Shown here: positions 1 to 64,000 of the stretch, one piece after another | Position numbering within the stretch: the stretch's first letter is position 1 | Layout: every line of letters begins with the position of its first letter | DNA from: Synechococcus sp. | GTDB lineage: Bacteria > Cyanobacteriota > Cyanobacteriia > PCC-6307 > Cyanobiaceae | Assembly (NCBI GenBank): GCA_047284725.1 | Contig: JBJBEO010000001.1 | Location: forward strand, 1,592,203-1,656,202 | DNA: 64,000 nucleotides | Direction of reading: 5' to 3' | Notes under the pieces: model-generated | The model's input: only the letters and a program-made list of their open reading frames with translations | What the model was told of the DNA's origin: nothing | Databases searched by the model: none | Translations under genes and position numbers: made by a program

Positions 1-61
1 ATCACCGCGCCGGATCCCTGAAGCTCCGTCAAACTGGCGCCATCCATTAACGCCTTCCGCC

Positions 62-820
62 GTGAAGACCACTGCCTGCATCCTTGCTCTTGCCCTCGGC
101 ACTCCCCTGATGGCATCGATGCCGGCCACCCGAGCCGACACCGTCTCAACGGTTGGGGGCAACGTCACCCATGCTGCGACCACACCCACCACCACCCTTG
201 GTGCTGTCGCCGCGACACGGGCAGCACAGGAGTTGCTCGAAGCCATCACCAGCAAAAACGCCGCAGCGCTGTACGACGGTCTCTCCGCGCCGTTGCGCAG
301 CTCCACCAGCGTTGCGGCCGTGGAGGCACGTCTGAGCAAAAGCCCGGTCCTGAGCGGCTTCCGCATCAATTCCATCGCCCTGGGCGTCGACGACACCACC
401 GTGGAAGCCGTGGCCTTGCTCGATGAAGGCAAACGGGAAGCACCCTTGCTGCTGGTGCTCGATGACGACGGCAAACTTGTGGCCTGGAAATGGGTTGGCC
501 AAACCCTGCCCATCGAGCAGAGCGCCATCAATTTCGTGCGCGATCTTCAGGCCAAGCGCTGGGTTGCCGCCCGCTACTACCTCGATCTCGACTTCCAGAA
601 AGAGATCAGCCCCCAGGATCTCGAGCGCAAGTGGAGCAAGCTGGTTCGCGTCCTTGGCGGCATGAAGGACATTAAAACCGCACTGGTCGCCAATGAAGGT
701 GGGGAGCAGCAATTGGTGCTCGTCACCATCGCGTTCGGCAAGATCACCGACAACCTGTTTGTGATCTTCAACCGCGAAGGCCGCATCATCAACGTTGATT
801 TCTCACCCGATCTGGTGTGA
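62..820 (+). CDS. Secreted protein with tandem DUF3887-like domains
   Basis: N-terminal signal peptide (MKTTACILALALGTPLMA), then two similar alpha/beta repeats each ending in a 'F/L-D/N-x-D/E-G-K/R-L/I' motif. Confidence 0.65.
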   Translation: MKTTACILALALGTPLMASMPATRADTVSTVGGNVTHAATTPTTTLGAVAATRAAQELLEAITSKNAAALYDGLSAPLRSSTSVAAVEARLSKSPVLSGFRINSIALGVDDTTVEAVALLDEGKREAPLLLVLDDDGKLVAWKWVGQTLPIEQSAINFVRDLQAKRWVAARYYLDLDFQKEISPQDLERKWSKLVRVLGGMKDIKTALVANEGGEQQLVLVTIAFGKITDNLFVIFNREGRIINVDFSPDLV

Positions 821-910
821 TCGGCGACGGTGTTGGGCGTCAAGGGGGAAATCGATCACTGGAACAGGGGATTTTCCGCTTAAGCTCCCGCCCAACACTG
901 CAATTGGGTC

Positions 911-3220
911 ATGGTTGCCGCGGTCCTCGACTGGATGATTGAGGATGGCCATCGCCTTGCTGAATGCCGTCACGACCATCCGTACTCCGTGCTCGGTCCT
1001 CAGCAGGTTGATGGCATCTGGACCGTGCGTGCCTGGATGCCTGAGGCCCAGACCGTCAACGTTGTTGTGAATGGGGAGGTGATCAGCACTTCCACCCCTC
1101 ACCACCCGTGGATCTTTGAGGCTCAGGTGAGCCAAGATCCCGGCAACGCCTACCTCCTGCAGGTGAGCCGTGGCGGCATCGATCATGAACAACACGATCC
1201 TTGGGCCTTTCGAGGGGAGTGGATGGGCGAGATGGATCGCCATCTTTTCGCTGAAGGCAACCACCATCACATCTGGCGCAGGATGGGCGCCCACCTCACC
1301 TGCGTCGATGGTGTTGAGGGTGTGATGTTCTGTCTTTGGGCACCCCATGCACGCAGTGTCAGCGTGATTGGGGATCTCAACTCATGGGATGGACGCCATC
1401 ACCCCATGCAGCTGCGTACCGGAGGAATCTGGGAATTGTTCATTCCAGGCCTCAAGGCGGGCGCGCTCTACAAATACGAGATTCGCACGCAAGAGGGGCA
1501 CTGTTACCAGAAGGCTGACCCCTACGGCTTCCAGCATGAAGTGCGTCCTGACACCAGTTCACTGGTGGCGCGCATGGACGGCTATCAGTGGACCGACGCC
1601 TCCTGGATGCAGGTCCGGGACAGCCGCAACGCCCTCGAGCAACCCATCTCGGTGTACGAGATGCACCTGGGTAGCTGGATCCACGCGGCTGCCGACCAGC
1701 CTTTCATCGAGGCCGATGGCTCGGCACGCCCCCCCGTGCCAGCTGCTGACCTCAAGCCAGGAGCACGCTTCCTCACCTATCCGGAACTCGCTGATCGGGT
1801 GATCCCCTATGTGAAAGCAAGAGGATTCACCCATATCGAGTTGATGCCGATCACCGAGCATCCCTTTGATGGATCCTGGGGCTATCAAGTCACGGGCTGG
1901 TACGCCCCCACCAGCCGTTTCGGGAGCCCAGACGAATTCAGGGGCTTTGTTGATCGATGCCATGCCGAAGGTCTCGGTGTGATCATCGACTGGGTGCCCG
2001 GCCATTTCCCTAAAGACAGTCACGGCCTTGCCTTTTTTGATGGCACGCACCTCTACGAACATTCCGACCCGCGCATTGGGGAACATAAGGAATGGGGGAC
2101 GCTGATCTTCAACTACAGCCGCAACGAAGTGCGCAACTTCCTTGTGGCCAATCTGGTGTTCTGGTTCGAACAGTTTCACATCGATGGCATCCGCGTGGAT
2201 GCCGTGGCCTCGATGCTCTATCGCGACTATTTACGTCCCGATGGCGAGTGGCTCCCCAACGAACACGGCGGCAGGGAAAACACCGAAGCGGTTCGTTTCT
2301 TGCAACAGGCCAACCACGTGTTGTTCCAGCACTTCCCAGGCGCTCTTTCCATTGCGGAGGAATCCACCACCTGGCCAATGGTCACCCAGCCCACCGCGAT
2401 TGGCGGCCTTGGCTTCAACCTCAAATGGAATATGGGTTGGATGCACGACATGCTCGATTATTTCGAGCTGGATCCGTGGTTCCGCCAATTCCACCAAAAC
2501 AACATCACCTTCTCAATCTGGTACACCTACACAGAGAATTTCATGCTGGCGCTCAGCCATGATGAAGTTGTGCATGGCAAGAGTCATCTCCTGCACAAAA
2601 TGCCTGGTGATGATTGGCAGAAGTACGCCAACACCAGAGCTCTTCTTGCCTATATGTGGACCCACCCAGGTAAGAAAACGATCTTTATGGGCATGGAATT
2701 CGGCCAACGGTCCGAATGGAATGTATGGGGAGATCTGCAGTGGGATCTTCTGCAGTACGAACCGCACCAGGGCGTGCAACGACTCGTTGACGATCTCAAT
2801 GTGCTCTACAAGTCGGAACCAGCCCTGTGGCGCGATGACTTCGACCAATTTGGATTCCAGTGGATCGATTGCAACGACAATCGGCACTCGGTGATCAGCT
2901 TCATGCGCCGCGAAAGCGCAGGCGGCAGCTGGTTGGTGGTGGTCGCCAACTTCACCCCTCAGAGCCATGCCCACTACCGCGTGGGTGTTCCTCTGGCTGG
3001 CTTCTATGAAGAAATCTTCAACAGCGATGCCGAGCGCTATGGCGGCAGCAATCTCGGCAACATGGGTGGTAAGCCCACGGATGAATGGGGGATCCATGGC
3101 TACGACAACTCGCTCGACCTCTGTCTCCCTCCCCTGAGCCTGATGGTGTTCAAGCACAGTCCGAAGCGCAGCCTCCCCATCTCAGCGATCAATGCCGAGG
3201 CCACCAACAACAGCGTGTGA
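911..3220 (+). CDS. glgB: 1,4-alpha-glucan branching enzyme
   Basis: GH13 motifs [43 protein letters not shown]. Confidence 0.98.
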
Positions 3221-3301
3221 CGAAGCGGTTGCCATCTGCGAGAGATCGCTCTAACAGCCTGGTTCCTTCAGTTAGGTTTCCGGTTTGCACTCCACTTCTC
3301 G

Positions 3302-4360
3302 ATGAGCGACTCCCTGCCCCTGCTGCTGCGTGCCGCCCGCGGAGAGGCTGTAGAGCGTCCTCCGGTGTGGATGATGCGTCAGGCCGGCCGATACATGAAG
3401 ATCTATCGGGACCTGCGGGATAAGCATCCCAGCTTCAGGGAGCGCTCCGAGAACCCTGATCTCTCCTACGAGATCTCGATGCAGCCCTTTCACGCCTTCA
3501 AGCCTGATGGCGTGATTCTGTTCTCCGACATCCTCACGCCCCTGCCGGGGATGGGGATCGATTTTGACATCATCGAGAGCAAAGGCCCTCAGATCGGTGA
3601 TCCGATCCGCTCTATGGCCCAGGTGGATGCCCTCCGCCCCCTCAACCCCACTGAATCGATGCCCTTTGTGGGTGAAGTGCTGGGCCGACTTCGCCAGAGC
3701 GTGGGCAACGAAGCTGCGGTTCTGGGCTTTGTGGGTGCCCCATGGACCCTGGCCGCGTATGTAGTGGAAGGGAAGAGCAGCAAAAACTACGCGGTGATCA
3801 AGGCGATGGCCTTCCGCGAACCCGATATTCTCCACAAACTCCTCGACCACTTCGCCGAGTCGATTGCCAATTATCTCAGGTATCAGATTGATTCCGGAGC
3901 CCAGGTGGTGCAGATGTTCGATTCCTGGGCAGGTCAGCTCAGCCCTGCCGATTACGACACTTTCGCAGCGCCTTACCAGAAGAAAGTGGTCGATCTGGTG
4001 AAGCAGACCCATCCAGACACCCCGTTCATCCTCTACATCTCTGGCAGCGCCGGCGTGATCGAGCGGATGGCGGCCACCGGAGTTGACATTGTGTCGCTGG
4101 ACTGGACCGTTGACATGGCGGAAGCTCTGGCACGCCTGCCGAAAGACATCGGTGTGCAGGGAAACGTTGATCCCGGCCTGCTGTTCGGCTCCCCAGAAGC
4201 CATTGAAGCCCGTATCGACGACTGCGTGCGCAAAGCTCGCGGACGCAAGCACATCCTCAACCTCGGCCACGGCATCCTTCCCGGCACGCCCGAGGAAAAT
4301 GGTGCTGCTTTCTTCCGCTCGGGCAAGAGTGTGATGGAGCGCCTCGGCGCCCTGGCCTGA
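3302..4360 (+). CDS. hemE: Uroporphyrinogen decarboxylase
   Basis: [27 protein letters not shown] and NLGHGI motifs. Confidence 0.98.
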
Positions 4361-4384
4361 TCCACAACTCTCCCTAAGCCTCCT

Positions 4385-5386
4385 TTGACCGACGCACCCG
4401 CACGGATCCTGATCACCGGCGCCAGTGGGTGCGTTGGTCAGTACACAGCAGCCTGGTTGCTGGAACACTCCAACGCAGAACTTCTTCTCTGGCTGAGGGA
4501 TCCGAGCAAACTCACCGCCATTGCCCATGACCACCCCCGCATCGCGTTGCTGGTGGGTGATCTACGCGAGAGCGAATGGTTTTCAGCCGAGCTGAGCACC
4601 GTGACCAGGGTGATTCACACCGCCACTGCATGGGGCGATCCCGAACGGGCCCATCAAGTGAACGTGGTAGCGGTGAAGCGGATGTTGAGCTTGCTCGATC
4701 CCGACAAACTCCAACAGGTGGTGTATTTCTCCACCGCCAGCATTCTTGACCGTCATCTTCAACCGCTGCCGGAGGCCCTGGACTACGGCACGGAATACAT
4801 CCAAACCAAAGCCCAGTGTCTGCGTGATCTTGAGCAGCACCCGCTCGCCGAGAAAATCGTGGCGGTGTTTCCAACGCTTGTGTTCGGAGGCCGGATCGAT
4901 GGCAGCAGCTCCTTCCCCACCAGCTACCTCACCGAAGGGTTGGCGGAGGCCAGCAAATGGCTTTGGCTGGCGCGTTTCCTGCGGGCTGATGCCAGTTTCC
5001 ACTTCATACATGCCGCAGACATCGCCGCCATTTGCGGTGCATTGGCCACCCGACCTCACCAGCAGAACCGGACCCCGGGTCAAGGGGCGGTGCGCCGCAT
5101 CGTGATGGGCCAAAAAGCCATCAGCGTGAATGAAACAGTGGCCACCCTCTGCCGCTGGCGCGGCGTAGCCCGCACCCCTGGGATTCCTCTCTGGGCCTGG
5201 CTGATCGAAGGGCTGATCAGGATTCTCCCCATTGAAGTGAATGCATGGGACCGCTTCAGCATCCGCCAACGTCACTTCATTCATCATCCAGTCACCCAAC
5301 CCGAAGCCTTCGGGATGACAAGCCATGGCCCAAATCTTGAAGCTGTGCTTCAGGACTCAGGCCTGCCCCGACGAGGCAAGGTGTGA
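4385..5386 (+). CDS. NAD-dependent epimerase/dehydratase family protein
   Basis: Rossmann motif ITGASGCVG and YxxxK (YIQTK); follows hemE. Confidence 0.85.
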   Translation: MTDAPARILITGASGCVGQYTAAWLLEHSNAELLLWLRDPSKLTAIAHDHPRIALLVGDLRESEWFSAELSTVTRVIHTATAWGDPERAHQVNVVAVKRMLSLLDPDKLQQVVYFSTASILDRHLQPLPEALDYGTEYIQTKAQCLRDLEQHPLAEKIVAVFPTLVFGGRIDGSSSFPTSYLTEGLAEASKWLWLARFLRADASFHFIHAADIAAICGALATRPHQQNRTPGQGAVRRIVMGQKAISVNETVATLCRWRGVARTPGIPLWAWLIEGLIRILPIEVNAWDRFSIRQRHFIHHPVTQPEAFGMTSHGPNLEAVLQDSGLPRRGKV

Positions 5387-5420
5387 GTGGCGTTAGAATC
5401 GAGTCAGTGTTACCGACGTG

Positions 5421-5780
5421 ATGATCAACCGTCTGCGCTCCTTTCTGTCCGCCTGCATCGCCCTTGTTTTGGTGATCGGCATGGGCGTGGCATCTGCCAA
5501 CGCCGCCACCGTCGAAGTGAAGCTTGGCTCTGATTCCGGCATGCTGGCTTTCGAGCCCAGCACCGTGAATATCAAAGCTGGCGACACCGTCAAGTTTGTC
5601 AACAACAAGATGGCTCCTCACAACGCCGTCTTTGATGGCCACGATGAGCTGAGCCACTCTGACCTTGCCTTTGCCCCTGGTGAATCCTGGGAAGAGACCT
5701 TTAGCACCGCTGGCACCTACGACTACTACTGCGAGCCCCATCGTGGCGCTGGCATGGTAGGCAAAGTGATTGTTGAGTGA
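5421..5780 (+). CDS. petE: Plastocyanin
   Basis: Signal peptide; PHNAVF and [11 protein letters not shown] copper ligands. Confidence 0.98.
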
Positions 5781-5844
5781 TTCTGAATCAGGCAACAACC
5801 CTGAATCGGATCCAATCTCTCTCAATTTTGATCTGAACCCTGAC

Positions 5845-5883
5845 GAAGCCCCCTGTGAGGATGAACTCCTCACAGGGGGCTTC
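5845..5883 (+). terminator. Intrinsic terminator hairpin after petE
   Basis: Perfect 17-bp inverted repeat GAAGCCCCCTGTGAGGA / TCCTCACAGGGGGCTTC with a 5-nt loop, followed by ACTTTGTT. Confidence 0.8.
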
Positions 5884-5935
5884 ACTTTGTTGTCAATCTA
5901 GATATGGTTATTCATCGAAGGACTTCGATCTCACC

Positions 5936-6295
5936 ATGCCTCGATCAGCATCGCTTCTGCCAATGATTCTTGCGATGCTGATCGGCCTGCTTGGGATTCT
6001 CCCCGTTGAGGCAGCCGAACCTGACCTCAGCAACGGCGCACAGATCTTCTCGGCCAACTGTGCGGCTTGCCATATGGGAGGAGGGAATGTTCTCAGCGCC
6101 ACACGCACGCTGAGCCAATCCGATCTGCAAGCCCATCTCAATTCCTACAGCCAAGACCATCTCGAAGCCATCGAGCAGCAAATCGAAACGGGCAAAAATG
6201 CCATGCCTTCCTACGAAGGAAAGTTGACGGACGCCGACATCCTCGATGTCGCTGCCTACGTTGAAGCGAGGGCAGAACAAGGTTGGCAACGATGA
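5936..6295 (+). CDS. petJ: Cytochrome c6
   Basis: Signal peptide, GAQIFSANCAACH heme motif, GKNAMP axial Met, conserved Gln (AIEQQ); ATG at 5936 preferred over the ORF-track start. Confidence 0.9.
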   Translation: MPRSASLLPMILAMLIGLLGILPVEAAEPDLSNGAQIFSANCAACHMGGGNVLSATRTLSQSDLQAHLNSYSQDHLEAIEQQIETGKNAMPSYEGKLTDADILDVAAYVEARAEQGWQR

Positions 6296-6510
6296 GCCGT
6301 GAAGGCCTCAAAGATTTTGTGCATGCGGTTGAACACAGCGCCGCCCTACGCAGGCAAGTCTTGCAAGCCAATGTTCCTCATCATTTAGTCAACCTCGCCA
6401 CGGCCCATGGATTTGCTGTCAGCGAGCAAGATCTCAACGACGACCTGATCTGTACAGAGCTTCAATCGTGGTTTGATCGCAGTTGGATCCAACCCTCCCA
6501 TCAATCTTGA
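6292..6510 (+). CDS. Nif11-like domain protein (leader-only)
   Basis: MSREGLKDF...ALRRQV...LVNLATAHGFAVSEQDL fits the Nif11 pattern; ATGA overlap with the petJ stop. Confidence 0.8.
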   Translation: MSREGLKDFVHAVEHSAALRRQVLQANVPHHLVNLATAHGFAVSEQDLNDDLICTELQSWFDRSWIQPSHQS

Positions 6511-6561
6511 CTGGGCATGGACTGTTCACCAAGACTCCTGACTGCATGGCCAACCGCATCA

Positions 6562-7050
6562 TCATTCGTTAGTGACCGTTTGCTGGAGGGCCGAAGGTTG
6601 CAGACCACCGCAGGCAAGACAGCCGCCATTGATTCGGTAGGGAGCCAGATGATTCCTCAGGCATCGAGTGCCTCGGAAAAACAGCACCTTCCCCAACTCG
6701 CGGGCATGGGCGTCCGTGAGGGGCAACTGCAACCAGCGGTCTGGCACCAGGCCCTGGAGTGAAGCCCGCCGCGCTTCAGCATTGAGACGACGCTTCCTTT
6801 CCTCACGATCGTTGCGTGCATACACCGCCTCCACTTGCAGTTCCTTGGAACAGCTCAGACAGGCAATGATCATTGGTTTCTTCCGGGACGTGTTGTGGGA
6901 GAGCTTGTCGCTCGAGACTTCCCTTTCTGCTCCACAACTGCAACGGCACCACCAATACACGTTGCCGCTTTTGGTGCGCCGCTCCGAGACCCTCTCCACC
7001 GTGAGTTGGCCATACACCTCACCAATCCGATTACGCGGTTTTGATGGCAT
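6562..7050 (-). CDS. Cys-rich hypothetical protein with phage-like zinc-binding modules
   Basis: IGEVYGQLTV...WWCRCSCG...CLSC and CLRNH...GGCLAC motifs. Confidence 0.7.
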   Translation of the reverse strand: MPSKPRNRIGEVYGQLTVERVSERRTKSGNVYWWCRCSCGAEREVSSDKLSHNTSRKKPMIIACLSCSKELQVEAVYARNDREERKRRLNAEARRASLQGLVPDRWLQLPLTDAHARELGKVLFFRGTRCLRNHLAPYRINGGCLACGGLQPSALQQTVTNE

Positions 7051-7165
7051 CCCGTCTCCCAAGCGGATACGTGTGCATGATCACCCAGCCTGGGCCGCAA
7101 AGACAGACACCCAACACATTGCGTGCAGCAAAGGGAGATGATGGCACTGAGGTTTCTCCCGTTCC

Positions 7166-7561
7166 ATGGCTGTCGTGACTCTGCTCAGTGACTTTGTGGA
7201 TGGCACATGCATGGCCCTCAGCGAAGACACCGAAGCCGAGACCCTCAACGTTTACATGACCACCTCCCCCGGCCAACTCTGGGCTGGAGTCCAGCAAAGA
7301 CGATTGGCGCGACAGCTCACGCGCGAACGTCGCGGCCCAGGAACCCTGTATTTCGCCCCCACTGAAGCAGCTCAGGCTTGCGTCACCGCCTATCTGCAAA
7401 GCGAAACCGGTTCGCCGCAGGAGCGCGACTTATTCGAAGCGATGAATTCAGCGGGGGTTGAGATGGCCCCGCATGTGGGCCAGGCTTGCGAACGGGAGGT
7501 TCTCATCCGCGGTCAACACCGAAAACTCACCCGACAGGCCCAAGCCAAGGGATTTGGCTGA
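7166..7561 (+). CDS. Hypothetical protein ending in KGFG
   Basis: ATG-started 131-aa ORF with protein-like composition and a C-terminal KGFG tail common in small picocyanobacterial proteins. Confidence 0.7.
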   Translation: MAVVTLLSDFVDGTCMALSEDTEAETLNVYMTTSPGQLWAGVQQRRLARQLTRERRGPGTLYFAPTEAAQACVTAYLQSETGSPQERDLFEAMNSAGVEMAPHVGQACEREVLIRGQHRKLTRQAQAKGFG

Positions 7562-7667
7562 GCAGGCTGCCCGCAGCCACCAGACAGCCCATCCAGTATG
7601 GGGGAGGCACCAAGACCAGAACCGTGAAGAGACACAATCGCCCCCTTGCTCAGAATCCAGGCAAGCC

Positions 7668-7838
7668 TCAGAGCCCGGGATCGCGGACACCACGCACTTT
7701 CTGCTGAAAGCCATCACGACGCTCCTCCAAGGTGTCAAACCCAAAACGCTGCGGATAGAACTTGACATAACCAGTCGCCAACCCTGCCACGAGCAGCCCG
7801 ATGATGGCAAAAGGCAGCAGGGTCAAAAACTTCTGCAT
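7668..7838 (-). CDS. Small single-pass membrane protein (56 aa)
   Basis: MQKFLTLLPFAIIGLLVAGLATGY hydrophobic helix plus charged tail; GAGG upstream. Confidence 0.55.
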   Translation of the reverse strand: MQKFLTLLPFAIIGLLVAGLATGYVKFYPQRFGFDTLEERRDGFQQKVRGVRDPGL

Positions 7839-7892
7839 CAGCACGGCCTCTTCCCCTGGCATAGCAAGATCTGATCCAAACGCTGACTCTCC

Positions 7893-7982
7893 ATGCTGCT
7901 TCTCACTGTGACCGCCGGTCTGATCACTGTGCTATGGATCACCCAAGTGTTGGTCCGACGTCGCATGGATGATGGCCAGTAA
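7893..7982 (+). CDS. Putative 29-aa membrane microprotein
   Basis: Hand translation MLLLTVTAGLITVLWITQVLVRRRMDDGQ*; below the ORF-track cutoff. Confidence 0.4.
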   Translation: MLLLTVTAGLITVLWITQVLVRRRMDDGQ

Positions 7983-8474
7983 CGGGCGAAGCCACGCCAC
8001 CAACGCGGATCACGCCCATTCCTGAGAACGCTCTCGCTTATGTGAACGCGACGACATGATCCTCTGGAGGACAACCTGCATCCTTCTTCCAAGATGGTCT
8101 GGTTGTGGCCTTCTGATCCCTGAGTGAGACCAGCGGGTGGTTGAGGCCTTGGAGGCAGACAAGACAAGACTTGTCATTGACGTCAGACAACAAACCTTGC
8201 TTCAAGGACGGTGACCCCTGAAGATGCGCAAAGAATTGCAGCCGGGAAACCCAATCTCTTCCTCATTCGGGAACTTCTGAACCCAAGCAGCGCACCAAAG
8301 CACTTTGAAGGTCAGCACACACGATGGGGACCTCTGACGCTGAGCTGCTGCACGAAGCGACAGCAGCGAGATTCCTCTGCATTGCGCTCATTGCGTTCCG
8401 TGCGTCCCTCTACAACACAGAACTAGCGAAGTTAATCAGACGCGATACAAAGTTGCTAGAGGCACCTTGAATCA

Positions 8475-8651
8475 ATGCCCATCAATACAGCGCATGGACA
8501 GCCACTGGGCGAATGGATTGATGATGGGCAGCACAAACCCTTTCAAGCCATCGCCTGCGCACTACAAATTCTGAGCTACGACGAGTCGCAAATGATGGAC
8601 AATGACACCACAAGACGTGAGGAGAGGGGAGCGCTGTTCTACGACTGCTGA
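8475..8651 (+). CDS. Putative 58-aa small protein
   Basis: Hand translation MPINTAHGQPLGEWIDDGQHKPFQAIACALQILSYDESQMMDNDTTRREERGALFYDC*. Confidence 0.4.
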   Translation: MPINTAHGQPLGEWIDDGQHKPFQAIACALQILSYDESQMMDNDTTRREERGALFYDC

Positions 8652-8817
8652 GTCTCTGAAACGCCTGGGATGACTCCTTCATCAGCACGCTGTTTCCAGC
8701 CTTGTGATGAAAGCTGTCGACCAAACAACTGAAGGATCCAATCCCAATCAGAATCTGATGGTTTCTGGCATCACCCATCAAGAAAGCACAATCTGAGGAG
8801 ACCATCGCTTAGGGGCC

Positions 8818-9030
8818 ATGTTCATCATCGAGAGCCTTAACGATTCCTCCAGCTGCAGAGAAGAGTGGGTCCCTGAAATTCAGTGCAAAACAGAATTCAA
8901 AGCGTTTTTACAGGCACGTACCAAGTGCATGGCGACTGGCAAAACCTACCGAGTCTTTGACAGCCGCGAGATGGAAGTGATCAGCCTGATCACACTGGAT
9001 CGCTGCAAGCGACATTTTGGGCTTGATTAA
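8818..9030 (+). CDS. Small hypothetical protein (70 aa)
   Basis: ATG preceded by AGGGG; protein-like pattern (W..EIQCKTEFKAF..AR...TGKTYRV). Confidence 0.65.
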   Translation: MFIIESLNDSSSCREEWVPEIQCKTEFKAFLQARTKCMATGKTYRVFDSREMEVISLITLDRCKRHFGLD

Positions 9031-9115
9031 GTGGTGGTGGAGGCCTGGTAAGGGCCTACGCCTTAAAACACTGGTTGAGAAGGAATCGCAAGCGTCCCAG
9101 CTTTCTCCTGACGCC

Positions 9116-9349
9116 TCAATGGGACTGACGCACTGCTGTCAGCACGGCGAGATAAAGCTCCTCGTCTACTTCCCGAATGTCGTACTCGGTGGGCATGGCG
9201 CCATGGTGATGCTCGTGAACAACGGTCCAGCACATCCGCTCCAAATCGTTCGGCACGGCGCCGTAGAGCGCCCTGACTCTGGCGACAAGCGTGTTGACCA
9301 ACACGGGATCCAAGCCACTGTCTCCAACCATCACCGCCGATCGGTTCAC
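9116..9349 (-). CDS. Small hypothetical protein with HEHHH motif
   Basis: [24 protein letters not shown] core; start uncertain (9349 or 9331). Confidence 0.65.
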
Positions 9350-9396
9350 GCCGTTCCGAGTCGGTTGACCCTACCGAGCCAGGTCGGTTTACCGCA
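9341..9396 (+). promoter_or_regulatory. Repeated TCGGTT / K-box-like elements upstream of clpB
   Basis: TCGGTT at 9341, 9361 and 9384; AGTCGGTTGACCCTAC partly matches the K-box consensus GTTCGGNNANCCNNAC. Confidence 0.4.
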
Positions 9397-9486
9397 GGAT
9401 GCCGCGCAGACCGCCCGTTCCGGTCCGGTTCTCCCCTCTGCAGCAAAAGACATTGCTCATACGGTTTGATCAACCGAACGATGATC

Positions 9487-12102
9487 ATGCAACCAACGGC
9501 AGAGCTCTTCACGGAAAAGGCATGGGCGGCTGTGGTCTCTGCCCAGCAACTGGCCCAGAACCAACGGCACCAGCAGATCGAAAGCGAGCACCTGCTCCTG
9601 GCCCTGCTGCAACAAAACGAATTGGCCAGCCGGATTCTCGACAAAGCCGGTGTCTCACCGCCCGGCCTTGAAACCAGTGTGGAGAGGCATCTCCAGCAGT
9701 TGCCAGCCCTGCAGAGTCGTCCTGACTCCGTTTATCTGGGCAAGGGCCTAAGCGACCTGCTGGATCGGGCCGAGACGCTCAAACAGGACTACGGCGACAG
9801 CTATATCTCGATCGAGCACCTGCTCCTGGCCCTGGCCGATGACTCCCGCTGCGGAAGACAACTGCTGAGCCAGGCCGGAGCTGATGCAACATCACTGAAA
9901 ACCGCTATCGATGCCGTGCGCGGCAGCCAGACCGTGACCGATCAGAATCCCGAAGGAACCTACGAATCCCTTGAGAAATACGGTCGCGATCTCACGGCAG
10001 CAGCCCGAGAAGGCAAGCTTGATCCGGTGATCGGAAGAGACGAGGAGATCCGCCGCACCATTCAAATCCTCAGCCGCCGCACCAAGAACAACCCGGTGCT
10101 GATCGGTGAACCCGGCGTGGGCAAGACGGCCATCGTGGAAGGACTGGCTCAGCGCATCGTCAACGGCGATGTCCCCCAGGCCCTGCAGAACCGTCGACTG
10201 ATTGCTCTTGACCTGGGAGCTCTGATTGCGGGCGCCAAATACCGCGGTGAATTCGAGGAACGGCTCAAGGCCGTGCTGAAGGAGGTGACCTCGTCAGATG
10301 GAGGCATCGTGCTCTTCATCGACGAAATTCACACCGTGGTGGGTGCCGGAGCAACCGGCGGCGCCATGGATGCCAGCAACCTGCTCAAACCAATGCTGGC
10401 CCGGGGCGAACTGCGGTGCATCGGTGCCACCACCCTCGATGAACATCGCCAGCACATCGAGAAGGATCCAGCCCTCGAGCGCCGTTTCCAACAGGTGCTG
10501 GTCGACCAACCCACCGTGGAAGACACCATTTCCATCCTGCGCGGACTGAAAGAGCGCTACGAAGTGCATCACAGCGTGCGCATCGCCGATAGCGCGCTTG
10601 TCGCCGCAGCCGTGCTCAGCAGCCGTTACATCGCCGATCGCTTTTTACCGGACAAAGCCATCGACCTGGTGGATGAGTCGGCTGCGCGCCTAAAGATGGA
10701 AATCACCTCCAAACCGGAGGAAATTGATGAGATCGACCGCAAGATTCTGCAGCTGGAGATGGAGAAACTCTCCCTCGGTCGGGAGTCGGATGCGGCAAGC
10801 CAGGAACGGCTCGAGCGGCTGGAGCGGGAGCTGGCAGAACTCTCGGAACAACAAAGCACCCTCAATGCCCAATGGCAGCAGGAAAAAGGCGCGATCGACG
10901 AGCTGTCCAATCTCAAGGAGGAGATTGAGCGGGTGCAGCTGCAGGTGGAGCAGGCCAAGCGCAGCTACGACCTCAACAAGGCCGCAGAACTGGAATACGG
11001 CACCCTGGCCGGGTTGCAGCAGCAGCTTGCCAACCAGGAGGCCGCTCTCGCCAAGGCCGATGAGGGCAGCGGTGACAAATCCCTTCTGCGCGAAGAAGTC
11101 ACCGAAGACGACATCGCCGAGGTGATCGCCAAATGGACGGGCATTCCCGTGGCCAAGCTTGTGCAGTCGGAGATGGAAAAGCTGCTGGATCTGGAACACC
11201 AGCTGCATGAACGGGTGGTTGGCCAGGAGCAGGCCGTGACAGCCGTGGCGGATGCAATCCAGCGCTCCCGCGCCGGACTGAGTGATCCCAACAGACCGAT
11301 CGCCAGCTTCCTGTTCCTCGGCCCCACAGGTGTGGGCAAGACGGAACTCTCGAAAGCGTTGGCGTCACAACTGTTCGACAGCGAAGACGCCATGGTGCGA
11401 ATCGACATGTCGGAATACATGGAGAAGCACAGCGTCAGCCGCCTGATCGGTGCCCCTCCCGGTTACGTGGGCTACGAGGCCGGCGGCCAGCTCACGGAGG
11501 CGGTGCGACGCCGTCCTTACGCAGTGATCCTCTTCGATGAGGTGGAGAAGGCCCACCCCGACGTGTTCAACGTGATGCTTCAGATCCTCGATGACGGTCG
11601 CGTCACCGATGGTCAGGGCCGAACGGTTGACTTCACCAATGCAGTGCTGATCCTCACCAGCAATATCGGCAGCCAGTCGATTCTCGATCTGGGGGGTGAC
11701 GACGGGCAGCACACCGAAATGGAACGCCGGGTGAACGAAGCCCTGAGGAGCCACTTCCGTCCGGAGTTTCTCAACCGACTGGATGACCAGATCATCTTCC
11801 ACAGTCTTCGCAAGGAAGAACTGCGCAAAATCGTGAGCCTGCAGGTGGAACGCCTTCGCCAGCGCCTCACAGACCGCAAGCTGGGGCTGGCCATGAGCGA
11901 AGAAGCCACCGACTGGCTTGCCCATGCCGGCTACGACCCGGTGTATGGCGCCAGGCCGCTCAAGCGTGCCATCCAGCGCGAGCTCGAGACGCCCATCGCC
12001 AAGGCCATCCTGGCGGGTCGCTACTGCGAGGGAGGCAACGTCACCGTCGATGTCCAGAACAGTGCTGACCAAACGACTCAGCAACGGCTGGTCCTGCGCT
12101 GA
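9487..12102 (+). CDS. clpB: ATP-dependent chaperone ClpB
   Basis: Two AAA+ modules ([16 protein letters not shown]), coiled-coil M domain, GARPLKR. Confidence 0.98.
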
Positions 12103-12585
12103 TCAGTCGGCACTGGAGCGAAACCAGCCAGGCAGTGCTTCATAGGTGGCAGCGTTGGCCCGGTTCTCCCGGGCCTCCACCTTCCAGCAACAGGTGCGCT
12201 CGCCATCCCGCTCCTTGAGGAGGGCATTGGTCCAGGTCCACACCAACTGGGCTGTGGCCTCCATGCCGACGTTCTCCATCACCCGCAGATCGAGGGCGCC
12301 CAGGTGATGAAGCTGCTGCCAATGCTCCATCAACGGATCATTGGCGTTCACCAGGAAGGTGTGGTCGAACTGTTTCCTCAGTTGCGCCTCCAGGGGCCTC
12401 AGGCTTGAGAAATCCACCACAAAACCGCAATCATCCAGAGCCGTGGCCGCGAACCAAACCGTGAAGCTGCGGCTGTAGCCGTGCACAAAGCTGCAGTGAC
12501 CCGGATGCTGCCACTGACGATGAGAACAGGGGTAGCCCTCGAACTGCTTACTGCAGGTGTAGGAGGAGGGAGGCAAGAATTGCAA
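12103..12585 (-). CDS. queD: 6-carboxytetrahydropterin synthase (QueD/PTPS family)
   Basis: SHRQ...HCSFVHGYS, VVDFS, FDHTFL and E-N motifs. Confidence 0.85.
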   Translation of the reverse strand: MQFLPPSSYTCSKQFEGYPCSHRQWQHPGHCSFVHGYSRSFTVWFAATALDDCGFVVDFSSLRPLEAQLRKQFDHTFLVNANDPLMEHWQQLHHLGALDLRVMENVGMEATAQLVWTWTNALLKERDGERTCCWKVEARENRANAATYEALPGWFRSSAD

Positions 12586-12649
12586 CTGAGTAGGGTGGAC
12601 GGTACTGCGGGAGGATCAGAGACACGCGATCTGTGTGCCCCGAGGCCTG

Positions 12650-13318
12650 ATGCAGCCCCTGAGTCCCGACTTCATCAACCATCTCCGTTTTAACGACGCC
12701 GGACTGATTCCGGCCGTGGCTCAGGACTGGCTCGATGGCGCTGTGCTGATGCAGGCCTGGATGAATCGAGAAGCCCTGGAACGCACCCTGAGCAGTGGCG
12801 AAGTTCACTACTGGAGTCGATCACGTCAGGAGCTTTGGCACAAGGGAGCCACAAGCGGGCACATCCAAATTCTCAAAGGCCTGCGCTACGACTGCGACGC
12901 CGATGTGCTGCTGCTGACCATCGAACAAACCGGCAATGTGGCCTGTCACACCGGCGCCCGCAGCTGCTTCTACGACGGGAGCGACCAACCCACCGCCGGT
13001 GGCGCAACAGCGCCTCCGCCTCCGGCGGACGTGTGCACGGAATTGTCACGGGTGATCGAAGGTCGCCGCGACCATCCCGAAGAGGGGAGCTACACCAACA
13101 AACTGCTGGAGGGAGGGGACAATCGCATTCTCAAGAAGATCGGAGAGGAAAGCGCCGAGTTCGTGATGGCCTGCAAAGACGCGAACGCCGACGAGATTGC
13201 AGGCGAAGCGGCTGACATCATCTTTCACCTGCAGGTCGCCCTGGCCCACCATGGCGTGAGCTGGCGGCAGGTGCAGGTAGTCCTAGCCCAACGACGCGGA
13301 GCTCCCCGGCGCCACTGA
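12650..13318 (+). CDS. hisIE: Bifunctional phosphoribosyl-AMP cyclohydrolase / phosphoribosyl-ATP pyrophosphatase
   Basis: [39 protein letters not shown]. Confidence 0.96.
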
Positions 13319-13421
13319 CAGCTGGACTCCAAGACGAAGCAGAGCCGACATCGCCACCGGTGTCAGAACTGCAGCAAAGCCAGTCGATCGTGTCTCAACC
13401 GAAGCGAAACAGTCCCAAGCC

Positions 13422-14105
13422 TCACCTGTCAGGAGGCAGCTCGGGTGGAGCCCCCCCGAACCGGGTCGGCTGCTGCCGCAGCCACTCCAGGGTCAGGCGA
13501 TCCCGTTGGCTCAGCGCCAGCACCGGCTCCCTGTCCTGAAACACAGCCATGACGTCTGCGGCCTCATCGCTGTGGCCCCACAGTCCAAAGGCATGGCCAA
13601 GCTCATGAAGGGCTGTGGCCTCCAACACCGCGGCTCGCAATTCCGGAGACACCAACACGGTGACTCGTGGCTCCAGGCGCCATGCCTGCTGGCGCTGAAC
13701 AGACAGCACCTCCAACAGACTGCGACCGTTGCTGGCTCGCCAACCCAGGCTCAACTGCCGGCGAGGCGGACGCCGCCGCTCGATCAGCACCTGTGCCCTC
13801 TTGGGATCGCGGACGCGAACGATGGGCAGAACCTGCTCCCAGGTCGCCAGGGCAGAATCAACAGCATTGAACCACCGGCGCTGCCAGCGGTCAGGGCTGG
13901 CCTGCACCACCGGCTCAACCCACACACACCACAAGGGAAGAACTGGGGGCCCTAACGCCGACGTCGCCAGTCGCTGGCTGTATCCCACAGGGTCCAGACC
14001 TGGAGTTTCAGCAGCCTTTGCCTGATCAGCACCTGATGTCAGTCTCGCCAGCTTGACGCTGACGGCACGAACATCCTGCTGAGGCGGACAGGGATCCGGG
14101 GTCAT
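13422..14105 (-). CDS. Matrixin-like zinc metallopeptidase
   Basis: HELGHAFGLWGHS zinc motif with downstream Met-turn (DVM). Confidence 0.85.
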   Translation of the reverse strand: MTPDPCPPQQDVRAVSVKLARLTSGADQAKAAETPGLDPVGYSQRLATSALGPPVLPLWCVWVEPVVQASPDRWQRRWFNAVDSALATWEQVLPIVRVRDPKRAQVLIERRRPPRRQLSLGWRASNGRSLLEVLSVQRQQAWRLEPRVTVLVSPELRAAVLEATALHELGHAFGLWGHSDEAADVMAVFQDREPVLALSQRDRLTLEWLRQQPTRFGGAPPELPPDR

Positions 14106-14130
14106 CGGTCCACAGCAATCAGCAACGGAC

Positions 14131-14622
14131 TCAAGCGGCAGGGAGGCCGACGCCGCGGGCCATCAATGTCGCCATCAAGGGAATCAGGGCAAAGCCCACC
14201 AACTCGATGTTGATGATCCAACCGAGCCTGGATGCCAACGCTTCCGACACCTTTGGAAGCTCACCCTTGCGAAGGGGAATCGCCCAGAGCACGTAGGTAA
14301 TGGTGGGGTACAGCGACAGACCACCGACCGAGAGATAGAGGCCGACTTTCCACCAGAACAATGGATTGGTCGTGTAGAACTCGCTGCCCTGGCCGAAATA
14401 AAGAACACGCAGGATGCCACTGACGAGAAGTGCCAGGGCCGCCATGCCGTAAATCACATCCGTCACCACCATCACGGTGGCCGTGCGGCGATCGGGATCG
14501 GGACGGATCAAGCGCCGCTCCACCACCAACGCAGCGAAACAGAGCATGAAGCTGAGGTAGTGGACATAGGCCACCCCTGCGCTTTTGGCGAGATCGGGGG
14601 TCAGCACCGTGGCCAGGGTCAT
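14131..14622 (-). CDS. DUF2214-type membrane protein
   Basis: YVHYLS...E, D..YG..A...SG..R...GQG..FY..NPLFWWK and LMATLMARG pattern; ATG at 14622. Confidence 0.8.
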   Translation of the reverse strand: MTLATVLTPDLAKSAGVAYVHYLSFMLCFAALVVERRLIRPDPDRRTATVMVVTDVIYGMAALALLVSGILRVLYFGQGSEFYTTNPLFWWKVGLYLSVGGLSLYPTITYVLWAIPLRKGELPKVSEALASRLGWIINIELVGFALIPLMATLMARGVGLPAA

Positions 14623-14866
14623 GGGACTTGCTGAGAATCCGTGAGAGTAGCGAGTGTGGTCAGCGGCTGACTGCGCCAAACAGAAACCAAGGTACAGATG
14701 GCGTTCGCAGGCAGCACCATCGGGCCTTGTCCCTCCAACAGACGCGCCCTTTGAACAATCAAAAAACAACGTGAATAACGTACAAATCATAAATTCCGCA
14801 GTCTTTCTTACACCCCTGAATCGCAATCGTTTCCGCCCTAGGTTCCAAAAAGAAGAGGAGCGGAAA

Positions 14867-15799
14867 ATGGTGAGTTCACTGAGCGCCTTCCTGGGCGAAA
14901 TTGGTCGACATCAGCTGCTGACTCCTGAACAGGAGTTAACCATGGGCCGCAAAGTTCAGGCCATGGTTTCCATCACAGAACGTTGTCTACAGGCCGGCGG
15001 AACCGGGCCAGCCTGTGATTTCAGTGATGAAGAAAAACGCACAATTAAAAAGGGAGAAAAGGCTAAGAACCAGATGATCACGGCGAATCTGCGCTTGGTG
15101 GTGAATCTGGCCAAGCGCTATCAAGGCAAAGGGTTGGACCTTCTGGATCTGATCCAAGAAGGCACTCTCGGCCTCACCCGGGCCGTCGAGAAGTACGATC
15201 CCACCCGTGGCCATCGTTTCTCCACCTATGCCTACTGGTGGATCCGACAGGGACTGAACCGGGCTCTCTCAACCCAGAGTCGCACCATTCGCATTCCTGT
15301 GAATGTGAATGAAAAACTCACCAAGCTTCGTGCTGCGAAGGCTCGTCTGATGCAACGCAACGGCCAAGCCGCCACGCCGGATCAACTGGCAGCTGCGATG
15401 CACCTCTCCAGGGAAGAGGTGGACGATCTGCTCGGGTGCGAGCTGCGGAGTGTCACCGTGAGCCTGCAGGGCATTGTCAAATCGAAATCAGACCCCTCGG
15501 AGCTGGTGGACGTGCTGCCCAGTGATGAGTTGCCACCGATGGAGCGGGCCGAAATCGCCGAACGCACCGATTCCGCCTGGAAGCTGCTCGACAAGTCCAA
15601 CCTCACCCCCAAGGAACGGACGGTGGTGATGCTTCGCTTCGGCCTCGATGGCTCCAATGAATGGCGCACGCTGGCTGAAGTGGCACGCCACATGGGATGC
15701 AGCCGGGAATACTGCCGCCAGGTAGTGCAGAGAGCCCTGCGCAAACTTCGCAAGACCGGCATTCAGAACGGATTGGTCGAAGCCCGCGCTGAAGCCTGA
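14867..15799 (+). CDS. Group-2 sigma70 factor (RpoD/SigA family)
   Basis: ANLRLVVNLAKRY, DLIQEG, FSTYAYWWIRQ and a region-4 HTH; GAGGAG Shine-Dalgarno before ATG 14867. Confidence 0.95.
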   Translation: MVSSLSAFLGEIGRHQLLTPEQELTMGRKVQAMVSITERCLQAGGTGPACDFSDEEKRTIKKGEKAKNQMITANLRLVVNLAKRYQGKGLDLLDLIQEGTLGLTRAVEKYDPTRGHRFSTYAYWWIRQGLNRALSTQSRTIRIPVNVNEKLTKLRAAKARLMQRNGQAATPDQLAAAMHLSREEVDDLLGCELRSVTVSLQGIVKSKSDPSELVDVLPSDELPPMERAEIAERTDSAWKLLDKSNLTPKERTVVMLRFGLDGSNEWRTLAEVARHMGCSREYCRQVVQRALRKLRKTGIQNGLVEARAEA

Positions 15800-15836
15800 T
15801 AGAAATCCAGATCAGTGGCCCATCGGAGACACCCCC

Positions 15837-16211
15837 ATGGCCGAGGCGTCCTCCTTTCACGAACCTGCCATTGATGCGGAGGTGATCGACAGCTCCGTCA
15901 TCGATGAGGGAAGCCTGCGGCGTCTCCTGCGCAAAGCAGGGAGGACGGTGGCCAGGCCCGCCCTCGAGGTGCTTGAACTGCTGCTCGATCCAGGCACTCC
16001 ACCCCAGGCGCGTCTCACTCTGCTGGCAGCCCTGACCTATCTGCTCATGCCCGCCGATCTGATTCCGGATTTTTTGCCGGTCGCCGGCTTCAGCGATGAC
16101 CTGGTCGCCCTGAGCGCGGTGATCGGATTGTGGCGACATCACCTCACAGACTCCATTCGCCTGCGGGCAAAGCGCAAACTGGATCGGTGGTTTCCCCCTG
16201 GTCGTCCCTGA
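15837..16211 (+). CDS. DUF1232/YkvA family protein
   Basis: ALTYLLMPADLIPDFLPVAGFSDD signature. Confidence 0.9.
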   Translation: MAEASSFHEPAIDAEVIDSSVIDEGSLRRLLRKAGRTVARPALEVLELLLDPGTPPQARLTLLAALTYLLMPADLIPDFLPVAGFSDDLVALSAVIGLWRHHLTDSIRLRAKRKLDRWFPPGRP

Positions 16212-16223
16212 CCGCTGTCGCCC

Positions 16224-16556
16224 ATGAGTCGCTGGAACACAGCCATGGAAGAGGAGCTTGTGGTCGTGCTCAAAGACTGGCTCAAACACCAGGGACGCAC
16301 CCAGGCAGACCTGCGGCGCAGTCTGCGGGCGACCTCGACACGGATGCCGGCACTGATGGAAGTGCTCGAACGCGAACATCGACTGGGTGGCTTGCCCAAG
16401 CTGGCCGCTCGCCTCTGCTCGATCGAATCCGACTGGGCGCGCCATCCGACGGCAGGAGACGAGGCAACCGAGCTGGGCTCCGACTCCAGTGACACGGATC
16501 CATTCGGACAACTGGATCTTCTTCTCCAGGAAATCCGCGACGATTCCGTCAGCTGA
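16224..16556 (+). CDS. Hypothetical protein, possible XRE-like HTH
   Basis: LKDWLKHQGRTQADLRRSL N-terminus; acidic tail DPFGQLDLLL. Confidence 0.65.
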   Translation: MSRWNTAMEEELVVVLKDWLKHQGRTQADLRRSLRATSTRMPALMEVLEREHRLGGLPKLAARLCSIESDWARHPTAGDEATELGSDSSDTDPFGQLDLLLQEIRDDSVS

Positions 16557-16566
16557 AGGGAAAGCG

Positions 16567-16848
16567 ATGCAAAGTGTGGGCAGTCGAGCGCAACCCATGT
16601 CTGTCAGTTCTGGCCTGTTCGCTTCCGCTGCTCTGTTTTTCAGCCTTCAGCTAGCCGCGACACCACCGGTCTTGGCTCAACGCGAAACCTGGTTGCTCGG
16701 CCCCGGCAGCAGTACCGGCCAGGAAAGCAAGGTGGTTCCCACCAACTGCGTCGAGGGAACCGACGGATCCATCACCTGCGATACCAAGATTGAAAACCCG
16801 TCAGGCGATACGCCAGCACGCCCCTCCTATCAGCCCTTCACCAACTGA
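16567..16848 (+). CDS. Small secreted hypothetical protein
   Basis: Signal-like segment, then CVEGTDGSITC Cys pair; start 16567 or 16597. Confidence 0.6.
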   Translation: MQSVGSRAQPMSVSSGLFASAALFFSLQLAATPPVLAQRETWLLGPGSSTGQESKVVPTNCVEGTDGSITCDTKIENPSGDTPARPSYQPFTN

Positions 16849-16856
16849 GTGAAACC

Positions 16857-17321
16857 GTGACACGAGCACAACGGTCGTGGCCGACCTTTCTCAAGGTCGT
16901 AGATTCAGCTGAACAGAAGGTCGCCAAGGTGCTCACCGTGATCACCGGTGTGGTGATCGTGGCCTCACTGGTGCAGCTGATTGTTCAGGTGGGACTCCGT
17001 CTGATCAGCCCAGAACCAGCCAACTGGCTGGGGGACGGCCTGATCAAGGTGCTTGGTGACCTGCTCACGGTCCTGATCGCCCTGGAGGTGCTGCAGAACG
17101 TCACCAGCTATCTGCGCCGTCACGTGGTGCAACTGGAGCTTGTTCTGGTCACCGCTCTCACCGCTGTGGCCAGAAAGGTGATTGTGCTGCCCGCTGGCGC
17201 TGAGAACAAACCGCAGTTGCTGATTGGCCTCGGCGTCGCCTCAGCAGCGTTGGCAGGGGCTTACTGGCTGGTGATGCGGGCAGGGGCGGGGCGCTCATCG
17301 TCTTCTGAGATCTCCCAATAG
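16857..17321 (+). CDS. PsiE-family membrane protein
   Basis: Four TM helices; LIALEVLQN and ALTAVARKVI motifs. Confidence 0.85.
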   Translation: MTRAQRSWPTFLKVVDSAEQKVAKVLTVITGVVIVASLVQLIVQVGLRLISPEPANWLGDGLIKVLGDLLTVLIALEVLQNVTSYLRRHVVQLELVLVTALTAVARKVIVLPAGAENKPQLLIGLGVASAALAGAYWLVMRAGAGRSSSSEISQ

Positions 17322-17869
17322 AGTGCCAGCCACAACGTGCCAGGTTCAGGATCAGTCCGTTCCACCCGATGCCGTCGGTGCGGTGGCAGGTACAGACCGT
17401 CTCCCACAGAGAGGTCGATGCCCTGATCGGGGGACTGCAGCGCCATCCGGGCACTTCCCCGCAACAAAGTGAGCCATTCATGCTCAGGCTGGTCGTACCA
17501 GAAGCCAGCTGGAGTCACAGCGGCACAGGAATGGATCAGATCGAGATGCCAGCCTGGTCCGTACTGGAGCTGACGCACCCGTTCTGTTCCTTCCGGCGGT
17601 GCGGGACTGCGCAGCAGAGGATCCATACCATCAGGGCCAGCCATCAACCCTCTGGACGCTGAACCCTGCCTTCGATCATCGGACGGCACACTGTCGCCCC
17701 AGCGACGGCCGATCTCGTAGCCCCAGGAGCGTGCCAATTGCACCACCTGGTTGTGATCCGAACAGGCGACCAGGGCATCACGGCGCAGGGGATCGGTCTC
17801 CAGCGATGCCACCAGGGCATTGAGCTGATGCACTTTGTGCAGAAAGCGCTGCAGATCGGCTTCAGCCAT
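17261..17869 (-). CDS. Nif11 domain / cupin domain fusion protein
   Basis: N-terminal MAEADLQRFL...VVQLARSWGY (Nif11-like); C-terminal WYDQPEHEW..LLRGSA...GD.L.LP.H.RHRV cupin. Confidence 0.85.
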   Translation of the reverse strand: MAEADLQRFLHKVHQLNALVASLETDPLRRDALVACSDHNQVVQLARSWGYEIGRRWGDSVPSDDRRQGSASRGLMAGPDGMDPLLRSPAPPEGTERVRQLQYGPGWHLDLIHSCAAVTPAGFWYDQPEHEWLTLLRGSARMALQSPDQGIDLSVGDGLYLPPHRRHRVERTDPEPGTLWLALYWEISEDDERPAPARITSQ

Positions 17870-18021
17870 CTCACCTCAGACCTGAGCCCATCATCCTGGC
17901 AATCCCTGCTCACTGAGTTGCACAGGACAGGTGCTCAGGCATCGGGGCAGACTGATCAAAAAACCGGTTGAATTGCATGGCCGCCGATCAACATCACCTG
18001 ACACCGAATCACACCCTCTGG

Positions 18022-18354
18022 ATGCGCGCCTCAGTGTTTGTTTGCATTGCCCTGTTGGCCCTGATCACAGGGGCGATGCCAGCACTGGCCTCCATCAATT
18101 CAGGCGCGCGGATCTTTCACCAGCACTGCAGCGGCTGCCACATGAATGGTGGCAACATCATCCGCCGCAGCCGCACCTTGAAACTGGCGGCGTTGCAACG
18201 TCACGGCGTGGAGGGGCCCGATGCCATTGCCGCCATCGCCCGTGGAGGGATCGGCCAAATGTCGGGCTATGGCGATGTCCTGGGAGACGGCGACGATGTC
18301 CTGGTCGCCGAATGGATTTGGCAGCAGGCTCAGAATGCCTGGACCCAAGGATGA
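18022..18354 (+). CDS. Cytochrome c6-like protein (c6B/c6C type)
   Basis: GARIFHQHCSGCHMNGGNIIRR..TLK, GIGQMSGY; Ile where c6 has a conserved Gln. Confidence 0.85.
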   Translation: MRASVFVCIALLALITGAMPALASINSGARIFHQHCSGCHMNGGNIIRRSRTLKLAALQRHGVEGPDAIAAIARGGIGQMSGYGDVLGDGDDVLVAEWIWQQAQNAWTQG

Positions 18355-18599
18355 ACCTCTAGGGCAGTCCAGATCTGCTCACGCCAATAGACATCCTCCT
18401 CAAGAAGCTCCCGGATCTCCTCGGCATCGACACCTTCAAAAACACCAAAAACATAGGCGCTGTCTTGGGTCGGGCCAAGGGTAATCAATCGACCTTGTTC
18501 TTGAAGAGACTTCAAACGAGCCAGGTGCTCGTCACGGAAAGGGGTGCGCTTTTCAAGGGCGTTGTCGCAGTATGTGCCCCAAAGAACAAAACGTGCCAT
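18330..18599 (-). CDS. YciI family protein
   Basis: R...RDEHLARL...GRLITLGP...EDVY motif. Confidence 0.85.
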   Translation of the reverse strand: MARFVLWGTYCDNALEKRTPFRDEHLARLKSLQEQGRLITLGPTQDSAYVFGVFEGVDAEEIRELLEEDVYWREQIWTALEVHPWVQAF

Positions 18600-18700
18600 C
18601 GACGCTGTCTTCTCCAATTCCGAATGATTCGAACCAAGAGAATGGCACAGAGGTGCATTCAAAGGCTATGTTCTGATTGTTGATCTTTTCTCACACAGTC

Positions 18701-19069
18701 ATGCTCACAGGCAGTGACCTGCTCACCAAGGTCAAAGAATTGGGCGACGTCAGCAAGTCCGATCTTGTTCGGTCCTGCGGTTATGTATCGGACAAGAAGG
18801 ATGGTGGCGAACGCCTCAACTTCACAGCCTTCTATGAAGCGTTATTAGAAGCCAAGGGCGTCAATCTTGGTGTCGGTGGTGCCGGCGTTGGTAAGGGTGG
18901 CCGCAAACTGTCCTACGTGGCCACCGTGCAGGGCAACGGCAATCTGCTCATCGGTAAGGCCTACACGGCCATGCTCGATCTCAAGCCCGGTGACGAGTTT
19001 GAGATCAAGCTTGGGCGCAAGCAGATTCGACTCGTCCCCGTTGGCGGCAGCGACGAAGACGAAGAGTGA
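18701..19069 (+). CDS. Cyanobacterial AbrB-like regulator (cyAbrB)
   Basis: LTGSDLL.KV...CGY...FYEALLEAKG and VQGNGNLLIGKAYT..L.L.PGDEFEIKLGRK. Confidence 0.92.
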   Translation: MLTGSDLLTKVKELGDVSKSDLVRSCGYVSDKKDGGERLNFTAFYEALLEAKGVNLGVGGAGVGKGGRKLSYVATVQGNGNLLIGKAYTAMLDLKPGDEFEIKLGRKQIRLVPVGGSDEDEE

Positions 19070-19084
19070 ATCAAGCCGGGTGAT

Positions 19085-19912
19085 TCACCCGGCAGCCTCT
19101 CTCAGCTGCCGGCAGAATTCACCCGCTAGGGCAGCAGCGGAGCAGGGCTCCGTTGCTGCGATTCGCTTCACCAAAGCACTGCCCACAATGGCGCCATCCG
19201 CGCCCCAGGATTTGACCTGTGAGACCTGTTCGGAGCCTGAAATTCCGAAGCCCACAGCCACAGGAATCGGGCAACAAGCTTTGAGATCCGCCACCAATGA
19301 CGACACACGCCCCTCAAGGCTGGTGCGCTCACCGGTGACGCCGGTAACGCTCACCAGGTAGGTGAAACCGCGGCTGGCCGAAGCAATTCTTCGCATGCGA
19401 TCAGCGGGAGTCGTGGGCGCCACCAGGAGCACCAGATCCAGGCCTTCGGCCTGGGCCAGGGGCGAGAGGCGTTCGGCTTCCTCCAAGGGGAGATCAGGAA
19501 TCACGAGCCCTGCTGCACCGGCGGCGGTGGCATCTGCAAAAAACTGCTCAGCCCCGCGATTCAACAGGGGATTGCTGTAAGTGAACAGAATGATCGGAAT
19601 GGTGAGCTGTCCCTTCAGGCCAGCCAACATGTCAAACACCCGATCCGGCGTAGTGCCTGCCGACAGAGCCCGATAGGCAGACGCCTGGATGACCGGGCCA
19701 TCGGCGAGGGGGTCGCTGTAGGGAATGCCGAGTTCCACCATGTCAGCCCCCTGAGCCTGAAGACTGAGAAGAACCTCTGCCGTGGTGCTGAGATCAGGAT
19801 CGCCAGCCATCAGAAAAGGCATCAAGGCCATTCGCCCTTGCTCCCGCAGGCTGGCAAAGCGTGCCGCAATGGGTGACAGGGAGTCTGTTGCGGTCACTGC
19901 AGGGATGGTCAT
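19085..19912 (-). CDS. trpA: Tryptophan synthase alpha chain
   Basis: [35 protein letters not shown]. Confidence 0.97.
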
Positions 19913-19957
19913 GGGGCCAAGGATGCTGATTCAGTGCAGCAGAAGCACTGCGGGAGC

Positions 19958-20290
19958 CTACGGGTCTGGGGTGGCTTCAGGCGAGAGCTGCTCAAGAAGC
20001 GCCTGCTGCTCCTCCGGGCTCAGGGCCTCAAACCGCGCCTGAAGCTCAGCGTCGGTGAATTGGTCATAGCCCTTGCGATAACGGCGACGCTGCTCCATGT
20101 AGGTCATCTTTCCTGTGACAACACGGAACAGATAGGAACCGGTCCAGACCACCACGATCACGATCAGCACTGCTTCGGCCGCGATGCCGGCCGAAGCATC
20201 CTCGAAACCAACCGCGGTGAAGGCGCCGTAACCAAGACCACCCAGCACCAGCACCAACAGGCCGATGAGGAGAACGTTCAAACGGGTCAA
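19958..20290 (-). CDS. DUF3007-type membrane protein
   Basis: Two TM helices plus W..SYLFRVVTG.MTY.EQR..Y; lies between ndhL and trpA. Confidence 0.8.
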   Translation of the reverse strand: MTRLNVLLIGLLVLVLGGLGYGAFTAVGFEDASAGIAAEAVLIVIVVVWTGSYLFRVVTGKMTYMEQRRRYRKGYDQFTDAELQARFEALSPEEQQALLEQLSPEATPDP

Positions 20291-20294
20291 CGGT

Positions 20295-20522
20295 TCAGAC
20301 CTCGCCTTGACCTTGCAGCCGGAAATTGAGGAAGGGAGCGAACATGATCATCCCCGGAAAGAAGAGAAACACCATTCCGTAGATACCGAGCCGTTCCACC
20401 TTGCCCATCCGGTGCCAGCGCTTGTTCATCCAGAAATAGAGCACCAGGGGCACCACCACCAGATAGAGGCCACCCAAAAGGACATAAGCGGCAAGCACGA
20501 GCAGCGTCTCCGTACTGGCCAT
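20295..20522 (-). CDS. ndhL: NDH-1 subunit L
   Basis: YLVVVP...WMNKRW....ERL..YG.VFLFFPG...APFLNFR; start at ATG 20522 or slightly upstream. Confidence 0.92.
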
Positions 20523-20611
20523 GTTGGTGAGGGCTTCCGGCAACACATCACTCCCGCTTGATGGCTGAAATCTAAGATGCCGAGAAGAGCACTGACACGG
20601 CTCTGACCGCC

Positions 20612-20697
20612 GGGGGCATGGCGGAATTGGTAGACGCACGCGACTTAAAATCGTTTGGGCCGTAAGGCCTGTGGGGGTTCAAGTCCCCCTGCCCCCA
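20612..20697 (+). tRNA. trnL: tRNA-Leu(UAA), intronless, CCA not encoded
   Basis: Acceptor stem GGGGGCA/TGCCCCC, D-arm GGCGGAATTGGTAGACGC, anticodon loop CT-TAA-AA, long variable arm, GGTTCAAGTCC T-arm. Confidence 0.95.
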
Positions 20698-20721
20698 CTG
20701 CTTGATCCACAGCCGGATTGT

Positions 20722-21669
20722 TCAAGGCATGGCTGGATGCTGCACGCCACGAGTGTTGACGTAAATGGCGTACATCGCCGTCCAGGCACAGATGAACAAA
20801 CGGTTGCAGTGTTCCCCACCAAAACAGAGATTGGCGACCCGCTGGGGCGTGCGCAGGCGGCCGAGGCGATGGCCGTCAGGAGCAATGCAGTGCACGCCAT
20901 CGCCTGCGCTGCTCCAGACATGGCCCTCTACATCCACGCAGATGCCATCGGCGTAACCCGGACTCACCTGGTGGAACAACCGCGCCTCGCCAAGGCCGCC
21001 ACCACCATCCTCCACATCGAAAACGAGGATGCGTCGTTCTGGATCGGGATCATCCGGTGCCCCCGTATCGACCACGTACAGAAGCGATTCATCTGGAGAG
21101 AAGGCCAGACCATTGGGTCCAACCACCTGCGATGGCTCGGTCATCGCCGTCAAAGAGCCATCGTTGGGATCAAAACGATAGATCCGGGCCGGCTGGCGAG
21201 AACTGCGTCTCCCACCCTCGTAGTCATTGATCAGTCCGTAGAGCGGATCACTGAACCAGATCGTTCCGTCCCGTTTCACCACCACATCGTTGGGGGTGTT
21301 GAGGGGTTCTCCGCGATGGGAATCCACCAGGCGCACCACCCGGCCGCTGTGCTCGGTGCGCAGCAAAGCCCTCTCGCCATGACTGCAGGTCAGCAGCCGT
21401 CCGTGGCGATCACGGGTCTGCCCATTCGGGAAACCGGCCCGATGGCGGAAGACGCTCAGCCCGTGGTCCTCATCCCAGGCCAAGATCCGGTCATTGGGAA
21501 TGTCTGAGACCAGCAGCCGGTTCTGATCTCCGATCCAGACCGGCCCCTCCAACCATCGACACCCCTCAAACAACACCTCCATCTGGGCGTTGAACAGCAA
21601 CAGATCGTGGAAGCGGGGGTGATCCGCCGCAAATGCGGTGTCAACGAAGCTGGACTGGGAAACAGCCAT
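20722..21669 (-). CDS. SMP-30/gluconolactonase/LRE family beta-propeller
   Basis: WLEGPVW, NGQT, PNDVVV, FSDP, PNGLAFSPDE, ADGICVD, NLCFGG. Confidence 0.9.
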   Translation of the reverse strand: MAVSQSSFVDTAFAADHPRFHDLLLFNAQMEVLFEGCRWLEGPVWIGDQNRLLVSDIPNDRILAWDEDHGLSVFRHRAGFPNGQTRDRHGRLLTCSHGERALLRTEHSGRVVRLVDSHRGEPLNTPNDVVVKRDGTIWFSDPLYGLINDYEGGRRSSRQPARIYRFDPNDGSLTAMTEPSQVVGPNGLAFSPDESLLYVVDTGAPDDPDPERRILVFDVEDGGGGLGEARLFHQVSPGYADGICVDVEGHVWSSAGDGVHCIAPDGHRLGRLRTPQRVANLCFGGEHCNRLFICAWTAMYAIYVNTRGVQHPAMP

Positions 21670-21697
21670 TGACCAGCGCCATTTGCTTTCAAGCTAT

Positions 21698-22810
21698 TCA
21701 GGCAACCCCTGTCTGACCAACAGGCGAGATCGCCGTGATCCGCCAGGGAAGGGTGTCACCGCCATGGAACAGCACTGGAGCCTGGTCGTCTGCAAGGGGA
21801 CCCTCACCCGCTGACGACGGGAAGGGGCCGAGCAGACGGACCGGCACATCAAGCGGCGCGCGTTCAAGGGTGACGGTGCCGGAATTGAGGGGTAGGCCGT
21901 AGAAACGCGGGCCGAATTCGCTGGCGAAGCCTTCGAGCTGAGGGAGAGCATCTTCCTGCTCAAACACGGTGGCGTAGCTCTCCAGGGCATGGAGAGCATT
22001 GAAGATGCCGGCACAGCCACAGGCTGATTCCTTGCCAGCCCGGGGGTGCGGGGCGGAATCGGTGCCAAGGAAGAAGCAGGGCTCACCACTGGTGGCCGCT
22101 TTCACCAGAGCACGACGGTGGGTCTCACGCTTAACGACCGGAAGACAGTAGAAGTCGCTTCGCAATCCACCGGCAAACATGGCGTTGCGGTTGAGGTGGA
22201 GATGGTGGGGAGTGATCGTTGCCGCCAGCAACGAACTCCTTCCCGACACGTAATCCACGGCTTGTGCGGTGGTGATGTGTTCCAGAACCACCTTCAGACC
22301 TTGATGACGCTCGCGCAGGGGAATCAGATGCCGATCGATGAACACAGCCTCACGATCGAAGATGTCGATACCGGAATCGGTGACCTCGCCATGGATGAGC
22401 AAGGGAATCCCCAGCGCTTCCATCCTTTCCAGCACGGGGGCGATCGTGTCGAGATCAGTTACACCCGCCGCTGAATTGGTGGTGGCATTGGCGGGGTAAA
22501 GCTTGGCGGCTGTGAACACCCCATCACGAAAGCCTTCCTCCAGCACTGCCGGGTCCAGATCATCGGTGAGATAGGCCGTCATCAAGGGTGTGAACTGCGC
22601 ATCGTCCGGCAGGGCTGAGATGATCCGCTCGCGGTAGGCCAGTGCTGCCTCCACCGTGGTGACTGGTGGCTTGAGGTTGGGCATCACGATGGCCCGCGCA
22701 AACACCCGTGCTGTGGCCGGAAGCACCGCCTGCAACATGGCCCCGTCACGCAGGTGCACATGCCAATCGTCGGGACGACGAAGCGTGAGACGAGACGGAA
22801 CTTCAGTCAC
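21698..22810 (-). CDS. pyrC: Dihydroorotase
   Basis: [29 protein letters not shown]. Confidence 0.96.
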
Positions 22811-22827
22811 AGAGCCAGAGGCAAAGA

Positions 22828-24471
22828 TCAGTTGAGGCCGGCGACCGCCCGGCGCAGTGCATCACAACGATCGGTGGTGATGCACTCCTCAGGGATCAGC
22901 TGTAGCAACTTGAGCTTCTCGAGGCGACGACGGGTGACACCCGGAAGAAGCACCAGATACACCTGGCGGCCCACTTCCAGGGCTTCCTTGATGGCATTTT
23001 CCAGGGCTAAAGAAGCTGTGACCCCGAGGTGAGAGACCTCATGAAGGTCAAAGACCACCGCTTCACAATCGCTGATGGCGTTGTGTTCCCGGGAAATGGC
23101 CTTGGCAACGCCAAAGATCATCGGCCCAGCGAGCTGGAAGAGAAGAACGCGACCTGATGCCTGGTCGATGAACGCTTGCTCCTCATCTGACAGTTCAACA
23201 TCGTCGTCGGCCGTGCTGATCGTTTTCACACGCTTCGACTGAAGGGCGCTCATGCGATCGATGGTGAGCACGTTCGCAACGAACACGCCGATGCCAACAG
23301 CTGCGATCAGGTCGACCAAGACCGTCAGGGCGATCACCCCATAGGTGATCAGCGCAGCCTTGACAGACAGGTGATGGGCGCGTTGCAGGAAATCCCAATC
23401 GATGATGTCGATACCGACCTTGAGGGCAATCCCGGCCAGCACAGCCAAGGGGATCTGAGCCGCAAGGGGGGCTGCAACCAGCACCACCACCATCAGGATC
23501 ACGGCGCGGATGATCCCGGACAGAGCCGAACGACCACCGGCCTGGATGTTCACCACCGTGCCCATGGTGGCGCCAGCACCCGGGAGACCACCGAACAACC
23601 CCGAGGCAATGTTCGCGAGGCCCTGACCAACCAGTTCCTTGTTGGAATCGTGTTCGGTGCGGGTGAGGCTGTCAGCCACCACGGAGGTGAGCAACGCATC
23701 GATGCAACCGAGCATGCCCAGAACAGCACCATCGACCAGCATCAAACTCAACTGACCGCCGTCAAACCGCGGCATCTGGGGGCTTGGCAATTGCGCGGAG
23801 AATTCACCAATCACCGCGAGATCAAGATCCTTCGGCAAAATGATGTAAAGCAAGGTGCCGACCACAAGGGCGAGGAGCTGTGGTGGGCAAAACTTTTTGA
23901 CGGCGCCGGGTGTCAACCAAAGAATCGCGACAGTGACGACAGCCAGAGCCAGCTCAGGAGCATCCACATTGCTGAGCAGGTCGGGGATCCGAACGATGGT
24001 GCCTTTGACGCCCCCTTGGGCTTGCTGCCCGAGAAACGCAGGTAACTGAAGGATCACCAGGATGGCCCCGATCCCCGACATAAAGCCGGAAATCACCGTG
24101 TAGGGCATCTGGGTGACATAGCGCCCCAGACGGAAAACCCCGAACAGGATCTGGAACAAGCCCGCAAGCATCACCACGGTGAACGCCATCGCCATGGCCG
24201 TCCCCTCGTCCGGAGCCGTCGCAGTGAGGCTGATGATCACAGAGGTGAACACCACCGTCATCGGACCGGTGGGTTCGGAGATCAGCGTGGGAGTGCCCCC
24301 AAAGAAAGCCGCCACCAGGCCGATGATCACGGCACCCCAAAGGCCTGGGCCAGGACTACCGGTTGCCGCCACGCCGAAGGCCAATGCCATGGGGAGCGCC
24401 ACGACAGCGGCCGTCAGACCACCAAAGGCGTCACCTTTGATGTTCTGAGTGCTGATGCGGTTCAGAAACAC
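22828..24471 (-). CDS. bicA: SulP/SLC26 anion transporter with STAS domain, BicA-type bicarbonate transporter
   Basis: [46 protein letters not shown]; likely GTG start 24471 inside the over-long 865-aa ORF. Confidence 0.8.
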
Positions 24472-24534
24472 TTCGGTTTCGTTATCGATTCTGGGGATGC
24501 TAGAGCTCACCTCGGTTTGCGTACTTCCCGAACA

Positions 24535-24549
24535 ATCAGCATTGGCTAT
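24535..24549. promoter_or_regulatory. Candidate LysR-type box between bicA and the CaCA antiporter
   Basis: ATCAGCATTGGCTAT = AT-N11-AT dyad about 65 bp upstream of the bicA start. Confidence 0.35.
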
Positions 24550-24595
24550 CGGGTGAGACAGCAGAATCAAGCCAACGTCATCAATTGCCGCCGCG

Positions 24596-25699
24596 ATGCC
24601 CGAGTTCCTGCTCTCCGCTCTGGAAGTGCTGGTGGGCATCGCCCTGCTCTTTGGCGGCGGCGAGTTGTTTGTGCAGGGGGCCGTCACCATGGCCTTGATC
24701 CTGGGGATTCCCCAGCTGGTGATCGGCCTGACGGTGGTCTCCCTCGGCACCAGCGCCCCTGAATTCTTCGTGGGCATCGGTTCGGTCTTGAACCAGTCCG
24801 ACGCCCTGGCGGTGAGCAATGTCGTGGGCAGCAACATCTTCAACGTGATGGTGGTGCTGGGCAGCAGTTCCTTGGTGCTGCCGTTGAAGGTGGAAAGTCG
24901 CCTGGTTCGCCGGGATGTGCCCTTGCTTCTGGCCGTGTCCGCTGCGGTTTGGGGCATGGCCTCCACCGGCACAGTCACCTGGCAATCAGGGGTCGCCCTT
25001 CTGCTGGCATTGGTGATCAACAGCATCTGGGAGATCCGCACCGCCCGGGAAGAGCCCGAGGAGATGGAGAACGCGGAGCCTGAGATCGACGTCGAAACCG
25101 CCGAGGAAGGCTGGTTCAAGGCCACGGTCCGCTTGGCGGCGGGGATCCTTGTGCTCGGCTTCGGGGCCTCGATCCTGGTGAAGGGAGCCTCAGCCGCCGC
25201 AACCCAGCTGGGAGTAAGCGAAGCAGTGATCGGTCTCACCATCGTGTCGGCAGGCACATCCATGCCTGAATTGATCACCTCTCTTGTGGCGGCGCTGCGG
25301 GGACGCACCGACCTTGCCATTGGCAATGTCGTGGGCAGTTGCCTGCTCAACCTGCTGCTGGTGCTGGGTGGTGGCGCCATTGCCACGGGAGCCCGCGGCC
25401 TGCAGGTGAGCCCCGAACTCATCAACGACGATCTGCCGGTGATGCTGCTGACATGCCTGGCCTGTTTCCCGATCTTCTGGACGAAGGGAGTGATTTCACG
25501 CCTGGAAGGTGGGCTGCTGGTGGGGCTCTATGTGGTCTATCTCGCCGACAATGTGCTGCCACGCACAAGCTTCGCCTCGTGGTCCGATGAGTTCCGCCTG
25601 CTGGTGCTTTGCCTGATCTTGCCGGCCGTGATGGTGCTGATCACGACCCAGGCCCTGGTGTATTGGCGCCAGCTCCGTAACGGCCAATCCCAAAGCTGA
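24596..25699 (+). CDS. Ca2+/Na+ antiporter (CaCA, YrbG-like)
   Basis: Duplicated alpha repeats GTSAPE/GTSMPE and NVVGS. Confidence 0.92.
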   Translation: MPEFLLSALEVLVGIALLFGGGELFVQGAVTMALILGIPQLVIGLTVVSLGTSAPEFFVGIGSVLNQSDALAVSNVVGSNIFNVMVVLGSSSLVLPLKVESRLVRRDVPLLLAVSAAVWGMASTGTVTWQSGVALLLALVINSIWEIRTAREEPEEMENAEPEIDVETAEEGWFKATVRLAAGILVLGFGASILVKGASAAATQLGVSEAVIGLTIVSAGTSMPELITSLVAALRGRTDLAIGNVVGSCLLNLLLVLGGGAIATGARGLQVSPELINDDLPVMLLTCLACFPIFWTKGVISRLEGGLLVGLYVVYLADNVLPRTSFASWSDEFRLLVLCLILPAVMVLITTQALVYWRQLRNGQSQS

Positions 25700-25734
25700 T
25701 CCCAGCGTTGAAGATCAGCAACGCATCCCTGCAG

Positions 25735-27099
25735 TCACCCCATGGTGACGAACTCCTCGGCCACCGATGGATGCAGGGCCATGGTGCGATCGAAATCAGC
25801 CTTGGTGGCCCCCATGCCAATGGCGATCGCGGCCATCTGGATGATCTCTGCGGCGTGTTCACCCACCATGTGGCAGCCGAGGACCCGATCATTTGACCGT
25901 TCCACCACCAGCTTGAGCAGACAGCGCGGACCAGTTTTCGGCAAAGCCTGAGCCATTGATCGGAAGCGGGCACGATGCACCACCACCTGCTCCGCACCAT
26001 GGCGAGCAATGGCGGCGTTCTCACTCAGGCCTACGGTGGCCAGCTCTGGCTGACTGAACACGGCGCTGGCCACCAGGTCGTGGTCGACCTGGCGGTGAAG
26101 ACCAGCGAACACAGAATCGGCATAGGCCCTGCCCTCATCGACCGCCACAGGAGTGAGACAAACCCGGTCGGTCACATCACCGACCGCATGAATGTGGGGA
26201 ATGTTGGTGGCCTGATCGGCATCCACGGGGACCTTTCCAGCCTGCACCTGGACGCCCGCCGCAGCAAGATCCAGACCATCGAGGAAGGGTCGCCGGCCGG
26301 TGGCGAGCAACACACCGCCACAGCGCAGCCAATCGCCCTGACTGGTCAGCACCGCAAGGTCTCCAGGAAGGCCCTCAATGGCCTCTGGGGTGGTGGCGAA
26401 GCGCAGGTCAACACCCTTCTCCACCATGCCTTCCTGAACGGCATCGGCGAGTTCACGATCAAAGCCGCGCAGAAGATGATCCCCGCGCACGAGCTGAATC
26501 ACCTCAACCCCCAGCCCCCTGAGGATGCAGGCAAATTCACAGGCGATGAAACCGGCCCCCACCACGACAACCCGCTGCGGGTAACGCTCCTGCAGAAACA
26601 TGTGGTCACTGACCCAAGCCAGTTCGGCACCCGGGAACGCGGGCCGATGCGGACGTCCTCCCACGGCAATCAGAATCCGTTGGCCATGAAGCACCCGCTC
26701 GGACTCGGCTCCTGCAGTGCATACAGCGACGCGATGGGGATCAAGAAAACGTCCCCAACCTGACACCAAGACAACCCCAGCCTTCTCCAGAAATGCAATG
26801 TGCAGAGCGTTGAGGCGATCCACTTCCTGCCGCACATTGGCGAGCAGGACTGCCGAGTCTTGCGTCACCTCCCCAACGCTGACGCCATAACTCGGCGCCG
26901 CTTGCAGCTGATCCTGAACCTGGGAGCCGTAGACCAGAAGCTTCTTGGGCACACAACCACGGATCACACAGGTGCCGCCGACCCGGTCTCCCTCCACAAT
27001 CGCCACCCGGGCACCGTGGCGAGCCGCACGCTTTGCGGCAGCCAGTCCTCCGGAACCGGCACCCACCACAATCAGGTCAAAGCTGTCGTCGTTCAACAT
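25735..27099 (-). CDS. gor: Glutathione reductase
   Basis: GAGSGG, GGTCVIRGCVPKK, LTPVA, HPSVAEE. Confidence 0.94.
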   Translation of the reverse strand: MLNDDSFDLIVVGAGSGGLAAAKRAARHGARVAIVEGDRVGGTCVIRGCVPKKLLVYGSQVQDQLQAAPSYGVSVGEVTQDSAVLLANVRQEVDRLNALHIAFLEKAGVVLVSGWGRFLDPHRVAVCTAGAESERVLHGQRILIAVGGRPHRPAFPGAELAWVSDHMFLQERYPQRVVVVGAGFIACEFACILRGLGVEVIQLVRGDHLLRGFDRELADAVQEGMVEKGVDLRFATTPEAIEGLPGDLAVLTSQGDWLRCGGVLLATGRRPFLDGLDLAAAGVQVQAGKVPVDADQATNIPHIHAVGDVTDRVCLTPVAVDEGRAYADSVFAGLHRQVDHDLVASAVFSQPELATVGLSENAAIARHGAEQVVVHRARFRSMAQALPKTGPRCLLKLVVERSNDRVLGCHMVGEHAAEIIQMAAIAIGMGATKADFDRTMALHPSVAEEFVTMG

Positions 27100-27255
27100 T
27101 CAGAGCGTGGCGAACCACTGCCAACTGCCCGCATTGTGCCCGGCACAAAAGGTGTAGGCGTCGCCACCGGGAGCGATCAGGCCGTGCAACGCCAGCGGTA
27201 TGGGAGCAGAGCTCTGATGCAAACGCATGCAAACCCTGAAATCACGGCATAGTGA

Positions 27256-27927
27256 ATGTGCTTGATCGCTTTCAATCCGCTGCATCTCGCCCAGTACGAC
27301 CGCATTCCTGATCCCGACGGGTATCCGTTGTTCGAGGTGGAGATTCAGCATCTCCAACCCACCCAGATGTGCATCGGTTTGGCAGAGGTGCGCAGTCGGC
27401 AGAAGGACTTCCAGGCCGACAGCGATGCAGAACGTCTGCGATACCTGCGCACGAAGCCCGTGCCACTGGTGCGCAACGCCAGAGGCGAGCTGTGGATGGT
27501 GGATCGCCACCACCGCCTTCGAGCTCTGCTGGAGATGGATCCGCATCTCACCACCTACGGCTACGTGATCGAAGATCTCGACAGCACCGATCGCAGCACC
27601 GTGTTGCAAAGACTGCAATCACGTGGGTGGCTGTATCTCTTCGACGGCCGAGGCACAGGTCCGCAAACGCCTGAAGCACTACCCACAAGCCTGATGGGCC
27701 TCCAGGATGATCCCTACCGCAGCCTTGTCTGGAAGCTGAAGAAGGAGCGAGCCATCAAGCCACAACCCCTGATTCCCTATCACGAGTTCCGCTGGGGTGC
27801 GTGGCTTCGCAGTCGGCCCCTTCCCCCCTTCAGTTCCATGCAACTTGAGCCTGCCTTGCCGCCGGCCAGACGGTTGGTACGGTCAACAGGAGCCGCGCAT
27901 CTCGCCGGCTGGACAGGCGCCGGTTGA
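27256..27927 (+). CDS. ParB/Srx-like domain protein (ParB-like nuclease family)
   Basis: LQPTQ..IG..EV, PVPLV, VDRHH, L.DDPYRSL pattern. Confidence 0.8.
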   Translation: MCLIAFNPLHLAQYDRIPDPDGYPLFEVEIQHLQPTQMCIGLAEVRSRQKDFQADSDAERLRYLRTKPVPLVRNARGELWMVDRHHRLRALLEMDPHLTTYGYVIEDLDSTDRSTVLQRLQSRGWLYLFDGRGTGPQTPEALPTSLMGLQDDPYRSLVWKLKKERAIKPQPLIPYHEFRWGAWLRSRPLPPFSSMQLEPALPPARRLVRSTGAAHLAGWTGAG

Positions 27928-27937
27928 GCCTCTTCGA

Positions 27938-29329
27938 TCAGCGTTTTTTGCGCGAATCAATCTGCAGCAGGTCCTTCACCTTCTGCACTTGGCTGGCGAT
28001 CTGAGGATCCGATGACAATTTTTTCTCCACCTGCTCGATCGCGTACATCACGGTGGTGTGGTCCTTGCCGCCGAAGGTTTCACCGATGCGGGGCAGGCTG
28101 AGGTCAGTGCCCTGACGCATCAGGTACATCCCGACCTGCCGGGCCTGACTCACAGCCCTGCGCCGACTGCTGCTGAGCATGTCATCCGCACTGACATTGA
28201 ACACCTCCGACACCTTCTCGATCACCTGCTGCGGGGTGACTTCCACCCCCCGGCCACTGGGGTCGAGCATCGGAGCCACCGATTCCACCGTCATCGGCAG
28301 ACCCGTGATGGACGCGAACGCCACAGCCCTCGTCAGAGCGCCCTCCAGCTCACGGATATTGGACGTGAAACGCCCCGAAATGTACTGAATCAGATCCCTG
28401 GGAAGGGCCACCCGTTCCTGCTCAGCTTTCTTCTGGAGAATCGCCATGCGCGTTTCCAGATCAGGAGTCTGGATATCAGCGATCAGCCCCATGGAGAAAC
28501 GGGAAATCAACCGTTCCTGAAGCCTGGGAATCTGGCTGGGAGGACGATCGCTTGCGATCACGATCTGACGACCGGCCTCATGCAAGGCGTTGAAGGTGTG
28601 AAAGAACTCTTCTTGGGTGTACTCCTTGCCTTCGATGAACTGAATGTCATCCACCAGAATCAGATCGGTGGCCCTGTATCGATCACGGAAGGCCTGCATG
28701 CCGTCCTTGCGGATCGCCACGATGAGGTCATTGGTGAAGGTCTCTGTGGAGACATACGACACCCGCGCATCCGGATCGATCTCCAAGCGGTAATGACCGA
28801 TGGCCTGCATCAGATGGGTCTTACCCAGACCCACGCCGCCACAGATGAACAGGGGATTGAATTCCCGACCGGGTGATTCAGCAACCGCCAACGCAGCGGC
28901 ATGGGCCATGCGGCTGTTGGGACCAACCACAAAACGGTTGAACACGTAACGGCGATTCAGTCCGGGGAGGCGTCGGGGCTGGCGGGATGGCACAGCGGTC
29001 ACGACATCCGGCCGGGCGGGAGCATCCGTCGGCACCGCGGGGGCCATCGGAGGGGCTTGAGCGTCCGATGCCTTCTCATCCACCTGGTGAGCCAGCACCG
29101 TCACCTGAACTGGGGTGCCAACAATGTCGGTGGCCAGCTCGGTGATGGTCTTGAGGTAATGCTTCCTCAGCCAGTTGCTGGCAAAGATGTTGGGGGCCTG
29201 CAGCAACAACTCACCGTTCGTGAACCCGCTGCACCGCACGGGACGCAGCCAGGTTTCAAAGGTGGGCTTGCTGAGACTGCCCTGTAGAGCTTGCTGCACT
29301 TTGTTCCACAGCTCACTCCCCGACAGCAC
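27938..29329 (-). CDS. dnaA: Chromosomal replication initiator DnaA
   Basis: [38 protein letters not shown]. Confidence 0.98.
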
Positions 29330-29420
29330 CTGGCACTCTCCTCAACGATGCCGGAATCTACGCACCTCCATGGGACGGAACGGCGTTTCATGGCACCCTG
29401 TCAGAAATCCCTGAGATCCC

Positions 29421-30572
29421 ATGGCTCGCGCCGATCACCTGCTGTCGCTGCGCCCACTGCGCTGGCTTGGACTCGGCGTGCTGGGACTTGGCTTGTGCAG
29501 CTGTCAGGCCGATTGGAAGCAGCGGCTTGGCATCTCCCCTCAGCCCCTCCCAGACAAAGTTCCAGAAGTCAGTGATGGTCCGACGGCGCCTCCCCTGAAG
29601 CCCGGACGCAATGTGATCGTGTCCGCAGTCGATCGCGTGGGCCCCGCAGTGGTACGCATCGACACGGTGAAACGGGTCAGCAATCCGCTGGGCACCTTGT
29701 TCGGCGGAGCGCCCTCCATTCAGCAGGAGCAGGGTCAGGGCTCGGGGTTCATCACCCGATCGGACGGCCTGATCTTCACCAATGAACATGTTGTGGAGGG
29801 AGCCGATCAGGTGTCGGTGACCCTTCCCGATGGCCGCAGCTTCCGAGGCAAGGTGCTCGGCGGCGATCCCCTAACGGATGTGGCCGTGGTGAAGGTCGTG
29901 GCCGACAAGTTGCCGGTGGCTCCATTGGGCAACTCGAATGACCTCAAGCCCGGTGAATGGGCCATTGCCATCGGCAATCCCCTTGGCCTCAACAACACCG
30001 TCACCGCGGGCATCATCAGCGCCGTTGATCGCACCGATGCGCTTGGCTCCGGACGACGCGTGCCCTACATCCAGACCGATGCAGCTGTGAACCCCGGCAA
30101 CAGCGGCGGTCCCTTGATCAACTCTTCAGGCCAGGTGATCGGTATCAACACCGCCATCCGCAAGGCCCCCGGTGCAGGCCTCAGTTTTGCCATTCCCATC
30201 AACCTGGCCAAACGGATTGCTCAGCAGATCATCAGCACCGGACAGGCCTCTCACCCCTACATCGGAGTTCGCCTCCAGACCCTCACGCCGCAGCTGGCCA
30301 AGGAAATCAACGCCACAAGCCAGACCTGTCGTGTTCCGGAAACCAATGGAGTGCTGGTGATCGAAGTGGTGGAGAACAGCCCGGCGTCGCGCGCCGGTAT
30401 CAAAGCCTGCGACCTGATCAAATCGGTGAATGGCACCAAGGTGAAGGATGCCTCCGAAGTGCAGTTGGAGGTGAGCCGCGGCACCGTTGGCGAACCGATG
30501 CCCTTGATCCTGGAACGAGACGCGAAACCGGTGGAGGTTTCAGTGCGTCCGGCAGAGTTGCCCAAGCAGTGA
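29421..30572 (+). CDS. HtrA/Deg serine protease with PDZ domain
   Basis: TNEHVV, DVAV, QTDAAVNPGNSGGPL; lipoprotein-like N-terminus. Confidence 0.93.
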   Translation: MARADHLLSLRPLRWLGLGVLGLGLCSCQADWKQRLGISPQPLPDKVPEVSDGPTAPPLKPGRNVIVSAVDRVGPAVVRIDTVKRVSNPLGTLFGGAPSIQQEQGQGSGFITRSDGLIFTNEHVVEGADQVSVTLPDGRSFRGKVLGGDPLTDVAVVKVVADKLPVAPLGNSNDLKPGEWAIAIGNPLGLNNTVTAGIISAVDRTDALGSGRRVPYIQTDAAVNPGNSGGPLINSSGQVIGINTAIRKAPGAGLSFAIPINLAKRIAQQIISTGQASHPYIGVRLQTLTPQLAKEINATSQTCRVPETNGVLVIEVVENSPASRAGIKACDLIKSVNGTKVKDASEVQLEVSRGTVGEPMPLILERDAKPVEVSVRPAELPKQ

Positions 30573-31201
30573 TGGGCCGTCGCCCCGGGCGGCCGGTCCT
30601 GGTGGTGATGAGTCGCTGGCCTGCCTTCGGTCGGTGCAAACGACGGCTGGCAGCCAGCATCGGCAACAGCGCCGCCGCAAGGGTGCAGACCCGACTGCGC
30701 GCCCATGCCCTTGCGGTCTCGGAAGCCATGCAAAGGGAGGGCGTGCTCAACCTTCAACTGGCCATGGCCGGCGGAGGGGCGGAGCGTGAACAACGGCGGT
30801 TGCGACAGGCCGTTTCCCTCCAGGGAACAGGGTGTCTGGGCTTAACCATGCGACGGCAGCTGCTTCGTGCCTCGAGAACCGCGCCCGGTCAACCGCTGCT
30901 CATCATCGGCACAGATCTCCCAAGCCTCAGCCGACGCGATCTCTGGGCCGCACTGGAGGCTGTGCAGCAGCATCCACTCGTGATCGGGCCTGCAGAGGAT
31001 GGGGGCTACTGGTTGCTCGGCCTCAACGCTCGACTGGCAAGGCAGTGTCCGGCCTGGCTTTTCACCGGCATCGCGTGGGGGGGCGACCAGGTGCTGCACA
31101 CCACGCTCAAGCGGTCACGGGATCGGGGCTTCGCCCCCCACTTGCTGGAGACCCACAACGACATCGACCGACTGGAGGACCTGAGGCCTTGGCTGGTCTG
31201 A
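30569..31201 (+). CDS. DUF2064/TIGR04282-type glycosyltransferase-like protein
   Basis: P..GRCKRRLA, IIGTDLP, GPAEDGGYWLLG, DID..EDL. Confidence 0.85.
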   Translation: MMGRRPGRPVLVVMSRWPAFGRCKRRLAASIGNSAAARVQTRLRAHALAVSEAMQREGVLNLQLAMAGGGAEREQRRLRQAVSLQGTGCLGLTMRRQLLRASRTAPGQPLLIIGTDLPSLSRRDLWAALEAVQQHPLVIGPAEDGGYWLLGLNARLARQCPAWLFTGIAWGGDQVLHTTLKRSRDRGFAPHLLETHNDIDRLEDLRPWLV

Positions 31202-31884
31202 GCGTGGTGATTCCCTGCCTGAATGAAGCGACACGCCTGCCTCTGTTGCTGGCCGATCTGCAGCGCCGGTCAGAGCCCCTCGAAATCATCGTGGTGGATG
31301 GCGGCAGCACCGATGGCAGCGGCGACGTCGCTCAGCTCGCAGGGGGCCACTGGCTGCAGGCACCCCATCGCGGCCGAGGACACCAACTGGCCTTCGGAGC
31401 GGCCAAGGCCAAAGGCCCCTGGCTGCTCTGTCTTCATGCCGACAGCCGACTGCCAGCCCGCTGGCCTGAAGTCGTGGATGCGGCCATGGGAAGCGATGCG
31501 CCCGAGCAAGCGGCCTGGTATTTCGACCTCAACGTGAGGCCCAGTCGACTGGATCTGAAACTGATGGAAGCGGCTGTTGCAGCACGCAGCCGCTGGCAGC
31601 AGCGACCCTACGGCGACCAGGGTCTGCTCCTTCATCAATCGCTCTACCACTACAGCGGTGGATACGCCCCCTTGCCGCTGATGGAAGACCTTGATCTGGT
31701 GGAGCGGCTGGGACGCTTGGTCAGACTCAGGCCCCTCGGTCTGGCACTGATCAGTGATGGACGGCGTTGGGAAGAGACCAACGTGGTCCAGCAGGCCCTG
31801 CACAACGCCCGTCTACGCAGGGCCTGGAGGAACGGAACCTCTGCGACTGATCTTTGTGCTGCGTACTACGGCCGCAGCAGCTGA
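31189..31884 (+). CDS. GT2 glycosyltransferase (TIGR04283-type)
   Basis: SVVIPCLNE, VDGGSTD, LHADS, PYGDQG, LMED; TTG start 31189 overlaps the upstream gene. Confidence 0.85.
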   Translation: MAGLSVVIPCLNEATRLPLLLADLQRRSEPLEIIVVDGGSTDGSGDVAQLAGGHWLQAPHRGRGHQLAFGAAKAKGPWLLCLHADSRLPARWPEVVDAAMGSDAPEQAAWYFDLNVRPSRLDLKLMEAAVAARSRWQQRPYGDQGLLLHQSLYHYSGGYAPLPLMEDLDLVERLGRLVRLRPLGLALISDGRRWEETNVVQQALHNARLRRAWRNGTSATDLCAAYYGRSS

Positions 31885-31885
31885 C

Positions 31886-32389
31886 TCAGGAGGCATACCA
31901 GAACCCACAGCGATGGCCATAGGGCTCGAGCTCCCACCCCAGGCGTTGATAGAACGGCAACACACCTGGATCCGCAAACAGGGTGACTCGCTCCGTGCCC
32001 ATCTCTTTCAGAGCATCCATGACGTAATCCATCAGCTGCTTCCCCAGGCCGGATCCCTGATAAAGGGGATGAACGGCCACATCCCAGATCGTGGCGTCGA
32101 GCACTCCATCGCCGGTGCAGCGGGCGAACCCCACCAAACGTGGCAAGCGGGGATCGTGGCGCCAGAGCCCCACGCAGATCAGGCTGTGCTCCAAGGCACG
32201 ACGGACCCTGCGAACCGGGCGACGACTCCACCCCACCGACTCCAGAAGCCGCTCAAGCTCCACCAGATCCATCTCCCGCGTTTGGCTGAACACCAAACTC
32301 ACCTGGGCATTGGGGGTCTGACACAGACGGGCCTTCTCGCCATAGGCCTGCACCATGACGTTCTGGGGGAGTGCAGGCTTTCCGATCAC
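31886..32389 (-). CDS. GNAT acetyltransferase (Ycf52-like)
   Basis: VGWSRRP, GFARCTGDG, WDVAVHPLYQGSGLG; start uncertain. Confidence 0.85.
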   Translation of the reverse strand: MIGKPALPQNVMVQAYGEKARLCQTPNAQVSLVFSQTREMDLVELERLLESVGWSRRPVRRVRRALEHSLICVGLWRHDPRLPRLVGFARCTGDGVLDATIWDVAVHPLYQGSGLGKQLMDYVMDALKEMGTERVTLFADPGVLPFYQRLGWELEPYGHRCGFWYAS

Positions 32390-32465
32390 CCAGCCATTGC
32401 AATAAGACCTCGATCTTGGCGTATCAGGCCCAGGCGTCACGGCATCCTGGTGAACCAGACCCAGA

Positions 32466-33185
32466 ATGATGCCCCTTTCACCCCTTGTCGTTGGTGTCCA
32501 TGGCTGGCTGCTGAGCCACAAGGTCTGGGCTCCCCTCGAAGGGCTGTGGGACCCACCTGCCTCACCATGGCGTCTGTGGTGTCCCGACCTGCCAGGTTTT
32601 GGCAGGCAACCGCGTCCACCAGGACTGAGGACCACGCTGACGGCCTACGGGCGATGGCTGGCTGAACGCGCCCTTGCCCAGGCGAGTGGGGAACCCATGG
32701 TGCTGATGGGCCACTCCCTGGGCGCCAGCGTGGCGCTTCATGCGGCTCATCACCTGCAAGAACAAGCTACCGACAACCTCAAGGGCGTGATCTGCATCGC
32801 TGCGGGAGGAGGCATCTACCAACCGCGCCCCTTCAACCGGTTACGCCTGAGCGGCCGACTGGCCGTAAAACTGAGACCAGCACTCCCACTCCCACTGGGG
32901 CCATTCCAGGCGGAGGAGCGAGCGGCAGTGGGTCTGCTTGTCAACAGTACCTGCCGCGGAGCGATCAGGCAGATTCCCCAACTTGTCGCCGACCTTGATG
33001 TGGCCAATCTCTGGATCGGCGGCAGCAAGGATCAGGTGATGGAACAGGGCTATGTGCGACACCTGGCGGGCTACAGCCCCCAGCACAGGCTTTTGATGAT
33101 CGACAACTGCGGACACCTGCCCATGCAGACCCATGCCGCGGCCCTGAAGCAACACCTGAAAGCCTGGCTCGAGGAGCAACTCTGA
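32466..33185 (+). CDS. Alpha/beta hydrolase
   Basis: HGW oxyanion, DLPGFG, GHSLG nucleophile, GH. Confidence 0.88.
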   Translation: MMPLSPLVVGVHGWLLSHKVWAPLEGLWDPPASPWRLWCPDLPGFGRQPRPPGLRTTLTAYGRWLAERALAQASGEPMVLMGHSLGASVALHAAHHLQEQATDNLKGVICIAAGGGIYQPRPFNRLRLSGRLAVKLRPALPLPLGPFQAEERAAVGLLVNSTCRGAIRQIPQLVADLDVANLWIGGSKDQVMEQGYVRHLAGYSPQHRLLMIDNCGHLPMQTHAAALKQHLKAWLEEQL

Positions 33186-33187
33186 AG

Positions 33188-34990
33188 TCAGAGCTTGGCC
33201 AGACCACGCTCCTGCAGATCAGCAAGTTCGGCGTACAGGCCGCCGCGGGCACGCAATTCAAGGTGCGTCCCCTCCTCAATCAACTCACCGCGACGCAACA
33301 CAAAGATCCGATCCGCCGCTTCCACCGTGGCGAGGCGGTGGGCGATTACTACGGCGGTGCGCTTCTCAAGAAGTCGATCGAGATCCCGTTGAAGGGTCGC
33401 TTCCGTGGAGGGATCCATGAAAGCCGTGGCTTCATCCATCACCAATACGGTGGGATTTCGGATCGCCACCCGTGTCACCGCCAGCAGCTGACGCTCACCG
33501 GACGAGAGGTTCCCACCCCGCTCCCGCAGGGTCGTATTCAACCCGTCGGGCAAGCGATCGAGCAGCGGCGCTAACCCCAGGTCATTGCAGATTCCACGGA
33601 GCTCGGCATCCTTGATCGGCACATCAAGGCGGAGATTATCGGCCACCGTTCCACTGAAGAGAAAGGTGTCCTGCAGCACCACACCGAGTTGACGGCGTAA
33701 GTCTTGCGTGGGAAGACTGCGGATGTCTTGGCCATCGAGAAGAATCCTTCCCTGCTGCGGTTCGTAGAGCCGGCAGAGCAAACGGATCACCGTGGTCTTG
33801 CCTGAACCGGTGGGCCCCACCAGGGCGACATGCTCGCCAGCAGCGATGCGAAAGCTGAGATTGCGAAGGATGGGTTCATCAGGCCGGTAGGCAAAGCTGA
33901 CGTTGTCAAACACCACTTCCCCTGCTTTGGCCTTGGGGCTGGCCAACTGCTTCACGGCAGGGACCTGATCAACGATCTCCAGGGGCTCCTCCAGCAGTTC
34001 ACCGATTCGCTCCACAGCGGTGAGTCCACCCTGAATCTGGGTGAAACGCTCTGCCAGCTGGCGCAGAGGATCAAAAAGCTTCTGGGAATAGAGGATGAAG
34101 GTGATGAGGGTACCGATCCCCATGGCACCGGCCGTCACCATCCAGCCACCAAAGGCCAGCACCACCGCGACGGCTCCCAGAGCCACCCATTCGATGAACG
34201 CGGAGATACTGCTGTCAAAAAAAATCGTGCCATTCACCGCTCGGCGATAGGCCTGGCCTGTGGAACGGAAGCGGTCACCGTTGACCGCCTCCCGGCGGAA
34301 CATCTGCACCACCTCAAGCCCCTGAAGGTTCTCCTGAAAATCAGCATTGAGCTGGGAGAGCTCTTCGCGAACACGGTAGTTGGCTTTGCGATAACGACGC
34401 TGTAGCCAGAGGATCGCCAAGGTGATGGGAATCTGGGCCGCCAGCAGCAGCAGACCGAGCCTCCACTCCACCAGCACCATCGTGGCCGCAATCACCACCA
34501 GGCTCACAAGATCACCCAGCACACCGACAGCCCCACTTGCGAACACCTCGGACAAGGCATCCACGTCGCTGGTGAGCCGTGTCAGCAACTTGCCGACGGG
34601 CATGCGGTCATGGAAACGCACCGACAGGTTCATCGCATGGGCGAAGAGGTCTTGGCGGACGCGTTCTGTCAGTCGGTATCCAATCGTCTGATTATTGGAC
34701 AACTGCAACCGTTGCAGCGCAAAGCGAAGCAGCACTGACAGCATCAGCACCACAACAATCCAACGCAACGCCTCCGCCAGCTCCATTCCCTGGAGCAGAG
34801 GCAGGACCGACTCGTTTGTATTGCCTGCAAAGCGGCGCATCACCGCGATGGCCTGTCCCACCAGCAACGGTTGAATCGCACCGGCCAGGGCCAGGGGCAA
34901 CAACAGCACAACCGTGAGAGCGAGTCGGCGGCGATCACGCCCCAGATAACGGCCAATACGCTTGACCCGGTGCAGATCGGAGCCAGCCAT
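33188..34990 (-). CDS. ABC exporter, fused permease/ATPase (MdlB-like)
   Basis: TM domain plus GPTGSGKT, LSSGERQ, DEATA, AHRL. Confidence 0.93.
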   Translation of the reverse strand: MAGSDLHRVKRIGRYLGRDRRRLALTVVLLLPLALAGAIQPLLVGQAIAVMRRFAGNTNESVLPLLQGMELAEALRWIVVVLMLSVLLRFALQRLQLSNNQTIGYRLTERVRQDLFAHAMNLSVRFHDRMPVGKLLTRLTSDVDALSEVFASGAVGVLGDLVSLVVIAATMVLVEWRLGLLLLAAQIPITLAILWLQRRYRKANYRVREELSQLNADFQENLQGLEVVQMFRREAVNGDRFRSTGQAYRRAVNGTIFFDSSISAFIEWVALGAVAVVLAFGGWMVTAGAMGIGTLITFILYSQKLFDPLRQLAERFTQIQGGLTAVERIGELLEEPLEIVDQVPAVKQLASPKAKAGEVVFDNVSFAYRPDEPILRNLSFRIAAGEHVALVGPTGSGKTTVIRLLCRLYEPQQGRILLDGQDIRSLPTQDLRRQLGVVLQDTFLFSGTVADNLRLDVPIKDAELRGICNDLGLAPLLDRLPDGLNTTLRERGGNLSSGERQLLAVTRVAIRNPTVLVMDEATAFMDPSTEATLQRDLDRLLEKRTAVVIAHRLATVEAADRIFVLRRGELIEEGTHLELRARGGLYAELADLQERGLAKL

Positions 34991-35643
34991 CAGGACGAAA
35001 CCGAAGCGTGGCCGGTCGCCACGCGCATGGCATCGACAATGTCCTGCAATTCACCTCGGTCAAGGCGCATCGACAGGGGGTGCCCCACCAGTCGAGCGGT
35101 GGTCTCAAACAAATCCTCAATGGCCACAAGGCCGTTGTCACGCAGAGTGCGACCTGTCGCGACAAGATCCACAATCGCCTCTGCAATGCCCGTGATCGGG
35201 CCCAGTTCCACTGAACCCGTGAGATGAACAAGCTCCACAGGAAGCTCCAAGGCATCGAAGTAATCGCGAGCACAACGGGTGAATTTGCTGGCCACGCGGC
35301 AATGGGGCGGCAGATCCGCGGCTCGCCGGTAGCCGCTGCTGTCTTTCACGGCAACCGCCATCCGACACCCACCGAAGTTGAGATCAACCAACTGGGCCAC
35401 CGGCATCTGGTGTTCGCGCAGAACGTCGTAACCGACCACGCCGAGTTGGGCCTGTCCATAGGCCACATACACGGGCACGTCGCCGTTGCGCACCAGCAGA
35501 GCCCGGGCTCGTCCGCAGCGGGACGGCACCATCAATTGCCGGTTATCGGGGTCGAGCACGGCAGAGAAATCGAGGCCGGCTGCAGCAAATCGGGCCACCG
35601 AATCCTTCAGCAGCGCCCCCTTGGCCAGAGCGACGGTGATCAT
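34990..35643 (-). CDS. hisG: ATP phosphoribosyltransferase, short form
   Basis: [35 protein letters not shown]; 217 aa. Confidence 0.95.
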
Positions 35644-35672
35644 GGACTGATGCGTCGACCTGGACTTTAACG

Positions 35673-36458
35673 ATGCCCCCTTCCCCAGCGGTGCAGACGC
35701 CGTCACTCTCCGCGACTGACGGCATTAATCAACTGCCTGTGCTCAGCGACAACATCGTGTGGATCTGGGTGCGGATGCACCAGGCCGTGGTGGTGGACCC
35801 CGCCGTGGCCGAGCCCGTGATCCAGTGGCTGCAGCAGCGCAGGCTCAGCCTTCGTGCGGTGCTTCAGACCCATCACCATGCAGATCACATCGGCGGGACC
35901 CTGGAGCTTCTGACTCAGTGGCCCCAGGCGGATGTGATCGCGGCAGGGGCCGATCTGCAGCGGATTCCTTTCCAAACCGTGGCCGTGGCCGAAGGCGACC
36001 ACCTCACGTTGCTGGATCAGCCGGTGGAGGTGATCGAAGTCCCTGCGCACACCCGGCATCACATCGCCTTCTACCTACCTGCGGGAGCCCAGGAGGGCGA
36101 CAGTCCCGCTCTGTTTTGCGGCGACACCCTGTTCGGCGCTGGCTGTGGCCGCTTGTTTGAGGGGAGCGCCGCCGACATGCATCGGGCCTTGCAGAAACTG
36201 GGACGCCTGCCGGACAGCACCTCCGTGCACTGCGCGCACGAATACACGGAGGCCAACCTGAACTGGGCAGCCCAGCAGCGTCCTGAGGATCCCAACATCG
36301 GCACCCGTCTCCAACAGGTGCGTGCCTTACGCCTTCGAGGGGAAAGCAGCATGCCCAGCTCGATCGGCATCGAGCACCGCACCAACCTTTTTCTTCAGGC
36401 CCAGACTCCACAGGCCTTGGCCAATCTGCGTCAGCACAAGGATCACTGGAAGGGCTGA
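35673..36458 (+). CDS. gloB: Hydroxyacylglutathione hydrolase (glyoxalase II)
   Basis: [30 protein letters not shown]. Confidence 0.92.
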
Positions 36459-37615
36459 ACCTCCACCGCCAAGGGAATGCGGTCTGGGAACAGCAGAACG
36501 ACTTCCCCAGACCTCAAGGCCAGGCGACAGCGGGTGCCGCGGCGATGATCGTGGTGCAAGGGCAGGCACAGACGCAGTTGCTGCCCGCCTGCCTCAACCC
36601 GATAGAGCCATTCGCGACCAAGAAACTCCCGACCCATGACACAGGCCTCGCCATCAGGATCAAGGCGAAGCTCGATCGCGGCCGGGTCGACCAGCAGCAC
36701 AGGGGCATCGCTGGGCACTGAGGCGAGCGCTTCGGCGTCGCGATCACCGGAAGCCTCTGGCGTCGCGGAGTCAGGAAGTCTGTGCAAAGCGCCCAGCAGA
36801 CAACTCCAGCGATCCCTGCCATGACGCTGCACTGGAAGCAAATTGGCCTGAAGAACGAACCGTCCCACAAAGGGCGAGGCCGGTGACTCCACCAGGGTGC
36901 GCGGCGAGGCGCATTGATGCAGCACACCGTCCTGCATCACCGCAACCCTGTCACAAATGGCCAGAGCCTCTCCTGGGTCGTGGGTCACGAGCACCCCAGA
37001 GGTGCCGCATCGATTCAGCACTGCTGGCAACTCACTGCGAAGCCGCAGGCGCACTTCCACATCCAGATTGGAGAAGGGTTCATCGAGCAGCACCACTGCC
37101 GGCGCCGGCGCCAAGGCCCGGGCCAGAGCCAGACGTTGACGCTGCCCGCCTGAGAGCTGATGGGGATAGCGCTTGGTCAGCCGCTCCAGTCCGAGTAACT
37201 CAAGCAACCAAGCCGCCCGGCTGGTGTCCTGGCCAGGACGCAGACCGAAACAGGTGTTGTCCCAGGCGGTGAGATGGGGGAAGAGGGCATAGTCCTGAAA
37301 CACCATGCCCACGCCCCGGCGTTCAGGCGGTAACCAGCGCTGGGGCGTGGCCACCGACTGACCATGCATGCGCACCTCACCGAGAGACGGCACTTCAAAC
37401 CCGGCAATCAGCCGCAAAAGCGTGGTTTTGCCGCAGCCCGAAGGCCCCAGCAAACCGACCAACTCCCCAGGCTGCAGACACAGATCAATCCCTTGCAGCG
37501 TCCAATCCGCATTGGCGGAGCGGTAGCGGTGCCAGAGCCCCTTCACCTCGACCGGGGCAGCTGCCGTCTCGGCCTCACCCGAGGATCGTTGTGTCACAGA
37601 CAGATCTCCGGTCAC
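36443..37615 (-). CDS. futC: Fe3+-type ABC transporter ATPase (FutC/SfuC-like)
   Basis: [45 protein letters not shown]-like tail; start approximate. Confidence 0.75.
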
Positions 37616-37684
37616 CGTCAAAACGAAGGGCTCCCCGCCGTGAACACCGAGGGCGATGATGCAGGTCCATTGTGCGTCTCCACC

Positions 37685-38083
37685 ATGTCGACATCCCCGA
37701 CTCAGGCGGTCACCACCACAGCCGCCCCAGCGCCGGTCGGCCCTTACAACCAAGCCATCAAGGCTGGTGACTGGCTTTACTGCTCAGGGCAGATTCCTCT
37801 CGACCCCGTCACCGGAGCCATGGTGGGCAATGGTGATGTGGAAGCCGAAACCCGTCAGGTGCTCAAGAATCTTTATGCAGTGCTGAAGGAAGCCGGCACC
37901 GATCCATCACGTGTCGTTCGCACCACGGTGTTCCTGGCCGATCTGAACGACTTCCAAAGGGTGAATGCCTTGTATGCGGAGATGTTCGGCACGGGCGTGA
38001 GCCCTGCAAGGGCCTGCGTTCAAGTGGCGGCACTCCCCAAAGGCGCAAGGGTGGAAATCGACTGTGTCGCTTATCTGGGCTAA
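37685..38083 (+). CDS. RidA/YjgF family imine deaminase
   Basis: APVGPYNQA, SGQIPLDP, PARACV...LPKGARVEID. Confidence 0.92.
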   Translation: MSTSPTQAVTTTAAPAPVGPYNQAIKAGDWLYCSGQIPLDPVTGAMVGNGDVEAETRQVLKNLYAVLKEAGTDPSRVVRTTVFLADLNDFQRVNALYAEMFGTGVSPARACVQVAALPKGARVEIDCVAYLG

Positions 38084-38145
38084 GGGGCAGAATCCACTGA
38101 AGCGTCAGACGGTTTCATAGGTTAAGTGTTAAGCCGCGAAATCCC

Positions 38146-38370
38146 ATGGCCCAGGCCAAGCACACCATCGGTGAACTCGAAGCGGGATATCCCCTCTACT
38201 GCAAAGCGCTGCGTCGCCTGCTCAAGGAGGGGAGAAGCATTGAAGACATCAAGAAAACGGTGTGCTGGGGGCACCTCGAGAACCTCAACCGCTGTCTTCC
38301 TGGCCGCTACAAAGACCCCTCTTACCTGTTGGCCCTGATCCGCCGCGATCTTGAAGCCCCCAAGGATTGA
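38146..38370 (+). CDS. DUF3136-type small protein
   Basis: TIGELEAGYPLYCKALR...TVCW..LE.L..CLP.RY.P..L pattern. Confidence 0.75.
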   Translation: MAQAKHTIGELEAGYPLYCKALRRLLKEGRSIEDIKKTVCWGHLENLNRCLPGRYKDPSYLLALIRRDLEAPKD

Positions 38371-38389
38371 GCTGCGTTAGGGCATCGCC

Positions 38390-39038
38390 TCAAGGGGCTG
38401 CGTAAGAGACCCTGCTTCTGAGGATGTTCTCGGCATCGATCGTGATCAGTTCATCGCGGCGCATCGGTTCTCCCATTCGGGACAACAAACGGTTGGCCTG
38501 GAGCCGTCGCATGCGATCAATGCCATGACGAATCGAGCGAGCATTGGCGAACAACAGGAGCATCCTGCGACGACGGATTGAATCAGCGAACACCGCAAAT
38601 GCACCATCATTATTCGACAGCACTGCTGCCGCAACAACAATCGAGCAATCGCCATCGATTCATCATCGCTGTAATCAGGACAATCATCGAAGGCCTCCAT
38701 TTCTGCTTCTAACCTGCAAAGATCACCCAAAAATCGCCACGGAGCCTCTCCATATCGCTGAGAAGCGACTACAAGACCTTTACGGACATAACCGAGACGT
38801 TAAAGATCTGAGGCATTTTCTCCGCCACCGTGGTCTTTCCCGTGCCAGGACGACCCGTCAACGACCTCTGCAGACCGGGCACGTCACTGGTGAGACTGAG
38901 ACGGCGGCGTGCCTTCTCCACCAACAACAGAGCAGCGATCTCGCGAATTCAGGTTTTCACGGGACGCAAGCCGATCAGATCCTGATTCAACTGATCCAGC
39001 ACACAGCGACACCAAAATCGGCGTAACAGGTCGCTCAA
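38390..39038 (-). pseudogene. cbbX: Degraded cbbX (AAA+ Rubisco activase family)
   Basis: Hand-translated fragments [95 protein letters not shown]; two in-frame stops, several frameshifts, two internal deletions. Confidence 0.92.
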
Positions 39039-39293
39039 TCAATCGAGCAATCGATCCACTCCAGCCGCAAAGGCATGGTCTTCATCGTCAAGAAGAGCAC
39101 CCTCACTTTCATCAAGGGGTCGCAGAGTGATATTCACATACGTGCGACCGAAACTGATATCAGGGAAACGCTGGGTTTCTTCGCTGAATGAGCCCAAACG
39201 ATCAAGGAAATCGCGTGTAGCGCTGTAAGTCTCGAACTCGAAGCGACGCTCAAGTCTTATTGGACGTTTGCGCTCTTCCCACCCGTGCTTCAC
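39039..39293 (-). CDS. Pterin-4a-carbinolamine dehydratase-like Rubisco assembly factor (acRAF)
   Basis: W..RKRP.RLERRFEF..Y..TRDFLD...FPDISFG.TYVN; position in the cso locus. Confidence 0.88.
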   Translation of the reverse strand: MKHGWEERKRPIRLERRFEFETYSATRDFLDRLGSFSEETQRFPDISFGRTYVNITLRPLDESEGALLDDEDHAFAAGVDRLLD

Positions 39294-39319
39294 AGAACCA
39301 GATGCAGTCTGTGCTGAAC

Positions 39320-40456
39320 CTAGATCAACGCATCTCGACGGCAGCCCATCAAGCGCTCGGACCAGGCCTTGGCGTGAGCACGATTGGCCTCGATGGCTGC
39401 AGGGTCTGAGCTGTCGAGGGGATGGGGCATGGTGCCGGCAATGGCTCCGTTGGTGACGCAGAACATGGATTTCTGGAAACTGATGCAGATCTGGACATGG
39501 GCATCAACCTGACCACGACCATGGCTGTCGTACCAAGAGCTCAGCTCCTCAGGAAGATTGCGGAACATATCCGACATGCAGAGGCTGGGGGGAATGCCAG
39601 CACCCATGCTGGGAATCGGATCGGCATACAGAGCCCCGTATTGAAAGCTGCTGATATCGGGGGCAATTTGCTGGGCTTGGGCGTTGTAGGAAACAGTTCC
39701 AAGGAAGGGCATGCCCCTGAAAAACACTGCCTCCACGTAAGGAACAGCCACATCCATCAGAAAGGTCAGACCCGCTTCGGGGGGAAGAATCCAGATCTCC
39801 TCGTCTCCCTCCTTCACTTGGTACGTGATCGGATGGGCTGCAGCGGTCACCAGGCCATCACGGATGTGATGCACCACATCATTGACGCAAGCGACTTCGC
39901 CGATTCTGTAGCGACGTGCGAGATCGATGAAGATGTCGCTCATCACACGCCAGAACAAGCCCAAGGCGTAGATGGTGGTGAGAGATCGAATCGACTCCGG
40001 GGCAAACGCAGGGAACAAACGATTGATCGTCGCCATCAGTGGATCGCGGCGACAACGGAGGCGAATGATCCGATCACAAGCCTCGAGGAAAGGCTCAGTG
40101 TCGAAATAAGCATCCATGCCACCGGTGGCATGCCAGAACATCGCCTTCTGGCAATACTCCGCATACTCAAAATTGATGCGATCACCCATCAGGTGTTTCC
40201 AGAGGCGATCGAAGGAAAAGCCCTCATGGAAAAAGCGCATCACAGGGAAGGGCTTCAGAAGCTGTGTTTCCCCCTGAAACACCAAATTCCGGCTGTAGGC
40301 ATCGAGAACGATGCCGTAGCTCTCGAGCACATTGACCACCTGAAGAAGATGGTCAGGGGTATCAGCCAGTAAGGGACGATCCGACAGCAGTCGAGCCATC
40401 AGCTCATCGAGCTCAGGGATGGCCTGGGTGGCGTGGGGAGTCTGGGTCACAGTCAT
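39320..40456 (-). CDS. cupB: CO2 hydration protein ChpX/CupB
   Basis: LESYGIVLDAYS, DRINFEYAEYC..AMFWH, FFRG.PF.GT.SYNAQA, FQKSMFCVT. Confidence 0.92.
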   Translation of the reverse strand: MTVTQTPHATQAIPELDELMARLLSDRPLLADTPDHLLQVVNVLESYGIVLDAYSRNLVFQGETQLLKPFPVMRFFHEGFSFDRLWKHLMGDRINFEYAEYCQKAMFWHATGGMDAYFDTEPFLEACDRIIRLRCRRDPLMATINRLFPAFAPESIRSLTTIYALGLFWRVMSDIFIDLARRYRIGEVACVNDVVHHIRDGLVTAAAHPITYQVKEGDEEIWILPPEAGLTFLMDVAVPYVEAVFFRGMPFLGTVSYNAQAQQIAPDISSFQYGALYADPIPSMGAGIPPSLCMSDMFRNLPEELSSWYDSHGRGQVDAHVQICISFQKSMFCVTNGAIAGTMPHPLDSSDPAAIEANRAHAKAWSERLMGCRRDALI

Positions 40457-41961
40457 CAGAAAAGGCCTCCAGAGATCGACGTGACCGCGAGTTGGCTGAG
40501 GCCTGTGGTGGCCGCTTCACTCAGGCCCACCAGCAAGTGGGGGACAAGACCAAGCACGAGGACACCAAGAGACAGGAGGATGGCTGGCATCTGCTGAGCA
40601 AGAGGTACTGGGGAAAGAACCCGTGGCATGGGGTCCTGGCCTGCAGCGATGGCCAGACGACCAAAGAATGCTCGGTTGACCAAAAGCAGGAAATAAACGG
40701 CGGTCAAGCCGGATCCCACCATGCTCATCAGCGTGGACACAGGGAAGGGCCCAAGGCTTCCACGGAAGATGAGGAATTCGGAAATAAATCCAGCCATCCC
40801 TGGAATACCTGCACTGGCCATCACTCCGATAATCATCAGGGTGCCGCTGAGAGGCAGACCTCGCTGCGGATTCAGCAGGCCTCGCAGGATATTGAGATCA
40901 CGGGTGCCGGTGCGGTCATAAACAACGCCAACAACAAGAAAGAGGATGGCCGAGATCAGGCCATGACTCACCATCTGGAACAGAGCACCAATCAAACCAA
41001 GAGGGGTTGCAGCCGCAGCCGCCAGAAGCACGTAGCCCATATGGCCAACGGAGCTGTAGGCAACCATCTTCTTCATGTCCGTTTGGGCGATGGCAGCAAG
41101 GGAGCCATAAAGGACGGAAACTGCGGCCCAACCTGCCATCCATGGCGCTGCCAATTGCCATGCCTCGGGGAAAAGGCCAAGGCAGAAGCGCAGCAAGCCA
41201 TAAGTTCCAAGCTTCAAAAGCACCCCTGCCAACAACACAGACACGGGTGTGGAGGCCTCGGTGTGAGCATCCGGAAGCCAGGTATGGAAGGGGAAGAGAG
41301 GGATCTTGATACCAAAACCGATCAGCAATGCTCCCATCAGCAGCAGTTGGGTCGCGATCGGTAATGCGCCAGGCATCACCGGATTGAGACTGAAGTCGAC
41401 ACTCCCTGACAGGAGAGCTAAGCCGAGGAAGGCAGCGAGGATCAGAATCCCCGAAACGGCAGTGACGATCAGAAACTTAGTGGAGGCGTAGGCCCTGTTG
41501 GCCCCTCCCCAGATGGCAATCAACAACCAGAGAGGGATCAATTCCAGTTCATAGAACAGGAAGAAGAGAAGGAGATTCTGGGCCAGAAAAGCACCGTTGA
41601 CCGCTCCACTGATCACCAGCAGGAGTGCGAAGTAAATCCTGGGGCGATTCTCGATGGTGCGGGAGGCCAGAGCCGCAACCAAGCACAGCACTCCATTCAT
41701 CAGCACCAGAGGCATGGAGAGGCCATCCACTGCCAACGCATAATCCAGACCAATGCTGGGAAGCCAGGCGGCCTGCTCAATCAACTGAAGACCTGAGTCA
41801 GCTGGATTGAAGGGAATCAGCAGAGCTGCACTGGCAACGCATTGAGCCACAAGCACAACTGCTGTCAACGAGCGAAAAAAAGCACTGGTGCGATCACCTG
41901 GAATCAATGTGATCAGGAATGCTCCCAGGAAGGGAATGAGGAGAAGAAGAGAGAGGAGCAT
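40456..41961 (-). CDS. ndhD4: NDH-1 subunit D4 (CO2 uptake)
   Basis: NuoM-family motifs FYELELIP, HTWLPDAH, AYSSVGHMG; between ndhF4 and cupB. Confidence 0.9.
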   Translation of the reverse strand: MLLSLLLLIPFLGAFLITLIPGDRTSAFFRSLTAVVLVAQCVASAALLIPFNPADSGLQLIEQAAWLPSIGLDYALAVDGLSMPLVLMNGVLCLVAALASRTIENRPRIYFALLLVISGAVNGAFLAQNLLLFFLFYELELIPLWLLIAIWGGANRAYASTKFLIVTAVSGILILAAFLGLALLSGSVDFSLNPVMPGALPIATQLLLMGALLIGFGIKIPLFPFHTWLPDAHTEASTPVSVLLAGVLLKLGTYGLLRFCLGLFPEAWQLAAPWMAGWAAVSVLYGSLAAIAQTDMKKMVAYSSVGHMGYVLLAAAAATPLGLIGALFQMVSHGLISAILFLVVGVVYDRTGTRDLNILRGLLNPQRGLPLSGTLMIIGVMASAGIPGMAGFISEFLIFRGSLGPFPVSTLMSMVGSGLTAVYFLLLVNRAFFGRLAIAAGQDPMPRVLSPVPLAQQMPAILLSLGVLVLGLVPHLLVGLSEAATTGLSQLAVTSISGGLF

Positions 41962-41967
41962 CGTTGA

Positions 41968-43812
41968 TCAGCGCAACAGCCAGCTCAGAGAGCTGAGGAA
42001 GAGAAGAATGGCGGCAACCACCGTGAGCACATAGGTCTGGCTACGGCCGCTAATGCTGAGCTTGAGGCTCTCAGCACTGCTGAGGGAGAACCGAGCCATG
42101 CCATGGAGCAAACCATCCACCACAACACGATCAAAGGCGTAGGCGAGCCTTGAGAAACCGGCCACGACGTTGACGATGGTGATGCGGTAGAAGCGCTCGG
42201 TGTAGAAGTCGAAGGCCAGAAGGTCTTGGAGCGATCGCACGAGGGGGTTGAGCGAGCGGGACCAAGCCTTGTTCAAGGGAAGCAGGATTCCAGCAATCAC
42301 GCCGATCAAGCCGCTGCCGACCACAAGCCCCGCCGCCCAGAGAGGGAATGCGAGCAGACCTTCGAGGGATTCGAGTCGGATCAGAAAAATGGGGGTCAGG
42401 ATCACGATGACGGTCATCGCCACCATGGGGAACGCCATCTGCCAGTTCACCTCTGCGGCGCGACGTGTCTTCAGCAAGGGCTGGCCAAGGAACACATGGC
42501 GATAAACACGGGCAAGGTTGAGAGCGGTCAGGGCATTGGTCACCAGGAAGATGGCCACCAATCCTGATGACCGAGCACCAATCAACTCAACCGATTGGGC
42601 AAGACAGAGGAAGCCTCCCAGGGGCAGCAAACCAACCAGACCAGCTCCGCCCACCAGAAAAGCGGTGGTGGTGGCTGGCATACGTCCACCGAGACCACCA
42701 AGCTCGGTGATGTCCTGACAGTTGGTCGCGGCGATCACACCACCAACGCTCATGGACAGCAAGGCTTTCGAGACGGCATGGGAAAAGAGGATCAAGAGGG
42801 CCAGAACAGGCACCTGGAGGGCAATCGCAATGAAGACCAGGCCCAGATAGGCGGTGGTGGAATACGAAAGGGTCCGCTTGATGTCGACCTGAGCAATTGA
42901 GACAAGAGAGCCACCAATGGCACTGATGGCACCCACCACCTGCAGAACGACCAGGGTGACGGGGGCGTGTTGCAGCAGTGGCATCACCTTGAGGAGCACG
43001 ATGGCCCCGCAGGTCACCACCACGGAATTGCGAAGAATCGAGGCTGGATTCGGTCCCTCCATGGCTTCGTCAAGCCAAAGGTGCATCGGGAACTGGGCGC
43101 ACTTGCCCATGGGTCCGGCAATGAGGCCTAGACCGATCAGGGTTGTCGCCAGAGAAGAAAGATTGTCTTCAGCGGCCCACGCGTAAAGATCATCGAAACC
43201 CATGACCCCTGCGTAGGCAGCGAGGGAGACAACACCCATCAAGAGCAACACATCACCAACGCGCTTGGTGAGGAAGGCATCCCTAGCGGCGGTGATCACC
43301 AGAGGCTGGGCATACCAGAAACCAACCAGAAGGTAGGTCGAGAGGGTGAGCATCTCCAGGAGGAAATAGCTCTGGAACAGGGTGTCGCTGAGGACCACAC
43401 CTGACATCGCGCCCTCAAAAAAGCCGAGTAAGGCAAAGAAGCGGGCCAGAGCCCACTCCTTGTCCATGTAACCCAGCGAATAAATCTGAGACACAAGGCT
43501 CAGACCGGTAATCAATTCAAGAGCCGCCACATTGGTGAGCGACAGGCTGAAGCTGATGTCGAGCTTCAGGTCCGCAACGCTGAGCCAGGGGTAATGGAGC
43601 GTGGCAGGGCCAAGCGTGATCACGTCCTGCAACACGAAACTTCCGTGAACGAAAGCCAAGAACGTGAGGAGGATGTTCAGGTAAGCCGCAGGACGGTGCG
43701 CATCACGGCGGAACCAGCCAGCAGCCCAGGGAAGAGCCAACACCATCCCGGTGAACCCATAGAGAGGGATTAACCAGGACGTCTGTTCAGCGAAGGTCAG
43801 ATCCGAAATCAA
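41968..43812 (-). CDS. ndhF4: NDH-1 subunit F4 (CO2 uptake)
   Basis: AARDAFLTKRVGD, KCAQFPMHLWLDEAMEGPNPAS; likely TTG start 43812. Confidence 0.9.
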   Translation of the reverse strand: MISDLTFAEQTSWLIPLYGFTGMVLALPWAAGWFRRDAHRPAAYLNILLTFLAFVHGSFVLQDVITLGPATLHYPWLSVADLKLDISFSLSLTNVAALELITGLSLVSQIYSLGYMDKEWALARFFALLGFFEGAMSGVVLSDTLFQSYFLLEMLTLSTYLLVGFWYAQPLVITAARDAFLTKRVGDVLLLMGVVSLAAYAGVMGFDDLYAWAAEDNLSSLATTLIGLGLIAGPMGKCAQFPMHLWLDEAMEGPNPASILRNSVVVTCGAIVLLKVMPLLQHAPVTLVVLQVVGAISAIGGSLVSIAQVDIKRTLSYSTTAYLGLVFIAIALQVPVLALLILFSHAVSKALLSMSVGGVIAATNCQDITELGGLGGRMPATTTAFLVGGAGLVGLLPLGGFLCLAQSVELIGARSSGLVAIFLVTNALTALNLARVYRHVFLGQPLLKTRRAAEVNWQMAFPMVAMTVIVILTPIFLIRLESLEGLLAFPLWAAGLVVGSGLIGVIAGILLPLNKAWSRSLNPLVRSLQDLLAFDFYTERFYRITIVNVVAGFSRLAYAFDRVVVDGLLHGMARFSLSSAESLKLSISGRSQTYVLTVVAAILLFLSSLSWLLR

Positions 43813-43924
43813 GAGGAGGTGACGAGAACAGTTGCGGGAGCACCGCATTGGCTGCGGAATCTAAACCGAGGGCCCTCGAAATGACTTGGTTTCTCCAGGA
43901 TCACGCGAGGGCTGTAAAGGGACT

Positions 43925-44497
43925 TCAGAGTCGGCGGGTCGCACCTGATGCAACCAGAGCAGGCTCCACCTCCTGGTGAGGGCGGGCAATGATGTGGGCA
44001 GCCACAAGGCCATCACCGACACGCTCACAGGCATCAGCACCAGCTCTCACGGCAGCGTTCACGGCGCCGGTTTCTCCGCGCACCATGACGGTGACGTAGC
44101 CACCCCCGACAAATTCGCGGCTGACGAGGCTGACTTCAGCAGCCTTGGTCATGGCATCGGCCGCCTCAATCGCAGGCACCACACCGCGGGTCTCGATCAT
44201 GCCCAGGGCGATGCCTTGCACAGAGCGCTCAGGGCTCCCTGACGAAGCGCGCGTCACAACAGATCCACCACCGCTGTTGGAGGATCCGGACTTGGCTGCA
44301 GACCCTGATGCGCGAGCGGGTGTGCGCCTGGAAGCACTGGTTGCCGCACTGCGGGAGGCCGTCGTTGACGTGGAGCTCGACGACGTCGTTGCAGCAGCTG
44401 CAACAGGTTTGACATCCACGGTTGCCTTCGCGGCGGGTTGAGCCGCAGAGGGTTTGGAGGAAGCGCTGGAACGACGACGGGGAGTGGGGGTGGCCAT
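43925..44497 (-). CDS. csoS1E: BMC-H shell protein with long low-complexity N-terminal extension
   Basis: About 90-aa S/A/T/R-rich arm, then GIALGMIETRG...HIIARPH BMC domain. Confidence 0.88.
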   Translation of the reverse strand: MATPTPRRRSSASSKPSAAQPAAKATVDVKPVAAAATTSSSSTSTTASRSAATSASRRTPARASGSAAKSGSSNSGGGSVVTRASSGSPERSVQGIALGMIETRGVVPAIEAADAMTKAAEVSLVSREFVGGGYVTVMVRGETGAVNAAVRAGADACERVGDGLVAAHIIARPHQEVEPALVASGATRRL

Positions 44498-44540
44498 GAC
44501 GGAGGAAGGAATACAGGACGGAAAGGGAACGGAGCGCTAG

Positions 44541-44792
44541 CTATCCATCCGGTGTCCAGTTGTCGATGATCCCGCCAATGGTGAGATCGGTGAGGACGGT
44601 GTTGTCGGGGCAGGCATGACGGGCAGCCGAACCGCTGGCCGTGAACACCCAGTTGCCCTCACGGGCCCCGACGGGATCAACTCCAACAAGGGTTTTGCCC
44701 TTGTTGTTCTTGAGAAGACGCAGGTGCATGTGATCCAATCCGGCGACACGGAACGTGCACACGAGCGTTCCTGTCACCTGCATGATCTCCAT
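44541..44792 (-). CDS. csoS4B: Carboxysome pentamer B
   Basis: MEIMQV...DPVGAREGNWVFTASGSAAR...TDLTIGGIID. Confidence 0.93.
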   Translation of the reverse strand: MEIMQVTGTLVCTFRVAGLDHMHLRLLKNNKGKTLVGVDPVGAREGNWVFTASGSAARHACPDNTVLTDLTIGGIIDNWTPDG

Positions 44793-45124
44793 CAGCCGGC
44801 AGTCCCCTTGGGAGCAGAAGATGCCGCACCGGAAGACTTCGGAGCAGGCGATGGAGCAGCACTTGAAGAAGATTTCGGAGGGTCGGGCTCCCAATGATCG
44901 ATGATGCCAACGATGGTGAGATCACTGGGATAAGACTTGCTCCCAGCCGCCTCACGGGCGGCAGAGCTGCTCACACAGATGACCCAGTCACCCGGCTTGG
45001 CACCGACCGCATCGACAGCCACTTTCTTGGTGCTGCCATCAAGCACCACCTGAAGATGCTTGTGTTCGAAATCAGGAATCCGGTTCGTCGAGACCAGAGG
45101 CTTGATGACCTTGACAATCAACAT
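44792..45124 (-). CDS. csoS4A: Carboxysome pentamer A
   Basis: LVSTNRIP.FEH..LQVV..VAVDAVG.KPGDWV..SSAAR...PSDLTIVGIID. Confidence 0.93.
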   Translation of the reverse strand: MLIVKVIKPLVSTNRIPDFEHKHLQVVLDGSTKKVAVDAVGAKPGDWVICVSSSAAREAAGSKSYPSDLTIVGIIDHWEPDPPKSSSSAAPSPAPKSSGAASSAPKGTAG

Positions 45125-45126
45125 GA

Positions 45127-46917
45127 TCAGTGAGCCTCCTGCTGAACAGGTTCGAGGGTGGACCCTACCGCTTCGGCAGGAATGGGCTGATCACGGTCTC
45201 GAACCGTGAGTAACAGATGCAAAAGACCTTCGCGGACGAGGTCTTGGTAGCGCGTGGTGATGGCGTCCTGAACACGGCGGCAGTCGGAGATGGCGCGATC
45301 GCGAGCACCAGGGACTTTGCCGGAGTAATCGAAACGAACAACCACTGGAATCGGCAGATCCCGTGAGACGTTCAGCCCCTTGAAGATCTTCACGCCGACG
45401 TCGAGATCGGGAGCGCCTTCTTCGACCGTGTCGAGATGGGCGAAATAGGTGAGGTTGCGCAAATGCACTTCCTTGAACCCGATACCGACGCCGATGAAAC
45501 GCTCAGCATGGCCCGCATCGGGGTAAGGACCATGGTGCAGAGACCGCACATAATCCTGCTGAGAGATGTTGTTGATCAACAACTGGCTGATGAACCGCAC
45601 CATCCCGGGATCCGGTGCCTGGGGGCAATGGGTTTGAACAGCGGCCGTGACAGCCTCGGATGCCTGGTCCGCCGTCAGGGGAGCTGTGCTCTCGTAAAGC
45701 GATTGGGCAGACAGCCAGCGATCGAGCTGAATCTCACCATCACGGCTCGGCACGTGCACGCGGATCGCATCGGTATCGGTGTCGAGGCCGATCAGAAGAA
45801 GATCCACCGACGCGCCACAGCAGAAGCTGTTTTCGACAGCCTCACGAAAGTCGTGGAGTCTCTGGAGACCAGCACTGGCTGCGAGAGCGTCATTGCTGCC
45901 ATGGGCAGCACAACCTTGATGGTGGGGATCAAGGGAGCTGAAGTGATAGGTGACCGTTTTCAGATATCGGGTTGGTGCATGGGCTTCGTTAGGAAGACTC
46001 TCGCGGTACCGCCGGTGTTCGGTCTTGACCCAACGGTTGACGGTGTTTTCAACATCAAACAGAGCCCCTGCGTGGGAGCGGCGCCGCACTGCACTGAAGG
46101 GAATGCGTAGGGCATAGGCAATCGAATGAGCCAGCCGGCCATCAGCACAAGGCGTCACGTCGAGCAGATGAAACCCGCACTCCAGGAGGAACGCATTGAA
46201 GGCGTCAGCAGGTGCACTTCCGGCGGAACCTCCAAGGGGATCATCCAGGAAGAACCTCTCACTGAAGGCCTGATGCGACTGAAACACACACCAGGCAAAC
46301 AGGGCACGCATGTCCAGTGGACGCACCCAGGATTTTTCAAGAATGTGGTCGGGTAGATCAAAGCCCAACTCAGCCCGGGCGAGTCGTTGTGCCTGATCAA
46401 GGAAGTCGGCGTCGTGCTGCAGTGCAGACACTTTCTGCAAAAGCGGAATGATCCGCTCAAACCGGCCCTTCACCTCCAGCTCATAGGCCTGAAGTCGGGC
46501 GTTGTCCTCAAGGTTGGTGAGGGGATGGGTGCCGAGAACACCACGCTGAGAAGCAGTGGCAGAGCGAAAACGAGCCCTGGGTGAACACGAGGGCTCCGAC
46601 TTGCCGGTGTCTTTCTTACGCCGAACCCAGTTGGGTTGCTGCGTAACGGGACGTCGCGTGTCCCGACCCGTACGGGTCCGACCACCGCTCACGGTTCCAG
46701 CATTGAGAACTGCGGCTTTGCCGGAGGTCGTCAGCGCTTTACGCCGCTCAAGAGCAGCACTTCGGGTGGAGGTGATGGCTGGCTCGGTTAAAGCCTGATC
46801 GGATGAAGACGAGGCTTTGGTTAAGACAGCAGTGGTGCTGACTTGTTGAAGCTGTCGACGAGTGGGAGCTGTAGGGGCCATGGGGCGCCCGCTCCGAGAC
46901 GATTGAGGGCGCACCAT
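45127..46917 (-). CDS. csoSCA: Carboxysomal carbonic anhydrase
   Basis: HPLT, PCADGRL, HQGCAAHGS, GHAERFIG. Confidence 0.95.
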   Translation of the reverse strand: MVRPQSSRSGRPMAPTAPTRRQLQQVSTTAVLTKASSSSDQALTEPAITSTRSAALERRKALTTSGKAAVLNAGTVSGGRTRTGRDTRRPVTQQPNWVRRKKDTGKSEPSCSPRARFRSATASQRGVLGTHPLTNLEDNARLQAYELEVKGRFERIIPLLQKVSALQHDADFLDQAQRLARAELGFDLPDHILEKSWVRPLDMRALFAWCVFQSHQAFSERFFLDDPLGGSAGSAPADAFNAFLLECGFHLLDVTPCADGRLAHSIAYALRIPFSAVRRRSHAGALFDVENTVNRWVKTEHRRYRESLPNEAHAPTRYLKTVTYHFSSLDPHHQGCAAHGSNDALAASAGLQRLHDFREAVENSFCCGASVDLLLIGLDTDTDAIRVHVPSRDGEIQLDRWLSAQSLYESTAPLTADQASEAVTAAVQTHCPQAPDPGMVRFISQLLINNISQQDYVRSLHHGPYPDAGHAERFIGVGIGFKEVHLRNLTYFAHLDTVEEGAPDLDVGVKIFKGLNVSRDLPIPVVVRFDYSGKVPGARDRAISDCRRVQDAITTRYQDLVREGLLHLLLTVRDRDQPIPAEAVGSTLEPVQQEAH

Positions 46918-46924
46918 CCCTCGA

Positions 46925-49300
46925 TCAGCCCCGTGCGCCGCCGGAGACGGTGATCAGGGAACCCTTATCCGTGTTGCCGCTGGAACCGGTCACACGGCTG
47001 ACGGGCCATTCAGTCTCTTCGTTGCGCTTGCGCTCAAAAGGAGACATGGCGCTCATCGGACCGGGACGGCTGGGGTTACGGCGACGGGCAGATGCGCCCT
47101 CGGTGCCGGTGACATGCTCACCACGATCCCAATCGTCACCGGTGATCTTGCTGGAAGACCCTTCGCCGGTGACCCGGGAGGCTGGCTTGGCGGGGGGCTC
47201 GCTGACGACGGCAACGGTCGGCTGGAACTGACGCTGCTGCTGACGGTTCTGGAATTCGCGGTTATCGAAGCGGAATTGCTCGGTACCGGTCACCTTGCCG
47301 CCAGCCATGTCAAAAGGGCCGGTAATCCGATTCCCTTGTTCATAAGACGTACCCGTCACGCCGGAGCGAGCATCACGCTGCTGCTGAGCAGCACGGGCGG
47401 GAGACACCACGCTGAAGCGGGTCCAGGCAGCTCCATCGGGAGCTTCACCGTGGGTCTCGGTTCCAGCAGGAGCATCACTGCCGCAGGCAGCGGCCAGTTG
47501 ATCGGCTCCCACGTAAGGAGTGCCGGTCACCGCTTCACAAGCACCGCGCTCATCACCGGTCATCACACCACCAACGCCAGGCTGGATACCGGTCATGGCA
47601 GCGGAAGGGGTGCCCAGACGGACAGGGGTACGCTCGCGGATGGCTTGCACAGCGGGCGTCCCGCAGTGCTGGCCAGCTTGCTCGAGGCCGGCATAGGGGG
47701 TGCCGGTGACGGCCTGGCAGCTTCCGGGCTCATCGCCGGTGACGCGCTCGGAGCGACCGGTGCGGGTACCGCTCACCACCTGATTGCGATTGGTGATGCT
47801 GAAACCGACCTTGGCGGCTTCGGGCTCAGGCCTGCTGCCACAGAAGGCATTGACCTGCTCGGCACTGACGTATTGATCACCGGTGACGCGGTGGCAAGAG
47901 CCGAACTCATCGCCGGTGACAGCAGAGGAGCGACCCACCATGGTGCCGGTGACGCCAGTACCAGACAGAGTTGCCGAAACGCCAACCTTGGCGGCAGGGC
48001 GACCTTCGGGAAGGGGATCAGAGCCGAGGTACTGGTCGCCGGTCAGGCTGCGACCCGCACCGGCTTCATCACCGGTGACGCTGGAGGAACGGCCCACCAT
48101 CACGCCGCTGACGGGGCGGCCCTCGAGGGTGAGGCTATGGCCCACCTTGCGAGGTGAAGGGTTGGAGCCGCCGCAATAAGCAGCAGATTGGTTGGCAGAG
48201 ATGTATTCGGTGCCGGTCACGGCCTTGCAGGTGCCAGGCTCATCGCCGGTGACCTTGCTGGAACGACCCACTTCGTTGCCCGTCACCCTGTTGCCATGGG
48301 TGGTGGCAGTGACGCGAACCTTGGCAGGCGTGGTTGGTTCTGGAGCGGTCTGGCAGAAGGTCTGGAAGACCTCAGCACCGAGATACTCGGTGCCGGTGAT
48401 CGAGCGGCAGGTGCTGGCCTCATTGCCGGTTGTTTTCACCGAGCGGTTGGCCTGGGTACCGGTGACGGTCTGACCACCGGTGGTGGTGCTTTCACCGACC
48501 TTCCAATGGGCATCAGCGGCAGCAGCTTGCTTGGCGCCATGACGGTTAGGGCCGGTCGGGCGGGTCACACCAGCGCTTTGCTTGTTGCGGGCACCTGCCT
48601 TGGTGCGCAGCTCACGCACCTGTTGAGCGAGCTCACGGCTGGTGAGATCAGGGTTGGCCTGACGAGCAACGGCTGCTGCGCTCGTGGGCTGCTTGCCAGC
48701 GGTTTTGCCATGCTTCGCCATGGCTTCACGACGGGCCAACACCAGTGCTCGACTGGGGTTTTCGATGGCACGACGCTTCGGGGAGGATGTACGTCGCTCC
48801 GCAGCAGCACGGCGATCACCGGAGCGATTGCTCAGCTCAACAGTGACTGCAGGACGTGCTGATTTTTCAGCAGCACGGGCTCCGCCACAACCGCACTCTT
48901 TCTTGGCCGGTTCAGCAGCGGCAGCGGGCTTGGTCGTGCGGGCGACATCAGAGCGGTTGCGATCCCGACTGGTGTCGGCAGTTTTGCCGCGGCGGGACAG
49001 GGCTTCACGGCGAGCCAGTACCAGTTCGCGGCTGGGCTGACGGACGGCCTTCACCTGGGAGGAGTGGGAAGACGAGGTACGCGGGGCGCCGGCGCTCAGA
49101 CCGGAGGAACGGGTCGGAGCAGCGGGAGTAGCCGCTACAGGAGCCGAAGCCTCAGCAGCGTTGGTGCGGGTCTTACGTGCATCTGTAGCGGTACGCACAC
49201 GATTGGCCTGGTCACCGGCAGCAACCGATGCTTTCTTACCGGCCGTAGTCAACGCCTTGCGGCGCTCAAGTGCGAGTTCGCGACTGGAGAGTCTTGCCAT
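46925..49300 (-). CDS. csoS2: Carboxysome assembly scaffold CsoS2
   Basis: Four N-terminal SR.L...RR.A peptides, multiple (V/I)TG middle repeats, C-terminal ITVSGGARG. Confidence 0.96.
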   Translation of the reverse strand: MARLSSRELALERRKALTTAGKKASVAAGDQANRVRTATDARKTRTNAAEASAPVAATPAAPTRSSGLSAGAPRTSSSHSSQVKAVRQPSRELVLARREALSRRGKTADTSRDRNRSDVARTTKPAAAAEPAKKECGCGGARAAEKSARPAVTVELSNRSGDRRAAAERRTSSPKRRAIENPSRALVLARREAMAKHGKTAGKQPTSAAAVARQANPDLTSRELAQQVRELRTKAGARNKQSAGVTRPTGPNRHGAKQAAAADAHWKVGESTTTGGQTVTGTQANRSVKTTGNEASTCRSITGTEYLGAEVFQTFCQTAPEPTTPAKVRVTATTHGNRVTGNEVGRSSKVTGDEPGTCKAVTGTEYISANQSAAYCGGSNPSPRKVGHSLTLEGRPVSGVMVGRSSSVTGDEAGAGRSLTGDQYLGSDPLPEGRPAAKVGVSATLSGTGVTGTMVGRSSAVTGDEFGSCHRVTGDQYVSAEQVNAFCGSRPEPEAAKVGFSITNRNQVVSGTRTGRSERVTGDEPGSCQAVTGTPYAGLEQAGQHCGTPAVQAIRERTPVRLGTPSAAMTGIQPGVGGVMTGDERGACEAVTGTPYVGADQLAAACGSDAPAGTETHGEAPDGAAWTRFSVVSPARAAQQQRDARSGVTGTSYEQGNRITGPFDMAGGKVTGTEQFRFDNREFQNRQQQRQFQPTVAVVSEPPAKPASRVTGEGSSSKITGDDWDRGEHVTGTEGASARRRNPSRPGPMSAMSPFERKRNEETEWPVSRVTGSSGNTDKGSLITVSGGARG

Positions 49301-49327
49301 GTCCGCCCGAGGATGTCGTCGTGAATG

Positions 49328-49380
49328 GAAGGGATGAATCCCTTCGGGAAAAAGTTGAGCCCTGATGAAGGTCAGGGCTC
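49328..49380 (-). terminator. Double hairpin between cbbS and csoS2
   Basis: GAGCCCTGA/TCAGGGCTC stem (49357-49380) followed on the minus strand by AACTTTTT; second stem GAAGGGA/TCCCTTC near 49328-49345. Confidence 0.65.
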
Positions 49381-49400
49381 GGAACCGTTAGGTCGAGGGA

Positions 49401-49742
49401 TCAGCGACCCTCGAAGACCACGAAGCAGGCACCCTGGCTTTGGGTGTAGGCGTCGTAACCGACGATGCGCACGTGGTGGTCGGGGTAAGCGCGATGGCAA
49501 GCCTCGAGCTCACTGACCACAACGTTGAGGTCCTTCTCACCGAAGAAGGGGAGCTTCCAATAGGACCAGTAGGTGGCCATGGAGTTGCTGGGGTGGACGT
49601 GCTCAACGAGCGGGCTCCAGCCCTGGGCAATGATGTACGCGATCTGGTCGTAGATCTCGTCCTGGGTCATCGGCGGGAGGAAGCCGAAGGTCTCCAGGGT
49701 GGCGACTGTTTGATAGTCACCCACGGTGCTCTGGAAAGGCAT
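49401..49742 (-). CDS. cbbS: Rubisco small subunit (Form IA)
   Basis: LETFGFLPPM, YWSYWKLPFF, GYDAYTQSQG. Confidence 0.97.
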   Translation of the reverse strand: MPFQSTVGDYQTVATLETFGFLPPMTQDEIYDQIAYIIAQGWSPLVEHVHPSNSMATYWSYWKLPFFGEKDLNVVVSELEACHRAYPDHHVRIVGYDAYTQSQGACFVVFEGR

Positions 49743-49848
49743 GGGGATCCTGGTTTACGTAAGTGTGTTGGCCGGAACTGTTGTTATGCGGCCGGAGTCG
49801 TGACGAAGAACGGGTGGAGAGTGCCAGTGATGGCACCCTCCGAACCGA

Positions 49849-51264
49849 TCAGTTCTGGACGTCGAGCTTGTCGACGGTGTCGAACTCGAACTTGATCTCC
49901 TTCCAGGTCTCGAGGGCGATGGCCAGCTCGGGGCTGTGCTTCGCGGCTTCCATGAGGATGTCGCGGCTCTCTTTCTCGAGATGACGACCGGCGTTGCGTG
50001 CCTTGACGCAGGCCTCGAGGGCCACACGGTTGGCAGCTGCACCTGCAGCGGAACCCCAGGGGTGACCGTGGGTACCACCACCGAACTGCAGAACGGAGTC
50101 GTCGCCGAAGATGGTGACGAGGGCGGGCATGTGCCACACGTGGATACCGCCGGACGCAACGGCGAACACGCCAGGCATGGAACCCCAGTCCTGATCGAAG
50201 AAGTTACCGCGGCTGCGATCTTCTGGAACGAAGGATTCGCGCAGTTGGTCGATATAGCCGAGGGTGGTCTGACGATCACCCTCCAGCTTGCCGACCACGG
50301 TGCCGGTGTGGAGCTGGTCACCACCGGACAGACGCAGACACTTGGCGAGAACGCGGAAGTGGATGCCGTGCTTGGGGTGACGGTCGATCACCGCGTGCAT
50401 GGCGCGGTGAATGTGCAGGAGCATGCCGTTCTTGCGGCACCACTTCGACAGACCGGTGTTGGCCGTGAAGCCGCCGGTGATGAAGTCGTGCATGATGATC
50501 GGCATGCCGAGTTCCTTGGCGAACTCAGCGCGCTCGTACATCTCTTCGGGAGTGTTCGCGGTCACGTTGAGGTAGTGACCCTTGCGCTCACCGGTCTCCT
50601 GCTCAGACAGCTTGATGGCTTCCGCAACGAACTCGAAGCGGTTCTGCCAACGCTGGAAGGGCTGGGAGTTGATGTTCTCATCGTCCTTGGTGAAGTCCAG
50701 ACCGCCACGCAGGCACTCATAGACAACACGGCCGTAGTTCTTACCGCTCAGGCCGAGCTTCGGCTTGATGGTGCAACCCAGCAGAGGACGGCCGTACTTG
50801 TTCATCCGGTCGCGCTCGACCTGGATGCCGTTCGGCGGGCCGTAGCAGCTCTTGATGAAGGCCATCGGGAAGCGGATGTCTTCCAGACGGAGGTGGCGCA
50901 GCGCCTTGAAACCGAACACGTTGCCGACCAGGGAGGTCAGAACGTTGGTGATGGAACCCTCTTCGAACAGATCGAGGGGGTAGGCGATGAACGCATAGAA
51001 GGACTCCTTGTCACCAGGGACGTCTTCGATGCGATAACACCGGCCCTTGTAGAAGTCGAGGTCGGTGAGGAGCTCGGACCACACTGTGGACCAGGTGCCG
51101 GTGGAGGATTCAGCAGCCACAGCAGCGGCGACTTCTTCCTTGGGCACACCTTCCTGGCCGGTGCACTTGAAGCAGGCCAGCAGGTCGGTGTCGAGGGGAA
51201 CGTAATCAGGAGTCCAGTAAGTGTCCCTGTACTCCTTGACCCCAGCGTCGTACTTCTTGCTCAT
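49849..51264 (-). CDS. cbbL: Rubisco large subunit (Form IA)
   Basis: [11 protein letters not shown] catalytic motif, ESSTGTW, ASGGIH. Confidence 0.99.
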
Positions 51265-51332
51265 GGAATAACTCCGTTAGGTCGGTGAAAAAAATGAGAT
51301 GCGCAACCTCGTCAGAGGTTCAGCTGCCGATC

Positions 51333-51644
51333 TCAGTCCTTTTGGCCGAGGAAGTTGCCGTTGCCCAGAGCAGGCTCTACTTCGCGGTGGGGGCGAGCAA
51401 TGATGTGAGCAGCAACGAGACCGTCACCAACGCGCTCGCATGCATCGGCACCGGCACGCACAGCGGCGTTGACAGCACCGGTTTCGCCGCGCACCAGAAC
51501 AGTGACGTAGCCGCCACCGACGAACTCACGACCGATCAGGCGCACTTCGGCAGCCTTGGTCATGGCGTCAGCTGCTTCGATCGCGGGGACCAGGCCGCGG
51601 GTCTCGATCATGCCGAGAGCGATGCCCATGGTTTCGTTAGCCAT
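51333..51644 (-). CDS. csoS1: Major carboxysome shell hexamer
   Basis: GIALGMIETRGLVPAIEAADAMTKAA BMC domain; first gene of the cso operon. Confidence 0.96.
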   Translation of the reverse strand: MANETMGIALGMIETRGLVPAIEAADAMTKAAEVRLIGREFVGGGYVTVLVRGETGAVNAAVRAGADACERVGDGLVAAHIIARPHREVEPALGNGNFLGQKD

Positions 51645-51753
51645 TGCCTACCGGGGAAGGGGATGGAATGTTCGCCGGTGAGACTGCTACCCGGAGGTGG
51701 CTCCCGTCAAGGGATTTGAGACACCTGCCGCATCACTGTCCATAGTGAACCTG

Positions 51754-51768
51754 ATAAGCGCAGCTAAT
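51754..51768. promoter_or_regulatory. Candidate LysR (CbbR/CmpR-type) box upstream of csoS1
   Basis: ATAAGCGCAGCTAAT = T-N11-A with ATAAG/CTAAT dyad, about 110 bp upstream of csoS1. Confidence 0.45.
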
Positions 51769-51997
51769 ACCCCTGTCGCTGACTGTTTGCAAGGGCTGTT
51801 CGAAATTGCGTGAGGGCGCCAAGACAAACGCTTGCAAACCCGAGTCAGCTGCATAAGTTCATCTACGGAGCCAGGGCCCTGCTTCGGCAGGGGTGGAATG
51901 TTCAACCGCGTCTGACTCCGCTCACCGGCAATAGATCGTCCAGATTCGTTCTTCTTTTACCCCTAGACCACACAATGGAAGCCGCGATCCAAGCGGT

Positions 51998-52582
51998 GTG
52001 AGCCAGCCTGTTCTGACCATTGCCAGCGGCAATCCTCACAAAGTGGAGGAGATCAGTCGCATGCTTGGTCCTCTGCCGGTCGTCGTGAGGCGTCAGCCCG
52101 ATGATCTTGACGTCGAGGAGACAGGTTCGACTTATCTCGAGAATGCCCGCCTTAAGGCTGAGGCCGCGGCCCTGAGAACAGGCACCTGGGCCCTCGGCGA
52201 CGATTCAGGTCTTGAGGTTGATGCTCTCGACAGGGCCCCTGGCCTTTACACCGCACGGTTCGAAGCCAGCGACGCCGCCAAGGTCCAGAGGTTGCTGGAA
52301 GCGCTGGGCGATGCCCCCTACCGCACAGCATGTTTCCGCAGTGCCATGGTGCTGTGCTCTCCCGATGGGCACTGTCTTGAGGAGGCCGAAGGAATCTGCT
52401 GGGGAGAGTTACTCAAGGAACCTGCCTACGCCGATGCAGGCATCGAATCGTTGTTCTGGGTCCGTGAGGCCCGCTGCAGTTATGGGGAACTGAATGAGTC
52501 CCAGCTCTCCAGGCTTGGCAGCCGCGGCAAGGCGGCGAGGGATCTCGGGCCAAGGCTGCGGAGACGTCTCGGGATCAGCTGA
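51998..52582 (+). CDS. Ham1/RdgB family non-canonical NTP pyrophosphatase
   Basis: ASGNPHK, EETG.TY.ENA..KA, DDSGLEVDAL..APGLY. Confidence 0.88.
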   Translation: MSQPVLTIASGNPHKVEEISRMLGPLPVVVRRQPDDLDVEETGSTYLENARLKAEAAALRTGTWALGDDSGLEVDALDRAPGLYTARFEASDAAKVQRLLEALGDAPYRTACFRSAMVLCSPDGHCLEEAEGICWGELLKEPAYADAGIESLFWVREARCSYGELNESQLSRLGSRGKAARDLGPRLRRRLGIS

Positions 52583-52590
52583 ACGCGGAT

Positions 52591-53376
52591 TCAGCGCAAC
52601 GCAGACCGACGGTTCACCATCTCAATGGCCCGCATGGCAGCAGCTGCAGCCTCCTCCACATCACCCTCACGGCCTGCCAGGGTGAGTCGACCAAAGGCTC
52701 CAACCGCCTTCACATCAACCAGGGTGATGTTGGAGGCCTTCTCCGCCTCGTTAGCAGCGATCAGCACATAACCGGCCGGTTCAGTTTCAAGAATGAACAT
52801 GCTCATGCCCGCCTCGATCATCGAGCCGCGGCGGTTCTGCCGATTGATCAGAACCGCGTGGTCGGGCGTGATCGCGCGGATAACCTCGGTCCAGCTGACA
52901 TCCGCAGGCGTCCGTTGTTCAATGGAACTGCCGATCGCTTCAAGAACGACATCACCGGAGTGAATCACCGTACTCTGATCCCGGTGATAAAGAGCCATCG
53001 ATCCGAAGGCACGCTCAACCACCATCTGGCCAAGGCGCACATTGCTGGCTTTCAGGGCGATATCGGTGACCCTGTGCACGGCCATTCCAGGGGACACCTC
53101 CATCCAGAGACAGGCATCCCCTGGAATCGGCAGGAATCCCTGGCTCACTGTGCCCATGTAGGCCGCCAGCTGAGGCTGCAGAGAGTCGATGAACACATAG
53201 GTGCGCAGCTCGATCGACTGCACGTGGCTGTTCTGTCGCAGCAGCCGCGGTGATTCGGAATCAGTCGTGACCACACAGCTGGCTCCACCAGCAGGGTCAT
53301 GCACCTCTGTACCGGTGACGATCGCGCTTCCGCTCCGCCGCCGCTCCCGGTTGTCGAAGCCGGCGAAACGATTCAT
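52591..53376 (-). CDS. csoS1D: Tandem-BMC (BMC-T) shell protein
   Basis: [46 protein letters not shown]. Confidence 0.92.
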
Positions 53377-53472
53377 GCGGCGGATCTTACCGGAACGACA
53401 TCAACAAAAAGCAGCCGTCAACTTGATTTTTGGCACAAAGCCGATACCTTCCGCCCATCCGCATCCGCTCTG

Positions 53473-53883
53473 ATGGCGTCATCCAGCAAGGGTTCTTCAG
53501 CCCAATCGACTGAACTGGCCACGGAACTGAATGCCGAGCAGGCCCTCGGACTGGTGAGTTATGGCCTGATGCAACGCCTGGCCAATGAAGGGCAGGTTGA
53601 ACTCCCCTGGCTGGGGGCCCCTGGACGGGAAGCCACCGAATCCATGCGTCAGCTGAAACAGCGTCTTGAGCTCACCGCTCTGGCGATCGAGACCGGCGCT
53701 CCGCTGAGCACACAGGAGGTGAGCCTTCTGCTTGGGGCGAAGCCCGGAGCGGAGAGCGTGGAACGTGGAGGGCTCAGGGCGCGGCGGATCAGCCGCAACG
53801 TTTGGAGACTGAGCCGCCTTGAAGGCAGTGACCATGAAGGAGGCAGCGGCTTCCGCGACGATCGCTTCCGCCGCAGGCTCTGA
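53473..53883 (+). CDS. Hypothetical protein upstream of chlN
   Basis: ATG 53473; protein-like LGLVSYGLMQRL and PLSTQEVSLLLG segments. Confidence 0.7.
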   Translation: MASSSKGSSAQSTELATELNAEQALGLVSYGLMQRLANEGQVELPWLGAPGREATESMRQLKQRLELTALAIETGAPLSTQEVSLLLGAKPGAESVERGGLRARRISRNVWRLSRLEGSDHEGGSGFRDDRFRRRL

Positions 53884-53958
53884 CTGGCGATGGACTGAGG
53901 CCTGGAAGTCGGCACTGATCCCGAAGAGTTCTGAGGAACTTCGGCCTGTGACGGATGA

Positions 53959-55272
<1,314 letters not shown>

Positions 55273-55276
55273 ACCG

Positions 55277-56857
55277 ATGCAACTCACGCTCTGGACCTAT
55301 GAGGGCCCACCCCACGTGGGCGCCATGCGCATCGCAGCCTCCATGCAGGGAGTGCACTATGTGCTGCACGCACCGCAGGGGGACACCTACGCCGACCTGC
55401 TGTTCACGATGATTGAACGCCGCGGTCAACGACCGCCGGTGACCTACACGACGTTTCAGGCAAGAGACCTGGGGGGAGATACGGCAGAGCTGGTGAAACG
55501 GCACGTCAAAGAGGCCGTGGATCGCTTCCGGCCCGACGCGCTGCTGGTGGGCGAGAGCTGCACGGCGGAACTGATCCAGGATCAGCCCGGAGCCCTCGCC
55601 GAGGGCATGAACCTCACGATGCCGGTCGTGAACCTCGAGCTGCCCGCCTACAGCAAGAAAGAGAACTGGGGAGCGTCGGAAACCCTCTACCAACTGGTAC
55701 GCACCCTGCTGAAACCAGTGGTGCCGGAGCGGCCTGACCATGACGCCACAGCCTGGAAACGGGAGAGACGGAGGCCACGGGTCAGCCTGATCGGCCCCTC
55801 TCTGCTTGGGTTCCGCTGCAGAGATGACGTGATGGAAGTTCAGCGACTGTTGACGACTCACGGCATTGATGTGGCCGTGGTAGCACCGCTGGGGGCAGGG
55901 GTTGCCGACATCAGACGACTTCCGACTGCCGATCTGAACGTCTGCCTCTATCCAGAGATCGCCGAAGCGACCTGCAGCTGGATGGAGAGACATTTCGGGA
56001 TTCCCTTCAGTCGAACGGTGCCGATCGGTGTCGGAGCGACGCACGATTTCCTGGTGGAAGTGCATCAGCACCTCGGGCTTGAGCCGCCTGCAGCGGATGA
56101 GGGCTACCTGCGATCGAGACTGCCGTGGTACTCCGAGTCAGTAGATTCCAATTACCTGACCGGCAAACGGGTCTTCATCTTCGGAGACGGAACCCATGCC
56201 CTTGCGGCGGCCCGGATCTGCGATCAGGAGCTGGGATTCAAGGTGGTGGGGCTCGGCACCTACAGCCGGGAGATGGCAAGGCCGGTGCGGGCCGCTGCGA
56301 GGGAACTCGGACTGGAGGCCCTGATCACCGATGACTACCTCGCCGTGGAAGCCGCAATGGCGGAGGCCGCACCGGAACTCGTGCTCGGGACCCAGATGGA
56401 GCGACACAGCGCCAAGCGACTGGGAGTCCCCTGCGCTGTGATCAGCACGCCGATGCACGTGCAGGATGTGCCGGCTAGGACCAGTCCGCAGATGGGCTGG
56501 GAGGGGGCGAATGTGATTTTTGACGACTGGGTCCACCCTCTGATGATGGGATTGGAGGAGCACCTGATCGGCATGTTCCGCCACGACTTCGAATTCGTGG
56601 ATGGTCATCAGAGCCACCTGGGTCACCCTGGCGGAGCAGGCGCCTCGACTGACGTCACCACGCCGACAAGGGAGCCGGCGAGCAACGGCGAGGGCCAGCT
56701 GATCTGGACTGCCGATGGAGAATCCGAACTGCGGAAGATCCCTTTCTTTGTGCGCGGAAAAGTTCGGCGCAACACGGAAGCCTATGCACGCCAGGCGGGA
56801 TGCAACACCATCAGCAGTGAGACGCTTTATGACGCAAAAGCACACTTCAAGGCCTGA
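55277..56857 (+). CDS. chlB: Dark-operative protochlorophyllide reductase subunit B
   Basis: [27 protein letters not shown]-terminal [10 protein letters not shown]. Confidence 0.96.
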
Positions 56858-59354
<2,497 letters not shown>

Positions 59355-59427
59355 CGAAACGCCTGAGAAGACCTACCGCTTTTAACGTGCCCCCCGACAG
59401 CTGCCAAGGGGCGAGCGATTGCTGAAC

Positions 59428-59532
59428 TCAGGCGCGATACAGGCTGACACAGAGACGGACTGCCAGGATGCCTGCGTGGGCAGCCACCACGAGGGCGATG
59501 AAGATCTCGGACTGAGTGAGAGCGGTGGCCAT
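59428..59532 (-). CDS. psaM: Photosystem I subunit XII
   Basis: Hand translation MATALTQSEIFIALVVAAHAGILAVRLCVSLYRA* (34 aa), missed by the ORF track. Confidence 0.93.
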   Translation of the reverse strand: MATALTQSEIFIALVVAAHAGILAVRLCVSLYRA

Positions 59533-59612
59533 GGGAATCCCTGGAAACGTTTCCATTGTTTCGTCTGGAAGCGACCAGACGCCATCATTCGCAAAGGCCT
59601 GTCACACCCCCT

Positions 59613-60107
59613 ATGACTTCCGGACGTCCGGATTCCATCGTCAACATCGATGCCACGATGATCCGTGAGCTCGACCTCAGCCCACTGAAGGCCTGGATGC
59701 AGCAGCCCTTGGAGGATCAACTGCGCCAGGGGGCCGTCCTGGAGGTTCGCTACGACTGGCCCAGAGCTGCAGAGGATCCAAGGGAGCTGAGTGAATGTGC
59801 GGAGCCACGACTCTGGGCCCTGCGCGCCGATGCCCATTACCCCTGGCTGCCACTGCTCCTGGAACGATCTGGTGGATCACTGGCCCAACACGTCGCTCTC
59901 CTGGTTCCCCATGACTTCAGCCCCAGTGAAGGAATTCGCTTCGACCCGCAGGCTCTGGAGCTCTGGATTACCCAGCGCCTGATGCTGCTCGACCACCTCG
60001 GACACGCCCAGGCCCAGTCACAGCGGGGCAATCTGGATCAGATGGCCGCCAGCCTCGGATTTGAGCTCGATCAGCGCTTCTGGATGCTGCTTGATCTACA
60101 TCGCTAG
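59613..60107 (+). CDS. crr6: CRR6-family NDH-1 maturation factor
   Basis: DPRELSE..E.RLW..R.DA.YPWLP.LL...G.L....ALLVPH.F...EGI.F.PQALE. Confidence 0.85.
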   Translation: MTSGRPDSIVNIDATMIRELDLSPLKAWMQQPLEDQLRQGAVLEVRYDWPRAAEDPRELSECAEPRLWALRADAHYPWLPLLLERSGGSLAQHVALLVPHDFSPSEGIRFDPQALELWITQRLMLLDHLGHAQAQSQRGNLDQMAASLGFELDQRFWMLLDLHR

Positions 60108-60132
60108 GACAGCGCACGTCAACAGGTCCTGA

Positions 60133-60897
60133 TCAGGAGAACGCCAACTGCAAGGCTCGTCGTCCTGAATCGGCCGCCAGCAGCAGGGCCAGGGCCCGCA
60201 GCGACCACGCTAGGGCAACCGCAGGCACCTGATCAAGCCGAGAAGCGGTCCACTGGGATGCCACCGCCGCGGTCAACCCCAGCACCAGGCCGATGGAGGC
60301 CTCCCCACGGCCCTCATGGAGGAACTGCACCGATGCCGCAACCGCAGAACAGGCCACCGCCAAGGTGCTGAGACGGATCGCCAGCCGAATCGGCACCGCC
60401 ATCCCCCGCACCATCAACGGCACCATCACCAGACCTCCTCCGAGGCCAAGCATGCCTGCAGCCAGACCCGCCACTCCACCCACAGCAGCGAGACCCATCA
60501 GTGGCAGCCTGAGGGAATCCTCGGTCGCAGCCTCACCCTGCTCGGCTCGGATCGTGAAGGTGAGTACCAGGTACATCAAGCTCTGCATCAACAGCAGATG
60601 CCAATCAGCCGCCAGCCGACCCAACTGACTCAAGAGCAGCGCCGTCGCAAAGGAAGCCATGGCCAGAATCAACCCCTCGCGCCAGGGAATCGCCCGATGG
60701 CGTAGGTGAGTGAAGGTGCCTCCAAAGGCGGTGGGCACGATGGCGAAGGTGCTTGTGGCCAGGGCCTGGTGGGGGGGCAGGCCCATCCACAGCAGCAAAG
60801 GCGCGAAAATCAAGCCGCCACCAATCCCCAGAAGTCCGGCCAAGGCTCCAGCCAGCAGCCCCAGTGGCAGAGCCACCAACAGATCACTGAGCTCCAT
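60133..60897 (-). CDS. Sulfite exporter TauE/SafE family protein
   Basis: Duplicated GLLGIGGG / GMLGLGGG repeats; start 60897 or 60906. Confidence 0.85.
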   Translation of the reverse strand: MELSDLLVALPLGLLAGALAGLLGIGGGLIFAPLLLWMGLPPHQALATSTFAIVPTAFGGTFTHLRHRAIPWREGLILAMASFATALLLSQLGRLAADWHLLLMQSLMYLVLTFTIRAEQGEAATEDSLRLPLMGLAAVGGVAGLAAGMLGLGGGLVMVPLMVRGMAVPIRLAIRLSTLAVACSAVAASVQFLHEGRGEASIGLVLGLTAAVASQWTASRLDQVPAVALAWSLRALALLLAADSGRRALQLAFS

Positions 60898-60904
60898 TTC
60901 AGCC

Positions 60905-61714
60905 ATGGCAACCACAGCATCCTGCCTGGAGACCATCAGCACCAAGGGCCTGCTGCTGGCCATGATCGAGCTGGATGGAGCTGAACAGATGGCTCTGGAT
61001 GCCTGGCTCCTGGACCAGTGTCTCCAGGGGCGATGGAACGAACCGGTACTGCGTTTTTACACCTGGCCAGGGCACTGGTTGTCGTTGGGGCATCACCAAC
61101 AACAGCCACCCAAGCACTGGGACCGTGCCATCGCGACAGGATCCGTTCAGCGGGTTCGCCGCCCCAGTGGTGGCGGAGCGGTGCTCCATGGTGGCGGCCT
61201 CACCTATGCGCTGATCTGGCCGTCACCGCCGCGCGTCAGGCGTGAGGCCTATATCCGCACCAGCCAATGGATCATCAGCGGCTTCGCCAAGCTCGGGCTG
61301 GACCTTCATCCAGGCCAGGCACCAGCCGAGGCGGGAACGATGCACTGCTTCGGCAGTTCCACAGCTGCTGATCTCCTGGACCACAAGGGTCACAAGCGGA
61401 TCGGCAGTGCCCAGTTCTGGCGAAGGGGCCACCTGCTGCAACACGGCGAAATTCTGCTTGATCCAGACCCTCTGCTGTGGTCAGAGCTGTTTCAGAGCAG
61501 CCCTCCACCGCCTCTCAGCCACCTCACAGCTGAAAGCGTTTGCAAAGCACTGACAGAGGCTCTACCGACTCTCTGGCCTGACCTGCAGTGGGAGGAAGGT
61601 GAACTCACACCTCTGCAGTGGCAGGAGGTGAAGCGACTGAGCGCCGACTACCGGGTCTCCTCTGATGCTTCATCCTCAAGCAGTCCGGATGCCTGCATCG
61701 ACGCCACAGCCTGA
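60905..61714 (+). CDS. Lipoate-protein ligase A family protein
   Basis: QMALD, LRFYTW, VRRPSGGGAVLH, K..GSAQ, LLQHG; start 60905 or 60962. Confidence 0.85.
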   Translation: MATTASCLETISTKGLLLAMIELDGAEQMALDAWLLDQCLQGRWNEPVLRFYTWPGHWLSLGHHQQQPPKHWDRAIATGSVQRVRRPSGGGAVLHGGGLTYALIWPSPPRVRREAYIRTSQWIISGFAKLGLDLHPGQAPAEAGTMHCFGSSTAADLLDHKGHKRIGSAQFWRRGHLLQHGEILLDPDPLLWSELFQSSPPPPLSHLTAESVCKALTEALPTLWPDLQWEEGELTPLQWQEVKRLSADYRVSSDASSSSSPDACIDATA

Positions 61715-62931
61715 ACCAGTGGGAGTCCGAAGGGATAGCCGTTCTGGCGACGGGCAGCTTCAAGCAACTGGGGAGGCAGCCGGAGGTTGAGGGCCTTGAG
61801 CACTGCCTCACCCACATCACCACGCTCAAGGGTTCCTGACGGCAAACCCGCTCTGTTCATCACCAGAAGGCGTCCCTGAGCACTGGACTCAAGCGCTGGG
61901 ACCGCCTTCCAGAGAGGTTCGGTTTCACTGATGGAGGGGAGCGTGTCAAGCGGCTGTAAGTGATCGGCCAACGTCTGGCGATCCCACTGCTGCACGGGGA
62001 GGTCCCTGAGCGGAGCGTCGCTGACCGTGCCCAGCCAGCGCCCACCACGCGTGACCAACACCCAATCGGCAGGGCGAGCATCGGACGGGACAGCATCAGA
62101 CTCCACCGCGCCAAGCTTCAGCTGGCTGAGACGTCGCAAAGTCTGGTCGGCCTCAAGCACCCGGAAGCGGCGAGCAGACGCTGAATGAACAGTGAGCTGG
62201 CGCAACACCTTCTGGAGCATCAGCACCTGGGTCTGACTGCGGGATGCCCCCAGACCGAACCACCCCAGCATCACCAGCCAGAGGGCACTCAGGCCGCCCC
62301 CCTTCGCCAGGAATAACCAGACCCCAAAGAAAATCGCCGTCATTGAAAGCAGCCGCCCACTGGCCGTCGCCACCTGAATGCCCTTTCTCTGACTTCCTGT
62401 GAATTGCCAGACCAAGGCCTTGAGAATCAAGCCCCCATCGAGGGGAAGCCCAGGAAGGAGGTTGAACAGGGCCAGCACCAGATTCACCCCTGCCAGCTGG
62501 GCCACGAGATTGCCCAGCAGCGCGTCCCAATGGGCCGCTGGATGCGCGGACGAGAACAACACAACCGCCAGCACCAAGCTCACCAGAGGCCCGGCAGCCG
62601 CCACACGAAAAGCACCCATCGCCGTTGAGCACTCACGCTCCACACTGGCCACACCCCCAAGCAGAAACAGGGTGATACTGCGCACCTTCACGCCCTCCCG
62701 CAGTGCCACCAGGGAGTGCCCGAGTTCGTGCAGCAGCACAGACACAAACAACAGCAGGGCTGTGACCAGAGCGATCAGCCAACTGAACCCGGGCGGGAGA
62801 AACTGAGCGGCGGGAAGAGCACTGAGTTGCTCACGGAAGGCCAGTGTTGCCAAAGCGAGGATGAGGAACCAGCTGGGATGCACCCGCAAGGGAATTCCCC
62901 GGATGCTCATCAGCTGCCAGCCTTCACCCAC
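61648..62931 (-). CDS. Site-2 protease (M50) with C-terminal CBS-like region
   Basis: HELGH, AGP, FNLLPGLPLDGG. Confidence 0.9.
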   Translation of the reverse strand: MGEGWQLMSIRGIPLRVHPSWFLILALATLAFREQLSALPAAQFLPPGFSWLIALVTALLLFVSVLLHELGHSLVALREGVKVRSITLFLLGGVASVERECSTAMGAFRVAAAGPLVSLVLAVVLFSSAHPAAHWDALLGNLVAQLAGVNLVLALFNLLPGLPLDGGLILKALVWQFTGSQRKGIQVATASGRLLSMTAIFFGVWLFLAKGGGLSALWLVMLGWFGLGASRSQTQVLMLQKVLRQLTVHSASARRFRVLEADQTLRRLSQLKLGAVESDAVPSDARPADWVLVTRGGRWLGTVSDAPLRDLPVQQWDRQTLADHLQPLDTLPSISETEPLWKAVPALESSAQGRLLVMNRAGLPSGTLERGDVGEAVLKALNLRLPPQLLEAARRQNGYPFGLPLVQAVASMQASGLLEDEASEETR

Positions 62932-63016
62932 GCGCGTGCTCCTTCGGATCGGGCCCTGCGGGCCTATCTGATCACAATCCTAGAAACTGTTCCTGAGATG
63001 CCATTCATCACGCGTC

Positions 63017-63691
63017 ATGAATCAACCTGCCGTGGCGGTGAAAGTTTGCGGCCTCACCGACATCGACCAGGCCAATGCTGTCGCGGCATTGGGAGCCAGC
63101 GCCATCGGTGTGATCGGCGTTGAGGCGTCGCCACGGTGGGTGCCTGAGCCAGAACGCAGAGCGTTGTTCAGGAGTCTGCAACGGCATCACCCAAGTGTTG
63201 AACGGGTTTGGGTGGTGGCTGATCTTGATGACGACAGGCTCCATGCCGCTCTCCAAGGAGAAGGTGCACCATCGGTGGTGCAGCTTCATGGCGACGAATC
63301 GGCAGAGCGATGCAAGGATCTGCGCCGTCGTCATACCCAGACAAAGTGGTGGAAGGCTCTGCGTCTGCACGACCCCGCACAGCTCCTCAAGCTGAACGAC
63401 TATGCCGGTTGCGTTGATGCCTTTCTCCTTGATGCCTGGAGCCCCGATCAACTTGGCGGCACCGGACATCGGCTTGACCTGGAATGGCTGAAAACAATCG
63501 ATCAGCACTGCCCGGCAACGTGCCCTTGGTGGCTGGCAGGAGGGATCAGTGCTGAGTGGGTCCCCGAACTTCTCGCTCAGGTGCATCCTTGCGGACTTGA
63601 TGCCTCCAGCCGTTTGGAGAGTTCACCTGGTGTGAAGGAGCTCAGAAAAGTGAAGGCCCTGATCGACGCGACCAACAAGCTTTCGACCTGA
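63017..63691 (+). CDS. trpF: Phosphoribosylanthranilate isomerase
   Basis: VKVCGLT, SPR, VQLHGDE, GGTG, LAGG, DASS..ESSPG.K. Confidence 0.93.
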   Translation: MNQPAVAVKVCGLTDIDQANAVAALGASAIGVIGVEASPRWVPEPERRALFRSLQRHHPSVERVWVVADLDDDRLHAALQGEGAPSVVQLHGDESAERCKDLRRRHTQTKWWKALRLHDPAQLLKLNDYAGCVDAFLLDAWSPDQLGGTGHRLDLEWLKTIDQHCPATCPWWLAGGISAEWVPELLAQVHPCGLDASSRLESSPGVKELRKVKALIDATNKLST

Positions 63692-63914
63692 CGTCCACAA
63701 GTCACAAACCATTCCACTGATCACGCCCGAGACGCTCTCCCCGAGTAATGAAAACGGTCTGGAGACGGTTCGCTGTGGAGCGTCGGCGGCTGCGCTGCGG
63801 ACAACCTGCCTCACGGCAGTCGGTCAAGCAATCGATGGATGTCCAAGACCCGGAGAGTGGGCTGTCAGCACAGCAGCACTTCCCGGGCCAGACACGCTTC
63901 GATCGTTCAGACAA

Positions 63915-64000
63915 TCAAGTGCTCAGCAGGGCTTCCTGCTGACGCACCAGCTCAAAGAATTCCTGCTTCAGACTTGGATCGTGACGAAAATCACCACGTA
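63915..64000 (-). CDS. folE: GTP cyclohydrolase I, 3' end only (runs off the window)
   Basis: Hand translation ...RGDFRHDPSLKQEFFELVRQQEALLST* resembles the FolE C-terminus; only 27 sense codons visible. Confidence 0.6.
   Translation of the reverse strand, partial: RGDFRHDPSLKQEFFELVRQQEALLST

Follow-up and report, generated by a model that had tools for sequence, protein, structure and literature searches.

The window, by which the whole 64-kb stretch of DNA analysed here is meant, belongs to the genome of a marine-type picocyanobacterium, a Synechococcus sp. strain (designated G000 where it is compared with other genomes), which was assembled as a single contig (2,581,549 bases, 99.98% completeness). 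It includes a cso carboxysome operon and, downstream of this, the gene string ndhF-ndhD-chpX-acRAF-cbbX, the last member of which is present as a remnant. The genes and features of the locus are as follows.

51333..51644, minus strand: csoS1, intact
49849..51264, minus strand: rbcL, 471 aa, intact
between rbcL and csoS2 in the gene list, minus strand: rbcS, 113 aa, intact
46925..49300, minus strand: csoS2, intact
45127..46917, minus strand: csoSCA, carboxysomal carbonic anhydrase, intact
within 39320..51644, minus strand: csoS4A and csoS4B, intact
within 39320..51644, minus strand: csoS1-like gene for a 190-aa BMC-domain protein, intact
within 39320..51644, minus strand: ndhF, ndhD and chpX (CO2-hydration protein), intact
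39320..51644, minus strand: the intact upstream genes from csoS1 to chpX as a block
39039..39293, minus strand: acRAF, intact, pterin-4a-carbinolamine-dehydratase-like protein of 84 aa (PF01329, 33.3 bits)
38390..39055, minus strand: cbbX pseudogene, reaching from the former start codon (ATC at present) to an early TGA, collinear with 21 intact orthologues
38146..38370, plus strand: DUF3136 gene, convergent with cbbX (PF11334, 123 bits) and conserved downstream of cbbX in relatives

An earlier note on this DNA, made from its letters and open reading frames, had described an intact carboxysome locus with clean neighbours, and all genes from csoS1 to chpX are indeed open, with scores as expected. 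The gene order chpX, acRAF, cbbX and an opposing DUF3136 gene is the same in every relative whose locus was read; for all of these, the further claim that cbbX is usual at this position is likewise true.

In intact relatives the cbbX start codon lies within acRAF, the two genes sharing 17 nt at ATGGACTCATCGATTGA. This overlap is present in all seven relatives in which it was read, out of ten (L007, L011 and L013 being the remainder), and it suggests translational coupling of the two genes. By analogy with the relatives, the first base of the remnant is 39055, which places it inside acRAF; the last 17 nt of acRAF are shared with the ancestral cbbX start. It thus occupies 39055-38390 of the minus strand and is 666 nt long, as compared with ~906–924 nt for intact orthologues, and the start at 39038 and the length of 649 bp given in the earlier note have to be replaced by these values.

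At the DNA level, acRAF carries 7.0 changes per 100 columns that are specific to G000, versus 1.5 for the outgroup genome G023. Decay of acRAF was considered and rejected, as the encoded protein is 89–90% identical to those of the nearest relatives and none of 13 invariant positions is changed. The fourth-last residue of the protein has changed from Gly to Arg (GVDGLLD to GVDRLLD; codon GGA to CGA), and the base responsible is the one that removed the ATG of cbbX. A plus-strand ORF of 160 aa (38544-39026), without a Pfam match, runs opposite the remnant and has probably arisen by chance in GC-rich DNA.

Structure of the cbbX remnant

Every CbbX-like block quoted in the earlier note was found on the minus strand. 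In a three-frame translation of 38330-39100 the blocks, including FANARSIRHGIDRMRRLQANRL, are spread over three frames, and they are collinear with intact CbbX. The TIGR02880 (cbbX_cfxQ) model matched two pieces in different frames, one at 38802-39005 (87 bits, with one internal TGA) and the other at 38408-38608 (53 bits); a full-length match above the cut-off of 459.25 bits in a single open frame was not found at the remnant, and intact congeners reach 495–518 bits. Comparison by tblastn with an intact orthologue placed query residues 19-86 at 39002-38799 (68% identity, E 5e-22), residues 194-218 at 38685-38611, and residues 219-286 at 38611-38408. These segments follow one another as in intact CbbX and lie in three different frames. 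The C-terminal block of the remnant is 53–65% identical to intact CbbX.

Lesions were mapped against a codon alignment of the 21 intact orthologues, all from the same genus. The positions below run from the ancestral start to the terminal stop.

39053..39055, minus strand: start codon ATG changed to ATC (ATG in 20 of 21 orthologue rows; row 21, L005, is an extraction without the true start)
39035..39037, minus strand: TGA at ancestral codon 7 (Leu codons in orthologues)
39004/39003 junction, minus strand: 1-nt deletion at ancestral codon 18, the first frameshift (codon alignment)
38949..38951, minus strand: TGA at ancestral codon 36 (Arg in orthologues, R of VKTRIREI)
38832..38855, minus strand: surviving Walker A motif GRPGTGKT (translation and alignment)
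38806/38805 junction, minus strand: 1-nt deletion at codon 84 (codon alignment)
38800..38802, minus strand: TAA at ancestral codon 86 (codon alignment)
38766/38765 junction, minus strand: 164-nt deletion of ancestral codons 98–152, with loss of YVGHTAPKT and FIDEAY
38709..38711, minus strand: TAG at ancestral codon 171 (Tyr in orthologues, Y of FAGYK)
38689..38706, minus strand: net loss of 43 nt over ancestral codons 173–192, by which SNPGLSSR (after FAGYK) is removed
38612/38611 junction, minus strand: 1-nt deletion at ancestral codon 218 (codon alignment)
38390..38623, minus strand: longest surviving open frame, 77 aa with a GTG start, the C-terminal AAA-lid part (PF17866 AAA_lid_6, 33.2 bits)
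38390..38392, minus strand: early terminal TGA at ancestral codon 292 (Glu in orthologues)

The exact placement of the 43-nt loss depends on the alignment: either 43 nt are missing at 38706/38705, or 1 nt at 38704/38703 and 42 nt at 38690/38689. The TGA at 38949-38951, the TAG at 38709-38711, the Walker A motif at 38832-38855 and the several frameshifts reported earlier were all located. Of the two deletions proposed in the earlier note, the one near 38765 amounts to 164 nt (codons 98–152) and takes the pore-loop and Walker B region, and the one near 38689 amounts to ~43 nt around 38704-38689 and takes the SNPG..SR segment. Beyond these, the alignment revealed the lost ATG, the stops at codons 7 and 86, and the 1-nt deletions at 39004/39003, 38806/38805 and 38612/38611.

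We take YVGHTAPKT to be the pore loop, FIDEAY the Walker B motif, and SNPGLSSR the arginine-finger region. With these three elements gone from the DNA itself, no ATPase is possible under any reading of the remnant. Erosion extends to what is left of the gene. The 21 intact proteins agree fully in 163 columns. Deletion or frameshift has removed 54 of these from the remnant, which still covers 109 and departs from the shared residue in 24. The remnant resembles CbbX (TIGR02880) in its collinearity, in having kept Walker A and the AAA-lid, and in its conserved place after acRAF, and differs from a working CbbX in that the start is lost, stops and frameshifts are present, and the Walker B, pore-loop and SNPGLSSR parts are deleted. 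At its ancestral site, 38390-39055 is a true unitary pseudogene of cbbX, and one of some age.

Authenticity of the lesions and loss of constraint

Contigs from four sequencing runs (X2–X5), out of 18 runs listed, were compared with the window. X2, probably a sequencing run of the source strain, yielded a Logan contig of 152,568 nt (depth 122.7) that spans 38200-39400. It is free of indels and differs from the window at two bases, 39219 A>G and 39288 C>T, both of which read as synonymous third positions in acRAF. X4 and X5 also have G at 39219; hence the A of the window is the odd one out at this position. X3, a marine metagenome from another study, gave contigs covering 38201-38531 and 38627-38808 with no differences. 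A 632-nt contig from X4, a wetland metagenome, covers 38200-38815 with four substitutions and no gaps, and represents a slightly diverged strain that carries the same lesions over the covered part. X5, a synthetic community labelled cDNA and judged to be probably DNA, covers 38272-38758 with no differences; given this label, the remnant may be transcribed.

Since the X3 and X4 contigs carry them, both large junctions, the TAG, the 38612/38611 deletion and the terminal TGA exist in unrelated samples. An exact 30-mer over the junction of the 164-nt deletion had no match in JGI metagenome contigs, from which the window's own genome was possibly left out. Matches to a 19-mer of this junction at six JGI loci (L089–L094) were dismissed as chance, as only 19–21 nt are shared and the composition is unrelated.

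These data bear on the idea that the cell has an intact gene and that the lesions are homopolymer or consensus errors. Single-base indels are typical of long-read errors, and the window differs from X2 at 39219 and 39288, from which it follows that the deposited assembly either contains errors or derives from a subclone. Against such errors stand the independent X2 contig, which at a depth of 122.7 has no indels across 38200-39400, and the unrelated metagenome contigs with the same two large junctions, TAG, 38612/38611 deletion and terminal TGA; besides, deletions of 164 and ~43 nt and 24 changed residues among 109 invariant ones are not error signatures. For 38200-38815 the artefact is already refuted. 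The 5' third (~38816-39023) is covered by X2 only, and what is excluded there is assembly error alone. Over the whole remnant, the chance of an artefact is negligible, and the claim in the earlier note of real gene loss, not sequencing error, is borne out by the independent X2 assembly without indels and by the unrelated X3 and X4 contigs.

The age of the loss was approached through relatives. The nearest usable ones, G061 and G043, share 83% and 82% DNA identity, respectively, with G000 over acRAF-chpX-ndhD, and both have an intact cbbX. Change at each codon position was counted on the G000 and G061 branches with G023 as the outgroup; values are given for codon positions 1/2/3.

cbbX, G000 branch: 0.204/0.167/0.391
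cbbX, G061 branch: 0.070/0.022/0.323
ndhD and chpX, G000 branch: 0.044/0.014/0.279
ndhD and chpX, G061 branch: 0.048/0.010/0.244

The ndhD and chpX genes are symmetric between the two branches. Second positions of cbbX in G000 have changed at ~8 times the rate of the sister branch and at ~40% of their own third-position rate. Changes found only in G000 amount to 10.5 per 100 columns in the remnant, 3.7 in ndhD and 3.1 in chpX; the corresponding values for G023, which has a similar depth, are 3.3 in cbbX, 3.2 in ndhD and 2.7 in chpX. Judged by these codon patterns, protein-level constraint on cbbX is gone in G000. As a rough estimate, the gene would have been drifting for a substantial part of the G000 branch and would not be a recent casualty.

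cbbX and alternative activases in the genome and in relatives

The earlier note had left a choice between a paralog elsewhere and a strain without CbbX. The complete genome decides for the latter. A search with TIGR02880 matched the remnant only, and the same result was obtained by tblastn (E <= 1e-3) with two of the 21 intact CbbX proteins, L008 and L016, as queries. CbbQ, another activase that the earlier note had named, was sought through its CbbQ_C domain (PF08406), which has no match in the complete genome.

Proteins matching PF00004 number 21, and 11 of them were identified: a generic 546-aa AAA protein, RuvB, a RarA-like protein, ClpX, DnaX, a MoxR-type AAA_3 protein, a SpoIIIAA-like protein, YifB, PilT, RadA and Der. 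The other ten, judged by length and domain number alone, include four of FtsH size and two-domain proteins of Clp type. No known Rubisco activase was recognised among the 21, ten of which are typed by length or domain number alone. Two of the identified proteins are considered further below.

Outside the window, G000:C1:2376532-2377446 (L036): 304-aa MoxR-type AAA_3 ATPase (PF07726, 186 bits)
Outside the window, G000:C1:1936082-1937722 (L031): 546-aa generic AAA protein (PF00004)

In a comparison of 30 loci, RbcL (471 aa) and RbcS (113 aa) of the strain agreed at every residue with their counterparts in two genomes that have an intact cbbX, G051 and G054, and the C-terminal tail is the same. 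A compensatory change of Rubisco was therefore rejected, both subunits being identical to those of two cbbX-bearing congeners.

The genus is represented by 45 other genomes, of which 42 were searched with TIGR02880. A full-length cbbX over the cut-off is present in 39 of the 42, and no match was found in G012 (56% complete), G021 (63% complete) and G057 (94% complete). G021 is the nearest sampled genome (87% identity over ndhD-chpX), and its contig (G021:C104, L029) ends inside chpX. In G057 (G057:C24, L058), acRAF (4090-4344, minus strand) and the DUF3136 gene (3765-4022, plus strand) are 67 nt apart with no cbbX between them. G057 thus resembles the strain studied in that it belongs to the same genus and has acRAF and the convergent DUF3136 gene at the same locus, but has a clean deletion without a remnant, whereas 666 nt of decayed gene are left in G000. 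Upstream of acRAF in G057, an Imm11-family gene is present in place of chpX; hence this locus is rearranged. G057 shares 84% and 83% identity with G061 and G043, respectively, over a 671-nt DUF3136-Rid region, and less, 79%, with G000. None of 200 bootstrap trees from the maximum-likelihood analysis of these 671 nt, which leaves the eight-genome clade unresolved, unites G000 with G057, and uniting them is not rejected by the AU test (p = 0.213).

Family-wide, with a filter of 90% completeness, 249 of 395 genomes match TIGR02880 over the cut-off. The gene is missing from entire small-genome genera: in genus g40 a match was obtained for two of 93 genomes, both being other AAA paralogs, and cbbX was found in none of 18 genomes of g41, two of g42, three of g43, four of g44 and three of g28. 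Several matches below the cut-off were considered as pseudogenes and rejected: those in G161, G169, G202 and G245 are cut by contig ends, and those in G391, G331 and G340 belong to a different AAA paralog. The proteins of the latter three (G391:C305, L045/L048; G331:C17; G340:C135) have 507–894 aa and score 217–256 bits with TIGR02880, less than its cut-off, and one of them has two tandem CbbX-like AAA modules. They make up a different class of CbbX-like paralogs. G000 is therefore the sole genome among those searched in which a decaying cbbX is visible.

Form IA Rubisco without CbbX

CbbX was reportedly characterised as a red-type Rubisco activase in Rhodobacter sphaeroides by Mueller-Cajar and co-workers in 2011. 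The fate of its gene in the strain studied has to be seen against a literature in which its role in alpha-cyanobacteria is hedged. A 2026 review (PMC12918739) says in the relevant passages that the activase role in these organisms "is thought to be performed by" CbbX. Whether acRAF and CbbX are required "is not yet known", as Long et al. (2018) put it in the corresponding part of their paper (PMC6120970). Since these sources, as far as the passages concerned go, hedge the role, to call the strain activase-free presupposes that CbbX activates form IA Rubisco. In proteobacteria, the functional analogue that serves the form IA carboxysomal Rubisco is CbbQ/CbbO, as described in parts of PMC8718961 and PMC4633670; this system of the proteobacterial alpha-carboxysomes is absent here, PF08406 being without a match in the genome. 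The former source also notes, in its passage on the subject, that activase genes are often missing from carboxysome-bearing genomes, and takes this to suggest that the function "is not strictly required" (PMC8718961).

In the complete genome, neither a further copy of cbbX nor another activase could be recognised. We therefore consider it very probable (about 0.93) that the strain, and the wild populations with the same allele, use form IA Rubisco without CbbX, the remnant being a dead cbbX.

It is unlikely that the loss is compensated by a non-homologous or unrecognised protein that removes Rubisco inhibitors. Candidates for such a role are encoded, namely the 304-aa MoxR-type ATPase (PF07726, 186 bits) and the 546-aa AAA protein, and CbbQ of proteobacteria is of the MoxR class, as stated in the part of the literature consulted on this activase. 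However, CbbQ_C is absent genome-wide, both genes lie outside the 64-kb carboxysome window (at 2.377 and 1.936 Mb, as compared with 1.592–1.656 Mb), and Rubisco is unchanged, so that no new interaction surface is apparent. Still less credence is given to a remnant that works in a reduced form, whether as the 77-aa AAA-lid peptide (38623-38390), as a shortened protein made by recoding or frameshifting, or as a 3' untranslated region or terminator of acRAF. The match of the 77-aa frame to PF17866 AAA_lid_6 (33.2 bits), the 53–65% identity of the C-terminal block to intact CbbX, a terminator-like hairpin on the minus strand at 38754-38738, and the X5 contig labelled cDNA, which spans 38272-38758, are all in its favour. 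Yet, as the Walker B, pore-loop and SNPGLSSR parts are deleted, there is no ATPase, the C-terminal block also departs from invariant residues, and codon-position periodicity is mostly lost; the two sites given by the terminator scan are not significantly more than the 0.9 ± 0.9 of shuffles, and X5 is judged to be probably DNA.

Use of form IA Rubisco without CbbX is hence the reading that is carried further. The gene has lost its start and gained four stops, frameshifts and deletions, with the result that no AAA+ ATPase can be produced. By the rough estimate above, it has drifted without protein-level constraint through a good part of the time since the split from the nearest sampled relatives. 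CbbX-type metabolic repair would be dispensable for this Rubisco in the habitat of the organism, and a loss under such conditions would be neutral or nearly so. The likeliest account is that this lineage came to do without CbbX-type repair and that cbbX decayed under neutral or nearly neutral conditions.

A wider proposal is more tentative, and we would put it at somewhat less than an even chance. The strain and the populations that share its allele may constitute a natural cbbX null. If the loss is without cost, CbbX would not be obligatory for alpha-cyanobacterial form IA Rubisco, which would release its inhibitors by itself fast enough, and the role of CbbX elsewhere would be conditional or non-classical. 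Were this true, the repeated loss of cbbX, by decay in G000, by deletion in G057 and seen as absence in subcluster 5.3 and the small-genome genera, would reflect such a Rubisco. Congeneric strains offer a ready-made natural comparison of an identical Rubisco with and without CbbX, and this comparison bears on which accessory genes are needed when alpha-carboxysomes are moved into crops, and on why activases are often missing in carboxysome-bearing genomes, as remarked in the passage of PMC8718961 quoted above.

In other respects this is ordinary gene decay. Its novelty is modest, for other lineages of picocyanobacteria are known to have lost cbbX: the gene is absent lineage-wide from picocyanobacterial subcluster 5.3, according to the passages on this gene in PMC9361551 and PMC9477826. 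In a full-text search of the literature available, no paper with a cbbX pseudogene in a congener of this kind was found. Subcluster 5.3, as far as those passages describe it, and the small-genome genera share with the strain an alpha-carboxysome, form IA Rubisco and the lack of CbbX. The strain differs from them in that the loss occurred inside a genus that mostly keeps cbbX (39/42) and that the decaying remnant is still visible.
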